A stretch of 64,000 nucleotides of DNA from Macrostomum hystrix (lineage: Eukaryota > Animalia > Platyhelminthes). The stretch spans positions 8,060,001 to 8,124,000 of the forward strand of contig CATNEN010000039.1 in NCBI GenBank assembly GCA_950097015.1. The letters are read 5' to 3'. Under the pieces are notes generated by a model. The model saw only the letters and a program-made list of their open reading frames with translations. It did no database searches and was not told the DNA's origin. Position 1 is the first letter of the stretch. The number at the start of each line of letters is the position of its first letter. Below, one piece after another: positions 1-64,000 of this stretch. The position numbers were made by a program, and so were the translations under genes.

Positions 1-1115
1 GTCAGTCAGGCAGATCATCAGCTCAGTCAGTCAGTCAGTCAGATCATCAGCTCAGTCAGTCAGTCAGTCAGATCATCAGCTCAGTCAGTCAGTCAGGCAG
101 ATCATCAGCTCAGACAGTCAGTCAGGCAGATCTTCAGCTCAGTCAGTCAGGCAGATCATCAGCTCAGACAGTCAGTCAGGCAGATCATCAGCTCAGACAG
201 TCAGTCAGGCAGATCATCAGCTCAGTCAGTCAGGCAGATCATCAGCTCAGACAGTCAGTCAGGCAGATCATCAGCTCAGACAGTCAGTCAGGCAGATCAT
301 CAGCTCAGTCAGTCAGTCAGGCAGATCATCAGCTCAGTCAGTCAGTCAGGCAGATCATCAGCTCAGACAGTCAGTCAGGCAGATCATCAGCTCAGACAGT
401 CAGTCAGGCAGATCATCAGCTCAGACAGTCAGTCAGGCAGATCATCAGCTCAGACAGTCAGTCAGGCAGATCATCAGCTCAGTCAGTCAGGCAGATCATC
501 AGCTCAGACAGTCAGTCAGGCAGATCATCAGCTCAGACAGTCATTCAGGCAGATCATCAGCTCAGACAGACAGTCAGGCAGATCATCAGCTCAGACAGTC
601 AGGCAGATCATCAGCTCAGACAGTCAGTCAGGCAGATCATCAGCTCAGACAGACAGTCAGGCAGATCATCAGCTCAGACAGTCAGTCAGGCAGATCATCA
701 GCTCAGACAGACAGTCAGGCAGATCATCAGCTCAGACAGTCAGTCAGGCAGATCATCAGCTCAGACAGACAGTCAGGCAGATCATCAGCTCAGTCAGTCA
801 GGCAGATCATCAGCTCAGTCAGTCAGTCAGGCAGATCATCAGCTCAGACAGTCAGTCAGGCAGATCATCAGCTCAGACAGTCAGTCAGGCAGATCATCAG
901 CTCAGTCAGTCAGGCAGATCATCAGCTCAGTCAGTCAGTCAGGCAGATCATCAGCTCAGACAGTCAGTCAGGCAGATCATCAGCTCAGACAGTCAGTCAG
1001 GCAGATCATCAGCTCAGACAGTCAGTCAGGCAGATCATCAGCTCAGACAGTCAGTCAGGCAGATCATCAGCTCAGACAGTCAGTCAGGCAGATCATCAGC
1101 TCAGACAGTCAGTCA
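1..1115. repeat. Intronic minisatellite, 25-29 bp unit (GTCA)nGGCAGATCATCAGCTCAGACA
   Basis: Directly visible tandem array; runs off the window start. Confidence 0.97.
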
Positions 1116-1149
1116 ATGAACAGAAGCCTATCTCGCAATTGTGTTGCAG

Positions 1150-4100
1150 CTTCGAGCATCCCGTGAACCAGACGGTGGCCAAGAAGGTCATCGACCAGGC
1201 TCAGGCAACTTCCGGCATCACAGCCGGTGCAGAAACTTGGCGCAGTGAGTCATTTTGTTAGAGAACAAATCATATAAGAGTTTGAAATATTTTTACTCGT
1301 AAACTGTGCCATAATATTCAAACTTATGAGAGAATATTTAGCTTTGCTCTTACTGAAATAAGAATCTAAATGCTTATTGATACTCAGAAATCAGTGTGAT
1401 TAGTTTTTTCGCTTTTTACATTACTTGTTCTACTAAGTAAGCTCAGTAGCCAGATGCTCATCTCAGCAGAATGGTATGCAATTAAGTGATAAAATAGCGT
1501 TGCAGAGGTTTACAGAGAACAATGGGTGAAAGTGTTTGCAAGTCTGCCAGTTGAACAAAAGCACTATTGAGCCGGTTCAAGGGTCTATGTATAATTCCTT
1601 GTTTGTATTTATTGTCCTGTAATTTTTTGTTAAACTCTAAAGTTGTTCCGCAGTTCTCCCAACTAAAGCTTCTGTTTATATTCAAGCTCATTATTTATCT
1701 ATTGATTGAGGGGGGGCAGACTTAATTTCAAAAATGCGCCTTATAGGCGCCAACAATTTTCAATTCTATGCATTAATCAGCCAAATCAATTTAGCGAATC
1801 AATTATCTTGTTTTGGTCCATAAAATTATGAACAGAGGTCGCAATATTGCAAGTCCTTTGGACAATAATAAACATGTCGAATTTTGATTGGGCTACTGCT
1901 ACTACTGCTAGTAGAAATGAAAGGTTTAACGCTACGAAGAAAAACGGGTCGCATCGAGTAGTTGAACTGTTAATAATACATTTTTCCAGCCGTGCTGGGA
2001 TCTGTCTACGCGCAGTACAGACAGCCAGTGCTGTCCAATCGTAGAAATGTGGCCAAGTTTTACAGGCGCACAATGGTAAGTGTCTTGCTCGACTGCAACT
2101 TCTGGTCGGACGGAAAATTTGTGTTTAATTTTAATTGTCCTTTTGCACTTTAGTTGGCCCCACATCCTAATTGAGTAGATGTTGCTGAGTCTAAGCTGGG
2201 ACTCTAAGATGTAGACTTCTGCCAATGCTATGTATTATAGCCAGATTGTTTGTAAGGAATTCATTAAATGGAACTTGATGACAATTCCTATCATAATATA
2301 TTCCTAGCTGTATGCCTACATGAGTTCCGCAACATGCAGCAGGCTAGCCTGCGGGCCAGGCCTATTTGGCGAAAGAGTAACAGACAGAAGGCTGTGAGTT
2401 AGCTGCATGTGTGACCTCTTGTTGCTGTGTGTATACTTGTAGTTACTGTTCGTTACTGTCCCAGGTGACAGACAGTATTTTATATGATATGGCTGTCCCA
2501 GGTGACAGACAGTATTTGATATGCTATACCTGTCCCAGGTGACAGACAGTGTTTTATATGCTATACCTGTCCCAGGTGACAGACAGTATTTTATATGATA
2601 TGGCTGTCCCAGGTGACAGACAGTATTCGATATGCTATACCTGTCCCAGGTGACACAGGTATTTGATATGCTATTCCTGTCCCAGGTGACAGACATTATT
2701 TGATATGATATTAGCTGTCCCAGGTGACAGACAGTATTTGATATGCTATACCTGTCCCAGGTGACAGACAGTATTTGATATGCTATACCTGTCCCAGGTG
2801 ACAGACAGTATTTGATATGCTATACCTGTCCCAGGTGACAGACAGTATTTGATATGATATGGCTGTCCCAGGTGACAGACAGTATTTTATATGCTGTACC
2901 TGTCCCAGGTGACAGACAGTATTTGATATGATATGGCTGTCCCAGGTGACAGACAGTATTTGATATGATATAGCTGTCCCAGGTGACAGACAGTATTTGA
3001 TATGATATAGCTGTCCCAGGTGACAGACAGTATTTGATATGCTATACCTGTCCCAGGTGACAGACAGTATTTGATATGATATAGCTGTCCCAGGTGACAG
3101 ACAGTATTTGATATGCTATACCTGTCCCAGGTGACACAGGTATTTGATATGCTATTCCTGTCCCAGGTGACAGGCAGTATTTGATATGCTATACCTGTCC
3201 CAGGTGACAGACAGTATTTGATATGCTATACCTGTCCCAGGTGACAGACAGTATTTGATATGATATTAGCTGTCCCAGGTGACAGACAGTATTTGATATG
3301 ATATAGCTGTCTCAGGTGACAGACAGTATTTGATATGCTATACCTGTCCCAGGTGACAGGCAGTATTTGATATGCTATACCTGTCCCAGGTGACAGACAG
3401 TATTTGATATGCTATACCTGTCCCAGGTGACAGACAGTATTTGATATGCTATACCTGTCCCAGGTGACAGGCAGTATTTGATATGCTATTCCTGTCCCAG
3501 GTGACAGACAGTATTTGATATGCTATACCTGTCCTTGGTGACAGGCAGTATTTGATATGATATACCTGTCCCAGTTGACAGACAGTATTTCATACAATTT
3601 TATCCGCTTAGTTGACTATGGCTTAAAATTAAATGTTATATTATAGATGTTTTTGTAACCTCTTCAACGCATATTATTATGTATTGTAAAGTTTTACTCT
3701 GTCAATTAGCCTTGTTATTTTTCCTCACCTGTCCACAATTAAGGCGTTTTACTGAAGTGGTTTGTGGCCCAAAGTATTAGCATGGAGAGACACAGGAAAA
3801 GTGCCAAACGGTCCAAGCGTTGGAAGACAGTAAGGATAGAGTATGTATGCCAAATTAAATTAACAATAAATCAAACACGTTAATACCTCGCGGTTTCACT
3901 GTGTGAGCCTCTACAACGCAATTTTAGTTATCTGGGCAATAAATTAAGCTGACAGGTTTGAAAACTAATTAACTGCCTTTATTCTCACAGAACGGCTAAC
4001 AACTTGGTTCAATTCGCAGAGCACTATAATGATTAGAAATCGTAAAAGTGCCAAAAAGTCGTCCCGTTTGCGAAATGTGAGCTCTTGCCTACTGAAAGTA

Positions 4101-6915
4101 GCGTTGTTCGCGTTTTCTCTTAAAATGCTGCAATAAAAATCGGCTGACACTGCGGAACCTCTTGCTAGTGAACTTTGATTTGTGTAGCAGATTCGTTCCA
4201 ATAAAAAGAATAATAATAATAACTCACCCAGGCAGCCTTCTCACCTGGTTCACGGCTGAGGGACTTAACATTATAAAGCATCGGAAGAGTGCCAAGAAGT
4301 CATTTAGATGGAAGTCTGTAAGCCCGCAATCTGCAAAGTAGACCTCTGTAACCTAATCATATTTTGTTTCGGGCGAGTTTTAACAGTAACAAATGGCTTA
4401 AAAATATTGTCTCTCAATTATAAATGTTTGTACTTTTAGCCTCTGTTGAGTACTTTTTCATCCGGTTGAGCAATGTGATAATGTCGAATCGGCGCAGCGC
4501 CAAGAAATTTAATCGAATGCGCATGGTTAGTATCTATGCTACTGCTGTAAGTAGTAGCATTAATTTTGGCGATGCTCATTTCCGGTAATGTTCTCTAACA
4601 AAGACCTCTGTAACTAAATGAACTTAGTGTGACAAGTATTTTCTACAAACCTACTAGCTGAATATGTTTGTTGCACTTTTAGCCTATGTGGAGTGCTTTT
4701 ACAGGCGATTGGCTCATATAATCCTGTACAATCGCCGAACAGCCAGAAAGTCGGCCCGCCTACGCATGGTTAGTTTCAGCTTGGGCCTTAATGTATATAA
4801 GATATGCTTGGTGGTCTTTGTTGCAGTTTTATGAAAAGAAAACATTTTTCTACTCTGTCAATCTCTGCCAAATTCGATTAGCCCTAGTCTAGAAGAAGAA
4901 TTTTTTTATGAATTTCCTGATAAAAAAACTAAATTAAGCAACTCGCGACAACATGAAACTTGCATTCGACCTGGAAAAGAAGTCAGTGCTGGATAGTAGA
5001 AAGCGGGCTGGTCGATCTAATCGGATGAAGTCGGTAAATATTGTGCCATCTTAAATACGAATTTTAGAAGCGATGCTTCACTCCAGTGTACATTCTTCCT
5101 TCCCGGACTGCCCTCCACGTACACCACACTGGCTCCTGTGCTAACCCCTATCCCCTCACACCCCAGTGTACATTCTTCCTTCCCCGACACAAAACAGCCA
5201 AACCCCTATCCCCTCACACCCCAGTGTACATTCTTCCTTCCCCGACACAAAACAGCCAAACCCCTATCCCCTCACACCCCAGTGTACATTCTTCCTTCCC
5301 CGACACAAAACAGCCAAACCCCTATCCCCTCACCCCAGTGTACATTCTTCCTTCCCCGACACAAAACAGCCAAACCCCTATCCCCTCACACCCCAGTGTA
5401 CATTCTTCCTTCCCCGACACAAAACAGCCAAACCCCTATCCCCTCACACCCCAGTGTACATTCTTCCTTCCTCGACACAAAACAGCCAAACCCCTATCCC
5501 CTCACACCCCAGTGTACATTCTTCCTTCCCCGACACAAAACAGCCAAAACCCTATCCCCTCACACCCCAGTGTACATTATTACTTCCCGGCATCATTATT
5601 TTAACTCTTGTTTGCCCTGTTCGCTGCAACAATTTTTTCCAGCTATTTTGTTTGCGGTCAGAGTTGTTTATATTAGTTTGGGATTTTTAGTAAAACAAGC
5701 CGATCTTGCAAACATTATTTCTAATGGAAACTTACGAGAAACTCGTATCTTTAGGAAATGATATCAAATTTTCATGTTCGAAATTCAACTCTTCCAGTTA
5801 CCATTGGCAAATACTTTTCTCACGAACTGAAATGGATCCTTGTGCGCAGAAAGTCTGCAGCCAAGAGTTCCAGATTGAAACGGGTAAGATTCAATAGATC
5901 AATGCCGCTTTTCAGCAAAGCAAATCGGATTCCACCGACTTTAGCAAAAATGGTTTTGGTTCGTTGAGTTCCTGATTCATTGAAATCCTGGATCTTTGAA
6001 TTCTTGATTCCCTGAAGTACAAATTCATTGAAATCCCAATTCATCGAAATCCCAATTCCATAACATCCCAATTTATCGAAATCCCAATTCCTTAAATTCC
6101 CAATTCATCGAACTACCAATCGAAATCCAAATCATTAAAATCCCCAGTCCTTAAAATCCCAATTCATCGAAATCCCAATTCCTTAAAATCCCAATTCATC
6201 AAAATCCCAATTCCATAAAATCCCAATTTATCGAAATCCCAATTCCTTAAAATCCCAATTCATCGAAATCCCAATTCCTTAAAATCCCAATTCATCAAAA
6301 TCCCAATTCCATAAAATCCCAATTCATTGAAATTTCTATTCCCAACCTCCCGGCTTTTTTATTGCCTAAACCAACGAACCAGTAACCGGAAACCAATAGA
6401 TGGACCGCTGAAACACCACGTCGAAGCTAGTTCTTTTTTGTGCATTAAAAATAAAATTTAATTCGCTATTTCAACGAATATTTAGAAACATTTCCTGAAT
6501 TTGGCACTGCAGTAGTATGCGTCGAGTGTTTCTAGACCGTAAACAACGAGAGTTTTTTCAATAAAATATCCATCTCAAACAGAAGCTCAGCCGGCGTCAG
6601 AAGGCTTTCGAGACTCTGTTGCCGAATCTGTCGCCGGACGATCTTGAGCAGTATCGCATTGTGCTAACCAGAGATTTGACCTCGTCAGACGAGGAGGAAG
6701 AGGACGAGACCCTCCGAGTCCGCTGCCTGGCCTGGGAGTCGGCCCGGGTGCGAGACATCAAGCGCAACCTGGACGAAGCTTTCATGCGGCGATTCGCCAC
6801 CGTCAAACAGCGGGCCCAGCTAAGCAAGTGCGTCCGCGACGACTCCGTTAGAAGTCAACGACCCATTCCGCCTGGCACGCCTGAGTGGGTCATTGGGTCG
6901 GCCTTTCTGCCCTGA
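1150..6915 (+). CDS. 3' part of a C14orf93-like gene: constitutive exon 1150-1244, one of nine alternative exons, terminal exon 6583-6915 (5' end lies upstream of the window)
   Basis: Exon 1150-1244 (ttgcag|...|gtgagt) reads FEHPVNQTVAKKVIDQAQATSGITAGAETWR and ends in phase 1. Exon 6583-6915 (aaacag|AAG, phase 0) reads KLSRRQKAF...LTSSDEEEE...RVRCLAWES...LD...SQRPIPPGTPEW*. The motif layout resembles the C-terminal domain of C14orf93 as recalled from memory, not searched. Confidence 0.75.
1251..1473 (+). promoter_or_regulatory. Putative LCR-like intronic RNA structure (basal stem plus internal hairpins)
   Basis: CATTTTGTTAGAGA (1251-1264) pairs with TCTCAGCAGAATG (1461-1473). Internal stems at 1271-1291/1313-1328 and TTACTT/AAGTAA (1421-1440). 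Confidence 0.55.
1494..1521 (+). promoter_or_regulatory. Putative splicing docking site ATAGCGTTGCAGAGGTTTACAGAGAACA
   Basis: Its reverse complement recurs, with G-U-compatible changes, ~65-85 nt upstream of cassettes B-H and weakly upstream of cassette I. Confidence 0.75.
1990..2075 (+). CDS. Alternative cassette exon A (86 nt): (T)VLGSVYAQYRQPVLSNRRNVAKFYRRTM
   Basis: ttccag|...|gtaagt; phase 1 to phase 0; open frame. Confidence 0.85.
2308..2393 (+). CDS. Alternative cassette exon B (86 nt): (T)VCLHEFRNMQQASLRARPIWRKSNRQKA
   Basis: tcctag|...|gtgagt; phase 1 to 0; open frame; selector at 2210-2231. Confidence 0.82.
2456..3593. repeat. 37-bp minisatellite CTGTCCCAGGTGACAGACAGTATTTGATATGCTATAC
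   Basis: About 30 tandem copies between cassettes B and C. Confidence 0.97.
3744..3829 (+). CDS. Alternative cassette exon C (86 nt): (S)VLLKWFVAQSISMERHRKSAKRSKRWKT
   Basis: attaag|...|gtaagg; open frame; selector at 3654-3670. Confidence 0.85.
3991..4076 (+). CDS. Alternative cassette exon D (86 nt): (K)RLTTWFNSQSTIMIRNRKSAKKSSRLRN
   Basis: tcacag|...|gtgagc; open frame; selector at 3902-3926. Confidence 0.88.
4232..4317 (+). CDS. Alternative cassette exon E (86 nt): (S)SLLTWFTAEGLNIIKHRKSAKKSFRWKS
   Basis: acccag|...|gtaagc; open frame; selector at about 4154-4165. Confidence 0.88.
4440..4525 (+). CDS. Alternative cassette exon F (86 nt): (T)SVEYFFIRLSNVIMSNRRSAKKFNRMRM
   Basis: ttttag|...|gttagt; open frame; selector at 4338-4355. 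Confidence 0.88.
4683..4768 (+). CDS. Alternative cassette exon G (86 nt): (T)YVECFYRRLAHIILYNRRTARKSARLRM
   Basis: ttttag|...|gttagt; open frame; clear paralogue of F; selector at 4589-4614. Confidence 0.88.
4939..5033 (+). CDS. Alternative cassette exon H (95 nt): (T)TRDNMKLAFDLEKKSVLDSRKRAGRSNRMKS
   Basis: attaag|...|gtaaat; same phases as the other cassettes but 3 codons longer; selector at 4853-4868. Confidence 0.72.
5082..5580. repeat. 58-bp minisatellite (CCCCAGTGTACATTCTTCCTTCCCCGACACAAAACAGCC...)
   Basis: About 8 tandem copies; source of the three overlapping repetitive ORFs at 5086-5761. Confidence 0.95.
5798..5883 (+). CDS. Alternative cassette exon I (86 nt): (I)TIGKYFSHELKWILVRRKSAAKSSRLKR
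   Basis: ttccag|...|gtaaga; open frame. Confidence 0.87.
5970..6345. repeat. Degenerate AAATCCCAATTC-type tandem repeat
   Basis: Visible tandem array in the last intron. Confidence 0.9.
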
Positions 6916-9365
6916 CCTAATCATTCACTCGGGTTATTGTTATGGTTTGATCTTGCAGATCTATCGGAAGTAGGAAGAATCAATGCCTGTGGGTCTTTGT
7001 ACAACATCTGTCATATATTTAGCAATGTCACCAAATCTCAATCAAAACTGCAATGTAATTACTCTGACTTTAATCGTCTCTCAAATCCTTATCAATCTCC
7101 CAAATCCTTACCCATCTTCTCAAATGATTATCCTTCTCCCATAATCCTTGTCCATCTCCCAAGATCCTGTGTTAGGTAAATAAATTTTGTGATGAATATG
7201 TATATGCCAGCCTAACACAAGTTTACATAAGTTCAATCTAGCTCATTGTTCAACAACGTTATGTACTTTTGCTCTTTAAAGTGAATCACATTGAGACTAT
7301 TTTTCATAAGTACGAGTTTACTTTGACTTCATGCATGACTCACTTTGTAGCCTGTCAACTGGCGTTTTGCAATTGTTCTTTCTGCTGCATTTTATACTAA
7401 AAGTACTTTCTTAGCATTCGTGTTTTTATAAATGTTACCATGCTTACGGTCCATTAACCAATGTACTTCTGAGCTTGCACCTGCTCTCTCGTTCTGCATC
7501 TCTCCTATTCTCTCCCATTTAATTATTTAGTTTCAATGATATACGAGCTAAAATTAATTTGACTGGAAATCTATGCTAAATAAACATTGACATCGTTGTT
7601 CAGTTTGGTTTTAACATGCTTGCGTGTAATTGTTTTACATATTTGTTATTTGTGTGTTACTATCCGCAGCCAGAATTTATCGCCTATATAAGCGTAGGCA
7701 TGATTTTCGAAACTAAAAATACACAGTTTAATACTAGCTGACTTGTATTTGTCTTTATTAATGACAGCTTAAATTAGCAGTGCAAAATTATCATTGATAA
7801 TCAATCATGCTAGTGTTTGTTTCTACATTTAATTTTTACGTTATGACTATCCGTTCAATATTGGATTTAGTTCATATCGGTATCCTAATAACGTATTAAT
7901 ACTTACAATCGTAATATACGTGAACGATAGTTGTGAATAAATGCTTTAAAATGTTTGCCAGATGGCTAAACTAAATTTAGTATAATAGACTAGCAATTTG
8001 AACCCCCTCAATTTTTCTTTTAATTCTCGACATTTTCTGCGGTCTAAGCGTCTGTATCCACTTGTTTTGTTTGGGACTTGTCGACCCCAGATACAAATTG
8101 AACAGCAAATTTATCTGGGGTTAAAAGATTCATTTAATTGAGGAAGTGCCCCAGTCTACGGACTGAACAGCAGCTGTATGCAGCGCTATAGCTGCCACTG
8201 TCCGGCCCAACTGGCTAGGTGTACTTGCTATTACCTATATTCTCTTTCATCAACCATATTTCCGATCCCAATACCTATTCCTAGCCATTAAACGTACAGG
8301 AAAAACTATATTATAAATCATATTTGGGAAATTGATTTGTAAGTGGAAATGATTAAGGTATATTGAACTGATATTTAAAATTATCCATATCAATCAAAGC
8401 ACAGGTACATATTCATAAATTCATCATACGTTGGTGCCAAATTTTGCTATTTTATCGGGTTATCTACCAATAATGTAAACCAATGAGCAAATCTTTACGA
8501 CGGTATTACAAATCAAACAAAGTCCAACCTCGTGACGAAACAATCCGACGACAGGGGCGTTCAATCAAAATCACATTTTGCAGGTTGCGGCACGCAAATG
8601 TACGAATTTTCCACTATCGCTGGCCTAGAGTTATTGAATATTTGATTGATTTGCCATAAAATGCATCGACTGACTGACTCAGGTGGAGAAATTGTGGTGT
8701 ATTAAGATATCTAACCCCCGCGCAATTGTCTTATTTTGGCCATCAGCTCCCGCAGCTGATCAGTTATTCGGAATCAATTTTCATTGCCTGACTAAAGAAT
8801 GGCAGCTGAGACCCGATCAGCATCAGGACCGACTGGGGAATTTGAAGAAAATAACGACCAAAAATGAGCGATAGCGACATTATTTGCTGCGGGTGGAGGG
8901 CACGCCAAGTGTCTGCAAAACCAAACGGGCCTCATTAGCAATTTATCAGCAATTGGAGATGGCATGACATCAGCCTGGTAGCTGCCTGATTATGCCATTT
9001 TCAACGCAAGGCCGAATGGCGCAAGTGATAACCGTACGTCCTTCTCAAAATCGCGTGACGATTCGCCCAGCCTCCAAAGTCTTGGCCCCGTCATCAGAGC
9101 AAACCTGCGCCAGCTCCATGTAGCTTGATCTGCTCGCGACTAGACCCGACTCCTTGCTGTCGAATTGAGATATTTTAATGCGTGGCCCCATCAACCCAGC
9201 CGCGGATCGCTTCTTTGGGATTTAGGGATTTGGTGCTCCTGGGATCTGGGCTCAATATAAATAAGAGAATAGGCGGGTCGCCAAATCCGCCGCATCGCTC
9301 GCCTAAGAAGCAGCTCTCCAAGCAGCCACTCGCCAAAGCCAGTTTCTCACCGATTAGCCGCAAAG

Positions 9366-10117
9366 ATGCGCTTTGGTCTCATCGGTCTCCTGATGTGCGC
9401 TCTGCTGGTGCTGATGCAGTGCGCCTATGCCCAGCAGTTCCACTTTAGCCACGGTAAGTCATCGACTGTCTTCGCTGTGATTCGCGTAGTCTGTATAAAA
9501 CAGTTAAATTGTTTCTAAAGTCAGTTGCTCACTCGATCGAACACATCTTTCATCATTTCAGGCGTTAACGGTAAGGACGTATTGAAGAAGTTCGAAATGG
9601 TGTCTTATATCAACAATTAATTATAATGCTTTTCCAATTCTTAGTTAGCTTTTCATTCAGCTTAAGCTTTACGATCGTAATAATAATTGCTGACTTTGCC
9701 AATTTTTACTGCACTCCATTAGCTAATTCACGGCGCTAACAACTGAATGGATTTGTACTCATGGAGCCATAGACACTAAACCCCGAATCCTGATCCCGCT
9801 GCAGGCTGGAAACCGGGCAAGCGTGGACTCTCCGAGGAGGCCCATGCCGGCCACCAGATCTTCCGGCTGAAGAAGGGCTACCACTTCTTCCGCCTGAAGA
9901 AGGATCAGGAGTGCATCATCGGCGAGGAGGCCAAGACTCTGCTAGCCGAAATTTTGGTGAGCCTACCACGTGTGCTGATCAACGCGGTGGCGAAATGATT
10001 ACACTGCGATGCATTTTCAACCACCAACCGCCCCGACAACTGCAGAAATCCGCCCAGAGTGGCGCATTGTGCCCGGCCGACCGGCAGGTGATCGCCGCGT
10101 TCGTGCAGAACCTTTGA
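9366..10117 (+). CDS. GnRH/corazonin-like neuropeptide precursor; exons 9366-9453, (9562-9570), 9805-9956, 10046-10117
   Basis: Signal peptide MRFGLIGLLMCALLVLMQCAYA, then QQFHFSHGWKPG-KR (resembles lophotrochozoan pQNYHFSNGWHPG-amide), then ...HQIFRL-KK-GYHFFRL-KK, and a C-terminal peptide with two Cys. Splice phases are consistent. TATA-like TATAAATA near 9257. Confidence 0.9.
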
Positions 10118-12906
10118 GCTGCAGCACCGCCGCGGGTGGAGATCGAAGTCCTGGAGGGCGAGAGATGATGATGACAGCAAGCATGATGAGCAACAACTTT
10201 CAACCAGCCCATTGTCCCATGCATCTAGTTAGCGCGTGATCTGATATGACTATTATAACAATCTGAGTTGCGCCAATAATTAACAGTTTTATTGACTAAA
10301 TAAAAACGAGATAAAGCATTGCTGCAGGCCCAATGCAGTGCAGTTTCCAGTAATATTTGTCGCAGCTCGGCGTCTCATATAAAAATGTTACTATCTGCTT
10401 TTATTTGTCACGTGGGTTGCAGGCAAATTGGTACAGCCGCGGTAGAAATTTCCGTAACGTGCGTAGCAGTGAAAATCCTGTTCAAATTAAGATCACTTTA
10501 TTGCCATCGGTGCACTGTGATGTTACTGCATGTAATGATGCTATTAAGCTATTTATAGCGATCGAAATACAAAGCCGGACGCAAAGGACCGACGTTATTG
10601 TACACAGAACTGAAAAACGTAAAATTTAATGTAACTATCATTCAGCTAAATAATAAAATGTCTGACAACTTCTTGGAAGCTCTTCTAAGAAATAAAATTC
10701 TTAGAAGCTCGGGATGCTACATTTAACTTCAAAAGTATATACTGCTCGCCTTAGAAAGCGGCTAAGAAGCAGCTCTCCAAGCAGCCACTCGCCAAAGCCA
10801 GTTTCAAAGCAAGTGAACAAAGCAAGAAATATCTTGAACTATTATTCAAGAGGTATGCCCCAAGCTGTACAAATTTGCGTGTTAAGCAGTATTGGTTTTA
10901 GCATAAATCTAAGTTTATTTATGTATAGTCTCATGAATAAATGATTTTAGGGACTTTGAAAGTAGCAATTTTACAGCCAATCCAAGTAAGATCTATAGAA
11001 ATAATTAAAGTGGCCCTGCAGTGGGTACAATTTAATCTCAGCAGCACCCACGGCGACATCCGCCGGCTGTGAACTAAAAAATGAGTGCAATATATACCAG
11101 CCTCGAAGAATCACAATGCGTTTTTAAGCAGCAAAAATTCCGGTTGTATTCAGCTTACAAACGAAGGGAAAATTAAAGCTGAATTTATTTTGCATTGTAC
11201 ACCTTGAGGGTCATATTCATATTTTAAAAATTTGCCTAAAAGTACACATTTTTTGGCAGAATGTATATGTTCGTGCCAAAATAAACATCTCATTTGCTGC
11301 GAAAGTCTATTCTTCGGTCTTCATGCTTCCAGACGATCGTCTTCGTTGACTGAGTTCCAGCGAAGCCGTAACGAAGACTGACAGGTTATTCAAGCTTTCT
11401 ATACTATACCATACAATCGAATGATTTATACGCTTAAAGAATTTATTTGCTTTTGAAAAAAAGCTACTAACAAAAAGGGACGCGCGTCAAATATTTTATC
11501 TTGTCACTGTGCTTTTGTTTTAAACCTTTACTTTAAACTCCTTAATTTTTAATTTTGGTCGGCATGTACGCACATTGTCAACTTAATTTACAACAGTACA
11601 ACCATAACTTAACGCGGAAGAAATTGTAGGAAACAGACGAATTGCGTCGAGCAAAAGACGACATATAATTTTTTTCATGCATATATATCATGTTTACTCC
11701 AATTTCTTAATGCAGCATGATTAATCATTCCAAGAACAATAGAAAAGTATGTTGCATTGTGCTATGGGTGTTTCTGTCAAGACAAGACAAATGCAAAAGT
11801 GCACACTCATATATATACTATATATATTTAAAGTCATAAATATATTATTCTATACTCATTGTATTGAATCATTATTGTTTTCAGACTTGATGTTCACAAT
11901 AAAACTGTATTGTTTTAATTTGTTTGCTGTAAAAAGTAGGCCTGCTTAGATTTTAATTTAAATAGCTAATGGTGACATTTAGGACCTATCTTGTACTAAA
12001 AGCAACAGCCCTAATTCAATAAATGGCTAACAAAATATTACATTAAAAAATAAATTATGGTTATTAGAAATACTTTGATACTTTGATAGCTAGACTTTAA
12101 CATTTGATGGTAGGCCTAGACCTTGTGAAGCTATAATAGCTTATTGAATTTTTTAATAGTTAGGTGTGAGCCTATGTATGTTTGTAAATTAGTATTCAAC
12201 CAAACAATCTGAAATGATTAAGCAATTTTATATATTTCTGTAAATTTAGTAGTGTTTAAGCTCTGACTAGCTATATTTTTAGACTTTAGCAGTAGTTAAA
12301 TCTATAACTTTTTTGCTAGATTAGTGAGGCTTACTATACCATAGTCAGAATCATGCTGTGTGTGTCAGAAATGATAAAAACATTTCAGTGTTTGCCAGGT
12401 AGGTCCTACATAAAAATAGTGTTGCTAATTTATTCCTAAATTCATTTCACATTGTGTAATATGTGTGCACATGTTGTGGCATACTATTTAAAAAATTATT
12501 TTCTTTATACACAACAATATCATGAGTGTGGTTACAGCTTTTCTTTTAACTCAAGTTTGAGTTTTTTAAAACAATTATTTAAATTAATATTTTTCCTTGC
12601 TATTCAATGTAAGCATATGTTAGAATTTTACAATGCTAGTTCAGCATAACTAAAGGATCTCAGAAAAGTTTTTTTCTCATTAAAATTGGCATATCTTAAT
12701 ATTATTAAGAACTATGAATGCTTTTTTAGATAACTTTAACATATAACAGATGACAGAAATTTTCATAATCCATATTCTGTTTACTGTAAGTTTATATTCA
12801 GTCAATCAAATATAATTTTTTGTCTGTGTTTTTGTGTTTAAAGAAATAAGAGAGCCATGTTGTTATTAGAAGCTTTCAGCTGATGTATCTTTCAGTTGAG
12901 TGAAAA

Positions 12907-15900
12907 ATGAGGCGACAAAGACAATTTCGCACATCAGTGTCACAATTTGCCCCAAGCCAATTGTTGACAAACAAGCGCAATGGCACCACTTACCGTCGGC
13001 TTCACCTGATTGGTCGGGGTGCCTCATCCAAATGCTTCGCTGTGCTGCCCCTATTGGCTAGCAGCCGGACAGTGCGATTGCGCCAGCTGGCCTGCAAAGC
13101 CGTGCCCAAGAGCCTGCTGGCTGAGCGACCGGAGGCTGCGGCCCGGCTAGCCTGCGAAATTCGGCTGCACTCCAGTCTACCCAGGCACCAGCGAGTGCTT
13201 CGACTTTTGGACTGGTTTGAAGACTCGGCAGGCGTCTACCTGTTGACAAGACTGTGCTCCAGGCATACAGTGCAGGTGAGTTGTATGGCTTGCTTTAGGT
13301 TCATACTGCATGGGGTTTAATAGATAGAAGAGTTTATCTATGGGGGTAAGTGGCAGAGCGGTTAACGCATTTCCCTCTCGCACCAATGTCCCTGAGCTCG
13401 ATTCAGCGGCGAGGCCACATTCATTTGGGGCGCAGTCGCAGAGAGAAGGTTTGGGGGCTTGTCGTGCAATTTACGCACTTGAGGGCCAACCACCAAGGCA
13501 CAGTGAAATGTACACTGCCTGACGATGAGAAAGTCAGGGCAGATGTACACACTGTGTGAGCTTATGCCTGCGTACAGTATCTGTGTGCGTGTGTGCTCAG
13601 TAGTCAGCGAAATGGGCAGAATTGCCTCCTGGCTGGCTGCGGGTCTAGTGTCACAAAATGATGAGCCATTGCCCGCAGCCCTCCTGCAATTATTATTATT
13701 TTTTGTTTTGGGTTTATTGATCCAAGGATGACTAATAAATCCAAGAAGGATATCGATCCAAGAAGAATTTATCGATCCAAGAAGAGTTTATCGATCCAAG
13801 AAGAATTTATCGATCCAAGAAGAGTTTATCGATCCAAGAAGAATTTATCGATCCAAGAAGGGTTTGTTGACTCATGAAGGTTTTATCGATCCAAGAATAT
13901 TTTTTTTTCAAGAAAAGTTTATCGATCAAAGAAATATATAATCCAAGAAGGATCTTGTAATCTAGGAAGTATATGTTGATCCAAGAACGATAGTTTATCC
14001 GCATAGCTTGCCACAATTCATTCCAGGACGTAGTCTCATTGCGCGGCTCGCTCACTGAGCCAGAGACCCAGTTCTACCTGCGTCAATTATTCGACGGTTG
14101 TCGCCACCTGCACGACCGCTGCGGCATCGCGCACCGGGACCTGAAGCCGAGCAATCTGCTCCTGACCGACCGGATGCGGCTTCTCATCGCTGACTTCGGT
14201 TTCGCCTGTCGGCCAGACAACGAGGCGGACTGTCGCATCGTGTGCGGCACCCTGGCCTACATGGCGCCGGAGGTCTTACCCAACGGCTGCGGGTACGCGC
14301 ATGGCAACGGCGACTCCGGGCGACTCTTCGCCGCTGACATCTGGTCTATTGGCTGCGTTATGTACACCCTGATTACTGGCGATGTGCCTTTCAGAGGCTC
14401 CGATGCTATGGAGGTCAGCAATTAGAAGCTAAGGATTTCGAATTCGTAATCTATAATCCTAGATTCTAGATCCCTAGTCTCTAATCCTTGATTCTAGATC
14501 CCTAGTCTATAATCCTAGATTCTAAATCCATGTTCTGTAATCCTACATTCTAGATCCCTGTTTTATAATCCTACATTCTATAATAGATCCCTAGTTTCCC
14601 TATTCGCCTTCCACAGACCAGCAGCCTTAATCTTCGCCTTCCCAAGAAGAAGAATAATAAATTGCCGGAGGGCTGGGGGTAACGGCACATCATTTAGTGC
14701 AGGTATACGCTCACACAGGTGTGTACATCTGCCCTGAATTTCTCATCGTCATGCAGTGTACATTTCACTGTGCCTTTGAGGTTGGCCCTCAAGGGCGTAA
14801 ATTGCACGACAAGCCCCCAAACCTTCTCTCCGCGGCTGCGCCCCAAATGAATGTGGCCTCGCCGCTGAATCGAGCTTAGGGACATTGGTGCGAGAGGCAA
14901 ACACGTTAACCGACCCCCGCGCCTTCCCCAGACCTGCAGCCTGATCCGAGCCGGAGATCTCAGTCTGCAGCTGTTGAATCTGTCGCCCCTGGCTGGCCGT
15001 TTCATTTCGCGCCTCCTGTCTGTGAGCCCGACTGCTCGTCCGTCAGCCGCCGATGTGGCCAGCTTTGTCGACGCCGACGCGGCCGCCTATCTTCGTAACT
15101 GCTTGCCGCTGCTGCGCTGCCTCCCAGCCTCGGCCTTGTCCTGCCCGCCTCTGTTCGCCGCCAGCAGCCGCAGTTTCGGGTTCGGCTGCGCCGACGACTT
15201 CGATGTGTCCGTAGCCGGCTGTCGGGCACTGTCGCGGCTGTTGCAGAATTTGCTCGACGCTGCCGATGCTGCCGATCTCGAAGCCAAGTCTGATGGTGAG
15301 TTGCTGATTCGCAGTCTCGCTCGCGTAAAGGTTACAAAGTTAGAAAAACAATTCGATTCAACAGCTCGCACAGCTCCCGACTTGGACTCGCTAATCGACC
15401 CACGGCCGCTGCCACCGCCCGTCTGGGTCAGCCGCTGGGTCAACTGTGTCTCAGCCGGCATCGGGCTCGGCTACCAGCTGCCGGACGGCTCCGTTGGCGC
15501 GGTCTTTAACGATGGCTGTCGGGCTTTGCAGTCCCCAACGGCTTCGGCGAACTTCTATGGCCCAAACTGCGACAGGAAGCGCCGCAGAAAGCTGCGTCTG
15601 CTAGGCCTGTTTCGCAACTACCTGGAACACAATCTGGCGTCCGCCGCTGAAGCCATTCGCCTAGAGAAACTGGACGATGATGTCAAAGAGGCTGACGAGG
15701 TCGACGAAGTTGACGACGAAGCCACGCTGCCTAGACCAACCATGGTGACGAGTTGGCTGCGGAGTCGGCGTAGCATGACCTTCTGCATGAGCGACGGAGT
15801 CCTGCAGGTGAGGAATGAAGGACACTGGGGGTAGAGGGTCTTGAACATGAAAAGAGAATTAACGATTACAAAAAATGTAAAGATTTAGTAAAAACGGCCC

Positions 15901-16240
15901 TATATTGGACGCGCAAATTTAATGACAGAATTTCAATCTTAAGGGTCATGAGATCAGTGCCTGTATTTCTGGTTAACAGATTAACGACCTGTCGGAGCAC
16001 ACCAAGCTGATCCTTTGCCCCCAGTCTGAGACCGTCTGTCTAATCCAACCGCCTGGGTCGCCGCCTCCTCTCGTGCGGACACTCTTAATCAGAGAGCTGA
16101 AGTTGACGGGCTGCTGCGAACGGCCCGACAGTTTCGACTATCGGCTGCGCTGCCTGCTGGCCAGAGCTGAAGAGACGGCCAGGATTATGACCAGTAGGAT
16201 GCTGGCCAATCGGCGAAGTGGTTTCAATCGAGAGCGCTGA
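12907..16240 (+). CDS. Divergent Polo-like kinase; exons 12907-13275, 14027-14413, 14932-15807, 15980-16240
   Basis: Kinase motifs GRGASSKCF, LACK, HRDLKPSN, DFG and CGTLAYMAPE. Polo boxes WVSRWV..GLGYQL.DGSVG.VFND and QIN...HTKLILCP. All junctions are phase 0. Confidence 0.92.
13342..13700 (+). mobile_element. tRNA-derived SINE, family A, full length
   Basis: A-box TGGCAGAGCGG, B-box-like GCTCGATTC, (TTA)n tail; about 12 related copies or fragments in the window. Confidence 0.85.
13735..13990. repeat. ~19-bp tandem repeat TTTATCGATCCAAGAAGA
   Basis: Visible array in PLK intron 1. Confidence 0.9.
14644..14918 (-). mobile_element. SINE family A copy in PLK intron 2
   Basis: Reverse-complement match to 13342-13700; flanked by a CGCCTTCCC direct repeat. 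Confidence 0.85.
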
Positions 16241-16959
16241 TTGGTTGATGCGGATAGAAAAATACTATGTCAAATCCCATTGTCATATTTCTCACAGATC
16301 AAGATCCCACTCTCAGATCCTATTTAAAATAATCAAGATCCCCGTTCTTGGATCCTATTCTCAAGATTCCAATAATCTTGAATATTACCTACTCAAGTCC
16401 ATCCGCAATAAGTTTTAGGTCCCATTTTTTGTAAAAAATGTTTGGATTGAATTTCAGAAAGAAAAAGTATTGTTTTTTTGACGATATTCTTGTGCTTATA
16501 GTTCGTTGTTGCATTTTCTTTTTCAAAAACTTTCAGTTTCTATATTTTTTGTTATACTTGTTATGTTTCTTTTTGCTAAAAGCTTTTTTTTGCAATATGT
16601 TTTTTTTCTTCTTTGATTTTACCTTAGCCCTGAGAATCTGGGCTTGTAGCAGCTTATTAGTCACCTGAGAATTAGGGACAGCTAATTAGTTATCTGAGAA
16701 TCCAGAGATAGATAATTAGTCACCTGAGAATCCAGGGATAGCTAATTAGTCACCTGAGAATGAGGGACAGCTAATTAGTCATCTGAGAATCCAGGGATAG
16801 CTAATTAGTTACCTGATAATGAGGGACAGCTAATTAGTGACCTAAGAATGAGGCACAGTTGTTGCTTTTGAACCACTAGAATATTATAGCTAATGCTTGC
16901 CTAATCACCCTTAAGCCAGTGATTACAATAGCATAAAATTTGCTACAACTTCTGCAGAC

Positions 16960-19900
16960 ATGTCAAATACGGCAATAATGCACCAACCGAGTAGCCTGGC
17001 GACATTGTGCTGCAGCTTCATTGGTCCCAGACTGCACCAGGTTGAGTCGCTCATGCTGGTGCCGGATCACCTCGGCTTTGACATGCTTCGACAATTCTGC
17101 GAGGCCGCATCAGTGAGACAGCTTCGCGGCGCTAATGATACAGACAGTCGACTTGCACAAGTTTGTCGCATAATGGACGAAGCATTTTCTGAGAGTTTTT
17201 GCACTTGCCTGTGCCTAGATGGGGTCCAGTTGGCCGATGCCAACTCACCAGTTTGTCAGCGGCTGCTGCTGACATTGCCGCTGATGCGCTGGCTGCGCAG
17301 GCTGTCGCTTCGAGGAACTCAACTATGGGACGGACATTCTCTGGTGCCGGTGATTGCCGGGGCCAAGCGGTAAGGGTTCACAAATCGAGTCACGAGCCTT
17401 CAAAACCAAAACATAAGCAGAACTTTGAAAACGGGACAAATGCGAAAAAACAAAGAACAGAGTACAACTCACAACACACCCATTTAAACCAGTCTTCGCT
17501 ACCTGGACGTGTCTAACAATGTGCTGACCTCGGAAGGTGTCCGCAAGCTCACCGCGCCAGCCAGGTACCGACAGATTAACCAGCTGGTATTTCTCTTGCT
17601 CGCTGGTGAGTTCTCTAGCTTCGAAGCTTCAACTTCGGAGCTTTTCCAAATTACATCCGAATTAAATTTTGGGTAAAAAACTGGACACTCCTAGGTGTTG
17701 TGTAAAGGACTTCTTGGACTAGCCTTTTGCTTGGCTAATTATAAAGAATTTGTCACAGATGAGTTTTCTTTTACTAATTTAACATTGTTAATTTAATTTA
17801 TAGTCAGGCTTTAGTACTCTTAATATATTCTATTTAAAAGCCCACTCCACACGTTTTTGCGTGTCCCGCGCAGAAGACTTTTAGCCGCCAACGTAACATG
17901 GGACCAAAGGCAGACAGAACAAAGCAAACAATTTTAAAAACACTTAACTAAAAAAGACACAACCTAATTATAGGCTATGGCCATAGGGCTGCTAGCTAAA
18001 TAATATTTAAAAAGCCATGATTCTTAGGCCTATCAGTTGTCAAAAAGCCAATTTACTAACTAAAACTAGGATATACAGAACTGATGGGAAGACAGGATAT
18101 GTGCCCTGTGTACTTGCCCCCTAAATCTGCCCTTGACTACACATGTACATGATGTGACGTTGCTACGCAGCGTGCATCCGCTCCGTTGATGTGACCCTGT
18201 GAGTTCGACTGCAGCTCCTGCCGTGGTCCGCTTAATGTTCCACGACTCCTCCATGTAGTTTTATAGCTCGTATGTTGCTGGTTTCTCGCTTTAAAGTTTT
18301 GATAATTAAGTTTTTCTACTGTTACTGCAATTAGAAGTCAACGAACATCGTATTGTCCGTAAGATGTTTTCGCTAATGTATCAATATTATTTTCCTCCAG
18401 CCAATGAGCGTGCGAGCTCTGCAATGGTTAGAATTATCGATCGCCCTGCTTTTTAGTTTGTCTAGCCTATTTAACAAGGCCCCCTGGGCCCGCTCGCGCT
18501 CCAACCCGGCCCTCCACTCTGTCACTGCCTTTGTCCCGGCCACTGTCACTGTTCACTTGCACTGTTTGTCAGCGGCAAAGATGCAGGCCACAAAATATAT
18601 ACACCATGCTATGTAGGCATATATATATATCTAATTAGGCTATATACCATAAGGCTAAGCAAAACTATATAAACATCTCAGATGATGTCGCGGTTGTGAT
18701 GAATATTTTGAGTGCCTGCCAACCACTCCAGGGCCATCCTTTATGTGAAGGCTACAGGCTAGTGTAACGCAGTGTACACTTGGCGGTCCCTCTCTGCAGT
18801 GTATCGTAGACGTGGGGTTAAATATTGTTTACATAATATCTGTTATTCCATATCTATTTCTTACCAATTGTCTTATTCTAAAACGTTATACAGTAGTGAC
18901 TATATTAATAATATAGACGCAAATTAACTTTCTAATTCAACTTGAACATAGCATTGAGCAAATTGATACTAATTTAAAAGCACTTTTTGCTAAACGGACA
19001 AAAGAAAACACAGATATTTTCTGAACAGCCCTCTTTCTTTTTATGCGATTCCTTGATTATATTTGAAAATTTGTGCCAATGCTGCAGTTATTACCTGTAG
19101 AGTTTGTTTTAGTTTTGCTAATAAATTTGGCAATATGGCACTATGTCCTACTTCCAACAAGTTGGCACTAAAATGGCACTACATGGCGGCTATAAGATTT
19201 CTGTGCGGGTGGGAGCCGATTGGCTGGCTCACTCCTAGGTCTGACAGTGTGAGTTTTGTGTCCGCGAACCCCCTACCGCGGATTGGCTGGCGTGGCGAGT
19301 TTTTAGGCCGTTTTAGACCCGTCTCTCTACCCCAGTTCGCCCGTGGATTTTAAGCCGCCTCCCCTTAATTAGCGCCTGACTTTCTAATAAACAATCTGAT
19401 AAACAAACGCAACATCATTCTCACCGTTAGGTAACCGTTATCTATCATCATCCTGTCTCAAGTTTCTGTCTCAGGCCGAGTCTTTGAAGCTGGTGTCAAT
19501 AAATGCCAGTCTGTTCTCTGACCAGGTATGTTGTTTACAATAATAACTACCCTATATCGTGATAGGTTCGACTTTGCGTCGATCAATGGAAATTTCCTTA
19601 TAACTTTTTAACTAGTTTAACGACCAATCAGCGAAGGCCTGTCGAGCTGAGTTCTGCTCGAAATTTGCACCCTGTGGCAGTCCTTCAGCGTACAGCTCGA
19701 CCCAGTGCAACTGCTGGGCTGTTGTATGTGGCATAATTCCAAACACTGGATGCACGGATGGTATGTGGCTTTACTGATGGAGCCAGTACCTTTGCTATCT
19801 AATAAAGTTTATCGTGTGGTAGCTCAATGATGTTAGAAACAAAGACTCTGGTTACTTAATCACCTGAGGATCAGGATGGTGCCAGCTAATAAGCTAATTA

Positions 19901-21564
19901 GTCATCTGAGAATCGGGGATAGTTGCAGCTAATTAGTCACCTGAGAATCGGGGATAGTTGCAGCTAATTAGTCACCTGAGAATCAGGCATAGTTGCAGCT
20001 ATTTAGTCGCCTGAGAATCGTGGATAGTTGTAGCTAATTAGTCACCTGAGAATCAGGGATTGTTGCAGCTAATTAGTCACCTGACAATCAGGGATAGTTG
20101 CAGCTAATTAGTCACCTGAGAATCAGGGATAGTTGCAGCTAATTAGTCACCTGAGAATCAGGGATTGTTGCAGCTAATTAGTCACCTGACAGTCAGGGAT
20201 AGTTGCAGCTAATTAGTCACCTGAGAATCAGGGATAGTTGCAGCTGATTAGTCACCTGAGAATCGTGGATAGTTGCAGCTAATTAGTCACCTGAGAATCA
20301 GGGATTGTTGCAGCTAATTAGTCACCTGAGAATCAGGGATAGTTGCAGCTAATTAGTCACCTGAGAATCAGGGATAGTTGCAGCTAATTAGTCACCTGAG
20401 AATCAGGGATAGTTGCAGCTAATTAGTCACCTGAGAATCAGGGATTGTTGCAGCTAATTAGTCACCTGAGAATCAGGGATTGTTGCAGCTAATTAGTCAC
20501 CTGAGAATCAGGGATAGTTGCAGCTAATTAGTCACCTGAGAATCAGGGATAGTTGCAGCTAATTAGCCACCTGAGAATCAGGGATTGTTGCAGCTAATTA
20601 GTCACCTGAGAATCAGGAATAGTTGCAGCTAATTAGTCACCTGAGAATCAGGGATTGTTGCAGCTAATTAGTCACCTGAGAATCAGGGATAGTTGCAGCT
20701 AATTAGTCACCTGAGAATCAGGGATAGTTGCAGCTAATTAGCCACCTGAGAATCAGGGATTGTTGCAGCTAATTAGTCACCTGAGAATCAGGGATAGTTG
20801 CAGCTAATTAGCCACCTGAGAATCAGGGATTGTTGCAGCTAATTAGTCACCTGAGAATCAGGGATTGTTGCAGCTAATTAGTCACCTGAGAATCAGGGAT
20901 AGTTGCAGCTAATTAGTCACCTGAGAATCAGGGATTGTTGCAGCTAATTAGTCACCTGAGAATCAGGGATAGTTGCAGCTAATTAGTCACCTGAGAATCA
21001 GGGATAGTTGCAGCTAATTAGCCACTGAGAATCAGGGATTGTTGCAGCTAATTAGTCACCTGAGAATCAGGAATAGTTGCAGCTAATTAGTCACCTGAGA
21101 ATCAGGGATTGTTGCAGCTAATTAGTCACCTGAGAATCGTGGATAGTTGCAGATAATTAGTCACCTGAGAATCGTGGATAGTTGTAGCTAATTAGTCACC
21201 TGAGAATCAGGGATTGTTGCAGCTAATTAGTCACCTGAGAATCAGGGATTGTTGCAGCTAATTAGTCACCTGAGAATCAGGGATTGTTGCAGCTAATTAG
21301 TCACCTAAGAATCAGGGATTGTTGCAGCTAATTAGTCACCTGAGAATCAGGGATTGTTGCAGCTAATTAGTCACCTGAGAATCAGGGATAGTTGCAGCTA
21401 ATTAGTCACCTGAGCATCAGGTAGCTGACCGAAGTACTTCGATGCAGTTGATTAATGAAATATTTTTTATATGCACATTTTCAGATAAATCAAATGCTGC
21501 ACCGTTAAACCAAGGTGAAGCATCCTCCTTACTGTTCAAGCGAATCGATATCTGTCAGTTTTAA
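16960..21564 (+). CDS. LRRC42: Leucine-rich repeat protein 42; exons 16960-17369, 17493-17605, 19431-19525, 19616-19760, 21485-21564
   Basis: LRYLDVSNNVLTSEGVRKLTAP resembles LRRC42 (LSDAGVRKMTAP). Splice phases are consistent; the last two exons are less certain. Confidence 0.72.
19855..21420. repeat. 35-bp minisatellite GCAGCTAATTAGTCACCTGAGAATCAGGGATAGTT (related degenerate array at 16650-16860)
   Basis: More than 40 tandem copies. Confidence 0.97.
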
Positions 21565-24188
21565 CTTTAACCCGCATTTCAAGTTCAGCTATCTGTTTAT
21601 ACCTATTCATCGAGAATTTAGTGTTTGCGAACATTTATTGTGTTTATTGTGTTCATACATTTTGGGTAAAAACTAAATTATTGAACTTTATTTTTGTGTC
21701 GCATTGTCATTTAAAATTATTGCAATAAAAGTTCATAATCAAATTTATCGCAAACTTTTAGAATATCTGTCCTATGAAATGAGGATACTCAATTACTAAT
21801 TTTTAATTCATTAGACTTAGTGTCTTGCCAAACAATTAATATTGTTTGTGTTTGAACGGCCGACAGCAAATCACTGGTCCATAATTTTCTACTAGTCTTA
21901 GTAGTAAGAACAAGTAGAAGAACATACTTTTCTATGTGAGCCAAGTTTCAGTGGCTTGCTAGCTAACGCAGTCGCTTTGCCAGGCTATGTTTGCGGCTAG
22001 ATAGATGCATAAATCTATGGTATCTATGGTAATAACTGGTTGCCTGCTGGGGGACATTGGTTGCCTGTTGGAGGGGCATTGGTTGCCTGCTGGGTGGAAC
22101 ATTGGTTGCTTGCTGGGTGGAACATTGGTTGCCTGCTACCCCTGATCATCGGCCGATGTCGGCATCAAAATACGTGTCAACGCGTGCTTAAAACATTAAA
22201 AGTCACTGTTACAGACAATAATGAAAATTAAACAGCTCCTTCAGCCATACGTACACACATACGTACCATCATTCAGATCGATACTTTAACGAATAAGCAA
22301 AGAATAATTTTTTACTACGCACTTTTTTTACTTTATTTATTTATTACTTCTTTTTGAGTATTAAAAACTTCAAGTAGATTATTAAATATGTTGATCTGAA
22401 GTACATTAAGGAGGAACTGAAGGCGTGGGTGAGAATCTCAGGGAGACTCGGGGTTGAAGATTAGGGGGGAGTGGAAAATGGGCCAACAACGAGAGAGCGA
22501 CCCAGGAGAAACTCCGCATGCCGTAGAAATGCACCAAGGCCAGCAGGCCAGAAGCTGTTAAAAACTAGCTGGTGAAACAAAACAGTTTGTTTTTTTAACG
22601 GTTTTACGTATTATACTACTGTAGCTGTATCAAATAAATATATTCGATAAGTAGCGCTAGATGCAAGCCAACTGTATTGTTTTTTTTTCATTTCCCGTGC
22701 ACGTCGTGTTTTTTATAACCGAGTCTCACTGATAACTGTACGTATTACTTTATGAGCTCCATATAAAAATGCGATATGTTCATTTATCGAACTATCAGAA
22801 AAGCGGTTTGTAGAAAGTTAAAGTTTCTAAAATGTTAGCTCGATTAACAGCAGTCATTGAAAGCTGGCTCTACATGTGGAAGATCAATTGAAAGATTCGT
22901 CATATAATTCAGATAGCTCGTACATGCGTGAGCGCATTGTTGAATGCTAAATGCAATATACATTTTTGCTCTGGCCTCTTAGCATCGCATAAATATGAGC
23001 ATGCTATAATGATGTTTCTATATGTGGCAGTCGAATTGTCAAAAGTAAAATTAACATAAAAAATCGAAAACTTTTCAGTCCATGGACTTGGCCTTCATCA
23101 AAACCTACCTGAACTAAAATACTGACACCCAATTTCACAGCTGGTCGCATTCTAGGATTCAGAAATATTATTCTAGCGAATCTTGTGAAAGTGTGAAAGT
23201 ACAGGTGTGAAGTAAAAGGTGTGAAAGTACATGTAGTCAAACAAAAACAATTTACTTAAAAAATATAGCTTTCTAAACAAAAGCATGCAGGAGAGATTGT
23301 TGTTGTGGAGTGCAACTTTGAGTAATTTATATGCATTAAACCTGCATTAATAATAGAATATTTTTACTTTAAAAAAAGAAATAAATTTAGTATAGTGGAA
23401 GTTCCTTTGCTTCACTAATATGGAAAACCAATATTTTTCACTTCAAGTGTAGCTAAATGTATTGGAGGCTTATAATAAAAAAATCAGCAATAAAATTAAC
23501 AATAGAAAGTGCGCATGCAGACACAAAAATTCACATGAAAAAGTACTAAAATATTTTTCACATTATTGTAGAAATCTGTAAAAGATAATTAGCACTGCAA
23601 AGAGAATATAATAAAAACAGGAAACACACCAAATATAAAAAAGTCTATATACATTTCTCCTAATAAATGGCCAGCACTGATGTAAAAAACACTTAACAAA
23701 TTATTTCATCATAAGTATGTTTTCAAGTGCAAATAGTTACTTGACAAGTTGTAAATAGTTTACTAGTTTATAATGTAGTAAATTTGTAAAACAACTTAGT
23801 GTGCAAAAACACCAATAGAAAAAGCATATTTATGTTAGCTATCAGCAAAGATTTAGTGACTGTTTCGAAAAATATTTTTATATTTTCAGTGCTTATAAAA
23901 GTAGCTACTGATTGTATCCCTGAGAATCAGGGATAGTTGCAGCTAATTAGTCACCTGAGCATCAGGTAGCTGACCGAAGTACTGCGGTACTGCGGTAACA
24001 ATATAGTGGATAAAGATACAACTGAGATACAAAATCGTGTGTTGTGGACCCTGGGCCTTACATGAGGAATTACAAGCACTAAATATAAGCAAATTATAAG
24101 CACTGTTTCTTGTCAGTTGTTAAAACACAATTCTAAAGCGTATTCAGCAGTCAAAACAGTAGTCCAATATCAAAGTCTATTCTAACTG

Positions 24189-24713
24189 TTACGGAAGAGA
24201 TTCTATGATAGAGCTGCAAGCAGGAAACAGTTGAATCAGGGCCTCTGAATTAGAGTACTCGGCATCAGAGAACTCGAAACCTGGCGCGCAAACACATGAA
24301 AAGAGAGCATATGAATCCTCTGAAACTGAGGAACAGTGCACAGTAAACCAACTTTTAGCAGGGACTGTGATGCTAAGATGGGTCTCGGCGTTTTGGCAAC
24401 TATGCGTTTTCTGCTCAAAGTTAGCAAAATATACATGTCTGTGCTGACCGTCCGAAGATATTATATCCATTTTAGCAACAGAAGTTCCACCAAGATAAGA
24501 CCAAGTTTCGTCTTGTTGCAGCTTATGCCAACGACTGAACTGGGAGCCAGTGATTAAGTAGTAGATATTCGTGCATGTAACATGTGGGGCATCAGAGAAT
24601 GTAACTTTTATAGAACTACGCCAAATTTCCTTGTAGAATCCGCCTTCCTGAGGCAATGGCTGAAGGTCGTAGGCTTCTATAACGCGCTGCACAACAGTTG
24701 ATTGTGATTCCAT
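24189..24713 (-). CDS. Intronless cupin, DUF985/Cupin_5 family
   Basis: Motifs LQPLPQEGGFYKE, TNIYYL, SRWHKL..DETW, VPAKSW and LFSCVCAPGFEFSD. Confidence 0.88.
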   Translation of the reverse strand: MESQSTVVQRVIEAYDLQPLPQEGGFYKEIWRSSIKVTFSDAPHVTCTNIYYLITGSQFSRWHKLQQDETWSYLGGTSVAKMDIISSDGQHRHVYFANFEQKTHSCQNAETHLSITVPAKSWFTVHCSSVSEDSYALFSCVCAPGFEFSDAEYSNSEALIQLFPACSSIIESLP

Positions 24714-25554
24714 TGCCAGTCTTGGAAGCGCACACTCCGCAACTAAGTATAAGTAAATCACACGACGGTCATGTCTCTGTGATGAATCTTCATGTAAAAC
24801 GTGTTAAAAGTTAGTAAGTTAAATTTGTGCGCAATACTGCAAGCGGCGGTTGCAGTATAAGAATACATGCTTAGTATAAATAAAGAATTATGTTTTCATA
24901 GATTGTTTGTATGCGTCTTCTTTTAGAAAATTATATGCAAGAGTAACTGAATGGCCATGGATATCTTGCTTAATTAAGCATCGTGTTCGTCTTTCGAAGA
25001 AGTAGAATGCCCTAATGTACATTTTTGCTGTTAAACTTGAGTCACCGATTTACTACATTTACTTTTGCTTCTCTGTGCGGAATTATATCTAGTACAGTCT
25101 TGGTAGCTAGCTATGTAACATAGCTGTCTTTTTAGGGTTTTTAAACACATTTTCACTTTAAGTTTCACTATATCACTTTATTTGCATTTTCAATTTGCAT
25201 ATTCACTATTCAATTGAACTTTGAATTTGAACAAAAGGTGACAGAACAGGACTTATAACAATTAATTTGTTTGAAGTTTTTACAGCACAAAAAAATGTAG
25301 ATAAGTTACTTCAACTTACAGAGCATATTGGTTTATTCATGCAAAGTTATAAAATTTGGATTGACATTGGCATAGACCTATCCTATATCACCTTAGCAGT
25401 GTTGTGTAATATCTTAGCTAAGCTAAACCCTGTAGTCTGTATGTACATAGTCTGTAGGTTTTATACTGACTGTTAGGTACGCCTATTACTACTTTATTCA
25501 CCATTCTATTGTACACACTAGACTAGACTAGACTAGACTAGACTAGACTCCACT

Positions 25555-25760
25555 AGAACAATTTGTGTCCTTTAGCAAGACACTTAACTCTGCATTGCTT
25601 CAGTTCACCCAGCTGTTAAATGGGTACTCAGCATCAGCTGGGAGATTGAAGGTAGGTGTGGCGTCCCCCCAGTCCATGGACTGAGCCTTCAGATATGCGG
25701 CGCAATAGCTGCGGCTATGCTGTTGGCTGCACATCTGGCCTAATTGGGGCAGGTGTAATC
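25555..25760 (+). mobile_element. SINE family B (CORE-like central domain), 5'-truncated
   Basis: TGTGTCCTTTAGCAAGACACTTAACTCT...CACCCAGCTGTTAAATGGGTAC; related copies near 38450-38990, 40895-41410 and 59420-59590. Confidence 0.7.
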
Positions 25761-26205
25761 AATTATTTATTATATAATTATTGTACACATTTGATCTCTT
25801 TTTGAATGTATGCCATTCACTATGGCCTAAGGTAAATGCATTAGATGGGGTTTTTCATATGTCAGCCTGAATTTTCTGGCAAGCATGACAGCATGACATG
25901 ATCCAGACTCATGTGATTATATTTGATTTTGGAAATTTTTTGTTGGCTATTTTTTGTAAAAACTCAATATTGAGCAGTTATTTGTTCATGAAAAGGTTTT
26001 AATATAAACTTCAAGTCAGAATAGCTTATAATTTATAAGACTTTACAAGACAGTTTAGGTTACTTATTTTTAGCTAACTAAACAGCAATTTGTTGGTTAT
26101 GTAGATCTATAGTTTTTTAGTATTGCTAGGTTTAGCAATTAGTTTAAAGTGTTTTATTTCTTGTTTGCTACCAATTTGACAAGTAATTTTCTGTTTTCAG
26201 GCAGC

Positions 26206-27015
26206 ATGGCATCCAACAGTTCACAGCAGCAGCAGCAGCAGCTAGCTCAGCAAGCTGAGCAGCAACATCAAAGGCAAGAAGAGGAGAGACAGCGAACTGA
26301 GATGAAGAATGTCATGCTCAGCCAGATACTAGATCAGGCTGCCAGGGCAAGATTAAACACTCTGGCTATGACTAAGCCTGATAAGGCTGCTCTGGTTAGT
26401 TTTTTTCAGATTTTTGCTAACAATATTTTGCTACATCGTTTTCTTAGCTATAGATTTTTATTGACTAGTTACTCAAAACAAACTTTTCCCCATCAATATT
26501 AATGCCATTCTGCCCCTCAGTCTGCCTTTATACCTCTCAGTCTGTCACTCCACCCCTCAGTCTGTCACTCTACCCCTCAGTCTGTCACTACCCCTCGGCC
26601 CTCAGCCTGTCACTCTACCCCTCAGCCTGTCACTCTACCCATCAGTCTGTCACTCTACCCATCAGCCTGTCACTCTACCCCTCAGTCTGTCACTCTACCC
26701 ATCAGTCTGTCACTCTACCCCTCTGTCACTCTACCCCTCAGTCTGTCACTCTACCCATCAGTCTGTCACTCTACCCCTCAGTATGTCACTCTCTCACTGA
26801 GTCTGTCACCCCTCAGTCCGTCCCTCCACCTCTCACTCTCGCAGGTTGAGCAGCGCCTGATAGCCATGGCCAGGTCAGGCCAGATAGCTGATAAAGTGTC
26901 CGAACAGCAGCTGAAGCAAATCCTAGAAGCGGCTAGCGGTTCGAGCTCTCGCGCGACTGTCAACGTCAAATTCGATCGAAGGCGCGCGGCCATTGACTCG
27001 GACGACGATGATTGA
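26206..27015 (+). CDS. PDCD5: Programmed cell death protein 5; exons 26206-26394, 26845-27015
   Basis: MKNVMLSQILDQAARARLNTLAMTKPDKAAL|VEQRLIAMARSGQIADKVSEQQLKQIL...VKFDRRRAAIDSDDDD*. A further upstream coding exon is possible. Confidence 0.93.
26510..26840. repeat. ~20-bp tandem repeat CAGTCTGTCACTCTACCCCT in the PDCD5 intron
   Basis: Visible array. Confidence 0.92.
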
Positions 27016-27874
27016 TTCGATTGATTAATTTTATGAAATTATTGACTGAGTTTCTTTATCTCTCAAGCTTTTGCATCCCCTTTCGCCACCGCTTTTATAC
27101 CGTCGCTAATGTCCTAAATTACAATGAAAACATGGGTCTGAACACGGGTACTCCCCCTACTAGCCTTTGCGCAATCTGAGAACTAATCCAGATTGTTGAT
27201 TTTCAAAACCCTTGCTTTGTTCAAACCATACGCACCATTTCATTTTGATGTCTGTGACAAAACACTAACAGGCCCTTCAATCTGTTAGCTAGAAAGTTAT
27301 TAATTTAGTTTATTCTCTGTTCCAAAGTCTGGATTGTCAAGTTATTTAAAAATTTACGACTATTGAGCGAATCTGACTATTGCTAATAATAGAGTTTTCT
27401 ACCGATCAAAAATCCCCCATCTTTAATAAATAGAATCTATAGAATAATAAGAGTTTTCCCGCAGCCAGAGAGGGGACACTTCTGTTCAGTACGCTAAACC
27501 ATGAACACACACGCACACATGCTGTAAGTAGGCACACTCTCACACAGGTGTGTACATCTGCCCTGACTTTCTTATCGCCAGCTAGTGTACACTCTCACTG
27601 TGCCTTGGGGGCTGGCCCCTTGAGTGCGTAAATTGCAAGACATGCCCCCAAGCCTTCTGTACGCAACTGCGCCCGCCCCCCAGTTTCTAAGTTCTAGATT
27701 CTTAGAAAAGGGAATTTCCAAACCGTTGATTTTTAGAAAAGATGTTTCCCACATTATACTCCGTATTCAACGTTTTCTACTTATGGATTCTGGAATTCCC
27801 TAATGCTCTAATCCCTAATTCCCTAATTTCTTAGAATGGGGAATCCCTAACGCTTGATTTTTAAAGGGGCCGAT

Positions 27875-28226
27875 AAATAATAATAATGATTGCAGGAGGG
27901 CTGTGGGCTGACCCGCAGCCAACGAGGAGGCAATTCTGCCCGTTTCGCTGACTCACTCACTCCCTCACACACACAGATACCGTAAGAAAGCAAGAACTCG
28001 CAAAGGTGTGTACATCTGCCCTGACTTTCTCATCTTCAGGCAATGTACACTTTCACTGTACCTTTGCCCTTAGAGATTAGCCCTTAAGGTCGTAAATTGC
28101 ACGACAAGCCCCAAGCCTTCTTTCTCCGCGGCTTCGCCCTAAATAAATGCGGACTTGCCACGGAATCGAGCTTAGGGACCTGCGAGAGGCAAACACGTCA
28201 ATGGCTCTGCCACCGACCCACCCCCT
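27875..28226 (-). mobile_element. SINE family A copy (a partial copy lies at about 27430-27680)
   Basis: Reverse-complement similarity to 13342-13700. Confidence 0.8.
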
Positions 28227-28309
28227 AGAAGGGGGACCTCTAATCCTTAATTTTTAGTGGTAATACCTTGCGCTAGCTTTTTAAAAGTGGGAATCCTTAA
28301 GTCTAGTTT

Positions 28310-29130
28310 CTTAGATGGTGGAATCTCAGATGCTTGATTCTTAGATTGGGGAATCCCAAATGCTTGATTCATAGATTGGGGAATCCCAGATGCTTGATTC
28401 ATAGATGGGGGAATCCCAGATGCTAGATTCTTAGATGGGGAAATCCCAGATGCTAGATTCTTAGATTGGGGAATCCCAGATGCTAGATTCTTAGATGGGG
28501 AAATCCCAGATGCTAGATTCTTAGATGGGGGAATCTCAGATGCTAGATTCTTAGATGGGGAAATCCCAGATGCTAGATTCTTAGATTGGGGAATCTCAGA
28601 TGCTAGATTCTTAGATGGGGAAATCCCAGATGCTAGATTCTTAGATGGGGAAATCCCAGATGCTAGATTCTTAGATGGGGGAATCTCAGATGCTAGATTC
28701 TTAGATGGGGAAATCCCAGATGCTAGATTCTTAGATTGGGGAATCTCAGATGCTAGATTCTTAGATGGGGAAATCCCAGATGCTAGATTCTTAGATGGGG
28801 AAATCCCAGATGCTAGATTCTTAGATGGGGGAATCTCAGATGCTAGATTCTTAGATGGGGAAATCCCAGATGCTAGATTCTTAGATTGGGGAATCTCAGA
28901 TGCTAGATTCTTAGATGGGGAAATCCCAGATGCTAGATTCTTAGATGGGGAAATCCCAGATGCTAGATTCTTAGATGGGGGATCCCAGATGCTAGATTCT
29001 TAGATGGGGGAATCCCAGATGCTAGATTCTTAGATTGGGGAATCCCAGATGCTTGATTCATAGATAGGGGAATCCCAGATGCTAGATTCTTAGATGGGGA
29101 AATCCCAGATGCTAGATTCTTAGATCGGGA
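28310..29130. repeat. 30-bp minisatellite AAATCCCAGATGCTAGATTCTTAGATGGGG
   Basis: About 27 copies. Confidence 0.97.
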
Positions 29131-29350
29131 ATTCTGTAGTGATTATTTCTTTTGCGTGTGAAATTTCTTGTTATTATTTAAAAAGGTAATTTCCTAATGT
29201 TAATTTATTAGGTATCCTAGGTGTCCTAAACTATCAAGCTGCCATCTTTTTCTTTCTCTTTCAGACAAATTTCCTTTGCATTTAACATCGCGCACCGGGT
29301 ATAGAGAGTTCACAGACTGTCCCAGCAAATTCACAACAGACAGCTGCGGC

Positions 29351-31248
29351 ATGGCACTGCGCTTGCGCTGTCGCACTAGCACCGGCCGGCAGGTCACTCT
29401 GGACAGCCTGACACCCAGCAGTCTAGTCGGCGACCTAGTCGAAGCCATCTACATTGCCGCCAAGATTGAGCGAGATCACGAGCTCCACGTTAAATCCGGC
29501 TATCCGCCTAAGCCGCTGGATTTGAGCAAGCCGAGCCTAAGCCTGGCCAGCTTGGGCCTGTCCAATGGCGAGGCACTAATCGTTGAAGCCAAACGAAGCA
29601 GCCAATGGCGGAGAGACAAAGCCGAACAATTGGACTCTGCGCTTAGCAGGCAGGCCGAGTTTGGCTCCGGCTTCCTGTCAGTGCAAACCATTCCGGCCAA
29701 TAATTCCTGCCTATTTTTGGCCATAGACTATTGTGTGGCCAATCGGGCTGCGGTTAATTTGGAATCTGCCGCGCCGATGCGAGAGGCGATTGCGGAGACG
29801 GTGTGTGCATCAGATGGTCCTTGTCTGAAATGCCTAGTTCTTTTCAGAGTCACTCAGTTCTTGTCAAATCAATCAATATCTAGTCAGAGCCATCCATTTC
29901 TTGTCTGAGCCATCCCTTTCTAGTCAGGGTTATCCATATCTTGTCTGAGCCATCCCTTTCTAGTCAGGGTTATCCATATCTTGTCTGAGCCATTCCTTTC
30001 TAGTCAGGGTTATCCATATCTTGTCTGAGCCATCCCTTTCTAGTCAGGGTTATCCATATCTTGTCTGAGCCATCCCTTTCTAGTCAGGGTTATCCATATC
30101 TTGTCTGAGCCATCCCTTTCTAGTCAGGGTTATCTATTTCTTGTCTGAGCCATCCCTTTCTAGTCAGGGTTATCCATATCTTGTCTGAGCCATCCCTTTC
30201 TAGTCAGGGTTATCCATATCTTGTCTGAGCCATCCCTTTCTAGTCAGGGTTATCCATATCTTGTCTGAGCCATCCCTTTCTAGTCAGGGTCATCCATTTC
30301 TTGTCAAGGTCATCCATTTCTTGTCAGGGTCATCCATTTCTTGTCAGGGTCACCCATTTATTGTCAGGGTCATCCATTTCTTGTCAGGGTTATCCATTTC
30401 TTGTCAAGGTCATCCATTTCTTGTCAAGGTCATCCATTTCTTGTCAGGGTTATCCATTTCTTGTCAAGGTCATCCATTTATTGTCAGGGTCATCCATTTC
30501 TTGTCAAGGTCATCCATTTCTTGTCAAGGTCATCCATTTCTTGTCAAGGTCATCCATTTCTTGTCAGGGTCATCCATTTCTTGTCAGGGTCACCCATTTC
30601 TTGTCAGGTTCATCCATTTCTTGTCAGGTTCATCCATTTCTTGTCAGGTTCATCCATTTCTTGTTAGAGCCCCCTTATTATTTTATAAATGACCGCATTA
30701 TTAGTGTTCACTGTTCTGGGGTCCAGGTGACAATGATCAATGAACCAATGGCAATGTTTCAGGTGTCCTCAGATCCCGTCACTTACTCAGCGGTTTTCCT
30801 GGACCGCGAGAACTCGGCCTATTGTCAGTGGATTCGATCCCCTAACAGCTGGGGTGGCGCCATCGAGCTGTCAATCCTCTGCCACCGACTGGGCGTCCAG
30901 ATCAACGTCATCGACACCCAGACCGGCCGCCTGGACTCGTACCCCACGCCCGACGCCGCCGAAAAAATCTATCTCATCTACGACGGCATTCACTACGACG
31001 CAGTTGCTATGGAAAGCCTCGAGGGCGGTTTAACAACTCGATTTAGTCTGGCCGACGAGGCTGTCGACGCCAAAGCTCTGGAACTGGGCCGCGAGGCCAA
31101 GTCAGCCGGTCAGTTCACCGACACGTCCAGATTTCAGCTGCGCTGTGGCAACTGCGCAATCTACCTGCGCGGCGAGGCCGAGGCGAGGCAGCACGCCAAG
31201 GCTACTGGGCACACAGACTTCTCAGAGACTAGGCCTGCCGCCTCTTGA
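29351..31248 (+). CDS. YOD1: OTU deubiquitinase YOD1/OTU1; exons 29351-29800, 30763-31248
   Basis: UBX-like N-terminus (GYPPK), catalytic loop ANNSCLF, WGGAIEL, YDGIHYD, and a C-terminal C2H2 finger (LRCGNC...HAKATGH). Confidence 0.95.
29870..30665. repeat. 20/40-bp tandem repeat CATCCATTTCTTGTCAGGGT in the YOD1 intron
   Basis: Visible array. Confidence 0.95.
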
Positions 31249-31289
31249 CCTGCTCACCAGTCCTGCTCTCTGACTAACACCTGTCATCG

Positions 31290-31595
31290 ACGGATTTTAT
31301 CCCAGATCCCCAGACTGGCAAATCCAGCTTCCCAGATCCCCAAACAGGCAAATCCAGCTTCCCAGATCCCCAAACTGGGAAATCCAGCTTCCCAGATCCC
31401 CAGACTGAGGAAATCCAGCTTCCCAGATCCCCAGACTGGGAAATAAAACCTCCCAGATCCCCAGACTGGGAAATCAAACCTCCCAGATCCCCAGACTGAG
31501 GAAATCAAACCTCCCAGATCCCCAGCTGGGGATGCAAGTTTCCCAGATCCCCAGAACGGGAAATCCAGCTTCCCAGATCCCTAGACTGGGAAGTA
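31290..31595. repeat. ~30-bp tandem repeat CCCAGATCCCCAGACTGGGAAATCCAGCTT
   Basis: Visible array 3' of YOD1. Confidence 0.9.
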
Positions 31596-32167
31596 GCTGA
31601 ATATGTAATGCCATATTGTATTCAATTCTCAGTTTTTTATCCTCGTTTTCGTAACCAATTTTCAATGAATCTGTCATTGTCACAAACCAGCTAAATTTGT
31701 TGTCCAGTAATTCCCAATCCCATTTATAACTTTTTTCCCTATTTTCCTGACCCTGCTCTTTCGCCACCTTTACTATTGAAATAGGCTTTATTCTAATTCT
31801 TCATAGGCCTGCGGTGCTTAGAAGTGTTCGGCCTAACTGTTATTAAGTCCTACTCAAGTTGCATCTGTCCATAGTAGAGAAGCAATCCCTAAAAACAAAA
31901 AACCGCCTTGTCTTTGCGCTTGCAGTCACAATTTGCTTTGAGTTTAAAATGCTAATTTATTATCGCCTCTCAATTGAATCCGGTTGATTTGCGAAAACTT
32001 TTTCTTTTGTAGTCTTTAAATATACAAAATACTACCGCACCAGTTTACTCAACTAAGTTATGTACTAGTTTTACTAGTACTGCTATTAAATGGCTTATCC
32101 CTAAAGTGCTTATGCGATTTTGTTGTAAATTAAAGTAAGTACACTAGGTGCTTGATCAGGTAAGTAA

Positions 32168-33207
32168 TTAACTTAGTGTTACGGTTGATGAGTTAAGTGC
32201 TTAAACTTAGTGTTACAGTTGATGAGTTAAGTGCTTAAACTTAGTGTTACGGTTGATGCGTTAAGTGCTTAAACTTAGTGTTACAGTTGATGAGTTAAGT
32301 GCTTTAAACTTAGTGTTACGGTTGATGAGTTAAGTGATTAAACTTAGTGTTACGGTTGATGAGTTAAGTGATTAAACTTAGTGTTACGGTTGATGAGTTA
32401 AGTGATTAAACTTAGTGTTACAGTTGATGAGTTAAGTGATGAAACTTAGTGTTACAGTCGATGAGTTAAGTGCGGTTGATGCGTTAAGTGCTTAAACTTA
32501 GTGTTACGGTTGATGCGTTAAGTGCTTAAACTTAGTGTTACAGTTGATGAGTTAAGTGCTTTAAACTTAGTGTTACGGTTGATGAGTTAAGTGATTAAAC
32601 TTAGTGTTACGGTTGATGAGTTAAGTGATTAAACTTAGTGTTACAGTTGATGAGTTAAGTGATGAAACTTAGTGTTACAGTCGATGAGTTAAGTGCGGTT
32701 GATGCGTTAAGTGCTTAAACTTAGTGTTACGGTTGATGCGTTAAGTGCTTAAACTTAGTGTTACAGTTGATGAGTTAAGTGCTTTAAACTTAGTGTTACG
32801 GTTGATGAGTTAAGTGATTAAACTTAGTGTTACGGTTGATGAGTTAAGTGATTAAACTTAGTGTTACAGTTGATGAGTTAAGTGATGAAACTTAGTGTTA
32901 CAGTCGATGAGTTAAGTGCGGTTGATGCGTTAAGTGCTTAAACTTAGTGTTACGGTTGATGAGTTAAGTGCTTAAACTTAGTGTTACCGTTGATGAGTTA
33001 AGTGATTAAACTTAGTGTTACGGTTGATGAGTTAAGTGCTTAAACTTAGTGTTACCGTTGATGAGTTAAGTGATTAAACTTAGTGTTACGGTTGATGAGT
33101 TAAGTGATTAAACTTAGTGTTACAGTTGATGAGTTAAGTGATTAAACTTAGTGTTACAGTCGATGAGTTAAGTGCTTAAACTTAGTGTTACGGTTGATGA
33201 GTTAAGT
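32168..33207. repeat. ~33-bp minisatellite AAACTTAGTGTTACGGTTGATGAGTTAAGTGCTT with a 223-bp higher-order period
   Basis: The variant GTCGATGAGTTAAGTGCGG recurs at 32457, 32680 and 32903. Confidence 0.95.
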
Positions 33208-34390
33208 CGACCTGTGGGTCGCCGAGCGCCGCCTCCACCTTTGCAACCGCGCCGGCACATGCACCAGGCTCAACCCCGGCACCGGGGGGAGATCAGCAAC
33301 CGACGTCACCCTAGCGCGGGGGCCCATCGCCCAACTCGTCCGCGATAGCGGGGCGTTGACGAGGACCTCGGATCCGATCACCTATCCGATCAATCTCCCG
33401 TCCGCAGTGCCTGGCGCCAAACCTCTACGCGGACGATAGCAGCCTCATAGCGACACACCCACAGCTTCGGGGCTGCACCGACATCCTCGAACCTGCCATC
33501 GACGCCGTGGTGGAATGGTGCAAGACCGGGAAGGCTATTCTCAGCCGGGAGAAGTGCAAGTATGGCACTTTCACCCTATGCCCAGCCGAGTCCAACGGCA
33601 AGCTCCGCCTCCCGCTCACTATCGACGGCCAGGAGCTCGCCTTCAACCTCCACCCCAGGCTGCTCGGCGTGACCCTCGACTGTCAGCTTAACTTCAGCCT
33701 GCACGGCCAGGAAGTGCGCCGCCGCATGGCCCAACGTCGCAGAGCTCTAGCCGCCATTGTGCACAGAAGCACTGGTGCCAGTGCCGGCGCCCTGCGGGCC
33801 ATCTACCTCGCCACCATCCGCGCCTGCGCCGACTACGGCAGCGCCATTTGGCTGACCGGCGCGGCGCCGAGCACTAGGCGCATCATCGAAAACAGCAGCA
33901 CCGCCGTCACGTTCATCTGGGTGCCAGGCCACGCCGGAATCGACGGCAATGACGCCGCAGATACCGCCGCCGCCGAGGCCGCCATGTTGCCGCAAACCGC
34001 GACCGCCATCAGTCTGCAGACAGCCCGCACCGCCATCCGTCGAGGCCGCCGCGCCCTCGACGCCCAGGTCCTGGGCCCGCCACTCCGACCTACCGAGCCA
34101 GGCCGAAGCAGGGAGGAGTTCGTCGCCGTCAACCAACTTCGCGCCGCCACTCGCGCCTGCATCGGCCTGCAGGAAACTGACATCTGCCCCGATTGCGGCG
34201 CCCCGGACACCGTCGACCACCTCGTTCGTCGCTGCCCCCGAGGGGACGTCGCCCGCCTGCGGCTTTTTGGCAGTGACGACCCGCTGGAGGACCGGCACGG
34301 TCGCCTCCTCGCTCTCCTTCGCAGCATGGGGCGTTGGCCCCGCCACTCTTAGTGCCGCAGCACTAACGGCGAGCCGGGTAGAAGAAGAAG
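33208..34390 (+). mobile_element. Internally deleted non-LTR retrotransposon (APE, RT, RNase H and CCHC remnants) with a (GAA)n tail
   Basis: SATDVT and GSDH (APE), LYADDS at 33423, LLGVTLDCQLNF (RT), WVPGHAGIDGNDAAD (RNase H), CPDC...HLVRRCP, and a GAAGAAGAAG end. Confidence 0.9.
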
Positions 34391-34703
34391 GGGTATCAGC
34401 TGCGGCCCCTGCTTTGCTGTCTGACCAGGTACTTCTAAACCTAGAACCAGCTGCATTCTGAATTTTTCTACTAAACTTTTTAATTTCTCCGGTAAAGCAT
34501 ACAGTGTCTGTCAGTTTTTTAATTAGACAGTCAGGTTTTGAATCGAAAAGTAGCTCGATTAATTTTGAGGCTTACTTGTTTATTGGTTTAAAATGAATTA
34601 TGACTCATTTGAATTATGAATTATGATTTATGAATTCAAGTTTCGGGAGTCTTATGAGAATTACAGTTGCCATGCGGTTAAAAATGCATTTTATGCTTGT
34701 CCG

Positions 34704-36715
34704 TCACTTCTTCCTTCTGCGAGAGGACTTTCGAACAGGGCTTCGCTCGGTAGCTTCTGGCACGTCGCCGACGTCGGCGACCTCTTCGTCGATGGCCTCG
34801 CCTCGTTGCCGACGTCTCAGCCGGCCAACGGCGAGGCCGACTCGGCGACTGTTTCCAACGTTGACAGTTTTTGGACCGGCCTTGGCTGAGATTTCAGCTG
34901 CAACTGCGGCCGCTTCTGATTGGCTGCGCCAGGAGCGAATCACAAACTTATCCATCAGGCTCTGGGTCTGGGAGATGGGTTTGAATGTGATTCAATACAG
35001 GCTGAATATGGCTAAATACTGGGTGCATATAGTATATTTTGTCTTTGAATTGTTTTTAACACCCGCGAAGATTGAGCAGGGCATAATTAACGGCGAGGCC
35101 ACATTCATTTGGGGCGCAGCCGCGGAGAGAAGGCTTGGGGGCTTGTCGTGCAATTTACGCCATTGAGGGCCAACCTCCTAGGCACAGTGAGTGCACACTG
35201 CCTGACGATGAGAAAGCCAGGGCAGATGTACACACCTTTGTGGGCGTGTGCCTGCAGGATTGCCTCCTTGCTGGCTGCGGGTCTAGTTTCACCAAATGAT
35301 GTGCCATTGCCCGCAGCTCTCCTGCAATTATTGTTACTTTATATATAAGGCATAGCAAAGCTATTAATATAAATCCCGGGAACTATTGTGACACCCCAGG
35401 CCAGCTCTCACCTTGGCAGAGCTGATCCTTCGCATGAGCGGCAGCATGACTCCGTCGCATTTCTCCCGGCTCCAGCCCATCTTGTCAGCGGCGAATCGGC
35501 GAATGAGGTCCAGGTCCGGCCGGCCCCAGACGAAGCCGTCTGCAGTCGCCGAGTTCAACGAATCCACGGCCGGCTTCAGGTAGGCGTTGGCGACACGCAG
35601 CGAGGGAAAACTTGGCGGAAACTCCAGCCGCAGAGCTTTCACCTGAGCCGGCGTCAGGCCGACCTCGCCGCCTGCCTGGCCGCAGTTCCGCTGCTCGTCC
35701 AGCCACTGGCGAAGCCGACTGGCATTGCCGAACTCTGCCAGCATCTCCATGGCGGTGACGGGACCGAGGCCGGGCACACCGTCTGTGTAGTCCGAGCCGC
35801 ACATCAGGGCCAGGTCCACCATGGCCTCGCGGTCCAAGCCCATGCGGTGCTGGATGGACTCCAGGGTGAAGCGACGGACCTGGCAGCGAAGGGGAAATGG
35901 GATCTATGAGTGGGATCAGTGGGAATTAGAAAAAGTGGGATAAATGAAGAACAGAATGGGATCAATGAGGAACAGAATGGGATCAATGAGGAATGGAGTG
36001 GGATCAACGGGGGTTATAATGGGATCAATGAGGAATGAATCAGGATCAAATAGGAACAGAATGGGATCAATGAGGAATGGAGTAGGATAAATGAGGAATG
36101 GAGTAGGATCAATGAGGAATGGAGTAGGATAAATGAGGAATGGAGTAGGATCAATGAGGAATGGAGTAGGATAAATGAGGAATGGAGTAGGATAAATGAG
36201 GAATGGAGTAGGATAAATGAGGAATGGAGTAGGATAAATGAGGAATGGAGTAGGATCAATGAGGAATGGAGTAGGATAAATGAGGAACAGAATGGATGCC
36301 ATGAGGAGCTGAATGGGACTGGGAGAATAAAAACACCTGCTGGCTGCGGCTGAACACGTATCGATATACCCGGCGGGCTCCGAACAGCCACACGTCGGAG
36401 TCGTCGGTGATGGTGCCCTCCGTGAGGCCCAGCTGCTCAAGCCTGGCGCACTGAGCCTCGGCCTCCTCAGGGCTGAGCACCACGGGCAGGCCGAACAAAG
36501 AGATCAGGCGACGGCTCTCGTCTACGAGAAGCTGCAATTTTGCGGGTTTTTCGTGACAAACAGTTAAATTTAATTGCACTTCTCGTATATTTTTACTGTC
36601 AGTAAGCTGATAGCGAAAAACACTGAAAACATTTTTTAAACGGACCTGGGAAACTGACTCGCTTCTCGCTTCAACACGAGCAAGCTGTTCTCTGGTGGCT
36701 TCCACAGTCAGTGCC

Positions 36716-36749
<34 letters not shown>

Positions 36750-39700
36750 GCTCCGTAGCCGCAGAAATCCTTTCAGACGCGTTCGCTCCAAACAGAAAGG
36801 ACGCCTTGTTAAAAACGGTGGGCACCTTCTTCGATGTTGAAGCTGCGGTCTTTGAAGCCGTTGGCGACTGCAGCATTGGCACCTCCTCGAAGTCTTCGTC
36901 GTCATCGTCCTCCGCCTCCTCCGCCTCTTTCTGGTCATCGTGTCTGACTTCTGCTGGAACATCTTCGAGTTCCTGCGACTGCTTTGTTGGCTTGGCAATC
37001 GTGGACGGCTCAACAACCTGTACACCAGCCTTTTCTTGAGCAGTTTTTGAGCATAACCCGGCAGAATCCTGCTCTTCTGTTGTCTCTAAATTAATACGCG
37101 ACTTCAAATCAAAGTTGACTTGGACATTAACAGGTGAATTCGGTTCCACATCCGCAATGGACTCGGGTTCCACATTCGCATTGGACTCGGGTTCCACATC
37201 CGCAATGGACTCGGGTTCCACATTCGCATTGGACTCGGGTTCCACATCCGCATTGGACTCGGGTTCCACATCCGCATTGGACTCGGGTTCCACATCCGCA
37301 TTGGACTCGGGTTCCACATTCGCATTGGACTCGGGTTCCACATCCGCATTGGACTCGGGTTCCACATCCGCATTGGACTCGGGTTCCACATCCGCATTGG
37401 ACTCGGGTTCCACATCCGCATTGGACTCGGGTTCCACATCCGCATTGGACTCGGGTTCCACATCCGCATTGGACTCGGGTTCCACATCCGCATTGGACTC
37501 GGGTTCCACATCCGCATTGGACTCGGGTTCCACATCCGCATTGGACTCGGGTTCCACGTCCGCAGCGGCCATTGGTTCGACACTCGGATCAACTGAAGGA
37601 CGTCCGCGTCGACCGGAGGCCGCAGCAGCGGCGGTGGCAGCCACCAGCTGACCGCCAGCTGCCAGCAGCTGCTCATCAGTCAGCGGCTCCTCCGCTTTGT
37701 AGCTGTCGTCAAGGATTTCTTCCAGGTCGTCAGCAAAGTTGCCAACGACATCCGCCGACACTGTCGACTTATTCGACGACGACGCTTCTTCCTCGTCGGC
37801 ATCAGCTTTGTCGTTGTTAGCCGTAGCCGATCTCGCAGTCAACAGGTCGCCCCAGTCCTGGGTTGGTCGGCCAGCCGCAGCGCTGATCAGAAGAGCGTGA
37901 CCTCCAGCCTCGCTGGCAATCTTGCTGAGCGCCAGTCGGCCCCGACCGGCCGAGATCCACTCAGCGGCTCGACCGCCGCCGATGCGGCCAGAGCCGTCGG
38001 CTACGGAGGAAGCCGCGCGTCTCAGCAGCCGATCCGCCTGGCTCTGGGTGATGCGCCGACGCAGCTGGTCGAGGTGGCGCGTCAGATGGCCCTGGCGGAG
38101 AAGCTTGGCGAACTGGTAGCCGCTGAAGGACTCGGCGCTGGAGGAATCGACGTCGCCTAGACGGGCGTTGAGTACGCGCGATTTAGACGAGGTGAGCTCC
38201 AGGAGCACGTGGTACTGGGCCTCGTCTGGGAGTCGCTTGAACTCGGCACTATCCGGGTCCACGTTGCCTAGAGAACCGCAGCTTTCCTGTGCGATTTCGA
38301 TACATATCGGGTGATATTTATAAAGCGTAGCTGATGTTTAGAAAACACATTCGGTGACTGTGTGACTCACCAGAAAGTCGCGAACCCGAGCACTCAGTCC
38401 AGTCTCCTCAGGGTCAGTTGGTTCCATTGGATCTCTGAATGAGAGAATGGAGTCATAGAATGAAGCGTCGGACTCACGACTTGAAGGTCAGGGGTTCGAT
38501 TTCTGACTCCATTGGAACCATTTGTGTTCGAATTTCAAGTTCAAAAAGATGTTAAATAAGTACCAGCATCAGCTGGGGTAATTGAGAGTGGGTGTGTCAT
38601 CCCCCGATCCCCATCAGTACGATAAGAGGCAGAGCGGTTAACGATTTGCTTCTCGCACCAAGGTCCCTGAGCTCGATTCCCCGCGGCGAGGCCACATTCA
38701 TTTGGGGCGCAGCCGCGGAGAGAAGGCTTGGGGGCTGGCCGTGCAATTTACGCCCTTAAGGGCCAACCTCCAAGGCACAGAGAAAGTGTACACTGCCTGA
38801 TGATTAGAAAGTCAGTGCAGATGTACACACCTGTTTGCGTCTGTGCTCAGGAGTCAGCGGAAAGGGCAGAATTGCCTCCTCTGGTGTCAATAAAAAAATT
38901 TGTGCCATTGCTCGCAGACCTTCTGCAATTATAATTATTATTCATCCCGCCAGTCCATGGACTGAACAACCGTACGCAGCCTTCAGATTATTATTCTAGA
39001 AAACGTCCTTCCTCAAACACTCGCCTCTCATCTCCGTCAGTTTCCTCGACGCTGCCAGACGATGCAAAGACCCCGACAGTCGCGCTGGCATCATCGCCGC
39101 AATTGGCGGCCTCTAAAACTGCAGCATCGTCGGCACTGTCATCGTCGGCAGCCGGATCGCCGTCGGTGTCGGAGCGCTGCAGAGTGTCCAGAAATCTCTC
39201 GGCTCCAACGCGCATGTAGTGACGGAGCACCCGCAGCCGCAGCTCCAGAGCTTTGTCTTCGGCGGTGCGACGCGCCTGACGACGGCGCTCCTGCGTTGGA
39301 TGAGTGTTGCATGGGTGGCGGATTGGATGAAGGACGAGTCTAAACTGACTCCGCGTCGAGTCAGCGGCGAGGCCAAGTTAATTAGGGGGGCAGTGAGAGT
39401 GTACACCGCCTGACGTTGCAGAAGTCAGGGCACATGTACACACCTGACGACCCTGAGTCTACGGGTAGACTTTTGCCTCTATGCAAGTACGAGCGTATCG
39501 TTATTCTATGCTCAAACAGCAGCCCACTCACAATGGTCGCCCGTTTCAGCTCCGGAGTGCAGCCATCGAACACAAATATAGGCTTGATATTAAAGTACAG
39601 CAGTTTGCAGACCCGATGGAACACTGTCTCGAGAGCGGCGGAGACTTGATCGCCACCGGACTGCCTGCCTTTGATAGCCTGGTTGAGCCATAGACTAACG

Positions 39701-41600
39701 TCTGCAAGATGTTGTCTCTGATAGTTTAATATTGGAAAGTACTGCTCTATGCAAGCTTGTTGAGTTTTTGGCCTCGAATATAACTGGATTTCATTATAGC
39801 TGCGAATATGCAATGTGTTACGAGATTCCGGTGGACTTGTTGACACAACTCTGTCTAGCGACACAGTTATCGCGCGCTTACACACAGCTACATCAATGTT
39901 TCAGAGGCAGCGATGGGGCCCGCTAAAAACTGTTTGCACAGCTCAAACAGGGGCTGCGAAAATCCTCTGTTCCACTACTTGAGCTGAACAGGGTCAGCTT
40001 ACCGATGCCAGAGACGGACTGGATGACAATTTCATTATACACAATTCACGACACATGCTCTCTGTGTAGCAGTCGGCCCACCCGATGTCCTTTCCGATCC
40101 TGTCCTGTCCTGTCTTATCCTGTCCAGTTTAGTCCAATCCAATCCTATCCTATCCTGTCCTATCTAATTTTGTCCTGTCCTATCCTGTCTTGCTCTATCC
40201 TACTCTATTCTTCCATTCCTGTACAGTCCTATCCTGTCCTGTCCTATCCTTTCATATCCCATCCTGTCCTACCCAATCTTGTCCTGTCCTGTCCTATCCT
40301 AACCTGTCCTGTCCTGTGCTGTCCTAAAAATGCTCTCTTCAGCCCAGTACTATTCTTTGTCCCTACGATCCGCCATGCCACCCAACCCTGTCAGATATTA
40401 TCGGCAGAAGTTGCGCAGACTAATAAAAAACAGGGGCCCTAAAAGTGCAAGCCAGAAAAGTCTGGACCGTATTTTCCCCATCGTATTTGCTTATCTATCT
40501 CACTAAGAATCGTGCTGAGATGACGCAAATCAAAACCTGTCAACACCTGTCGCGATATTCCCGGGCCGCTGAACTCAGCTGAGTTCTTGCTCAGCTGAGC
40601 AAGTGTGCCCGGCACCCAAACGGCCGGTGATTGACAGACAGCTGGTCAGTTATCAACAAATCGATGGAATATAGTTTGTTTATACAGTCATAGTTCTCAA
40701 TTAACATATAATTAGGAGCTCTACGTATAACTCAAAACTTGAGCCCGCGTTAGTACTCGTAAATCAGCAAATTTAGAATCAGAAAGCCACTCATTTATTA
40801 TGCGCTGACTGTCATGACATAAAAATGCATCTTGATGTGTTAGTATCTACAATCACGGCTGGTTAAATCAAAATTCACAAATGCATAAGATGCGCCGGGT
40901 GAGTGTTGCGCCCCACAGTCCATGAACTTAGGGGGGGGGCAGAGCGGTTAACGCGTTTGCCTCTCGCACCACGGTCCCTATGCTCGATTCCACGGCGAGG
41001 CCACATTTATTTGGGGCGCAGCCGCGGAGAGAGGCTTGTCGTGCAATATACGCCCTCGAGGAAAGTCAGGCACATGCACACACCCTGTATGAGCGTATGC
41101 CTGCGTACAGTATCTGTGTGCGTGTGGGCTCAGGAGTCAGCGAAATGGGCAGAATTGTCTCCTCGCTGGCAGCGGGTTTAGTATCACAAGATGATGTACC
41201 ATTGTTTGCAGCCCTCCTGCAATTATATGTATATATGTCCATGGACTTAACAGCCTTAGTAAGCGCCGAGTGAGTGTGGCGTCCTCCACCCAGTCCATGG
41301 ACTTAACAGCCTTAGTAAGCGCCGAGTGAGTGTGGCGTCCTCCACCCAGTCCATGGACTTAACAGCCTTAGGAAACGCAGAGGCAATAGCTGCGGCTGTG
41401 CCACTGATTGTTCAGATGTTATATGCAACATCCATCAGTCAATCTTTCTTTTTACCTAAGCAAATACAGCGGATCTGTGACAAAGAAGGCACTATTAGAA
41501 AAGCGCACTCACCGATTGCTAGCACCTTTGAGTCCAAGGACTCTAGCGGCACAGCTTCGCCGGTGACATTAATCAGCTGCCAGAGTCCCTTAACTCCCAT
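34704..41600 (-). CDS. ERCC5: DNA excision repair endonuclease XPG; exons 41600-41513, 39701-39532, 39290-39025, 38434-38371, 38286-36646, 36531-36337, 35879-35412, 34967-34704
   Basis: MGVKGLWQL, LAI|DVSLWLNQ, PIFVFDG, EAEAQCA, ITDDSDVWLFG, GSDYTDGVPGLGPV and the PIP-box-like QSLMDKFV. Splice phases are consistent. Confidence 0.95.
35090..35345 (+). mobile_element. SINE family A, 5'-truncated, in an XPG intron
   Basis: Matches the body of the 13342-13700 copy. Confidence 0.82.
35905..36300. repeat. 21-bp tandem repeat ATGAGGAATGGAGTAGGATAA in an XPG intron
   Basis: Visible array. Confidence 0.93.
37140..37560 (-). repeat. Coding 24-bp tandem repeat (ADVEPESN)n in the XPG spacer
   Basis: About 17 in-frame copies within exon 38286-36646. 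Confidence 0.93.
38628..38942 (+). mobile_element. SINE family A nested inside a family B SINE
   Basis: Family B sequence precedes it (38450-38610) and resumes after it (CATCCCGCCAGTCCATGGACTG). Confidence 0.78.
40090..40325. repeat. Degenerate (TCCTG/TCCTA)n microsatellite
   Basis: Visible array. Confidence 0.88.
40931..41236 (+). mobile_element. SINE family A nested inside a family B SINE
   Basis: Flanked by GTCCATGAACTTA / GTCCATGGACTTA, a target-site-duplication-like repeat. Confidence 0.8.
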
Positions 41601-43476
41601 CCGGACGGGCGCCGGACAGCTGCAAGCAGAAAACGTAAAAAGGAGGAAATTTTTTTTTCTTTGAATAAAGACAAGCCGAAAGCGCAGCGGAAAGGTCTTC
41701 TTTGAGAACGAGCGGGCTGCTTTGAAGAACCTATTATAGGCCTTTCTCAAAAAGTCGGCTGCTTGTTTAAGATTAGAAAACGCTTCCAGCGTAATAACAA
41801 CTATCAATAGATAGATTAGCAGTCCATCGCATCAGTTCATTCCCTATTATTTATTCACAATATTATTTATCTATTTATTCACAATCAATCTATCTACACA
41901 CAAGGTTAGACTAGCAATCCATTCTTTACAGTGATTGATGAGATACATGTATATTAGCAATCCTAATTGACTTGAGATGGATTAGTTATTTTATTCCTAA
42001 TTGACATGATTGCCTCATGTGTGATACAAAAGATCGACCTTGAAAGCATTATTAGGCCATGTCAGACAACGGAACTAGCAATGTAATCGAGTTTCTTAAT
42101 GAATCCTGCAAAGTGAGAAGCACACGAGTATTTCTATAATCAAGCAGCGCAGAATTTTGCGGAAGTGCTGACTATCCATTGTGAGCACTAATTAATCCAG
42201 CTGCTTGTACCTGCAGTGTCAGATAGTTATTTTGAAACTCTCTTTTACAGCCATGTGGCCAAAAACACCGAGATAAATACAAAAGACACCGCGGAGTGTC
42301 GAGGGAAACTGGCCTGAATCGAATGAAGCCGAACAGAATTCGTGCCATCCGCCTACAGTGCGCTCACTTAGAATCGCACACAGATAAGGAGGCGAGTGTC
42401 TCGAGGCAGACGCAGGGTTAGAAACTAAACTAATTTGGCGCAGAATTAAAGTGACCGACACTGCGCACGAAATATTCGCGACAGCTGGACTCGCGACACA
42501 CCGGATGATTAGAAGGCCTGCTCAACAGTAAATTGATGTACACTTCTCCAGAAGCAGCGGTCATTCGCCTGCGGGCTTTCTTCCGCATTCGGCCTGTCTT
42601 TCCTATTTACTCTAAGGGAGTTTGTCTTCCCTTTGATTGCCTAGTTGCCAGGCCGCCCACACCCTGAGAGCGTGCCTGCTTCTGTCACTTTAATTCTAGA
42701 AAAATTCCCCACGGGAGCCGAGGCACCGAAGCAGTTTGACAGGTCGAGTTCAAGAAAACAAGAAGAATAACTGGATTTCTCGGCACTCAAACAAATGAGA
42801 CCGAACCAGATGGATAATTTAAGAATTCAGAAAGCTAGCAGCGGCAGACACCGAATTTAAATAAGGATTTAAAAAAATTATCACCCATGAACAATTTATA
42901 TGAAATCTAGCTGTTTTGTATGGAAAATTTTCGCTAGTTCTTAATCGATAATCGTTGAATTTTTCTAATCAAATCGGCCTCTTGACAGGAAAACTCAATA
43001 GACATTGACACCCTGTGCACTGAAAATACCAACGCATAATGAATTTAAAACCTCAAGAATCAAGAGTGAGCCTCATGGCTTTTGATGCATTATTCATTGC
43101 GATATATAACCAGACAGAGGGGTAGGGCCATGTTGCCGCAGATCACTAATAATTGAATTATAATCTAATATAGTCTTAGGCGATGCACTTAAGTCGAAGG
43201 TTCAATCGAAGGTGCGACGATACGTCTGAATTCGAGACTGAAACGGGACGGCAGATAAAAATCACTGGCTCCCCCTAGATTCGACAAGACGTTGTGTATA
43301 ATCGCGATACCTCGCAGGCGAGACACGCTATTGGCTGCGAACAAAAAAGCCCAGGCTCTTGACAAGTGGGGGTGGCGAAGTCAGAAGAAGGACGTCTCCT
43401 CAGGTTTAACAAAGCGCACAACTGTGCCAGGCGATTTGAGAATCTCAACTCAAGGCGAGAATTTCAGTCAGCAGTC

Positions 43477-44682
43477 ATGTCTATCAGCCCCGATCAGCTG
43501 TTTATTAGCTTCGCAAACGAGAGCCTACGCTTGGAGGCTTTCATAAAGACGGTAACAGTTCAGGAGATCTCAATGGGCCGATTGATCATGCTAGTCATGT
43601 ATGCGGTCATTGGAGCCACGTCATTAGTTAGCAACGGCCTGTTGCTGCTGGCTGTGCTAAAATCCAGACGCGTCTCCGAGAAGTACTTCCTACTTAACCT
43701 GGTGTTCACGGATCTGCTAATGACGGTCATCTGCATACCTGGCGCCAGTCAGAAGCTCGTGTCAAATCACTGGTCTCTAGGCGAGGGCCTCTGTCGCCTG
43801 GTGGAATCGGCCATGGTATCCTTCGCCGCAGCCAGCATCTTCAACCACACGGCTATGATTCTAGAGCGCTTCATTGGAATTAGCGCCAATAGACTGGCCA
43901 TCAATAGTAAGGCCTCGCGCAACACGTCCTGCAAGATGATCGCCGTGGTGTGGCTGGTTGCCGTGTCTTTCGGCTCGCCGGCCGCCAAGTTCTCGCGCCT
44001 TTCAGACGCCGGCAGCCGTCATTCTCGTTCATTCTCGTTCGCCCCGTTCACCAACGGCAGCCAACTATCGCAGATGTGCTTGCAGAATATGAACAACCGC
44101 ATCATGACGGTGGTGTATGACGCGTTTGGCATTACCCTGCTGTACGTCCTGCCGCTCAGCATCATCATCTACAGCTACGCCAGGATCATAAGCACGGTGC
44201 GCGAGGTGCACTCACAGTTGGTTCACTTCAACAATCACGCCGTAGCCGTGAATAGGACCAAGAAAATTGTGCGCCTTGGCGTCACAATGGCCAGCATCTT
44301 TGCGATCTCTTGGTTGCCGCATCATTTGACTATGCAGATTAGAAATATCATGGCCCTAATCAATGGAGAATCCTTTGGCCTGCTGGCTGCCCTATCTAAC
44401 GGTGTTGACACCTCGATATTCGTCCTGATCGAGGACGCAATCAGCTGTCTGGCTTTGTCCAACTGCGCCGTCAACCCGATCTATCTGTTCATGTCGTGTC
44501 CGAAATTTCGCAAGATAATCGCCTGCACCTTCCGCTGTCGCAGGGACAATGGCTACAGTGGCAACGGTGGCAATATGGGCATGACAGCCAGCGCCATGGC
44601 CACTGGCACTGTGAGCAATCAGCACATTGTTGTGCGAGTCGCCAACACCGCTCACGGACGGCAGTGTGAGAGTGCCGTCTAG
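43477..44682 (+). CDS. Intronless rhodopsin-family (class A) GPCR, probably a peptide receptor
   Basis: Seven hydrophobic segments; SN in TM1, NLVFTD in TM2, W.LG..LC, ERF in place of DRY, SWLPH in TM6 and NPIY in TM7. Start codon is inferred. Confidence 0.92.
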   Translation: MSISPDQLFISFANESLRLEAFIKTVTVQEISMGRLIMLVMYAVIGATSLVSNGLLLLAVLKSRRVSEKYFLLNLVFTDLLMTVICIPGASQKLVSNHWSLGEGLCRLVESAMVSFAAASIFNHTAMILERFIGISANRLAINSKASRNTSCKMIAVVWLVAVSFGSPAAKFSRLSDAGSRHSRSFSFAPFTNGSQLSQMCLQNMNNRIMTVVYDAFGITLLYVLPLSIIIYSYARIISTVREVHSQLVHFNNHAVAVNRTKKIVRLGVTMASIFAISWLPHHLTMQIRNIMALINGESFGLLAALSNGVDTSIFVLIEDAISCLALSNCAVNPIYLFMSCPKFRKIIACTFRCRRDNGYSGNGGNMGMTASAMATGTVSNQHIVVRVANTAHGRQCESAV

Positions 44683-44844
44683 GTGACATAATCGTGACAA
44701 GCAACACAATTTTTTGTAGCCTTTGTTTTAGATCACCATTTAAAAATTTCCTAGACTTAGCCCTGCACAATAGAAAATATAAATATATATTAGCTTATCT
44801 TTTTAGAATGTCAGCGTGTGCAAAAAATGCGATCCAGAAGCATA

Positions 44845-45075
44845 CTTTGACTCCTGAGCATACTTCGCCGTTACAAACGAGTGTACTTCAGCCCAGATTT
44901 CGTCAGGCACTGTACAGTGTACACTCTCACTGCGCCTTGGAGGTTGACCCTCGTGGGAGCGAATTGCAAAAGCTCCAAAGCCATCTTTACGCGGCTGCGC
45001 CCCAAATTGATTTTTGCCTCGCCGCGGAATCGCGAGCTCAGGAATCGAATCGCGGAAGCGAACAACGCGTTAACT
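44845..45075 (-). mobile_element. Old, divergent SINE family A-related copy
   Basis: Degenerate reverse-complement similarity (GCGGCTGCGCCCCAAAT...CTCGCCGCGGAATCG). Confidence 0.65.
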
Positions 45076-46526
45076 CTTTGATTTGTCGACCCGAAGATAA
45101 AAGCGAGAGCAGAGCGCTTCGAAGGTGTTAAAAACTTCTGTCAGAAAATTGTCGGATCAAATGAAGCGTGAAAAAATCTAATGACGAAAACTAAGGAAAG
45201 AATCTCGTGAAGTGCGCATGCTAAGAGCTATTAACGCACGCCTCAGTCCAGAATTTCGTCAGATTTTATAGGAAACCTGACAACGTCAACTTTAAGCTCG
45301 ACTAAAATTTTCGAACCTAACAGATTTCACTTTGTGTAAGAAAACAATTTTAAGCCGACAGGTAAACAGCATTTCAAGCCCTAGGAATATCACGCATAAT
45401 GGGTCATACCCGTGGCAGTCCTAACAACCTAAAGCAACTGAATGTGTATAAAAGTAAAGAAACTTTAAAATAGAGAACTCGCGTTGATCTTAGTCAGTCA
45501 AAGATTGTAAAATAAAATTATCCGTGTGTATTTGTTCAGATTTTACAGAGTGCCATCAACATATTACATAATATAATAATATTTATATTCTAACGTATAA
45601 AAACACATCAAAAAACACACATAAAAACTAAAGTCTAATTTTGAATTTAAGGTAATATAGTCGCAAACTTAGGTTCATTCACTCTCTTTAAATAGAATGT
45701 GACGTGACTATAATAATAGGTTCTTATACTAGACACACCAAACTGCACGCAAACTAGGCGTGCTAATCGGCCTTGATGCTAAAAATAGCCTGAACGAAAA
45801 ACCCCGTTTTTTGTCTAACTTAAAAAGCGCAACGCGACAGACGCAACTGATGCTAAAATTAGCACACGCTCATTCCTCAAAATTTTCTTAGAAAATTAGA
45901 AAGGGTCACGTGACAGTTGACCTTGAAGAATGAAAACAGAAGCAACAGTAGCATTTTGGCGAAAAAATCTGCAATTTTTTTGTAGATGTACGTAAAAAAT
46001 AGATGTACTCGTACTTATCAAATGTACATGTTTATACAGACTGAAATCACGCGAGTGACACGTGCTAATCGGCCTTGATGCTAAAAATAGCACATGCCAA
46101 ACCTTGATATAAATATTCTGCTATCACGTGACATGAATACTCATAGCCAGCAATGCAGATATTTTCAGAGAAAAGCGAAATAAGGTCCTACCTGTTCCAA
46201 AACAATGAAACCACGCACCAAATAAAGCATTATCCACATGAAAGCGATGAAAAGGTTTACTGAAATATAACCAAAATTAATAATAAGTAGTATAGACAGA
46301 CAATCTTCAGCGAGCGAGCAATTAATAACAGTGGAGAACAGAAATCTGATTCATTGTAGTCTAAAGTACAAGTAACGTCTATTAAATAGTGACAGCCCAA
46401 TAAAGGGATCCAACTGAGAGTCTAGGAGACGGAACTAATATGCATGAAAACCTGCACCATAAAAGACGCGGAATAGCCAGTGTCAGTGCATACAGGCTGG
46501 CACAATTGGTCAGCTCTGGCCAATCA

Positions 46527-47211
46527 TCAATCGTCAGGCAGGTCGAATCTCAGCGAGTCTAACGCCAGCCTCTGCAGTGTGTCGCAGCGAGGACACCTGG
46601 CTCCTCCGCCTGGCCCGCAGTCGGTGTGCCGAACGGAGGCGCAGTTCAAGGACACGCACTCGGCGTACTGGTCCAGCTCGTGCAGCAAAATCGGCCTGTC
46701 CTCCCTGCGACACACCCAGCACCTGGCGCTAATTGTGCGACAGTTGGCGCAGCTATTCACGTGACCGCGGGCCAGCTGCACCGCCTTGGCTAGGCGGAGC
46801 CGCAGGTCGCCGGAGTGAACGGCGCACAGATCGGCAGCCGAGTACAGGTGCAAAGTCAGCCTCGAGTCGTACATGTAATCTAATCCGGCCAAGCAGCTGC
46901 GGAATTGGTCGCTAATGTCGCGATTGGTCTGGCAGGCGGACAGGTAGCGCCAGAGGACGAGTGCCTGGCGGCGCAGGTTCAGCACTTCGGCAAGCTGCGG
47001 CTGCAGGCTGTACAGGTGAGGATTTGACTTGGACAGGTCTATCATTGGATGCTGCCAGATAAGGTCGAGAACGGTGAAGCTGCGAACCGACACCGGGTAG
47101 GGTGTGAAATCCCAATTGTTGAGAATATCCCTAGGACAGGGAGATTTCAAAGGGCAACAGTCAGGGCAGTACAGTCTCCCATCGTATCGATCTGTGACTG
47201 GAGACCGAATG

Positions 47212-47243
<32 letters not shown>

Positions 47244-50200
47244 ATCAGTCTGCTGCGGCGCCTGAATCAAACCGAAGCTGCAATCAAGGCGACACAGGCA
47301 GACGGGGCAGGAGACGGAAGACACGAAGGCTGGCTGAGATACACCAGGAAACAGGTCCAGAAGGTCCTGGTAGCCCTGCGATTCATTAAAGTTCAAAAAG
47401 TCAATGCACAGTTCTGAACTCAAATGAGTAGACTCATGCCGCTTACCTCGTCATTTTTAATTAGCAGCTCATCGCCCAGCATCACCCAATCCAGTGAGTC
47501 CGACTGGGCATCGCTTTCCTGTAGACACGAATGTACTTTTGTTGTGTGAGAAATCTGGGTAGAATTTATGAATTGGGATCTGGGTAGAATGTAAATTGGG
47601 TCTGGGATTAAAGTCGATTATAAACAGGGATCTGGGATCAGAGTAGATTATAAATTGGTATCTGGGATTAGAGCAGATTATAAATTGGTATCTGGGATTA
47701 GAGCAGATTATAAATTGGTATCTGGGATTCGAGCAGATTATAAATTGGGATCTGGGGTTAGAGCAGATTATAAATTGGGATCTGGGATTAGAGCAGAATA
47801 TGAATTGGGATCTGGGATTAGAGTAGAATATAAATTGGGATCTGGGATTAGAGTAGATAATAAATTGGGATCTGGGGTTAGAGCAGATTATAAACTGGGA
47901 TCTGGGATTAGAGTAGAATATAAATTGGGATCTGGGGTTAGAGCAGATTATAAATTGGGATCTGGGGTTAGAGCAGATTATAAACTGGGATCTGGGATTG
48001 GAGTAGAATATAAATTGGGATCTGGGGTTAGAGCAGATTATAAATTGGGATCTGGGGTTAGAGCAGATTATAAATTGGTATCTGGGATTAGAGCAGATTA
48101 TAAATTGGTATCTGGGATTCGAGCAGATTATAAATTGGGATCTGGGGTTAGAGCAGATTATAAATTGGGATCTGGGATTAGAGCAGAATATAAATTGGGA
48201 TATGAGATAAGAGTAGAATATAAATTGGGATCTGGGATTAGAGTAGATTATAAATTGGGATCTGGGATAAGAGTAGAATATAAATTGGGATCTGGGATTA
48301 GAGTAGAATATAAATTGGGATCTGGGATTAGAGTAGAATATAAATTGGGATCTGGGATTAGAGTAGAATATAAATTGGGATCTGGGATTAGAGTATATTA
48401 TAAATTGGGATCTGGGATTAGAGTAGAATAAAAATTGGGATCTGGGATTAGAGTAGAATATAAATTGGGATCTGGGATTAGAGTAGAATATAAATTGGGA
48501 TCTGGGATTAGAGTAGATTATAAATTGGGATCTGGGATTAGAGTAGAATATAAATTGGGATCTGGGATTGGATTATAATTTAAATTGGGATCTGGGATCA
48601 GATTATAATTCAAATTGGGATCTGGGATCAGAGTAGATTGCATTAGAGGGAGATTTAAGCAGCCGCACTCACGCGGGAGGAACTGGCGCGGCCGGCGCCC
48701 ACAGCGGACTCTGAGTCTCTTCGCTGCCCGGCGCTGCATCGGCTGGCCCTGCCGCTGTCGCTTCCCTTTTCGCTCCCAGCCCATCCAGCTGGCGGATTGT
48801 TGTCAGCTGATTCAGCCTCCAGCCTGCCGGCTTGGTGTTCAGAAATGTTCACACTGGAGAGTGGTGCCGCGGCGACGGTGGCGGGGTCGGCAGATGCCGG
48901 AGAACCAATCAGAGGAGCGCTAGCCGAGTGTCTTACGCCGCTGGTGACATTGTCGGCAAAGTTTTCATCATCAACAACTGGCAGCGAAGCCTCGGCACCG
49001 GCGGTGGCTGATGCGGCAGCGGCTGCATTGGCTGCGACGGCGGCGTCAACGGAGGAGGACCAAACGCCTGCCCAGCTGGTGTGATGCTGCTGACGCTGCT
49101 GACGCTGCTGACGAATCCCGGGCTGTGCGCTAGTATATTCTGCTGCCGCCGTAACATTTGCAACGACGGCGGCGGCAGATGTGGATGTAGCCTTCATTGT
49201 TGAATGGCATTAGTAAATCATAAAAATGTTATCATTAATATTTGGTGACAGTTGAACCTTAAACCTCAGCCAGCAAGGTGGCAATTCTGCCCATTCCGCT
49301 GACTCCTGAGCACACAAACACATGGATACTGTACACACACACACCCACACCCTTCTCTCCGCGGCTGCGCCCCAAATGAATGTGGCCTCGCCGCGGAATC
49401 GAGCTCAGGGACCTTGGTGCGAGAGGCGAATGCGTTAGGCCCACCCGCAATGGCATTAACTAAGTCTAGGATAATTAAATCACAGATTTATTCTGAGGCT
49501 AACCAAGGTTGGTGCCACATCGTGCAGGAGCTGCGGCTGCTGACTGGCGTCCACCGAGTCCAGGCCGCAGGGCGGAGCGGACCAGCTGGCTTCGCAGCGA
49601 ACCCGAGCCCGCAGGCTGTTGCCAACAATGGCCGCTGTTGCAGCGGCTGCCGCGGCAGCGTCGGCAGCGGATTCTAACTCATCTTCAACGAGCGTGTCGT
49701 CCAGATGTTGCTGCTGTTGCTGCTGCTGCTGTTGCTGCCGATGTTGACTACGATTAAAATGCTGCTGACGGATCCCGGAGGTCGCCTGACGGCGCCGAAT
49801 CTCGTCCAACTGTTGTCGAATATCGGCAACGGCCCCGTTTAAAATGGAAGCCTCGGCGAGTTGAAACGCCGCGTCAGCGGCGGCCGCTTCGGCAGGAGAT
49901 CGTTCAGCTACTGGCGATGAAACCGAGCGCTGGCGCTGCTGCAGCAGGGCGTTCAAACCCGGATGTACAATGCCGCGATCCGGTCCTGCGAGCTGCTGTT
50001 GACTGTCATGCGGCAGTAGCAGCTGCGGCGCGGCAGACGAAGCCCAGTAGTTAAGGAGGCTGCTGCGAAGATTCAGCATAAATTCGGCTTCGTCTAAAGA
50101 TTTCACCAGCTCAAGGAAGACTGTACGACGCTCCAAATCAAGGATCAGAGCGTTGGCGTAATAGTAACGACACAGCCTATCGCGATCCTGCACAATGGAG

Positions 50201-53200
50201 GCCAGGTAGGAGGACGTGGTGCCTTCATTCAAGCAGGCCCGAACCCAGGCCCTGCAGCAGCCAATCTCGCTGCGCTGATGCTGGGGCCGCTGCAACAGCT
50301 GGAGCTGCAGCTTCTGCGGTATGTAGGCGCGAATAAATTGCCAAAAATTCACGTCGCAATCAGGCGAACCGTTTGGCAGCGGAGACTGATCGCTGCCAGT
50401 GATGAAGCTGGCTATGCGTCGGGCGCCGCGGCCTTTGATGCGGTGAAGGAAGAACGCTTCGACGCAGGAGGCGGCGAGGTTGGTGGACGGATCGCTGGTG
50501 GTTCGGAGTGAAATGGGGTCAATATTGGTGCTTTAAAAGCTTTATTTCCTAAAAAAAATACTTGATCCTTAAGTTTTCTGGTTTCCAAAATTTTACTAAA
50601 TACCCGAGATTTAAATCTATAGACGGTTTTTACAATCCTGAAGTCATTTAAATCCCCTGAAGCTTTTGTCATCCTAAATTCATTTTAATCAAATGAAGCT
50701 TTTTCCATTCTGTAATCACCTGAAGCGTTTTCCATTCTGTAATCACCTGAAGCTTTTTCCATTCTGTAATCACCTGAAGCTTTTTCCATTCTGTAATCAC
50801 TTGAAGCTTTTTCCATTCTGTAATCACCTGAAGCTTATTCCATTCTGTAATCACCTGAAGCTTTTTCCATTCTGTAATCACCTGAAGCTTTTTCCATTCT
50901 GTAATCACCTGAAGCTTTTTCCATTCTGTAATCACCTGAAGCTTTTTCCATTCTGATATTCCCTGAATCTTTCCCATTCAGAAATCTCCTAAAGCTTTTT
51001 CTATTTTGAAATCTCCTGAAGCTTTTTCCATTCTGTAATCACCTGAAGTTTTTTCCATTCTGTAATCCCCTGAAGTTTTTTCCATTCTGTAATCACCTGA
51101 AGAATTTTCCATTCTATAATCCCCTGAAGCTTTTTCTATTCTGTAATCACCTGAAGAATTTTCCATTCTATAATCCCCTGAAGCTTTTTCTATTCTGTAA
51201 TCACCTGAAGCTTTTTCCATTCTGTAATCACCTGAAGCTTTTTCCATTCTGATATTCCCTGAATCTTTCCCATTCGGAAATCTCCTAAAGCTTTTTCCAT
51301 TTTTAAATCTCCTGAAGCTTTTTCCATTCTGTAATCACCTGAAGCGTTTTCCATTCTGTAATCACATGAAGTTTTTTCCATTCTATAATCCCCTGAAGCT
51401 TTTTCTATTCTGTAATCACCTGAAGTTTTTTCCATTCTATAATCCCCTGAAGCGTTTTCCATTCTGTAATCACATGAAGATTTTTCCATTCTATAATCCC
51501 CTGAAGCTTTTTCTATTCTGTAATCACCTGAAGTTTTTTCCATTCTATAATCCCCTGAAGTTTTTTCCATTCTGTAATCACCTGAAGTTTTTTCCATTCT
51601 ATAATCCCCTGAAGCTTTTTCTATTCTGTAATCACCTGAAGTTTTTTCCATTCTATAATCCCCTGAAGTTTCTTTCCTAATAGAATAGAATCTTTCCTAA
51701 TTTCCTTTCATAATAGAAAAAGCTTCAGGGGATTCCCTGTATCCCCTGAAGCTTTTTCCATTCTGTAATCACCTGAAGTTTTTCCATTCTATAATCCCCT
51801 GAAGCTTTTTCCATTCTGTAATCACCTGAAGCTTTTTCCATTCTGTAATCACCTGAAGTTTTCCATTCTATAATCCCCTGAAGCTTTTTCCATTCTATAA
51901 TCACCTGAAGCTTTTTCCATTCTATAATCACCTGAAGCTTTTCCAATCTGTAATCACCTGAAGCTTTTCCATTCTATAATCCCCTGAAGCTTTTTCCATT
52001 CTATAATCCCCTGAAGCTTTTTCCATTCTATAATCACCTGAAGCTTTTCCAATCTGTAATCACCTGAAGCTTTTCCATTTAATAATCCCCTGAAGCTTTT
52101 TCCATTCTATAATCCCCTTAAGCTTTTTCCATTCTATAATCACCTGAAGCTTTTCCAATCTGTAATCACCTGAAGCTTTTCCAATCTGTAATCACCTGAA
52201 GCTTTTCCAATCTGTAATCACCTGAAGCTTTTCCAATCTGTAATCACCTGAAGCTTTTCCAATCTGTAATCACCTGAAGCTTTTACAATCTGTAATCACC
52301 TGAAGCTTTACCATTCTATAATCCCCTGAAGCTTTTTCCATTCTATAATCCCCTGAAGCTTTTTCCATTCTATAATCACCTGAAGCTTTTCCAATCTGTA
52401 ATCACCTGAAGCTTTTTCTATTATGTAATCACCTGAAGCTTTTTCCATTCTGTAATCACCTGAAGCTTTTTCCATTCTGTAATCACCTGAAGCTTTTTCC
52501 ATTCTGATATTCCCTGAATCTTTCCCATTCGGAAATCTCCTAAAGCTTTTTCTATTTTTAAAACTCCTGAAGCTTTTTCCATTCTGTAATCTCCTGAAGC
52601 TTTTTCCATTCTGTAATCACCTGAAGTTTTTCCATTCTATAATCACCTGAAGCTTTTCCAATCTGTAATCACCTGAAGCTTTTCCAATCTGTAATCACCT
52701 GAAGCTTTTCCAATCTGTAATCAACTGAAGCTTTTCCTATCTGTAATCACCTGAAGCTTTTCCAATCTGTAATCACCTGAAGCTTTTCCAATCTGTAATC
52801 ACCTGAAGCTTTTCCAATCTGTAATTCCCTGAAGCTTTTCCAATCTGTAATCACCTGAAGCTTTTCCAATCTGTAATCACCTGAAGCTTTTCCAATCTGT
52901 AATTCCCTGAAGCTTTTCCAATCTGTAATCACCTGAAGCTTTTCCAATCTGTATTCATCTGAAGCTATTTCAAATCAGATTATTATTATTTTACTTTAGA
53001 TCCCAGAATTTTCTGAGTCCAGAATGTTTTTATTCTGAATTCGTAGAACAACTCAGACTAAAAAAGCTACGAGTAACTGCTTTGAGAAAATATTTGCCAA
53101 AAAATAAAAGCTCAGGAAAATGATTTCAAAGTAAAAAAAATTATCCTGGCTACTTACTCATTTATTTCTGCCTCAGGGTGCTCAGCACAAAAGCAAACTA

Positions 53201-53294
53201 TGTCTCGATAAGCTCGCGTTAAAGATCGCAAAATTTCGTCCTTGACCCGATTCTCATTGTACAGCCTGATGTAGGCCTGAGATTCTGACCTCAT
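46527..53294 (-). CDS. PLEKHM1: PLEKHM1-like protein (RUN, LIR and C-terminal Rubicon-homology/zf-RING_9 domain); exons 53294-53158, 50494-49504, about 49190-48660, 47518-47447, about 47375-46527
   Basis: RUN motifs CVEAFFLH, FWQF, GCCRAWVRACLNE and YYYANALILD. LIR-like DSLDWVML. RH motifs YDGRLYCPDC, PRDILNNWDF and HVNSCANC...CWVC...C..C...H..C...CPRC. Middle exon limits are approximate. Confidence 0.8.
47550..48640. repeat. 30-bp minisatellite GAGTAGAATATAAATTGGGATCTGGGATTA
   Basis: About 35 copies, intronic. Confidence 0.97.
49262..49446 (-). mobile_element. SINE family A, internally deleted copy
   Basis: Reverse-complement match to the head and body of family A. Confidence 0.78.
50650..52975. 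repeat. 26-27-bp minisatellite CACCTGAAGCTTTTTCCATTCTGTAAT
   Basis: Long intronic array with re-duplicated degenerate blocks. Confidence 0.97.
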
Positions 53295-53449
53295 GCTGCT
53301 TGAGAATAGCGGCTTGTGATGAAGAACCAAGGAATTCTCTAATTCACAGAGTCACCTAACCGCTCCTGAAGTCAGGGGCGAATCAGCGACACCTGAAAGC
53401 AATCGGAAAGATTGAAATAACAAACTTTTTCTGAGACCGGAAGGCTTTT

Positions 53450-54985
53450 AAATACAGATGGCTTCTAAATACTGAAGGCTTCTAAATACTGAAGGTTTCT
53501 AAATACTGAAGGCTTCTAAATACTGAAGGCTTCTAAATACTGATGGCTTCTAAATACTGATGGCTTCTAAATACTGATGGCTTCTAAATACTGAAGGGTT
53601 CTAAATACTGATGGCTTCTAAATACTGATGGCTTCTAAATACTGAAGGTTTCTAAATACTGAAGGTTTCTAAATACTGAAGGTTTCTAAATACTGAAGGT
53701 TTCTAAATACTGATGGCTTCTAAATACTGAAGGTTTCTAAATACTGATGGCTTCTAAATACTGAAGGTTTCTAAATACTGAAGGCTTCTAAATACTGAAG
53801 GTTTCTAAATACTGATGGCTTCTAAATACTGAAGGTTTCTAAATACTGAAGGTTTCTAAATACTGATGGCTTCTAAATACTGAAGGTTTCTAAATACTGA
53901 TGGCTTCTAAATACTGAAGGTTTCTAAATACTGAAGGCTTCTAAATACTGAAGGTTTCTAAATACTGATGGCTTCTAAATACTGAAGGTTTCTAAATACT
54001 GAAGGCTTCTAAATACTGAAGGCTTCTAAATACTGAAGGTTTCTAAATACTGAAGGCTTCTAAATACTGAAGGCTTCTAAATACTGATGGCTTCTAAATA
54101 CTGATGGCTTCTAAATACTGATGGCTTCTAAATACTGAAGGGTTCTAAATACTGATGGCTTCTAAATACTGATGGCTTCTAAATACTGAAGGTTTCTAAA
54201 TACTGAAGGTTTCTAAATACTGAAGGTTTCTAAATACTGAAGGTTTCTAAATACTGATGGCTTCTAAATACTGAAGGTTTCTAAATACTGATGGCTTCTA
54301 AATACTGAAGGTTTCTAAATACTGAAGGCTTCTAAATACTGAAGGTTTCTAAATACTGATGGCTTCTAAATACTGAAGGTTTCTAAATACTGAAGGTTTC
54401 TAAATACTGATGGCTTCTAAATACTGAAGGTTTCTAAATACTGATGGCTTCTAAATACTGAAGGTTTCTAAATACTGAAGGCTTCTAAATACTGAAGGTT
54501 TCTAAATACTGATGGCTTCTAAATACTGAAGGTTTCTAAATACTGAAGGCTTCTAAATACTGAAGGTTTCTAAAACCTGAAGGCTTCTAAATACTGAAGG
54601 TTTCTAAATACTGAAGGTTTCTAAATACTGAAGGTTTCTAAATACTGAAGGCTTCTAAATACTGAAGGTTTCTAAATACTGAAGGTTTCTAAATACTGAA
54701 GGTTTCTAAATACTGAAGGTTTCTAAATACTGATGGCTTCTAAATACTGAAGGTTTCTAAATACTGAAGGTTTCTAAATACTGAAGGCTTCTAAATACTG
54801 AAGGTTTCTAAAACCTGAAGGCTTCTAAATACTGAAGGTTTCTAAATACTGAAGGTTTCTAAATACTGAAGGCTTCTAAATACTGAAGGTTTCTAAATAC
54901 TGATGGCTTCTAAATACTTAAGGCTTCTAAATACTGAAGGTTTCTAAAACCTGAAGGCTTCTAAATACTGAAGGTTTCTAAATCC
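53450..54985. repeat. 17-bp minisatellite TTCTAAATACTGAAGGT
   Basis: About 90 copies. Confidence 0.97.
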
Positions 54986-55459
54986 GGGTTCTTAACTCTG
55001 AAGGTTGAGCAACTTAAAATAATAATAAACCCGTTATATTAAAAAAGCATAGTTTCAACAAAGGAATTTCAGCAACGAGGAAGACTGATCTGAAAATTGT
55101 CACTTTAAATCTAAAATGAACGGTAGATAAAAATATATTTTTTAATATCTCATTGATAGTATAGTGACCTAAGGCCGAATAAAAAACATTATTGCGATAT
55201 TTGCTTCCGTCCAAAAATGTGCTGTTTAAACGTGTATAAAAAACTGAAAAATCCGATATCATTGACACGTAGAAAGCTATAGAAAAATGTGCAAAATAGG
55301 AAATATTTCACTAATAACAGGATTCTTAGAAACATTTCATAATCAGTTTAACAAATAACTAACAACAGTTACATAATAAATATAATTTTTATACATACAA
55401 ATACAGATGTGCAGTTTTCTAAAAGGCTGGGCAAAAAGTAAACTTAAGACGTAGAGACG

Positions 55460-56005
55460 TAGACAGAGGATGAGAGAAGTAGATAGAGGATGAGAGAAGT
55501 AGATAGAGGATGAGAGAAGTAGATAGAGGATGGGAGAAGTAGATAGAGGATGAGAGAAGTAGATAGAGGATGAGAGAAGTAGATAGAGGATGGGAGAAGT
55601 AGATAGAGGATGAGAGAAGTAGATAGAGGATGAGAGAAGTAGATAGAGGATGGGAGAAGTAGATAGAGGATGAGAGAAGTAGATAGAGGATGAGAGAAGT
55701 AGATAGAGGATGAGAGAAGTAGATAGAGGATGAGAGAAGTAGATAGAGGATGGGAGAAGTAGATAGAGGATGAGAGAAGTAGATAGAGGATGAGAGAAGT
55801 AGATAGAGGATGGGAGAAGTAGATAGAGGATGAGAGAAGTAGATAGAGGATGAGAGAAGTAGATAGAGGATGGGAGAAGTAGATAGAGGATGAGAGAAGT
55901 AGATAGAGGATGAGAGAAGTAGATAGAGGATGGGAGAAGTAGATAGAGGATGAGAGAAGTAAATAGAGGATGAGAGAAGTAGATAGAGGATGACAGAAGT
56001 AGATA
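55460..56005. repeat. 20-bp minisatellite AGATAGAGGATGAGAGAAGT
   Basis: About 27 copies. Confidence 0.97.
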
Positions 56006-56544
56006 TACTTAATCAGTGCAGACCCTAAGCATGTGTAAAAAAAAGAAAAATAGTAAAAAGAAATACTGCTGATTTAAAAAGTAGTGTGTTGGACCACGAT
56101 AAACAAGCAGCCGCCAAGCCATAGAAAACACTGCAATAGTCGCACAATGAGGTTAAAAAATGGGACAAATCAGTTGGCAACCAACAGGACAGCAGCAGAT
56201 AAACAAATCTGATTTGGTTTAATTTGTAAAACAGTATAGAAACAATAACAAATGAGAATATAGAAAACAATCTAATTATGCGTAAAATATTTGTGCGCTA
56301 AAGTAAAATAACTATTAACATGGAAGTAACCAATAGAGAAGGCGAAATTCTGTCGTCCTTTTTTACACTTTTTCGCAATGGGACACGTGACGACACAAAA
56401 GCCACATATAGATAATAATTAAACGCACAATGTACTATAAGAAACTAAATATTATATTGTATAATCTTTATTACTGTTTTTTTTACAAATTAAAAAACTA
56501 ATGCTAATTTTTCCTAATCTTCATTTGCATCCAAAATTGCATAT

Positions 56545-57270
56545 TTCCTTCTCTGTTCCATCTTCCTTTTCTCTGTTCCACCTTTCCTTCTCTCTGTTCC
56601 ATCTTCCTTTTCTCTGTTCCACCTTTCCTTCTCTCTGTTCCATCTTCCTTTTCTCTGTTCCACCTTTCCTTCTCTCTGTTCCATCTTCCTTCTCTCTGTT
56701 CCATTTTTCCTTCTCTCTGTTCCATTTTTCCTTCTCTCTGTTCCATTTTTCCTTCTCTCTGTTCCATCTTCCTTTTCTCTGTTCCACCTTTCCTTCTCTC
56801 TGTTCCATCTTCCTTTTCTCTGTTCCATTTTTCCTTTTCTCTGTTCCATTTTTCCTTTTCTCTGTTCCATTTTTCCTTTTCTCTGTTCCATTTTTCCTTC
56901 TCTCTGTTCCAACTTTCCCTCTCTCTGTTCCATTTTTCCTTCTCTCTGTTCCAACTTTCCCTCTCTCTGTTCCATTTTTCCTTCTCTCTGTTCCAACTTT
57001 CCCTCTCTCTGTTCCATTTTTCCTTTTCTCTGTTGCATTTTTCCTTCTCTCTGTTCCATTTTTCCTTCTCTCAGTTGCATTTTTCCTTCTCTCTGTTCTA
57101 ACTTTCCCTCTCTCGGTTCCATTTTTCCTTTTCTCTGTTCCATTTTTCCTTTTCTCTGTTCCATTTTTCCTTCTCTCTGTTCCATTTTTCCTTTTCTCTG
57201 TTCCATTTTTCCTTCTCTCTGTTCCATTTTTCCTTCTCTCTGTTCTATCTTTCCTTCCCCCTGTTCCACC
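56545..57270. repeat. ~21-bp pyrimidine-rich repeat TCTCTGTTCCATTTTTCCTT
   Basis: Visible array. Confidence 0.95.
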
Positions 57271-57720
57271 CTTCTCACAGTTCTATCGTCCCTTGTTGAC
57301 GATTTTGTTGACTTAAAACACACTGTAATACAACACTTAAACGAAAACAAAACGAAGAAACAGTAAAACAGAAAACAACACGAGCACAAAACGAGCATTC
57401 GAGTAAAAAATGTGCTAACACTGACTAGAATAATTCAAACCTTTCCATTAGAATTTTTTACCTATGTAAAAATATTTGATGAGATAAATATATTGGCACC
57501 GTTGGTAGTTCAGAAAAGTTTCCAGAATTATCCCCACAAGGAATAAATATCCCGTGAAAGTAAATTAGCTTTAGCTTTCCACAATATGAAGCATTGTATT
57601 ACATATTATAAGAATATACATTAAACGCTAGAAGATCATTACAAAGGAATCATCCCATTGAAACAAAATAGGAAAATCCCATTTCATAGGTATAATATTT
57701 AAATGTATTCTATTCCGAAA

Positions 57721-58010
57721 GGCTGAGTGGCAGAGCGGTTAACGTGCTTGCCTCTCGCACCAAGGTCCCTGACCTCGATTCCGCGGCGAGGCCACGTTAA
57801 CTTAGGGCGAAGCCGCTAAGCCAAGGCTTGGGGGCTTGTCGTGCAATTTACGCCCTTGAGGGCCAACCTTCAAGGCACAGTGAGAGTGCACACTGCCTGA
57901 CGGTGAGAAAGGCAGGGCAGATGTACACACCTGTGTGAGTGTGTGCTCAGGAGTCAGCGAAATGAGCGGAGTTAACACTAAATGATGGGCCACAGCCCGT
58001 AGCCCTCCTA
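57721..58010 (+). mobile_element. SINE family A copy
   Basis: GAGTGGCAGAGCGGTTAACG head plus family A body. Confidence 0.83.
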
Positions 58011-58415
58011 AAAATATTTTTCCCGAAATAAATCAAATACCGATTGGAAAATTTAGTCTACGCATTTCTTATCGAAATGCCATCAAAATGCCATCTCATG
58101 ATGCCAGTTCCAAGCATCAAGTTTCTATAGGCAAGCAAACAAAAAACACGACAAGAAACCTAAACAAGACAATAAACAAATAAACAATGAAAGCTACAAC
58201 AGAGACATAAAAATGCTGGGCACAAACTATTTGTTGCTAATTCCAATTTCAAAAAAAGAAAGTTTTGATAATTGAACCACACAATAGCTGTGACAAAAAT
58301 GAAGGTGCAAACAAAAAAAAATAAGATTTTTTATTTGTAGATTCTGTTGACTAGCTTGCTAAGATCAAAAGCAATAATTGAATAAAATATAAACTTAGAA
58401 GACAAACAGGCCACT

Positions 58416-61400
58416 TTAAAAATCTTCATCCCTTCCAAAGCCACCGAAGCCATCGTCGCCGTAGCCGTAGCCGTCGCCGTAGCCATCGCCGTCGCCGTAG
58501 CGATCTTCCTCGGCCTCGGCCAGTTCCCGCTCGGCCAGATCCTCTTCGTCGCGCAGGTCGAACTCGGCATCGCGGCAGTCGTACAAATCGCCGCCGCAGT
58601 CGCCCTGGCAATGACCATCGCTAACGTCGGCGTGCTCAGCGACGTAGAGCTGAAGGTCCTCGTCGTCGGCGCAGCGATCCCTGGCCAAGGCGTCCTCGTC
58701 GTCCATGACTGCGGCGGAATGCTCCAGGTGGCAGTCGTCGAAGTCTTGACAGCACTCGTCAATCTGGTCGCGATCATCGAATCCTCCACCGCGACAGGTC
58801 GACAGACCCGCCATCGTCAGCTGATCCTCGTCGTCACTGCCGACGGCCGCCTCGGCGGCTGCCATCGCCGCCGCTTCAGCCGCATTATCAGCGTCATCTT
58901 TGTCGTGATAGTCGGCAACGGAAGTCAGCTCAGTGCCAGGCGGGCAGGCGCCGCGGCAAGCCGACTCGCCGCTAAAATCTTCGTCGTCAACGTCAGCAGT
59001 CGCCGCTGCATTCGTCGACAATTGGCCGGCGCCAGACTCGTAGGCGAAGTTTTCGACGTCGTTGTAACCAGCGCCGTCGCCAATGTCGTAGAAATCCTGC
59101 AGACTGCCGGCGCAATGCTCAGCGCCAGCGGCTGCGGCAGCTGCGGCGGAGACGGCAGCCAGAGAAGCTCCGAGATCTTCGGCTGTGGTGGCTTCGGCTG
59201 CGACTGCGTCGGAGCGTCGACGCGCGGCGCGTCGGTCCTGCGAGCGTCAATTTGTCCAATGAGAGCCGAATGCGTTTAATTAAAACACACTACTGCAAGT
59301 AGATAAATGCAACTACTCATCATGTTACTAATTATAGATTACTCATTTATGATTGGCTGATATTATTTAAAGATAAAATGTTGAAACCACTGACACACAG
59401 TTAGTTTATTAGCCATGATCGGGGGTTCGATTCTCGACTCCAAAAAACTGTGCCCTTTAGCGAGACGCGTAACTCTGCATAAACTATGTTCACCCAGCTG
59501 TTATAATGGGTACCAGCATTAGCTGGGATAATTGAAGGTGGGTGTGGCGTCCCCCCAGTCCACGGACTGAACAGCTGTACACAGGCTAAATGCTTTTACA
59601 TTTATCAGTATTCGGCTTGTTGATTCGTACAAAGTAGACGCATTAAAAAATCTTGGGGGATTGAGTGGCCGAGCGGTACAACTTTCGCACCGAGGTTCCT
59701 GAGCTCGAATCCGCAGCGAGGCTACCTTCATTCAACGGGGCAATCCGCAAGTTGATCAGACAGTCAGGGCAGATGTACACAGCAGTGTGAGTGTGTGCTC
59801 AGGTGCCAAATAATGATCTAGTACTCACTTGGTCCTCCTCCCAGCGGTCCAGATCATTTCCCAGGTCGCTATTGAACCGCTGATAGGCCCGATTGTACCG
59901 ATGGATGCTGGCACGACTGCCGCAGCCGCTGGGTCCAGCGATGCCACGGAGTCCCCTGGCAGGCAGGCAGTAGCCAATCAGCTCGCGCTCGTCAATGTCC
60001 TGAAACAGAGGACCGCTGGCGCCGGCCCAGCCGTAGCCCCAGGACCAGCCAGCGTCCGGTCCCAGCAGCAGCCCGGTTGCTAGGAGACCACCGGCGGTTA
60101 GCAACGCTTTGCGCTTATCATCGCTGCCGGTGTCGCTTGGCTTAGCAGAGGTGGCCACTTCGTCGTAGGTAGGCGGCGGCTGCCGCTGACGAGCCGGTGA
60201 AGCCGGAGGTGGAGCCGACGGTACAATGTCAACGGCCGGCGACTTTTCAACGGCTGACGAAGGCTTCGAAGGCGCGAGCAATTTTTCGAGAGCTTGCAAG
60301 AATTTGCTGCGGGATTAAACTGGTTAAATAAATAATAGAACAGGTGAGTGAGTGTCACAGTGAAATAAACCAACAGGTGAATCCAGGTTAGAGTGAAATG
60401 ACCGAACAGGTGAATGTCACTGGTGAATTCAGGTGTGAGTGAAAGGATCGAACAGGTGAATGTCCAGGTGAATCCAGGTGAGAGTGAAATGACCTAGCAG
60501 GTGAATATCACAGGTGAATCCAGGTGTGAGTGAAATGACCGAACAGGTTAATCTAACAGGTGAATCCAGGTGAGATTGAAATGATCGAACAGGTGAATGT
60601 CACAGGTGAATCCAGGTGAGATTGAAATGATCGAACAGGTGAATCTAACAGGTGAATCCAGGTGAGATTGAAATGATCGAACAGGTGAATCTAACAGGTG
60701 AATCCAGGTGTAAGTGAAATGACCGAACAGGTGAATCTAACAGGTGAATCCAGGTGAGATTGAAATGATCGAACAGGTGAATGTCACAGGTGAATCCAGG
60801 TGAGATTGAAATGATCGAACAGGTGAATCTAACAGGTGAATCCAGGTGAGATTGAAATGATCGAACAGGTGAATCTAACAGGTGAATCCAGGTGAGATTG
60901 AAATGACCGAACCGGTGAATATAACAGGTGAATCCAGGTGAGAGTGAAATGACCGAGCAGGTGAATATAACAGGTGAACCCAGGTGCGAGTGACATCAAA
61001 TCGCTCACATCAGATGTTTAACATGGTCAAAGCAGAACCAGTGCATCTTGTCGGGCATCGGTTCACACATCATTGGCACGCCAAGCAGCTGATTGAGGTC
61101 AGCGTCGCGTGGCAATTTCGGCGCCTTGGCAAAAGTCTTAGCCATGTGGCCAACGCACATGTACTTGCAGACGGACTGTGGAAATAAAAATCAAGATCGT
61201 GTTGACAATAAAGCTACTGCTTACAATAAGAAACAACGAGTTGCAATTGAGACAATCAAATTCTTACGGATAGTTTAACACTGCCAGTTAGCTTCCTATT
61301 GATCTTGTACCAGCCAAGTGTGCTGTCTGGCATCAGTACCAGGCACACGTCTTTCCATTTTGACATTGACGGAATGGAGGACTCTGCATGCGGCGGGTCA

Positions 61401-62251
61401 AATTGAAATTTGGTCTATTTTATTATTTGATGGATATTATTGGACGACTGACTGGATAGAAGTGGTTGGAAAGACGGCTGTGATTGGACGGAAGTTTTTA
61501 GACGGCTATGATTGGACGAGATTAAATGGCAGTGGTGGGATGGCAGTGATTGGATGGCAGTGATTAGATGGCAGTGATTGAATGGCAGTGGTGGGATGGC
61601 AGTGATTGGATGGCAGTGATTGAATGGCAGTGATTGGATGGCAGTGATTGGATGGCAGTGATTGGATGGCAGTGATTGGATGGCAGTGATTGGATGGCAG
61701 TGATTGAATGGCAGTGGTGGGATGGCAGTGATTGGATGGCAGTGATTGGATGGCAGTGATTGAATGGCAGTGGTGGGATGGCAGTGATTGGATGGCAGTG
61801 ATTGGATGGCAGTGATTGGATGGCAGTGATTGGATGGCAGTGATTGGATGGCAGTGATTGGATGGCAGTGATTGGATGGCAGTGATTGAATGGCAGTGAT
61901 TGGATGGCAGTGATTGGATGGCAGTGATTGGATGGCAGTGATTGGATGGCAGTGATTGGATGGCAGTGATTGGATGGCAGTGATTGGATGGCAGTGATTG
62001 GATGGCAGTGATTGGATGGCAGTGATTGGATGGCAGTGATTGGATGGCAGTGATTGAATGGCAGTGATTGGATGGCAGTGATTGGATGGCAGTGATTGGA
62101 TGGCAGTGATTGGATGGCAGTGATTGTATGGCAGTGATTGGATGGCAGTGATTGGATGGCAGTGATGGTATAATCAGGTTCAGCAATGCAGAGTTTACTT
62201 ACTAACAAACACGCAGGCCTCCATAGTGAGAAGTGGATTAAAATCGTTCAT
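58416..62251 (-). CDS. PH-domain protein with a PPxY motif and a long acidic tail (PLEKHB/evectin-like); exons 62251-62203, 61383-61268, 61175-61009, 60306-59829, 59237-58416
   Basis: SKWKDVCLVLMPDSTLGWY...GSVKL...HWFCF...KFLQAL (PH-like), PPPTYDEV and GGLLATGLLLG..WSWGYGW. Splice phases are consistent. Confidence 0.72.
59420..59805 (+). mobile_element. SINE family B (59420-59590) followed by a deleted family A copy (59655-59805)
   Basis: GGGGTTCGATTCTC B-box and CACCCAGCTGTTATAATGGGTACC, then a GAGTGGCCGAGCGGT head. Confidence 0.72.
60340..60990. repeat. ~46-bp tandem repeat rich in CAGGTGA
   Basis: Visible intronic array. Confidence 0.93.
61520..62168. repeat. 15-bp minisatellite GATGGCAGTGATTG(G)
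   Basis: Visible intronic array. Confidence 0.97.
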
Positions 62252-62499
62252 GACTGCCTGCAGTTTTTGCTTTGTTGACGAGAACAGCAAATAATGCTTT
62301 TCGATGCAATCGATGATAATGCTGAAATGTATGAAGTTCATTGTTTCAATGCAATAAAATTATTCTTCTAATAATTCTTCATTAACGGTTTAATTCTAAT
62401 TGCTGACAACGAGAATCCAATGCCCTATATGACTACATGGCCAATTACGAGCAGAATTTCTACGATTATTAACGAAGCTATACGAGTAAATACCTTTAC

Positions 62500-63260
62500 T
62501 AGTACTAGTAGTACTGCTACTACTAGTACTTTTAATACAAATACTACCTCCGCTACTACTTCTAATAATACTATTACGACTACAAGTACTGCTACTACTT
62601 CTTCTACTACTACTAGTACCACTACAACTACTACTTCTAATACTACTACTACTACTACGAGTACTACTACTTCTAATACTACTACTACTACAAGTACTAC
62701 TACTACTTCTAATACTACTACTAGTACCACTACAACTACTGCTTCTATTACTACTACAACTACTACAAGTACTACTCTATACTTCTAATACTACTACTAC
62801 TACAAGTACTGCTACTACTTCTAATAGTACTACTACTACAAGTACTGCTACTACTTCTAATAGTACTACTACTACAAGTACTGCTACTACTTCTAATACT
62901 ACTACTACTACAAGTACTGCTACTACTTCTACTACAACTACTAGTACTACTACGACTACTACTTCTAATACTACTACTAGTACTACTACGACTACTACTT
63001 CTAATACTACTACTACTACTACGAGTACTACTACTTCTAATACTACTACTAGTACCACTACAACTACTGCTTCTAATACTACTACAACTACTACAAGTAC
63101 TACTCTATACTTCTAATACTACTACTACTACAAGTACTGCTACTACTTCTAATACTACTTCTAATAATACTTCTAATACTACTTCTAATACTACAAGTAT
63201 AATACAATACTACTATACAATACTACTACTACAAGTACTACTACTACTTCGAATACTACT
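62500..63260. repeat. Degenerate (ACT)n microsatellite
   Basis: Visible array; source of the poly-Thr and poly-Val ORFs. Confidence 0.95.
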
Positions 63261-64000
63261 ATCACTGTTACTACTACTGTAAACAACCACAATTGCAAAT
63301 ACAACAACTGCTACTTACTTACACTACATACTACTCAGAAAAAAGCATTAATGAAAGCAGAAAGACATAGCAAGCCAGCACTATCAGTAACTGACAGCAA
63401 ACAAGAATTAGCAATAAGTAAAATTAAAATTGTAATATAAGCATAGCAAATGGCGGCTCAGGTTATTATTATTATTTCTTACTGAAAGATGCGTTTTAAA
63501 CATGCACTCGCAGTCAATCAATATAAAATCGCATTCAGATCTTGCATTACGTAGTTTTTTATTTAAAACAAAAACTTTCATTGACTTCAATTTATTAATA
63601 AAATGCCCCAGCCAGAAATAAAGGTAAAACGAATCGAAGAAGAACGAATACTACTTTGGACAGAAAAAAACACAAACACATATTTTCTTCGACTAAAAGG
63701 ACTGCGTATAATCCATGATTAGTAATCCAAAAACCATCATCAATATGGTCGAAGCGGCTAGGGTGCATCTACACTAAAGCTTTTAATTCAGGCGAAACTG
63801 ACTCACGGTCGATAAGACAGAACGGAGCAATCGCTGCTCATTTCTTTCGCGAGGAAAAATGCTACGGACGCGGCAAAAGCAGAAAGATACATGTGCGCAC
63901 TAAATCAATGGTTGCAGCAGGTAAAAATTTGTGTGAAGTCGCTGCGAAATCTTAGTATTAGGCATTTTTGGGCAGCTGAATTCATGCCATTGTGTCGAGT

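What the first reader, a model, noticed from the sequence alone, without database searches (positions are those of the whole stretch)
1150..6915. Dscam-like array of nine mutually exclusive exons in a C14orf93-like gene
Seen in the sequence: nine AG...GT-bounded open cassettes lie between a phase-1 donor (1244) and a phase-0 acceptor (6583), at 1990, 2308, 3744, 3991, 4232, 4440, 4683, 4939 and 5798. Eight are exactly 86 nt and one is 95 nt. They are mutually homologous at the protein level: an aromatic residue or pair (WF, YF, FF, FY) early, then a [NH]R[KR]SA[KR]K-like basic patch in most. Each length is 2 mod 3, so including zero or two cassettes frameshifts the terminal exon, while exactly one restores KLSRRQ.... 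Established knowledge: this is the architecture of mutually exclusive clusters such as Dscam1 and Mhc in arthropods. Inference: one gene makes at least nine isoforms differing in a single ~29-aa segment. I know of no description of such a cluster in this protein family or in flatworms, but could not search.
Basis: partly seen in the sequence, partly recalled or inferred. Interest (0 to 1): 0.95.

Follow-up and report, generated by a model that had tools for sequence, protein, structure and literature searches.

The report
Flatworm nine-exon pick-one splicing array
A Macrostomum flatworm gene of unknown function carries nine alternative versions of one short exon, only one of which fits per mRNA, and its introns carry the same "docking site plus selectors" RNA-pairing layout that insect Dscam1 uses to choose one exon, which I could not find described outside arthropods.

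Summary
Nine AG..GT cassettes (eight of 86 nt, one of 95 nt) lie between a phase-1 donor at 1244 and a phase-0 acceptor at 6583. All are open only in the frame set by the upstream exon.

- **Old coding duplicates:** third codon positions are near random and dS is saturated.
- **Docking site:** a 30-mer at 1495-1524 pairs with elements 50-145 nt upstream of c2-c9 (z = -9 against shuffles).
- **Paralog arrays:** at least four other family genes in this genome carry arrays (13, 7, 6 and 4 cassettes). Each has its own dock, which pairs best with its own gene's cassette flanks.
- **Congener evidence:** in Macrostomum lignano, a gene model carries a c2-type cassette. Transcript-based proteins carry a c3-type cassette or none (frameshifted).

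Weak points:
- c1 has no significant homolog and only a weak selector.
- Use of all nine cassettes is not shown.
- "C14orf93-like" failed every Pfam test.

The scan has already noted sister arrays on other contigs of this genome. I found no publication describing this.

The parts
1150..1244 (+). Constitutive upstream exon (third coding exon; FEHPVNQTVAKKVIDQAQATSGITAGAETWR + 1 nt), phase-1 donor GTGAGT
   Evidence: aligns to M. lignano P0176/P0007/P0180 at 76-81% identity. Exons 1 and 2 lie before the window start, at about G000:C39:8058828-8059670.
1488..1530 (+). Predicted docking site (core 1496-1520, contains GCGTTGCAGAGGTTTACAGAG), about 250 nt downstream of the constitutive donor
   Evidence: Median duplex energy with the cassette upstream flanks is -26.6 kcal/mol, against -15.9 +/- 1.2 for 200 dinucleotide shuffles. 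None of 1900 genomic 30-mers reaches it. The core TTGCAGAGGTTT recurs in the dock of paralog L034.
1990..2075 (+). Cassette c1, 86 nt (weakest member)
   Evidence: AG/GTAAGT, open frame; not significantly similar to the others (E 6); no counterpart in paralogs or ortholog. Only a weak candidate selector at 1646-1700 (-23.3).
2204..2237 (+). Selector upstream of c2
   Evidence: -33.0 kcal/mol with the 43-nt dock; ends 71 nt before the acceptor.
2308..2393 (+). Cassette c2, 86 nt
   Evidence: z 17-20 to the single exon of the C11 paralog and to the cassette in M. lignano A0A1I8GSM9 (P0007), where it sits between the same flanking exons.
3640..3681 (+). Selector upstream of c3
   Evidence: -28.2 kcal/mol; 16 Watson-Crick + 2 G-U pairs of 25 ungapped; 63 nt before the acceptor.
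3744..3829 (+). Cassette c3, 86 nt
   Evidence: E 6e-7; z 12 to the cassette in the transcript-based M. lignano protein PAA82238 (P0176).
3883..3927 (+). Selector upstream of c4
   Evidence: -37.6 kcal/mol; 17 WC + 2 GU of 25; 64 nt before the acceptor.
3991..4076 (+). Cassette c4, 86 nt
   Evidence: E 3.5e-9.
4148..4173 (+). Selector upstream of c5 (weaker)
   Evidence: alignment (..GGAACCTCTTGCTAG..). Duplex -20.3 with the 30-mer; 59 nt before the acceptor.
4232..4317 (+). Cassette c5, 86 nt
   Evidence: E 2.5e-7.
4321..4369 (+). Selector upstream of c6
   Evidence: -32.9 kcal/mol; 71 nt before the acceptor.
4440..4525 (+). Cassette c6, 86 nt
   Evidence: E 7e-8.
4573..4615 (+). Selector upstream of c7
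   Evidence: -32.7 kcal/mol; 68 nt before the acceptor.
4683..4768 (+). Cassette c7, 86 nt
   Evidence: E 6e-6.
4842..4890 (+). Selector upstream of c8
   Evidence: -24.0 kcal/mol; 17 WC + 2 GU of 25; 49 nt before the acceptor.
4939..5033 (+). Cassette c8, 95 nt (also 2 mod 3)
   Evidence: E 7.5e-3.
5603..5653 (+). Selector upstream of c9 (further from its exon, 145 nt)
   Evidence: -30.5 kcal/mol with the 43-nt dock. The proximal 150 nt alone give only -10 with the 30-mer.
5798..5883 (+). Cassette c9, 86 nt
   Evidence: E 4e-4; z 12 to an 86-nt cassette of the C32 paralog.
6583..6915 (+). Constitutive terminal coding exon (110 aa, KLSRRQK...SSDEE...LAWES...; stop at 6913-6915), phase-0 acceptor
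   Evidence: About 90% identical to the M. lignano ortholog. At least 25 paralogs in the genome all have the intron at the same place and phase. The domain occurs across Metazoa.

Best explanation
This is a real cluster of tandemly duplicated, mutually exclusive exons in a Macrostomum gene (about G000:C39:8058828-8066915, + strand). The gene belongs to a large family of unknown function.

Proposed mechanism. The pre-mRNA carries one docking site (1488-1530) in the intron after the constitutive exon 1150-1244. Each of cassettes c2-c9 has a complementary selector 50-145 nt upstream of its acceptor. Only one selector can occupy the single dock at a time. That pairing loops out the upstream cassettes and presents one cassette for splicing to exon 1150-1244. 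The cassette's donor then joins the terminal exon at 6583.

Reading frame is a second safeguard. Every cassette is 2 mod 3, so only a single inclusion restores the KLSRRQK... C-terminal domain.

Each isoform differs in about 29 residues. In the AlphaFold model of a paralog these form the middle of one long helix (an aromatic/amphipathic stretch followed by a basic patch) that runs into the conserved C-terminal domain. The array therefore most likely diversifies a binding surface.

Shown: anatomy, frame logic, coding constraint, dock-selector complementarity and its recurrence in paralog arrays, and alternative cassette use in M. lignano proteins. Inferred: that pairing drives the choice, that all nine are used, and what the variable helix binds.
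For: 1. Exact lengths, splice sites and single open frame.
2. Old duplicates kept as coding sequence. Identity is 0.57-0.79 at codon positions 1-2 and 0.36-0.43 at position 3. dN is 0.28-0.51 while dS is saturated.
3. The dock 30-mer 1495-1524 pairs with the upstream flanks of c1-c8 at -20 to -31 kcal/mol, median -26.6. That is z = -9 against 200 dinucleotide shuffles, and 0 of 1900 genomic 30-mers reach it. The reverse complement of the dock aligns with a conserved block ..CTnTGTAnACCTCTGCAAC.. upstream of the cassettes.
4. Independent recurrence. Arrays exist in paralogs L035 (13 cassettes), L036 (7), L047 (4) and L034 (6). Each has a best-pairing window in the equivalent intron. The three 77-nt genes share an invariant island of about 18 nt (CTGGAAACGTCGCAAGT) in introns that otherwise barely align.
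5. Swap test. Each dock pairs best with its own gene's flanks (-22.6 to -26.6), except L035, whose dock scores slightly better on the flanks of the related L036 (-24.5). Unrelated genes give background values of -12 to -15.
6. Single-cassette paralogs have only 69-78 nt introns at this position and no room for a dock.
7. M. lignano ortholog. A gene model carries a c2-type cassette between the same flanks (P0007, P0151). Transcript-based PAA82238 carries a c3-type cassette. PAA46591 and PAA94808 skip all cassettes and are frameshifted.
8. M. lignano paralog. PAA67809/PAA69370 and PAA53622 differ only in which of two cassettes sits between identical flanks. The PAA annotation is RNA-seq based (PMC5730564).
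9. The cassette lies in a helix spanning residues 315-363 with pLDDT of about 90-96.
Against:
Cross-species conservation of the dock and of each cassette is therefore untested.
- c1 has no significant similarity to the others, no ortholog evidence and only a weak selector.
- The c5 and c9 selectors are weaker or displaced.
- P0176 stops right after its cassette, so it proves only the exon-to-cassette junction.
- The c2-type evidence is a gene model, not a transcript.
- RNA pairing is predicted only. Selectors are partly similar because they are duplicates.
- What silences cassettes downstream of the chosen one is unknown.
Confidence: 0.72

Rival explanations
1. The cluster is mutually exclusive, but RNA pairing does not make the choice. 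Exclusivity comes from the frame rule (with decay or truncation of wrong products) and from trans-acting splicing factors. The dock-selector complementarity is a relic of how the duplications arose.
For: - Selectors resemble each other as expected for duplicated intron segments.
- Ivanov and Pervouchine (PMC6071210) describe how duplicating one arm of an intronic stem-loop yields such patterns automatically.
- C. elegans MXEs work largely without such structures (PMC4165533, listed).
- 35 of 36 double inclusions carry a premature stop.
Against: - Cassette third codon positions are near random between duplicates and dS is saturated, yet a complementary selector block survives upstream of the cassettes. 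Flanking introns did not score clearly lower than the selector zone in crude global alignments (0.47-0.68 against 0.53-0.70).
- The dock island is invariant among three paralogs on different contigs whose introns otherwise barely align.
- Dock and selectors co-vary between paralog groups.
Confidence: 0.15
2. Only a few cassettes (for example c2 and c3-type) are functional exons. The rest are decaying duplicates that happen to remain open.
For: - Evidence of use exists for only two cassette types, and only in a congener.
- c1 lacks homology and a good selector.
- The nearest paralogs manage with one or two cassettes.
Against: - All nine keep AG/GT, 2-mod-3 length (eight at exactly 86 nt) and an open frame, although they are only 24-63% identical in nucleotides.
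- The codon-position pattern shows protein-level constraint in every pair tested, including c4-c6 and c5-c9.
- c9 has a conserved counterpart in another paralog.
- Eight of the nine have selectors.
Confidence: 0.1
3. The cassettes are ordinary independent cassette exons, or exons of separate overlapping transcripts, and not a one-of-N system.
For: Some WormBase ParaSite models string two or three cassettes together (P0001, P0175, P0015).
Against: - Those models need non-canonical trimming or intron read-through to stay in frame.
- Lengths of 2 mod 3 make multi-inclusion out of frame.
- Transcript-based M. lignano proteins carry one cassette or none.
Confidence: 0.03

Closest known systems
Drosophila Dscam1 exon 6 cluster (docking site with selector sequences; Graveley model, as summarised in PMC6071210)
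   Same: - Tandem array of same-length homologous exons.
- One docking site in the intron just after the upstream constitutive exon.
- One complementary selector upstream of each variable exon, so pairings compete and one exon is chosen.
   Different: - 9 exons here against 48.
- The gene is not an Ig-superfamily receptor but an uncharacterised, mostly helical protein.
- The phylum is Platyhelminthes.
- The array sits immediately before the last coding exon, so cassette-less mRNA ends in a last-exon stop.
- No experimental test has been done, and no repressor (hrp36-like) is known here.
Insect 14-3-3zeta, Mhc and MRP1 clusters, and Dscam1 exons 4/9
   Same: Mutually exclusive clusters controlled by competing RNA structures.
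   Different: There the docking site lies downstream of the cluster (PMC6071210). Here the last intron gives no comparable signal (best median -20.2 against -26.6).
Flatworm myosin heavy chain MXE cluster-8 (PMC3912159)
   Same: Mutually exclusive tandem exons in Platyhelminthes.
   Different: That cluster has only two exons, is ancient and is shared with other animals. The text I read in that paper did not mention a docking-selector system.
Sister arrays in the same genome
   Same: The arrays are at C12:352500-362480 (13 cassettes), C2:6196200-6206180 (7), C34 (4) and C8:1409600-1419590 (6). They share the gene family, the array position before the KLxRRQK exon, lengths of 2 mod 3, and a dock in the equivalent intron.
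   Different: - Cassette length differs: 77 nt, or 80-113 nt.
- The peptide motif differs: LPKxGR..F..FR...
- The three 77-nt genes use a different dock sequence (CTGGAAACGTCGCAAGT).
- The window's gene is the only 86-nt-type array found genome-wide.

Membership tests
Tandem mutually exclusive exon (MXE) cluster | Neighbouring exons of one gene, with similar length | tested here: met
   Nine cassettes within 3.9 kb, eight of 86 nt and one of 95 nt.
Tandem mutually exclusive exon (MXE) cluster | Same splice phases and a conserved reading frame, so that only single inclusion keeps the frame | tested here: met
   All lengths are 2 mod 3, with a phase-1 donor upstream and a phase-0 acceptor downstream. 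Zero or two cassettes shift the frame.
Tandem mutually exclusive exon (MXE) cluster | Sequence homology among the exons | tested here: met
   Seven of nine are significant in leave-one-out HMM tests. c2 is linked through its ortholog and a paralog. c1 is not significant.
Tandem mutually exclusive exon (MXE) cluster | Exactly one exon of the cluster in each mature mRNA | tested here: inconclusive
   No reads were available for this species. In M. lignano there is a c2-type gene model, a c3-type transcript-based protein and zero-cassette transcripts. A paralog has two alternative single cassettes.
Docking-site/selector control (Dscam1 exon-6 type) | A single docking site in the intron after the upstream constitutive exon | tested here: met
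   Site at 1488-1530, an outlier against shuffles and genomic 30-mers. This is in silico only.
Docking-site/selector control (Dscam1 exon-6 type) | A selector complementary to the dock upstream of each variable exon | tested here: met
   Clear for c2, c3, c4, c6, c7 and c8. Weaker or displaced for c5 and c9. Doubtful for c1.
Docking-site/selector control (Dscam1 exon-6 type) | Evolutionary conservation or co-variation of dock and selectors | tested here: met
   Tested between paralogs: an invariant dock island in three genes, a shared core with L034 and a dock-by-flank swap matrix.
Docking-site/selector control (Dscam1 exon-6 type) | Disruptive and compensatory mutations change exon choice | not testable with these tools
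   Needs minigene or transgenic experiments.
C14orf93 / DUF4616 (Pfam PF15394) | Significant match to the PF15394 profile | tested here: not met
   - No match for the exons.
- No match for M. lignano full-length proteins.
- No match for Lingula, sea cucumber or hemichordate homologs.
- No match for all 51 members of A5.
- No match in the whole genome in six frames.
- The only link is an ESM Atlas neighbour cluster with 33% DUF4616 at score 0.92, which is a lead.
Dscam (Ig-superfamily receptor) | Ig and FNIII domains | tested here: not met
   No Pfam domains at all. The model is helical with a small alpha/beta C-terminal part. The resemblance is in splicing design only.

The most novel reading that the evidence does not exclude
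The window's array is one locus of a Macrostomum-wide diversification system. A gene family of at least 25 members has repeatedly built pick-one exon arrays (more than 40 cassettes in at least five genes). Each array has its own co-evolving dock/selector 'address', and this arose independently of arthropods. The swapped segment is a specificity helix, so the family encodes a large repertoire of recognition variants for nucleic acid or protein targets. Choice may be cell-specific or stochastic, as in Dscam.
Probability: 0.3. Interest if true: 0.9.

Novelty: new member of a known kind. Interest (0 to 1): 0.8.

Why it matters
- **Reach of the mechanism.** Large mutually exclusive arrays governed by docking-selector RNA pairing are textbook biology for arthropod Dscam1 and a handful of insect genes. 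A nine-exon array with the same geometry in a flatworm, in an unrelated gene, would show that the mechanism arises readily wherever exons and one arm of an intronic stem are duplicated. That is the prediction of PMC6071210.
- **A natural experiment.** The paralog series in this genome has different docks, each matched by its own gene's or subfamily's selectors. That is a natural co-variation experiment Dscam does not offer.
- **Testability.** Macrostomum lignano has working transgenesis (PMC5730564), so the model can be tested directly.
- **The protein family.** The work flags a metazoan-wide, uncharacterised family whose one variable helix appears to be under diversifying use.
- **Annotation.** Current gene models mis-join these cassettes.

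Tried and rejected
- **The look-up of encoding contigs** for the M. lignano ortholog was closed.
- **The search for homologous proteins** with the terminal exon alone and with the Lingula homolog found nothing new. That tool is limited by query length and by its word index.
- **Pfam and Rfam.** Pfam found nothing for any piece or relative. PF15394 found nothing in the genome. Rfam found nothing in 1-7200.
- **PDB.** The sequence profile found nothing, Foldseek found nothing at E <= 0.001, and VIA-align's best Z of 6.7 is within noise for helical models. No known fold was identified.
- **Downstream docking site** (the Dscam exon 4/9 layout). The last intron gives only -20 median energy, so I rejected it.
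- **Strict DNA pattern searches** for selectors under-count them, because G-U pairs count as mismatches.
- **MAFFT** did not align the dock cores of the window gene and L034.
- **Joined exons.** Exons were searched one by one by reference. Exons were joined only inside a local script, for frame arithmetic.
- **bZIP-like basic region.** I considered this reading of the cassette's N-R-K-S-A-K-K-S-x-R patch. It rests on memory only, the spacing is off by one, and no zipper follows, so I did not adopt it.
Full report
**1. Observation.** The window is G000:C39:8060001-8124000, + strand, in a 220-Mb genome.

- Reading the sequence and extracting the proposed pieces confirms every coordinate.
- The exon 1150-1244 ends with one spare base before GTGAGT.
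- Nine AG|...|GT segments start at 1990, 2308, 3744, 3991, 4232, 4440, 4683, 4939 and 5798. Eight are 86 nt and c8 is 95 nt.
- Exon 6583-6915 starts in phase 0 with KLSRRQK and ends with a stop.
- Each cassette is open only in the frame handed on by the upstream exon. The other frames hold stops in 7 and 8 of the nine.
- A profile of the nine finds no second array of this type in the genome.
- In leave-one-out tests, c3-c7, c8 and c9 are recognised well above the best background hit in all six frames of the 64-kb window. c1 and c2 are not.
- Four other AG-86-GT open frames, at 5198-5571, are chance products of a 58-nt tandem repeat.

**2. The gene and its family.**

- The closest proteins are from Macrostomum lignano, so the organism is a congener. 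The terminal exon is about 90% identical to A0A1I8GSM9.
- Aligning M. lignano proteins to the DNA places two further exons just before the window start. The first starts at about C39:8058828.
- The terminal-exon domain (KLxRRQK, SSDEE, LxWES, LD, S-R-PPP, W) has at least 25 copies in this genome. All have the same phase-0 intron in front of KL.
- The domain has 740 representatives in the 1.84-billion-protein library, including Lingula, a sea cucumber, a hemichordate and amphioxus.
- Pfam recognises none of these. PF15394 (DUF4616, the C14orf93 family) matches nothing in the genome.
- The only pointer to DUF4616 is an ESM Atlas neighbour at 0.92. I therefore treat 'C14orf93-like' as an untested lead, not a finding.

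**3. Evidence that cassettes are used alternatively.** I could not obtain reads for this species or the M. lignano locus. M. lignano proteins give partial RNA-level evidence. This counts because the GenBank PAA annotation was built from a genome-guided RNA-seq assembly (PMC5730564).

For the ortholog of this gene:
- Models A0A1I8GSM9 and A0A1I8HID5 join the upstream exon, a c2-type cassette and the terminal exon.
- PAA82238 joins the upstream exon to a c3-type cassette and then stops.
- PAA46591 and PAA94808 join the upstream exon directly to the terminal exon. They read the same shifted frame that predicts for the cassette-less product.

For paralogs:
- PAA67809/PAA69370 and PAA53622 are identical except for which of two cassettes lies between the same flanks. 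Both cassettes exist in this genome's copy, L032.
- PAA59491 is a zero-cassette form of another paralog.
- Several ParaSite models string cassettes together, which looks like an annotation artefact.

**4. The array is one of several.** I scanned 10 kb upstream of each paralog's terminal exon. In every case the cassettes lie between the NQxV...W exon and the KL exon.

| Gene (locus) | Cassettes | Lengths |
|---|---|---|
| Window gene | 9 | eight of 86 nt, one of 95 nt |
| C12:352500-362480 (L035) | 13 | twelve of 77 nt, one of 71 nt |
| C2:6196200-6206180 (L036) | 7 | 77 nt |
| C34 (L047) | 4 | 77 nt |
| C8:1409600-1419590 (L034) | 6 | 80-113 nt, all 2 mod 3 |
| Nearest relatives of the window gene (L030-L033) | 1-2 | L030: one of 86 nt plus a second candidate; L031: 86 nt; L033: 83 nt; L032: 77 nt plus a second cassette |

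- Individual cassettes are conserved between species, up to 100% for L035:5617 and L047:8317 against M. lignano proteins.
- c2 and c9 have clear counterparts in the C11 and C32 paralogs (z 17 and 12). At least two cassette types are therefore older than those gene duplications.
- Between window cassettes, identity is 0.57-0.79 at codon positions 1-2 and 0.36-0.43 at position 3, with dS saturated. These are old duplicates held under protein-level constraint.

**5. Mechanism.**

- I slid 30-nt windows of the first intron against the 150 nt upstream of every cassette. This singles out 1495-1524, with duplexes of -20 to -31 kcal/mol for c1-c8 and a median of -26.6.
- Dinucleotide shuffles of that 30-mer give -15.9 +/- 1.2, and none of 200 reaches the observed value. 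None of 1900 30-mers from the rest of the window, on either strand, reaches it.
- With the 43-nt site 1488-1530, the partners lie 49-85 nt before the acceptors of c2-c8 and 145 nt before c9.
- Ungapped pairing reaches 17 Watson-Crick plus 2 G-U pairs of 25.
- The reverse complement of the dock aligns with a shared block upstream of the cassettes.
- The same scan on four paralog arrays finds one outstanding window in the equivalent intron of each.
- The three 77-nt genes share an invariant island of about 18 nt (CTGGAAACGTCGCAAGT) in introns that otherwise barely align. L034 shares the core TTGCAGAGGTTT with the window gene.
- In a swap test each dock pairs best with its own gene's flanks, less well with those of related genes, and at background with unrelated ones. 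The exception is the L035 dock, which scores slightly better on L036's flanks (-24.5 against -22.6). This is co-variation at the family level.
- Single-cassette paralogs have only 69-78 nt introns at this position.
- This is the geometry of Dscam1 exon 6 as summarised in PMC6071210. The last intron shows no comparable dock.
- Frame is a back-up. Zero cassettes give a 21-aa shifted tail with the stop in the last exon. In 35 of 36 cassette pairs a stop falls 41-77 nt before the last junction.

**6. What varies in the protein.**

- An AlphaFold model of the complete paralog protein P0010 was built on a 51-sequence alignment (A5). It is confident for residues 258-459 (pLDDT about 85-98).
- The cassette (residues 320-348) lies inside one long helix, 315-363, that continues into the terminal-exon domain.
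- No solved fold matches above noise.
- The variable part therefore re-surfaces one helix: an aromatic pair, then a basic patch. I infer a binding-specificity role. The target is unknown.

**7. Literature and earlier scan notes.**

- No paper in the library combines mutually exclusive exons with Macrostomum.
- Flatworm MXEs are described only as a two-exon cluster in myosin heavy chain (PMC3912159).
- Searches for docking and selector terms together with lophotrochozoan terms found nothing relevant.
- The scan itself has already noted sister arrays on other contigs of this genome, and a docking-site note on this stretch. I re-derived the seven-exon 77-nt array and the dock independently. I used those notes as leads only.

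**8. Verdict.**

- The MXE reading is strongly supported by anatomy, constraint, recurrence in paralogs and congener proteins.
- The docking-selector mechanism is supported in silico with good controls.
- Use of all nine cassettes, and c1 in particular, remains to be shown with RNA.
- The C14orf93 label is not supported.

Noticed in passing
window 1-1115, 2456-3594, 5143-5588, 6022-6333: The introns of this gene hold long tandem arrays: 29 nt x39, 37 nt x31 (unit with CTGTC..GACAG hairpin arms, between c2 and c3), 58 nt x7.7 (between c8 and c9) and 32 nt x10 (last intron). Their role, if any, in spacing or insulating the cassettes is unknown.
   Followed up: partly
L035:3265-8080 (G000:C12:352500-362480): A paralog carries 13 tandem cassettes, twelve of exactly 77 nt, with the motif LPKxGR..IF..FR...R.K.R. 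It has a dock at about 2857-2892. This is the largest array I saw in the family.
   Followed up: partly
L036:5992-8461; L047:6655-9108; L034:6971-8768: Further arrays have 7 (77 nt), 4 (77 nt) and 6 (80-113 nt) cassettes. L035, L036 and L047 share an invariant intronic island CTGGAAACGTCGCAAGT.
   Followed up: partly
M. lignano proteins P0180, P0181, P0153: Transcript-based proteins skip every cassette and read the terminal exon out of frame. The stop is in the last exon, so these mRNAs may be stable and encode truncated proteins that lack the conserved C-terminal domain. This could be a regulated 'off' isoform.
   Followed up: no
M. lignano proteins P0001, P0175, P0015: WormBase ParaSite gene models concatenate two or three cassettes or read through introns. 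These are probable mis-annotations caused by the arrays.
   Followed up: no
L031:7620-7688; L033:8214-8291: Paralogs with a single cassette have introns of only 69 and 78 nt where the array genes have 500-800 nt introns holding the dock.
   Followed up: yes
L002:2714-3115 and L003:875-1198 (G000:C39:8042717 and 8050875): Two more genes of the same family lie in tandem just upstream of this gene on the same contig.
   Followed up: no
window 3744-4768 (cassettes c3-c7): The basic patch N/H-R-K/R-S/T-A-K/R-K-S-x-R, followed by KLxRRQK, looks like a nucleic-acid-binding or nuclear-localisation segment. The resemblance to a bZIP basic region is from memory only, and the spacing is off by one.
   Followed up: no

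Follow-up and report, generated by a model that had tools for sequence, protein, structure and literature searches.

The window, a 64,000-nucleotide stretch of the genome of the flatworm Macrostomum hystrix, contains a gene in which nine homologous cassette exons (86 nt long in eight cases, 95 nt in one) form a tandem array between two constant exons. All nine cassettes are 3n+2 nt long, have AG/GT bounds and encode the common tail R-K/R-S-A-K-K-x-x-R-x-K. The exons are as follows:

1150–1244, + strand: upstream constant exon, 95 nt (RNA contigs; tblastn to the Macrostomum lignano model P0001)
1990–2075, + strand: cassette A, 86 nt (splice joint 1244→1990 in RNA contigs)
2308–2393, + strand: cassette B, 86 nt (open frame, AG/GT bounds)
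3744–3829, + strand: cassette C, 86 nt (AG/GT bounds)
3991–4076, + strand: cassette D, 86 nt (AG/GT bounds)
4232–4317, + strand: cassette E, 86 nt (AG/GT bounds)
4440–4525, + strand: cassette F, 86 nt (AG/GT bounds)
4683–4768, + strand: cassette G, 86 nt (AG/GT bounds)
4939–5033, + strand: cassette H, 95 nt (poor polypyrimidine tract)
5798–5883, + strand: cassette I, 86 nt (RNA contig of run X3)
6583–6915, + strand: downstream constant (last) exon, starting in phase 0 and including the stop codon (translation)

The upstream constant exon ends in phase 1 and is followed by the donor GTGAGT at 1245. RNA contigs start and stop exactly at its bounds, with the loose ends before 1150 belonging to the preceding exon, which ends in GPHLFDFAKP. 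The last exon is 91% identical to the C-terminus of P0001, an ortholog model that uses a B-type cassette. Cassette H is possibly decaying. The introns contain large tandem repeats (2456–3594 and 5143–5588), and a 37-nt tandem repeat lies within the cluster.

The closest proteins to the product of this gene, and its sole clear relatives, are all hypothetical proteins from M. lignano. Neither the exons of the window, which were searched one by one, nor six M. lignano relatives taken at full length yielded a Pfam domain, and hmmscan gave no match to PF15394 (C14orf93/DUF4616) at E ≤ 0.1. A search for homologous proteins with the last exon returned none within its range of lengths. A DUF4616 cluster is listed in a protein atlas with a feature score of 0.89, by the tool's own rating no more than a lead. 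With no Pfam domain found, there is neither the combination of Ig and fibronectin type III domains nor the Dscam homology by which a member of the Dscam family would be recognised. The initial annotation, made from the sequence alone, had proposed a non-Dscam gene in a non-arthropod, and both parts agree with the missing domains, the M. lignano hypothetical proteins as relatives and best matches, and the flatworm host.

Transcript evidence comes from RNA contigs over positions 1140–2470 and concerns the junctions at the constant exon and cassette A. Contigs of runs X1 and X3 carry the splice joint 1244→1990 (GT..AG) between the constant exon and cassette A, and in a contig of run X3 position 1244 runs on into 86 letters that open with the sequence found from 5798 onward, i.e. 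cassette I. The constant exon is joined directly, and separately, to A and to I, the sole cassettes with junctions detected in these contigs. Every M. lignano gene model contains one cassette, and in two pairs of models (P0002/P0067 and P0004/P0074) the flanks are identical and the cassettes different. Since the cassettes are 3n+2 nt long, mRNAs with zero or two of them would be out of frame, and this arithmetic, together with the M. lignano models, suggests that each mRNA may carry just one cassette.

A candidate for the element that governs this choice lies in the intron adjoining the upstream constant exon, 244 nt 3′ of its 5′ splice site. When the whole variable region was scanned blind for complementarity with ungapped 14-mers, position 1499 ranked first of about 5300. 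Within the 220-Mb genome the docking 23-mer occurs only once, even with up to 3 mismatches allowed. The docking sequences are not genome-wide repeats, and the idea that they derive from a transposon or repeat was rejected. The docking site and its putative selectors are as follows:

1488–1524, + strand: docking site, with core 1498–1514 = GTTGCAGAGGTTTACAG (blind scan, duplex statistics)
2199–2237, + strand: selector B, −31.4 kcal/mol, reached by 1/400 shuffles
3647–3681, + strand: selector C, −27.8 kcal/mol, 1/400 shuffles
3898–3927, + strand: selector D, −33.4 kcal/mol, 0/400 shuffles
4154–4165, + strand: possible degenerate selector E, GGAACCTCTTGC, with its core hexamer 75 nt upstream of the acceptor
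4338–4369, + strand: selector F, −27.1 to −27.3 kcal/mol, 0/400 shuffles
4588–4615, + strand: selector G, −29.2 kcal/mol, 0/400 shuffles, a two-part helix with a 5-nt bulge
4852–4890, + strand: selector H (weaker), −22.8 kcal/mol, 11/400 shuffles
5607–5653, + strand: selector I, core GTTCGCTGCAACAATTTTTT, −26.1 kcal/mol, 3/400 shuffles

These energies were obtained with RNAduplex, pairing 1488–1524 with the region upstream of each acceptor and comparing the result with 400 dinucleotide shuffles of the docking site. A duplex scan of the whole region 1530–6580 was tried and gave poor nulls, because the intronic tandem repeats often match any G/U-rich probe, and it was replaced by windows fixed upstream of the acceptors. 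The best duplexes beat the shuffled controls and sit upstream of cassettes, the comparison that the initial annotation had proposed. By energy, selectors stand clearly above chance at five cassettes (B, C, D, F and G) and probably so at I and H, but do not at A and E. Selector B uses four G-U pairs and its antisense duplex reaches just −17.4 kcal/mol, while selector H is identical to the docking-site complement at 13 of 16 bases. Summed over the cassettes, the duplex energy is −223.6 kcal/mol, whereas shuffles average −131.9 (SD 9.9), a distance of 9 SD; none of 500 shuffles reaches this value, and of 1198 natural 37-mers taken from the same window only one does. The hexamer [AG]CCTCT occurs seven times in 1525–6582, and five of these lie 75–98 nt upstream of a cassette acceptor. 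Part of the similarity among the selectors of a cluster reflects their descent through tandem duplication.

The earlier proposal that one docking site is complementary to selectors upstream of the cassettes thus stands for B, C, D, F and G, more weakly for I and H, and fails by energy for A and E. The selector strings it quoted are present at the positions given for them. The spacing of ~65–85 nt is too narrow, as selectors span 49–110 nt upstream of the acceptors, and selector I is farther away (145–191 nt). The location first given for selector I, 5702–5720, was unsupported, with 5607–5653 pairing better. For cassette E the best duplex (−20.4 kcal/mol) is reached by 168/400 shuffles, so that the proposed element at 4154–4165 finds no support in energy, though its position matches that of the other selectors. 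Cassette A had been described as having only a weak match, and indeed its best duplex (−21.1 kcal/mol at 1886–1935) is gapped and reached by 21/400 shuffles, leaving it with no convincing selector. The selectors of A and I, the two cassettes for which junctions were detected, are the weakest or the least typical, an observation that counts against the pairing model.

All strong duplexes include docking positions 1498–1514, as would be needed for the single docking core that had been suggested, and because this core is shared the pairings exclude one another. One could suppose that the pairings are real and selected, serving to shorten introns or to promote back-splicing instead of a one-of-many choice. 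The large intronic tandem repeats (2456–3594 and 5143–5588) would suit such a role, as would the fact that the 1140–2470 contigs give junctions for A and I only. However, a layout that sets many selectors against a single docking core is competitive by design, and the 3n+2 lengths and one-cassette gene models point to exclusive use; we regard this explanation as very unlikely. Other arrangements were also sought around the docking site. No second, downstream docking site, as in a bidirectional model, was found in the window or in four paralogs, and no convincing dead cassette was seen in the first intron. An 'LCR-like' fold of 1235–1535 was discarded, being no stabler than shuffles (z = 0.27).

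In the same genome, five paralogous clusters (L032, L034, L035, L036 and L046) each contain a first-intron docking site of their own, together with matching selectors. For L034, L035, L036 and L046 the duplex statistics give z = −7.8, −5.9, −7.0 and −3.5, with 0/200 shuffles reaching the observed value in each, and L032 has selectors at both of its cassettes (−29.4 and −26.2). The top position of the blind scan also falls in the first intron in four other clusters, and the joint chance of such placement, calculated from first-intron fractions, is about 7e-5. The docking sites are of two types: the core CGTTGCAGAGGT is kept in the window cluster, L034 and L032 (type 1), with unalignable flanks, and TCTGGAAACGTCGCAAGT is identical in L035, L036 and L046 (type 2). 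L035 has up to 12 or more cassettes, and in L034 a selector motif at 8563 pointed to an 86-nt cassette that the exon filter had missed. In L031 and L033, paralogs with a single cassette, the first intron measures only about 50–80 nt. Two multi-cassette paralogs, L030 and L038, gave no clear docking candidate.

These paralogs bear on whether the selectors are simply what duplication left behind. Tandem duplication could have copied the arm of an ancestral stem-loop along with each exon, making the complementarity a neutral by-product with no present role. The selectors within a cluster are homologous copies, just such a layout is predicted from duplication by the model of Ivanov and Pervouchine (PMC6071210), and selectors are decayed or missing at A, E and H. 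Against this, the docking cores and selectors are kept while the introns around them are otherwise unalignable, both within and between clusters, and matched sets are retained in paralogs with just 50–66% protein identity. Moreover, when docking sites were exchanged between clusters, with all cassettes taken in unselected, each type 1 docking site fitted its own selectors best (−25 to −28 kcal/mol per cassette, compared to −20 to −22 for other type 1 clusters and −14 to −20 for the other type). Judged from sequence, docking sites and selectors appear to be conserved and to covary, as assessed between paralogs of one genome. Deviations from perfect complementarity also speak against a neutral origin. 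The initial annotation had noted an excess of wobble-compatible changes, which is borne out in a count pooled over six clusters of this genome, the window's being one: 46 transitions keep the pairing as G-U and 8 break it (binomial p = 2.8e-6). We consider the neutral explanation improbable. The energy advantage of sense over antisense duplexes (−3.76 kcal/mol; shuffled baseline −1.89, with 20 shuffle sets ranging from −3.35 to −0.68) is weakly informative on RNA-level selection, composition explaining about half of it.

Another possibility is that the selectors are binding motifs for a splicing factor, acting as intronic enhancers, and that their complementarity to the docking site is incidental or makes the latter a decoy. 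The elements do lie at a fairly fixed distance upstream of acceptors, as a protein-bound enhancer would. But a protein-bound motif gives no reason to expect that the first introns of six separate clusters should each hold a single reverse-complementary copy, or that there should be two wholly different kinds of motif, each matched by a complement of its own; nor does it predict the cluster-specific extension of the helix past the common core or the G-U bias. We therefore give this explanation hardly any weight.

The reading that we hold to be likely, with good though not complete confidence, is that a docking-site/selector system, working through competing RNA pairings, directs the choice of one cassette from nine. 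On the pre-mRNA (+ strand), the single docking site at 1488–1524, 244 nt past the constant exon's 5′ splice site, would pair with one selector at a time through its common core, each selector lying roughly 50–190 nt upstream of the 3′ splice site of its cassette. This pairing would loop out the intervening cassettes and bring the chosen 3′ splice site near the constant 5′ splice site, whereupon the chosen cassette would be spliced in, with the 3n+2 cassette length presumably backing up the one-cassette rule. The most proximal cassette, A, may serve as a default, an idea that fits both its missing selector and its detected junction. By analogy with Dscam1 exon 6, we infer that pairing causes exon selection, and the skipping of downstream cassettes would be understood on the same grounds.

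The best known such system is exon 6 of Drosophila Dscam1, for which Graveley's model proposes a docking site and competing selectors (PMC6071210, PMC7797038). The two clusters both have a single docking site in the intron immediately 3′ of the upstream constant exon, selectors that lie upstream of variable exons (here of most cassettes) and compete for the same docking nucleotides, and variable exons that are tandem duplicates of one length (here eight of nine). The view that a Dscam1 exon 6-type architecture exists in a non-Dscam gene is upheld in silico, in that the layout matches and matched sets occur in the five paralogous clusters. Unlike Dscam1, however, the gene is unrelated, without Ig, FN3 or any Pfam family, and belongs to a flatworm; it has 9 cassettes compared to 48; its architecture is common to a family of paralogous genes with two docking types; and the system is known here in silico, with no equivalent of the hrp36 repressor and no locus control region identified.

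Docking/selector systems are also found in other insect genes, namely 14-3-3 zeta, Mhc, MRP1 and srp (PMC6071210, PMC4691838). Like the present gene, these are non-Dscam genes with competing intronic pairings for mutually exclusive exons, but they are arthropod genes with docking downstream of the cluster (PMC6071210), and here it lies upstream. A similar picture emerges for human ATE1, where competing R1–R3 and R3–R4 pairings act on exons 7a and 7b (PMC7797038): this too is a non-arthropod gene with competing RNA structures for mutually exclusive exons, though it involves two exons and an ultra-long-range module, whereas here one docking site faces 7–9 selectors. Descriptions of large arrays with one docking site and many selectors have so far come from arthropod genes, and the non-arthropod example that we found is the two-exon case of ATE1 (PMC6071210, PMC7797038). 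In the library of papers that we searched, none connects flatworms, or Macrostomum in particular, with selector sequences, with Dscam or with mutually exclusive exons. Ivanov and Pervouchine proposed that competing structures arise by tandem duplication (PMC6071210), which could explain how selectors multiplied with the cassettes, though it covers their origin and not their maintenance; conservation, cluster-specific fit and the G-U bias point to continued selection.

Relative to arthropods the origin of the system would be convergent. We lean, with less assurance than for the mechanism at this locus, towards a Macrostomum-specific gene family that evolved a heritable docking/selector system independently of arthropods, in at least six paralogous genes and with at least two docking types. 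If so, a flatworm would have a Dscam-like system of isoform diversity: in each gene, the short basic segment adjoining a conserved C-terminal domain may be picked from among 2 to 13 or more variants. The protein family is uncharacterised, and its function seems to rely on this swappable segment of 25–31 residues. The paralogs would form a natural covariation set for the rules of docking-selector pairing, their co-divergence providing natural compensatory variation with which pairing strength, distance and geometry can be related to exon choice. An independent multi-exon case in a flatworm would show that the RNA-pairing solution recurs when exons duplicate in tandem.

The genes considered here share a last exon, which in the stretch under study (C39:8060001-8124000 of an assembly of 220 Mb in 42 contigs) follows nine tandem alternative exons. 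We applied RNAduplex to the putative docking site, 1488-1524 in the intron after the constant exon, and to 80-170-nt windows upstream of each cassette acceptor, with 400 shuffles per cassette.

Exon array, with the best docking-site duplex of each cassette (kcal/mol) and the shuffles reaching it
1150-1244, +, constant exon, ends in phase 1
1990-2075, +, cassette A, 86 nt; -21.1, 21/400
2308-2393, +, cassette B, 86 nt; -31.4, 1/400
3744-3829, +, cassette C, 86 nt; -27.8, 1/400
3991-4076, +, cassette D, 86 nt; -33.4, 0/400
4232-4317, +, cassette E, 86 nt; -20.4, 168/400
4440-4525, +, cassette F, 86 nt; -27.1, 0/400
4683-4768, +, cassette G, 86 nt; -29.2, 0/400
4939-5033, +, cassette H, 95 nt, polypyrimidine tract poor; -22.8, 11/400
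5798-5883, +, cassette I, 86 nt; -26.1 (site 5607-5653), 3/400
6583-6915, +, last exon, phase 0 at start

AG and GT border all nine cassettes, and the encoded segment ends in a basic tail of the type R-K/R-S-A-K-K-x-x-R-x-K. Since every cassette is 3n+2 nt long, the frame is broken with zero or two of them. Steric hindrance would seem to fail as the cause of exclusivity, as the inter-cassette introns measure at least 122 nt. Large tandem repeats (29-, 37-, 58- and 32-nt units) lie at 1-1115, 2456-3594 (B-C intron), 5143-5588 (H-I intron) and 6013-6333 (last intron), filling the gene's introns; the 37-nt unit holds a short inverted repeat, CTGTC...GACAG.

The initial annotation had proposed a docking/selector system of the Dscam1 exon 6 type, and the selector strings that it quoted are present at their positions. 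The observed complementarity holds up, with amendments for cassettes A, E and I. Summed over the nine cassettes, the pairing energy is -223.6 compared to a shuffle mean of -131.9 (SD 9.9), with none of 500 shuffles as strong, and among 1198 natural 37-mers taken elsewhere in the window one alone matches it. As had been claimed, the docking core is shared: every strong duplex takes in 1498-1514, so that these duplexes cannot form together. When the introns preceding the cassettes are aligned with one another, the selector block alone is conserved, and of the seven [AG]CCTCT hexamers in 1525-6582 five precede a cassette acceptor by 75-98 nt. The weak match described for cassette A holds, and the site proposed for E is in the expected place but has no support by energy, while the selector assigned to cassette I (5702-5720) gives way to the stronger site at 5607-5653. 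We looked for a downstream docking site in the window and in four paralogs and found none, an 'LCR-like' fold of 1235-1535 that would link the docking site to the 5' splice site did not exceed shuffles in predicted stability (z = 0.27), and the first intron held no convincing dead cassette. A selector-like TGTGACCTCTTGTTGCTGT at 2409-2428, directly 3' of cassette B and directly before the 37-nt repeat, has no cassette within the next 1.3 kb, and may be an orphan selector parted from its exon by repeat expansion. Docking-like motifs ACAGAGGTCGC and GGTCTTTGTTGCAG (1829-1845 and 4811-4826) had second-tier scores against some cassettes in complementarity scans, and may represent auxiliary pairings or chance.

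A search of 1.84 billion representative proteins with the last exon gives 63 relatives. Full-length relatives were looked up for the 14 best scores, and these are 'hypothetical' proteins of Macrostomum lignano, the top one 91% identical; ten weaker matches include more M. lignano proteins as well as two from oysters and metagenome sequences without a name. Pfam gave no family for the window's exons or for six full-length relatives, in agreement with the earlier view of a non-Dscam gene; a protein-atlas look-alike with DUF4616 had a feature score of 0.89, though the tool itself rates it as a lead only. On these sequence comparisons we treat the gene as uncharacterised and lineage-restricted. 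Within the M. hystrix genome the last exon has 26 matches, and family members often lie in tandem pairs or triplets (contigs C39, C32, C2, C12, C7 and C34); a neighbouring paralog's last exon, 48% identical, is found about 10 kb before the window start (L003:815-1276, equal to C39:8050815-8051276). For 19 of the 26 matches we took the 10 kb upstream.

Paralogous clusters, with RNAduplex z and the shuffles reaching it
L035, C12:352500-362450, at least 12 cassettes of 77 nt, own docking and selector set; z -5.9, 0/200
L036, C2:6196200-6206150, 7 cassettes of 77 nt, own docking and selector set; z -7.0, 0/200
L046, C34:7400200-7410000, 4 cassettes of 77 nt, own docking and selector set; z -3.5, 0/200
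L034, C8:1409600-1419550, 7 cassettes of 77-95 nt, own docking and selector set; z -7.8, 0/200
L032, C8:1716900-1726800, minus, 2 cassettes, own docking and selector set, selectors for both (-29.4 and -26.2)
L038, C2:6188200-6198150, about 5 cassettes
L030, C32:1771900-1781800, minus, 3 cassettes

When ungapped 14-mer complementarity was scanned blindly over each whole variable region of five clusters, each of the five had its top position in the first intron, that of the window gene being 1499, within the proposed docking site. First introns make up 11-18% of the scanned regions, giving a joint chance of about 7e-5 by our own arithmetic. The selector motif is also predictive, as a CCTCTGC at L034:8563, with no cassette assigned to it, pointed the way to one of 86 nt (8683-8768) missed by the exon filter. 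No clear docking site was seen in the regions scanned for L030 and L038, which may use another mechanism or have a site outside those regions. In L031 and L033, paralogs with a single cassette, the first intron spans only some 50-80 nt, probably too short for the docking/selector spacings of the other clusters.

Docking sites fall into two types, CGTTGCAGAGGT (type 1) in the window gene, L034 and L032, and TCTGGAAACGTCGCAAGT (type 2), the same 18-mer in L035, L036 and L046; for both, the surrounding introns are unalignable. They are not genomic repeats, as the type 1 23-mer is unique in the genome at up to three mismatches and the type 2 18-mer has exact copies at its three loci only. When docking sites were swapped using all cassettes without selection, type 1 sites paired most strongly with their own cluster (-25 to -28 kcal/mol per cassette), more weakly with other type 1 clusters (-20 to -22), and at background with type 2 clusters (-14 to -20). 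Type 2 sites paired about equally with every type 2 cluster, in keeping with the core that they share.

Each of 32 selectors, drawn from six clusters, was aligned to the sequence that would pair perfectly with its cluster's docking site. Of the transitions, 46 retain a G-U pair (A>G, C>T; 457 opportunities) and 8 disrupt pairing (G>A, T>C; 371 opportunities; binomial p = 2.8e-6), a bias that strand-symmetric mutation does not predict. Pooled over the six clusters, this bears out the wobble-preserving deviations first remarked on in the window. The 103 transversions are mainly in the flanks. Sense duplexes are stronger than antisense in 32 of 39 pairs, with about half of the difference due to composition, and this test is less informative than the substitution count. 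Selector similarity within clusters is partly inherited via duplication, so it is mainly the comparisons between clusters and the substitution bias that carry the argument.

Spliced Logan contigs over the locus come from four public runs of one study. Runs X1 and X3 join the constant exon to cassette A (1244->1990, GT..AG), and a second X3 contig passes from 1244 directly into 86 letters beginning with cassette I sequence, so one sample shows the constant exon spliced directly to the first cassette of the array and, separately, to the last. In this comparison, which covered 1140-2470, A and I are the cassettes with detected junctions, A being without a selector and I having an atypical one. 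Intron depth is lower in the RNA contigs, consistent with pre-mRNA. M. lignano gene models each contain one cassette, and two pairs (P0002 and P0067; P0004 and P0074) have identical flanks and different cassettes, corresponding to distinct cassettes of L030 and L032. The model of P0006 (575 aa) runs through two L032-type cassettes in series plus intervening sequence, and is probably a mis-annotation due to the cassette array.

The docking site lies 83-840 nt past the constant 5' splice site in six clusters (244 nt in the window). By pairing with one selector it would loop out the intervening cassettes and set the chosen 3' splice site, some 50-190 nt past the selector, near the constant 5' splice site. 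As the selectors compete for a single core, a transcript could form one pairing, the 3n+2 lengths would disfavour transcripts that carry no cassette or two of them, and cassette A, the most proximal, may be the default choice in unpaired transcripts. The arrangement matches that of Dscam1 exon 6, where the docking site is likewise upstream and a selector precedes each variant, and where the skipping of downstream variants after the choice long went unexplained. Unlike in the insect genes 14-3-3 zeta, Mhc and MRP1, whose docking sites lie downstream of the cluster (PMC6071210), the M. hystrix site is upstream; in human ATE1, competing pairings involve two exons (PMC7797038). In the library searched, no paper connects selector sequences, mutually exclusive exons or Dscam to Macrostomum or to flatworms.

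The docking/selector reading, in which pairing would drive exon choice, is supported in silico, and the M. hystrix array is a new and apparently convergent case of this kind. It is notable for its place outside arthropods, for how many exons a single docking site serves, and for extending across a paralogous gene family in which docking sites and selectors have diverged together.
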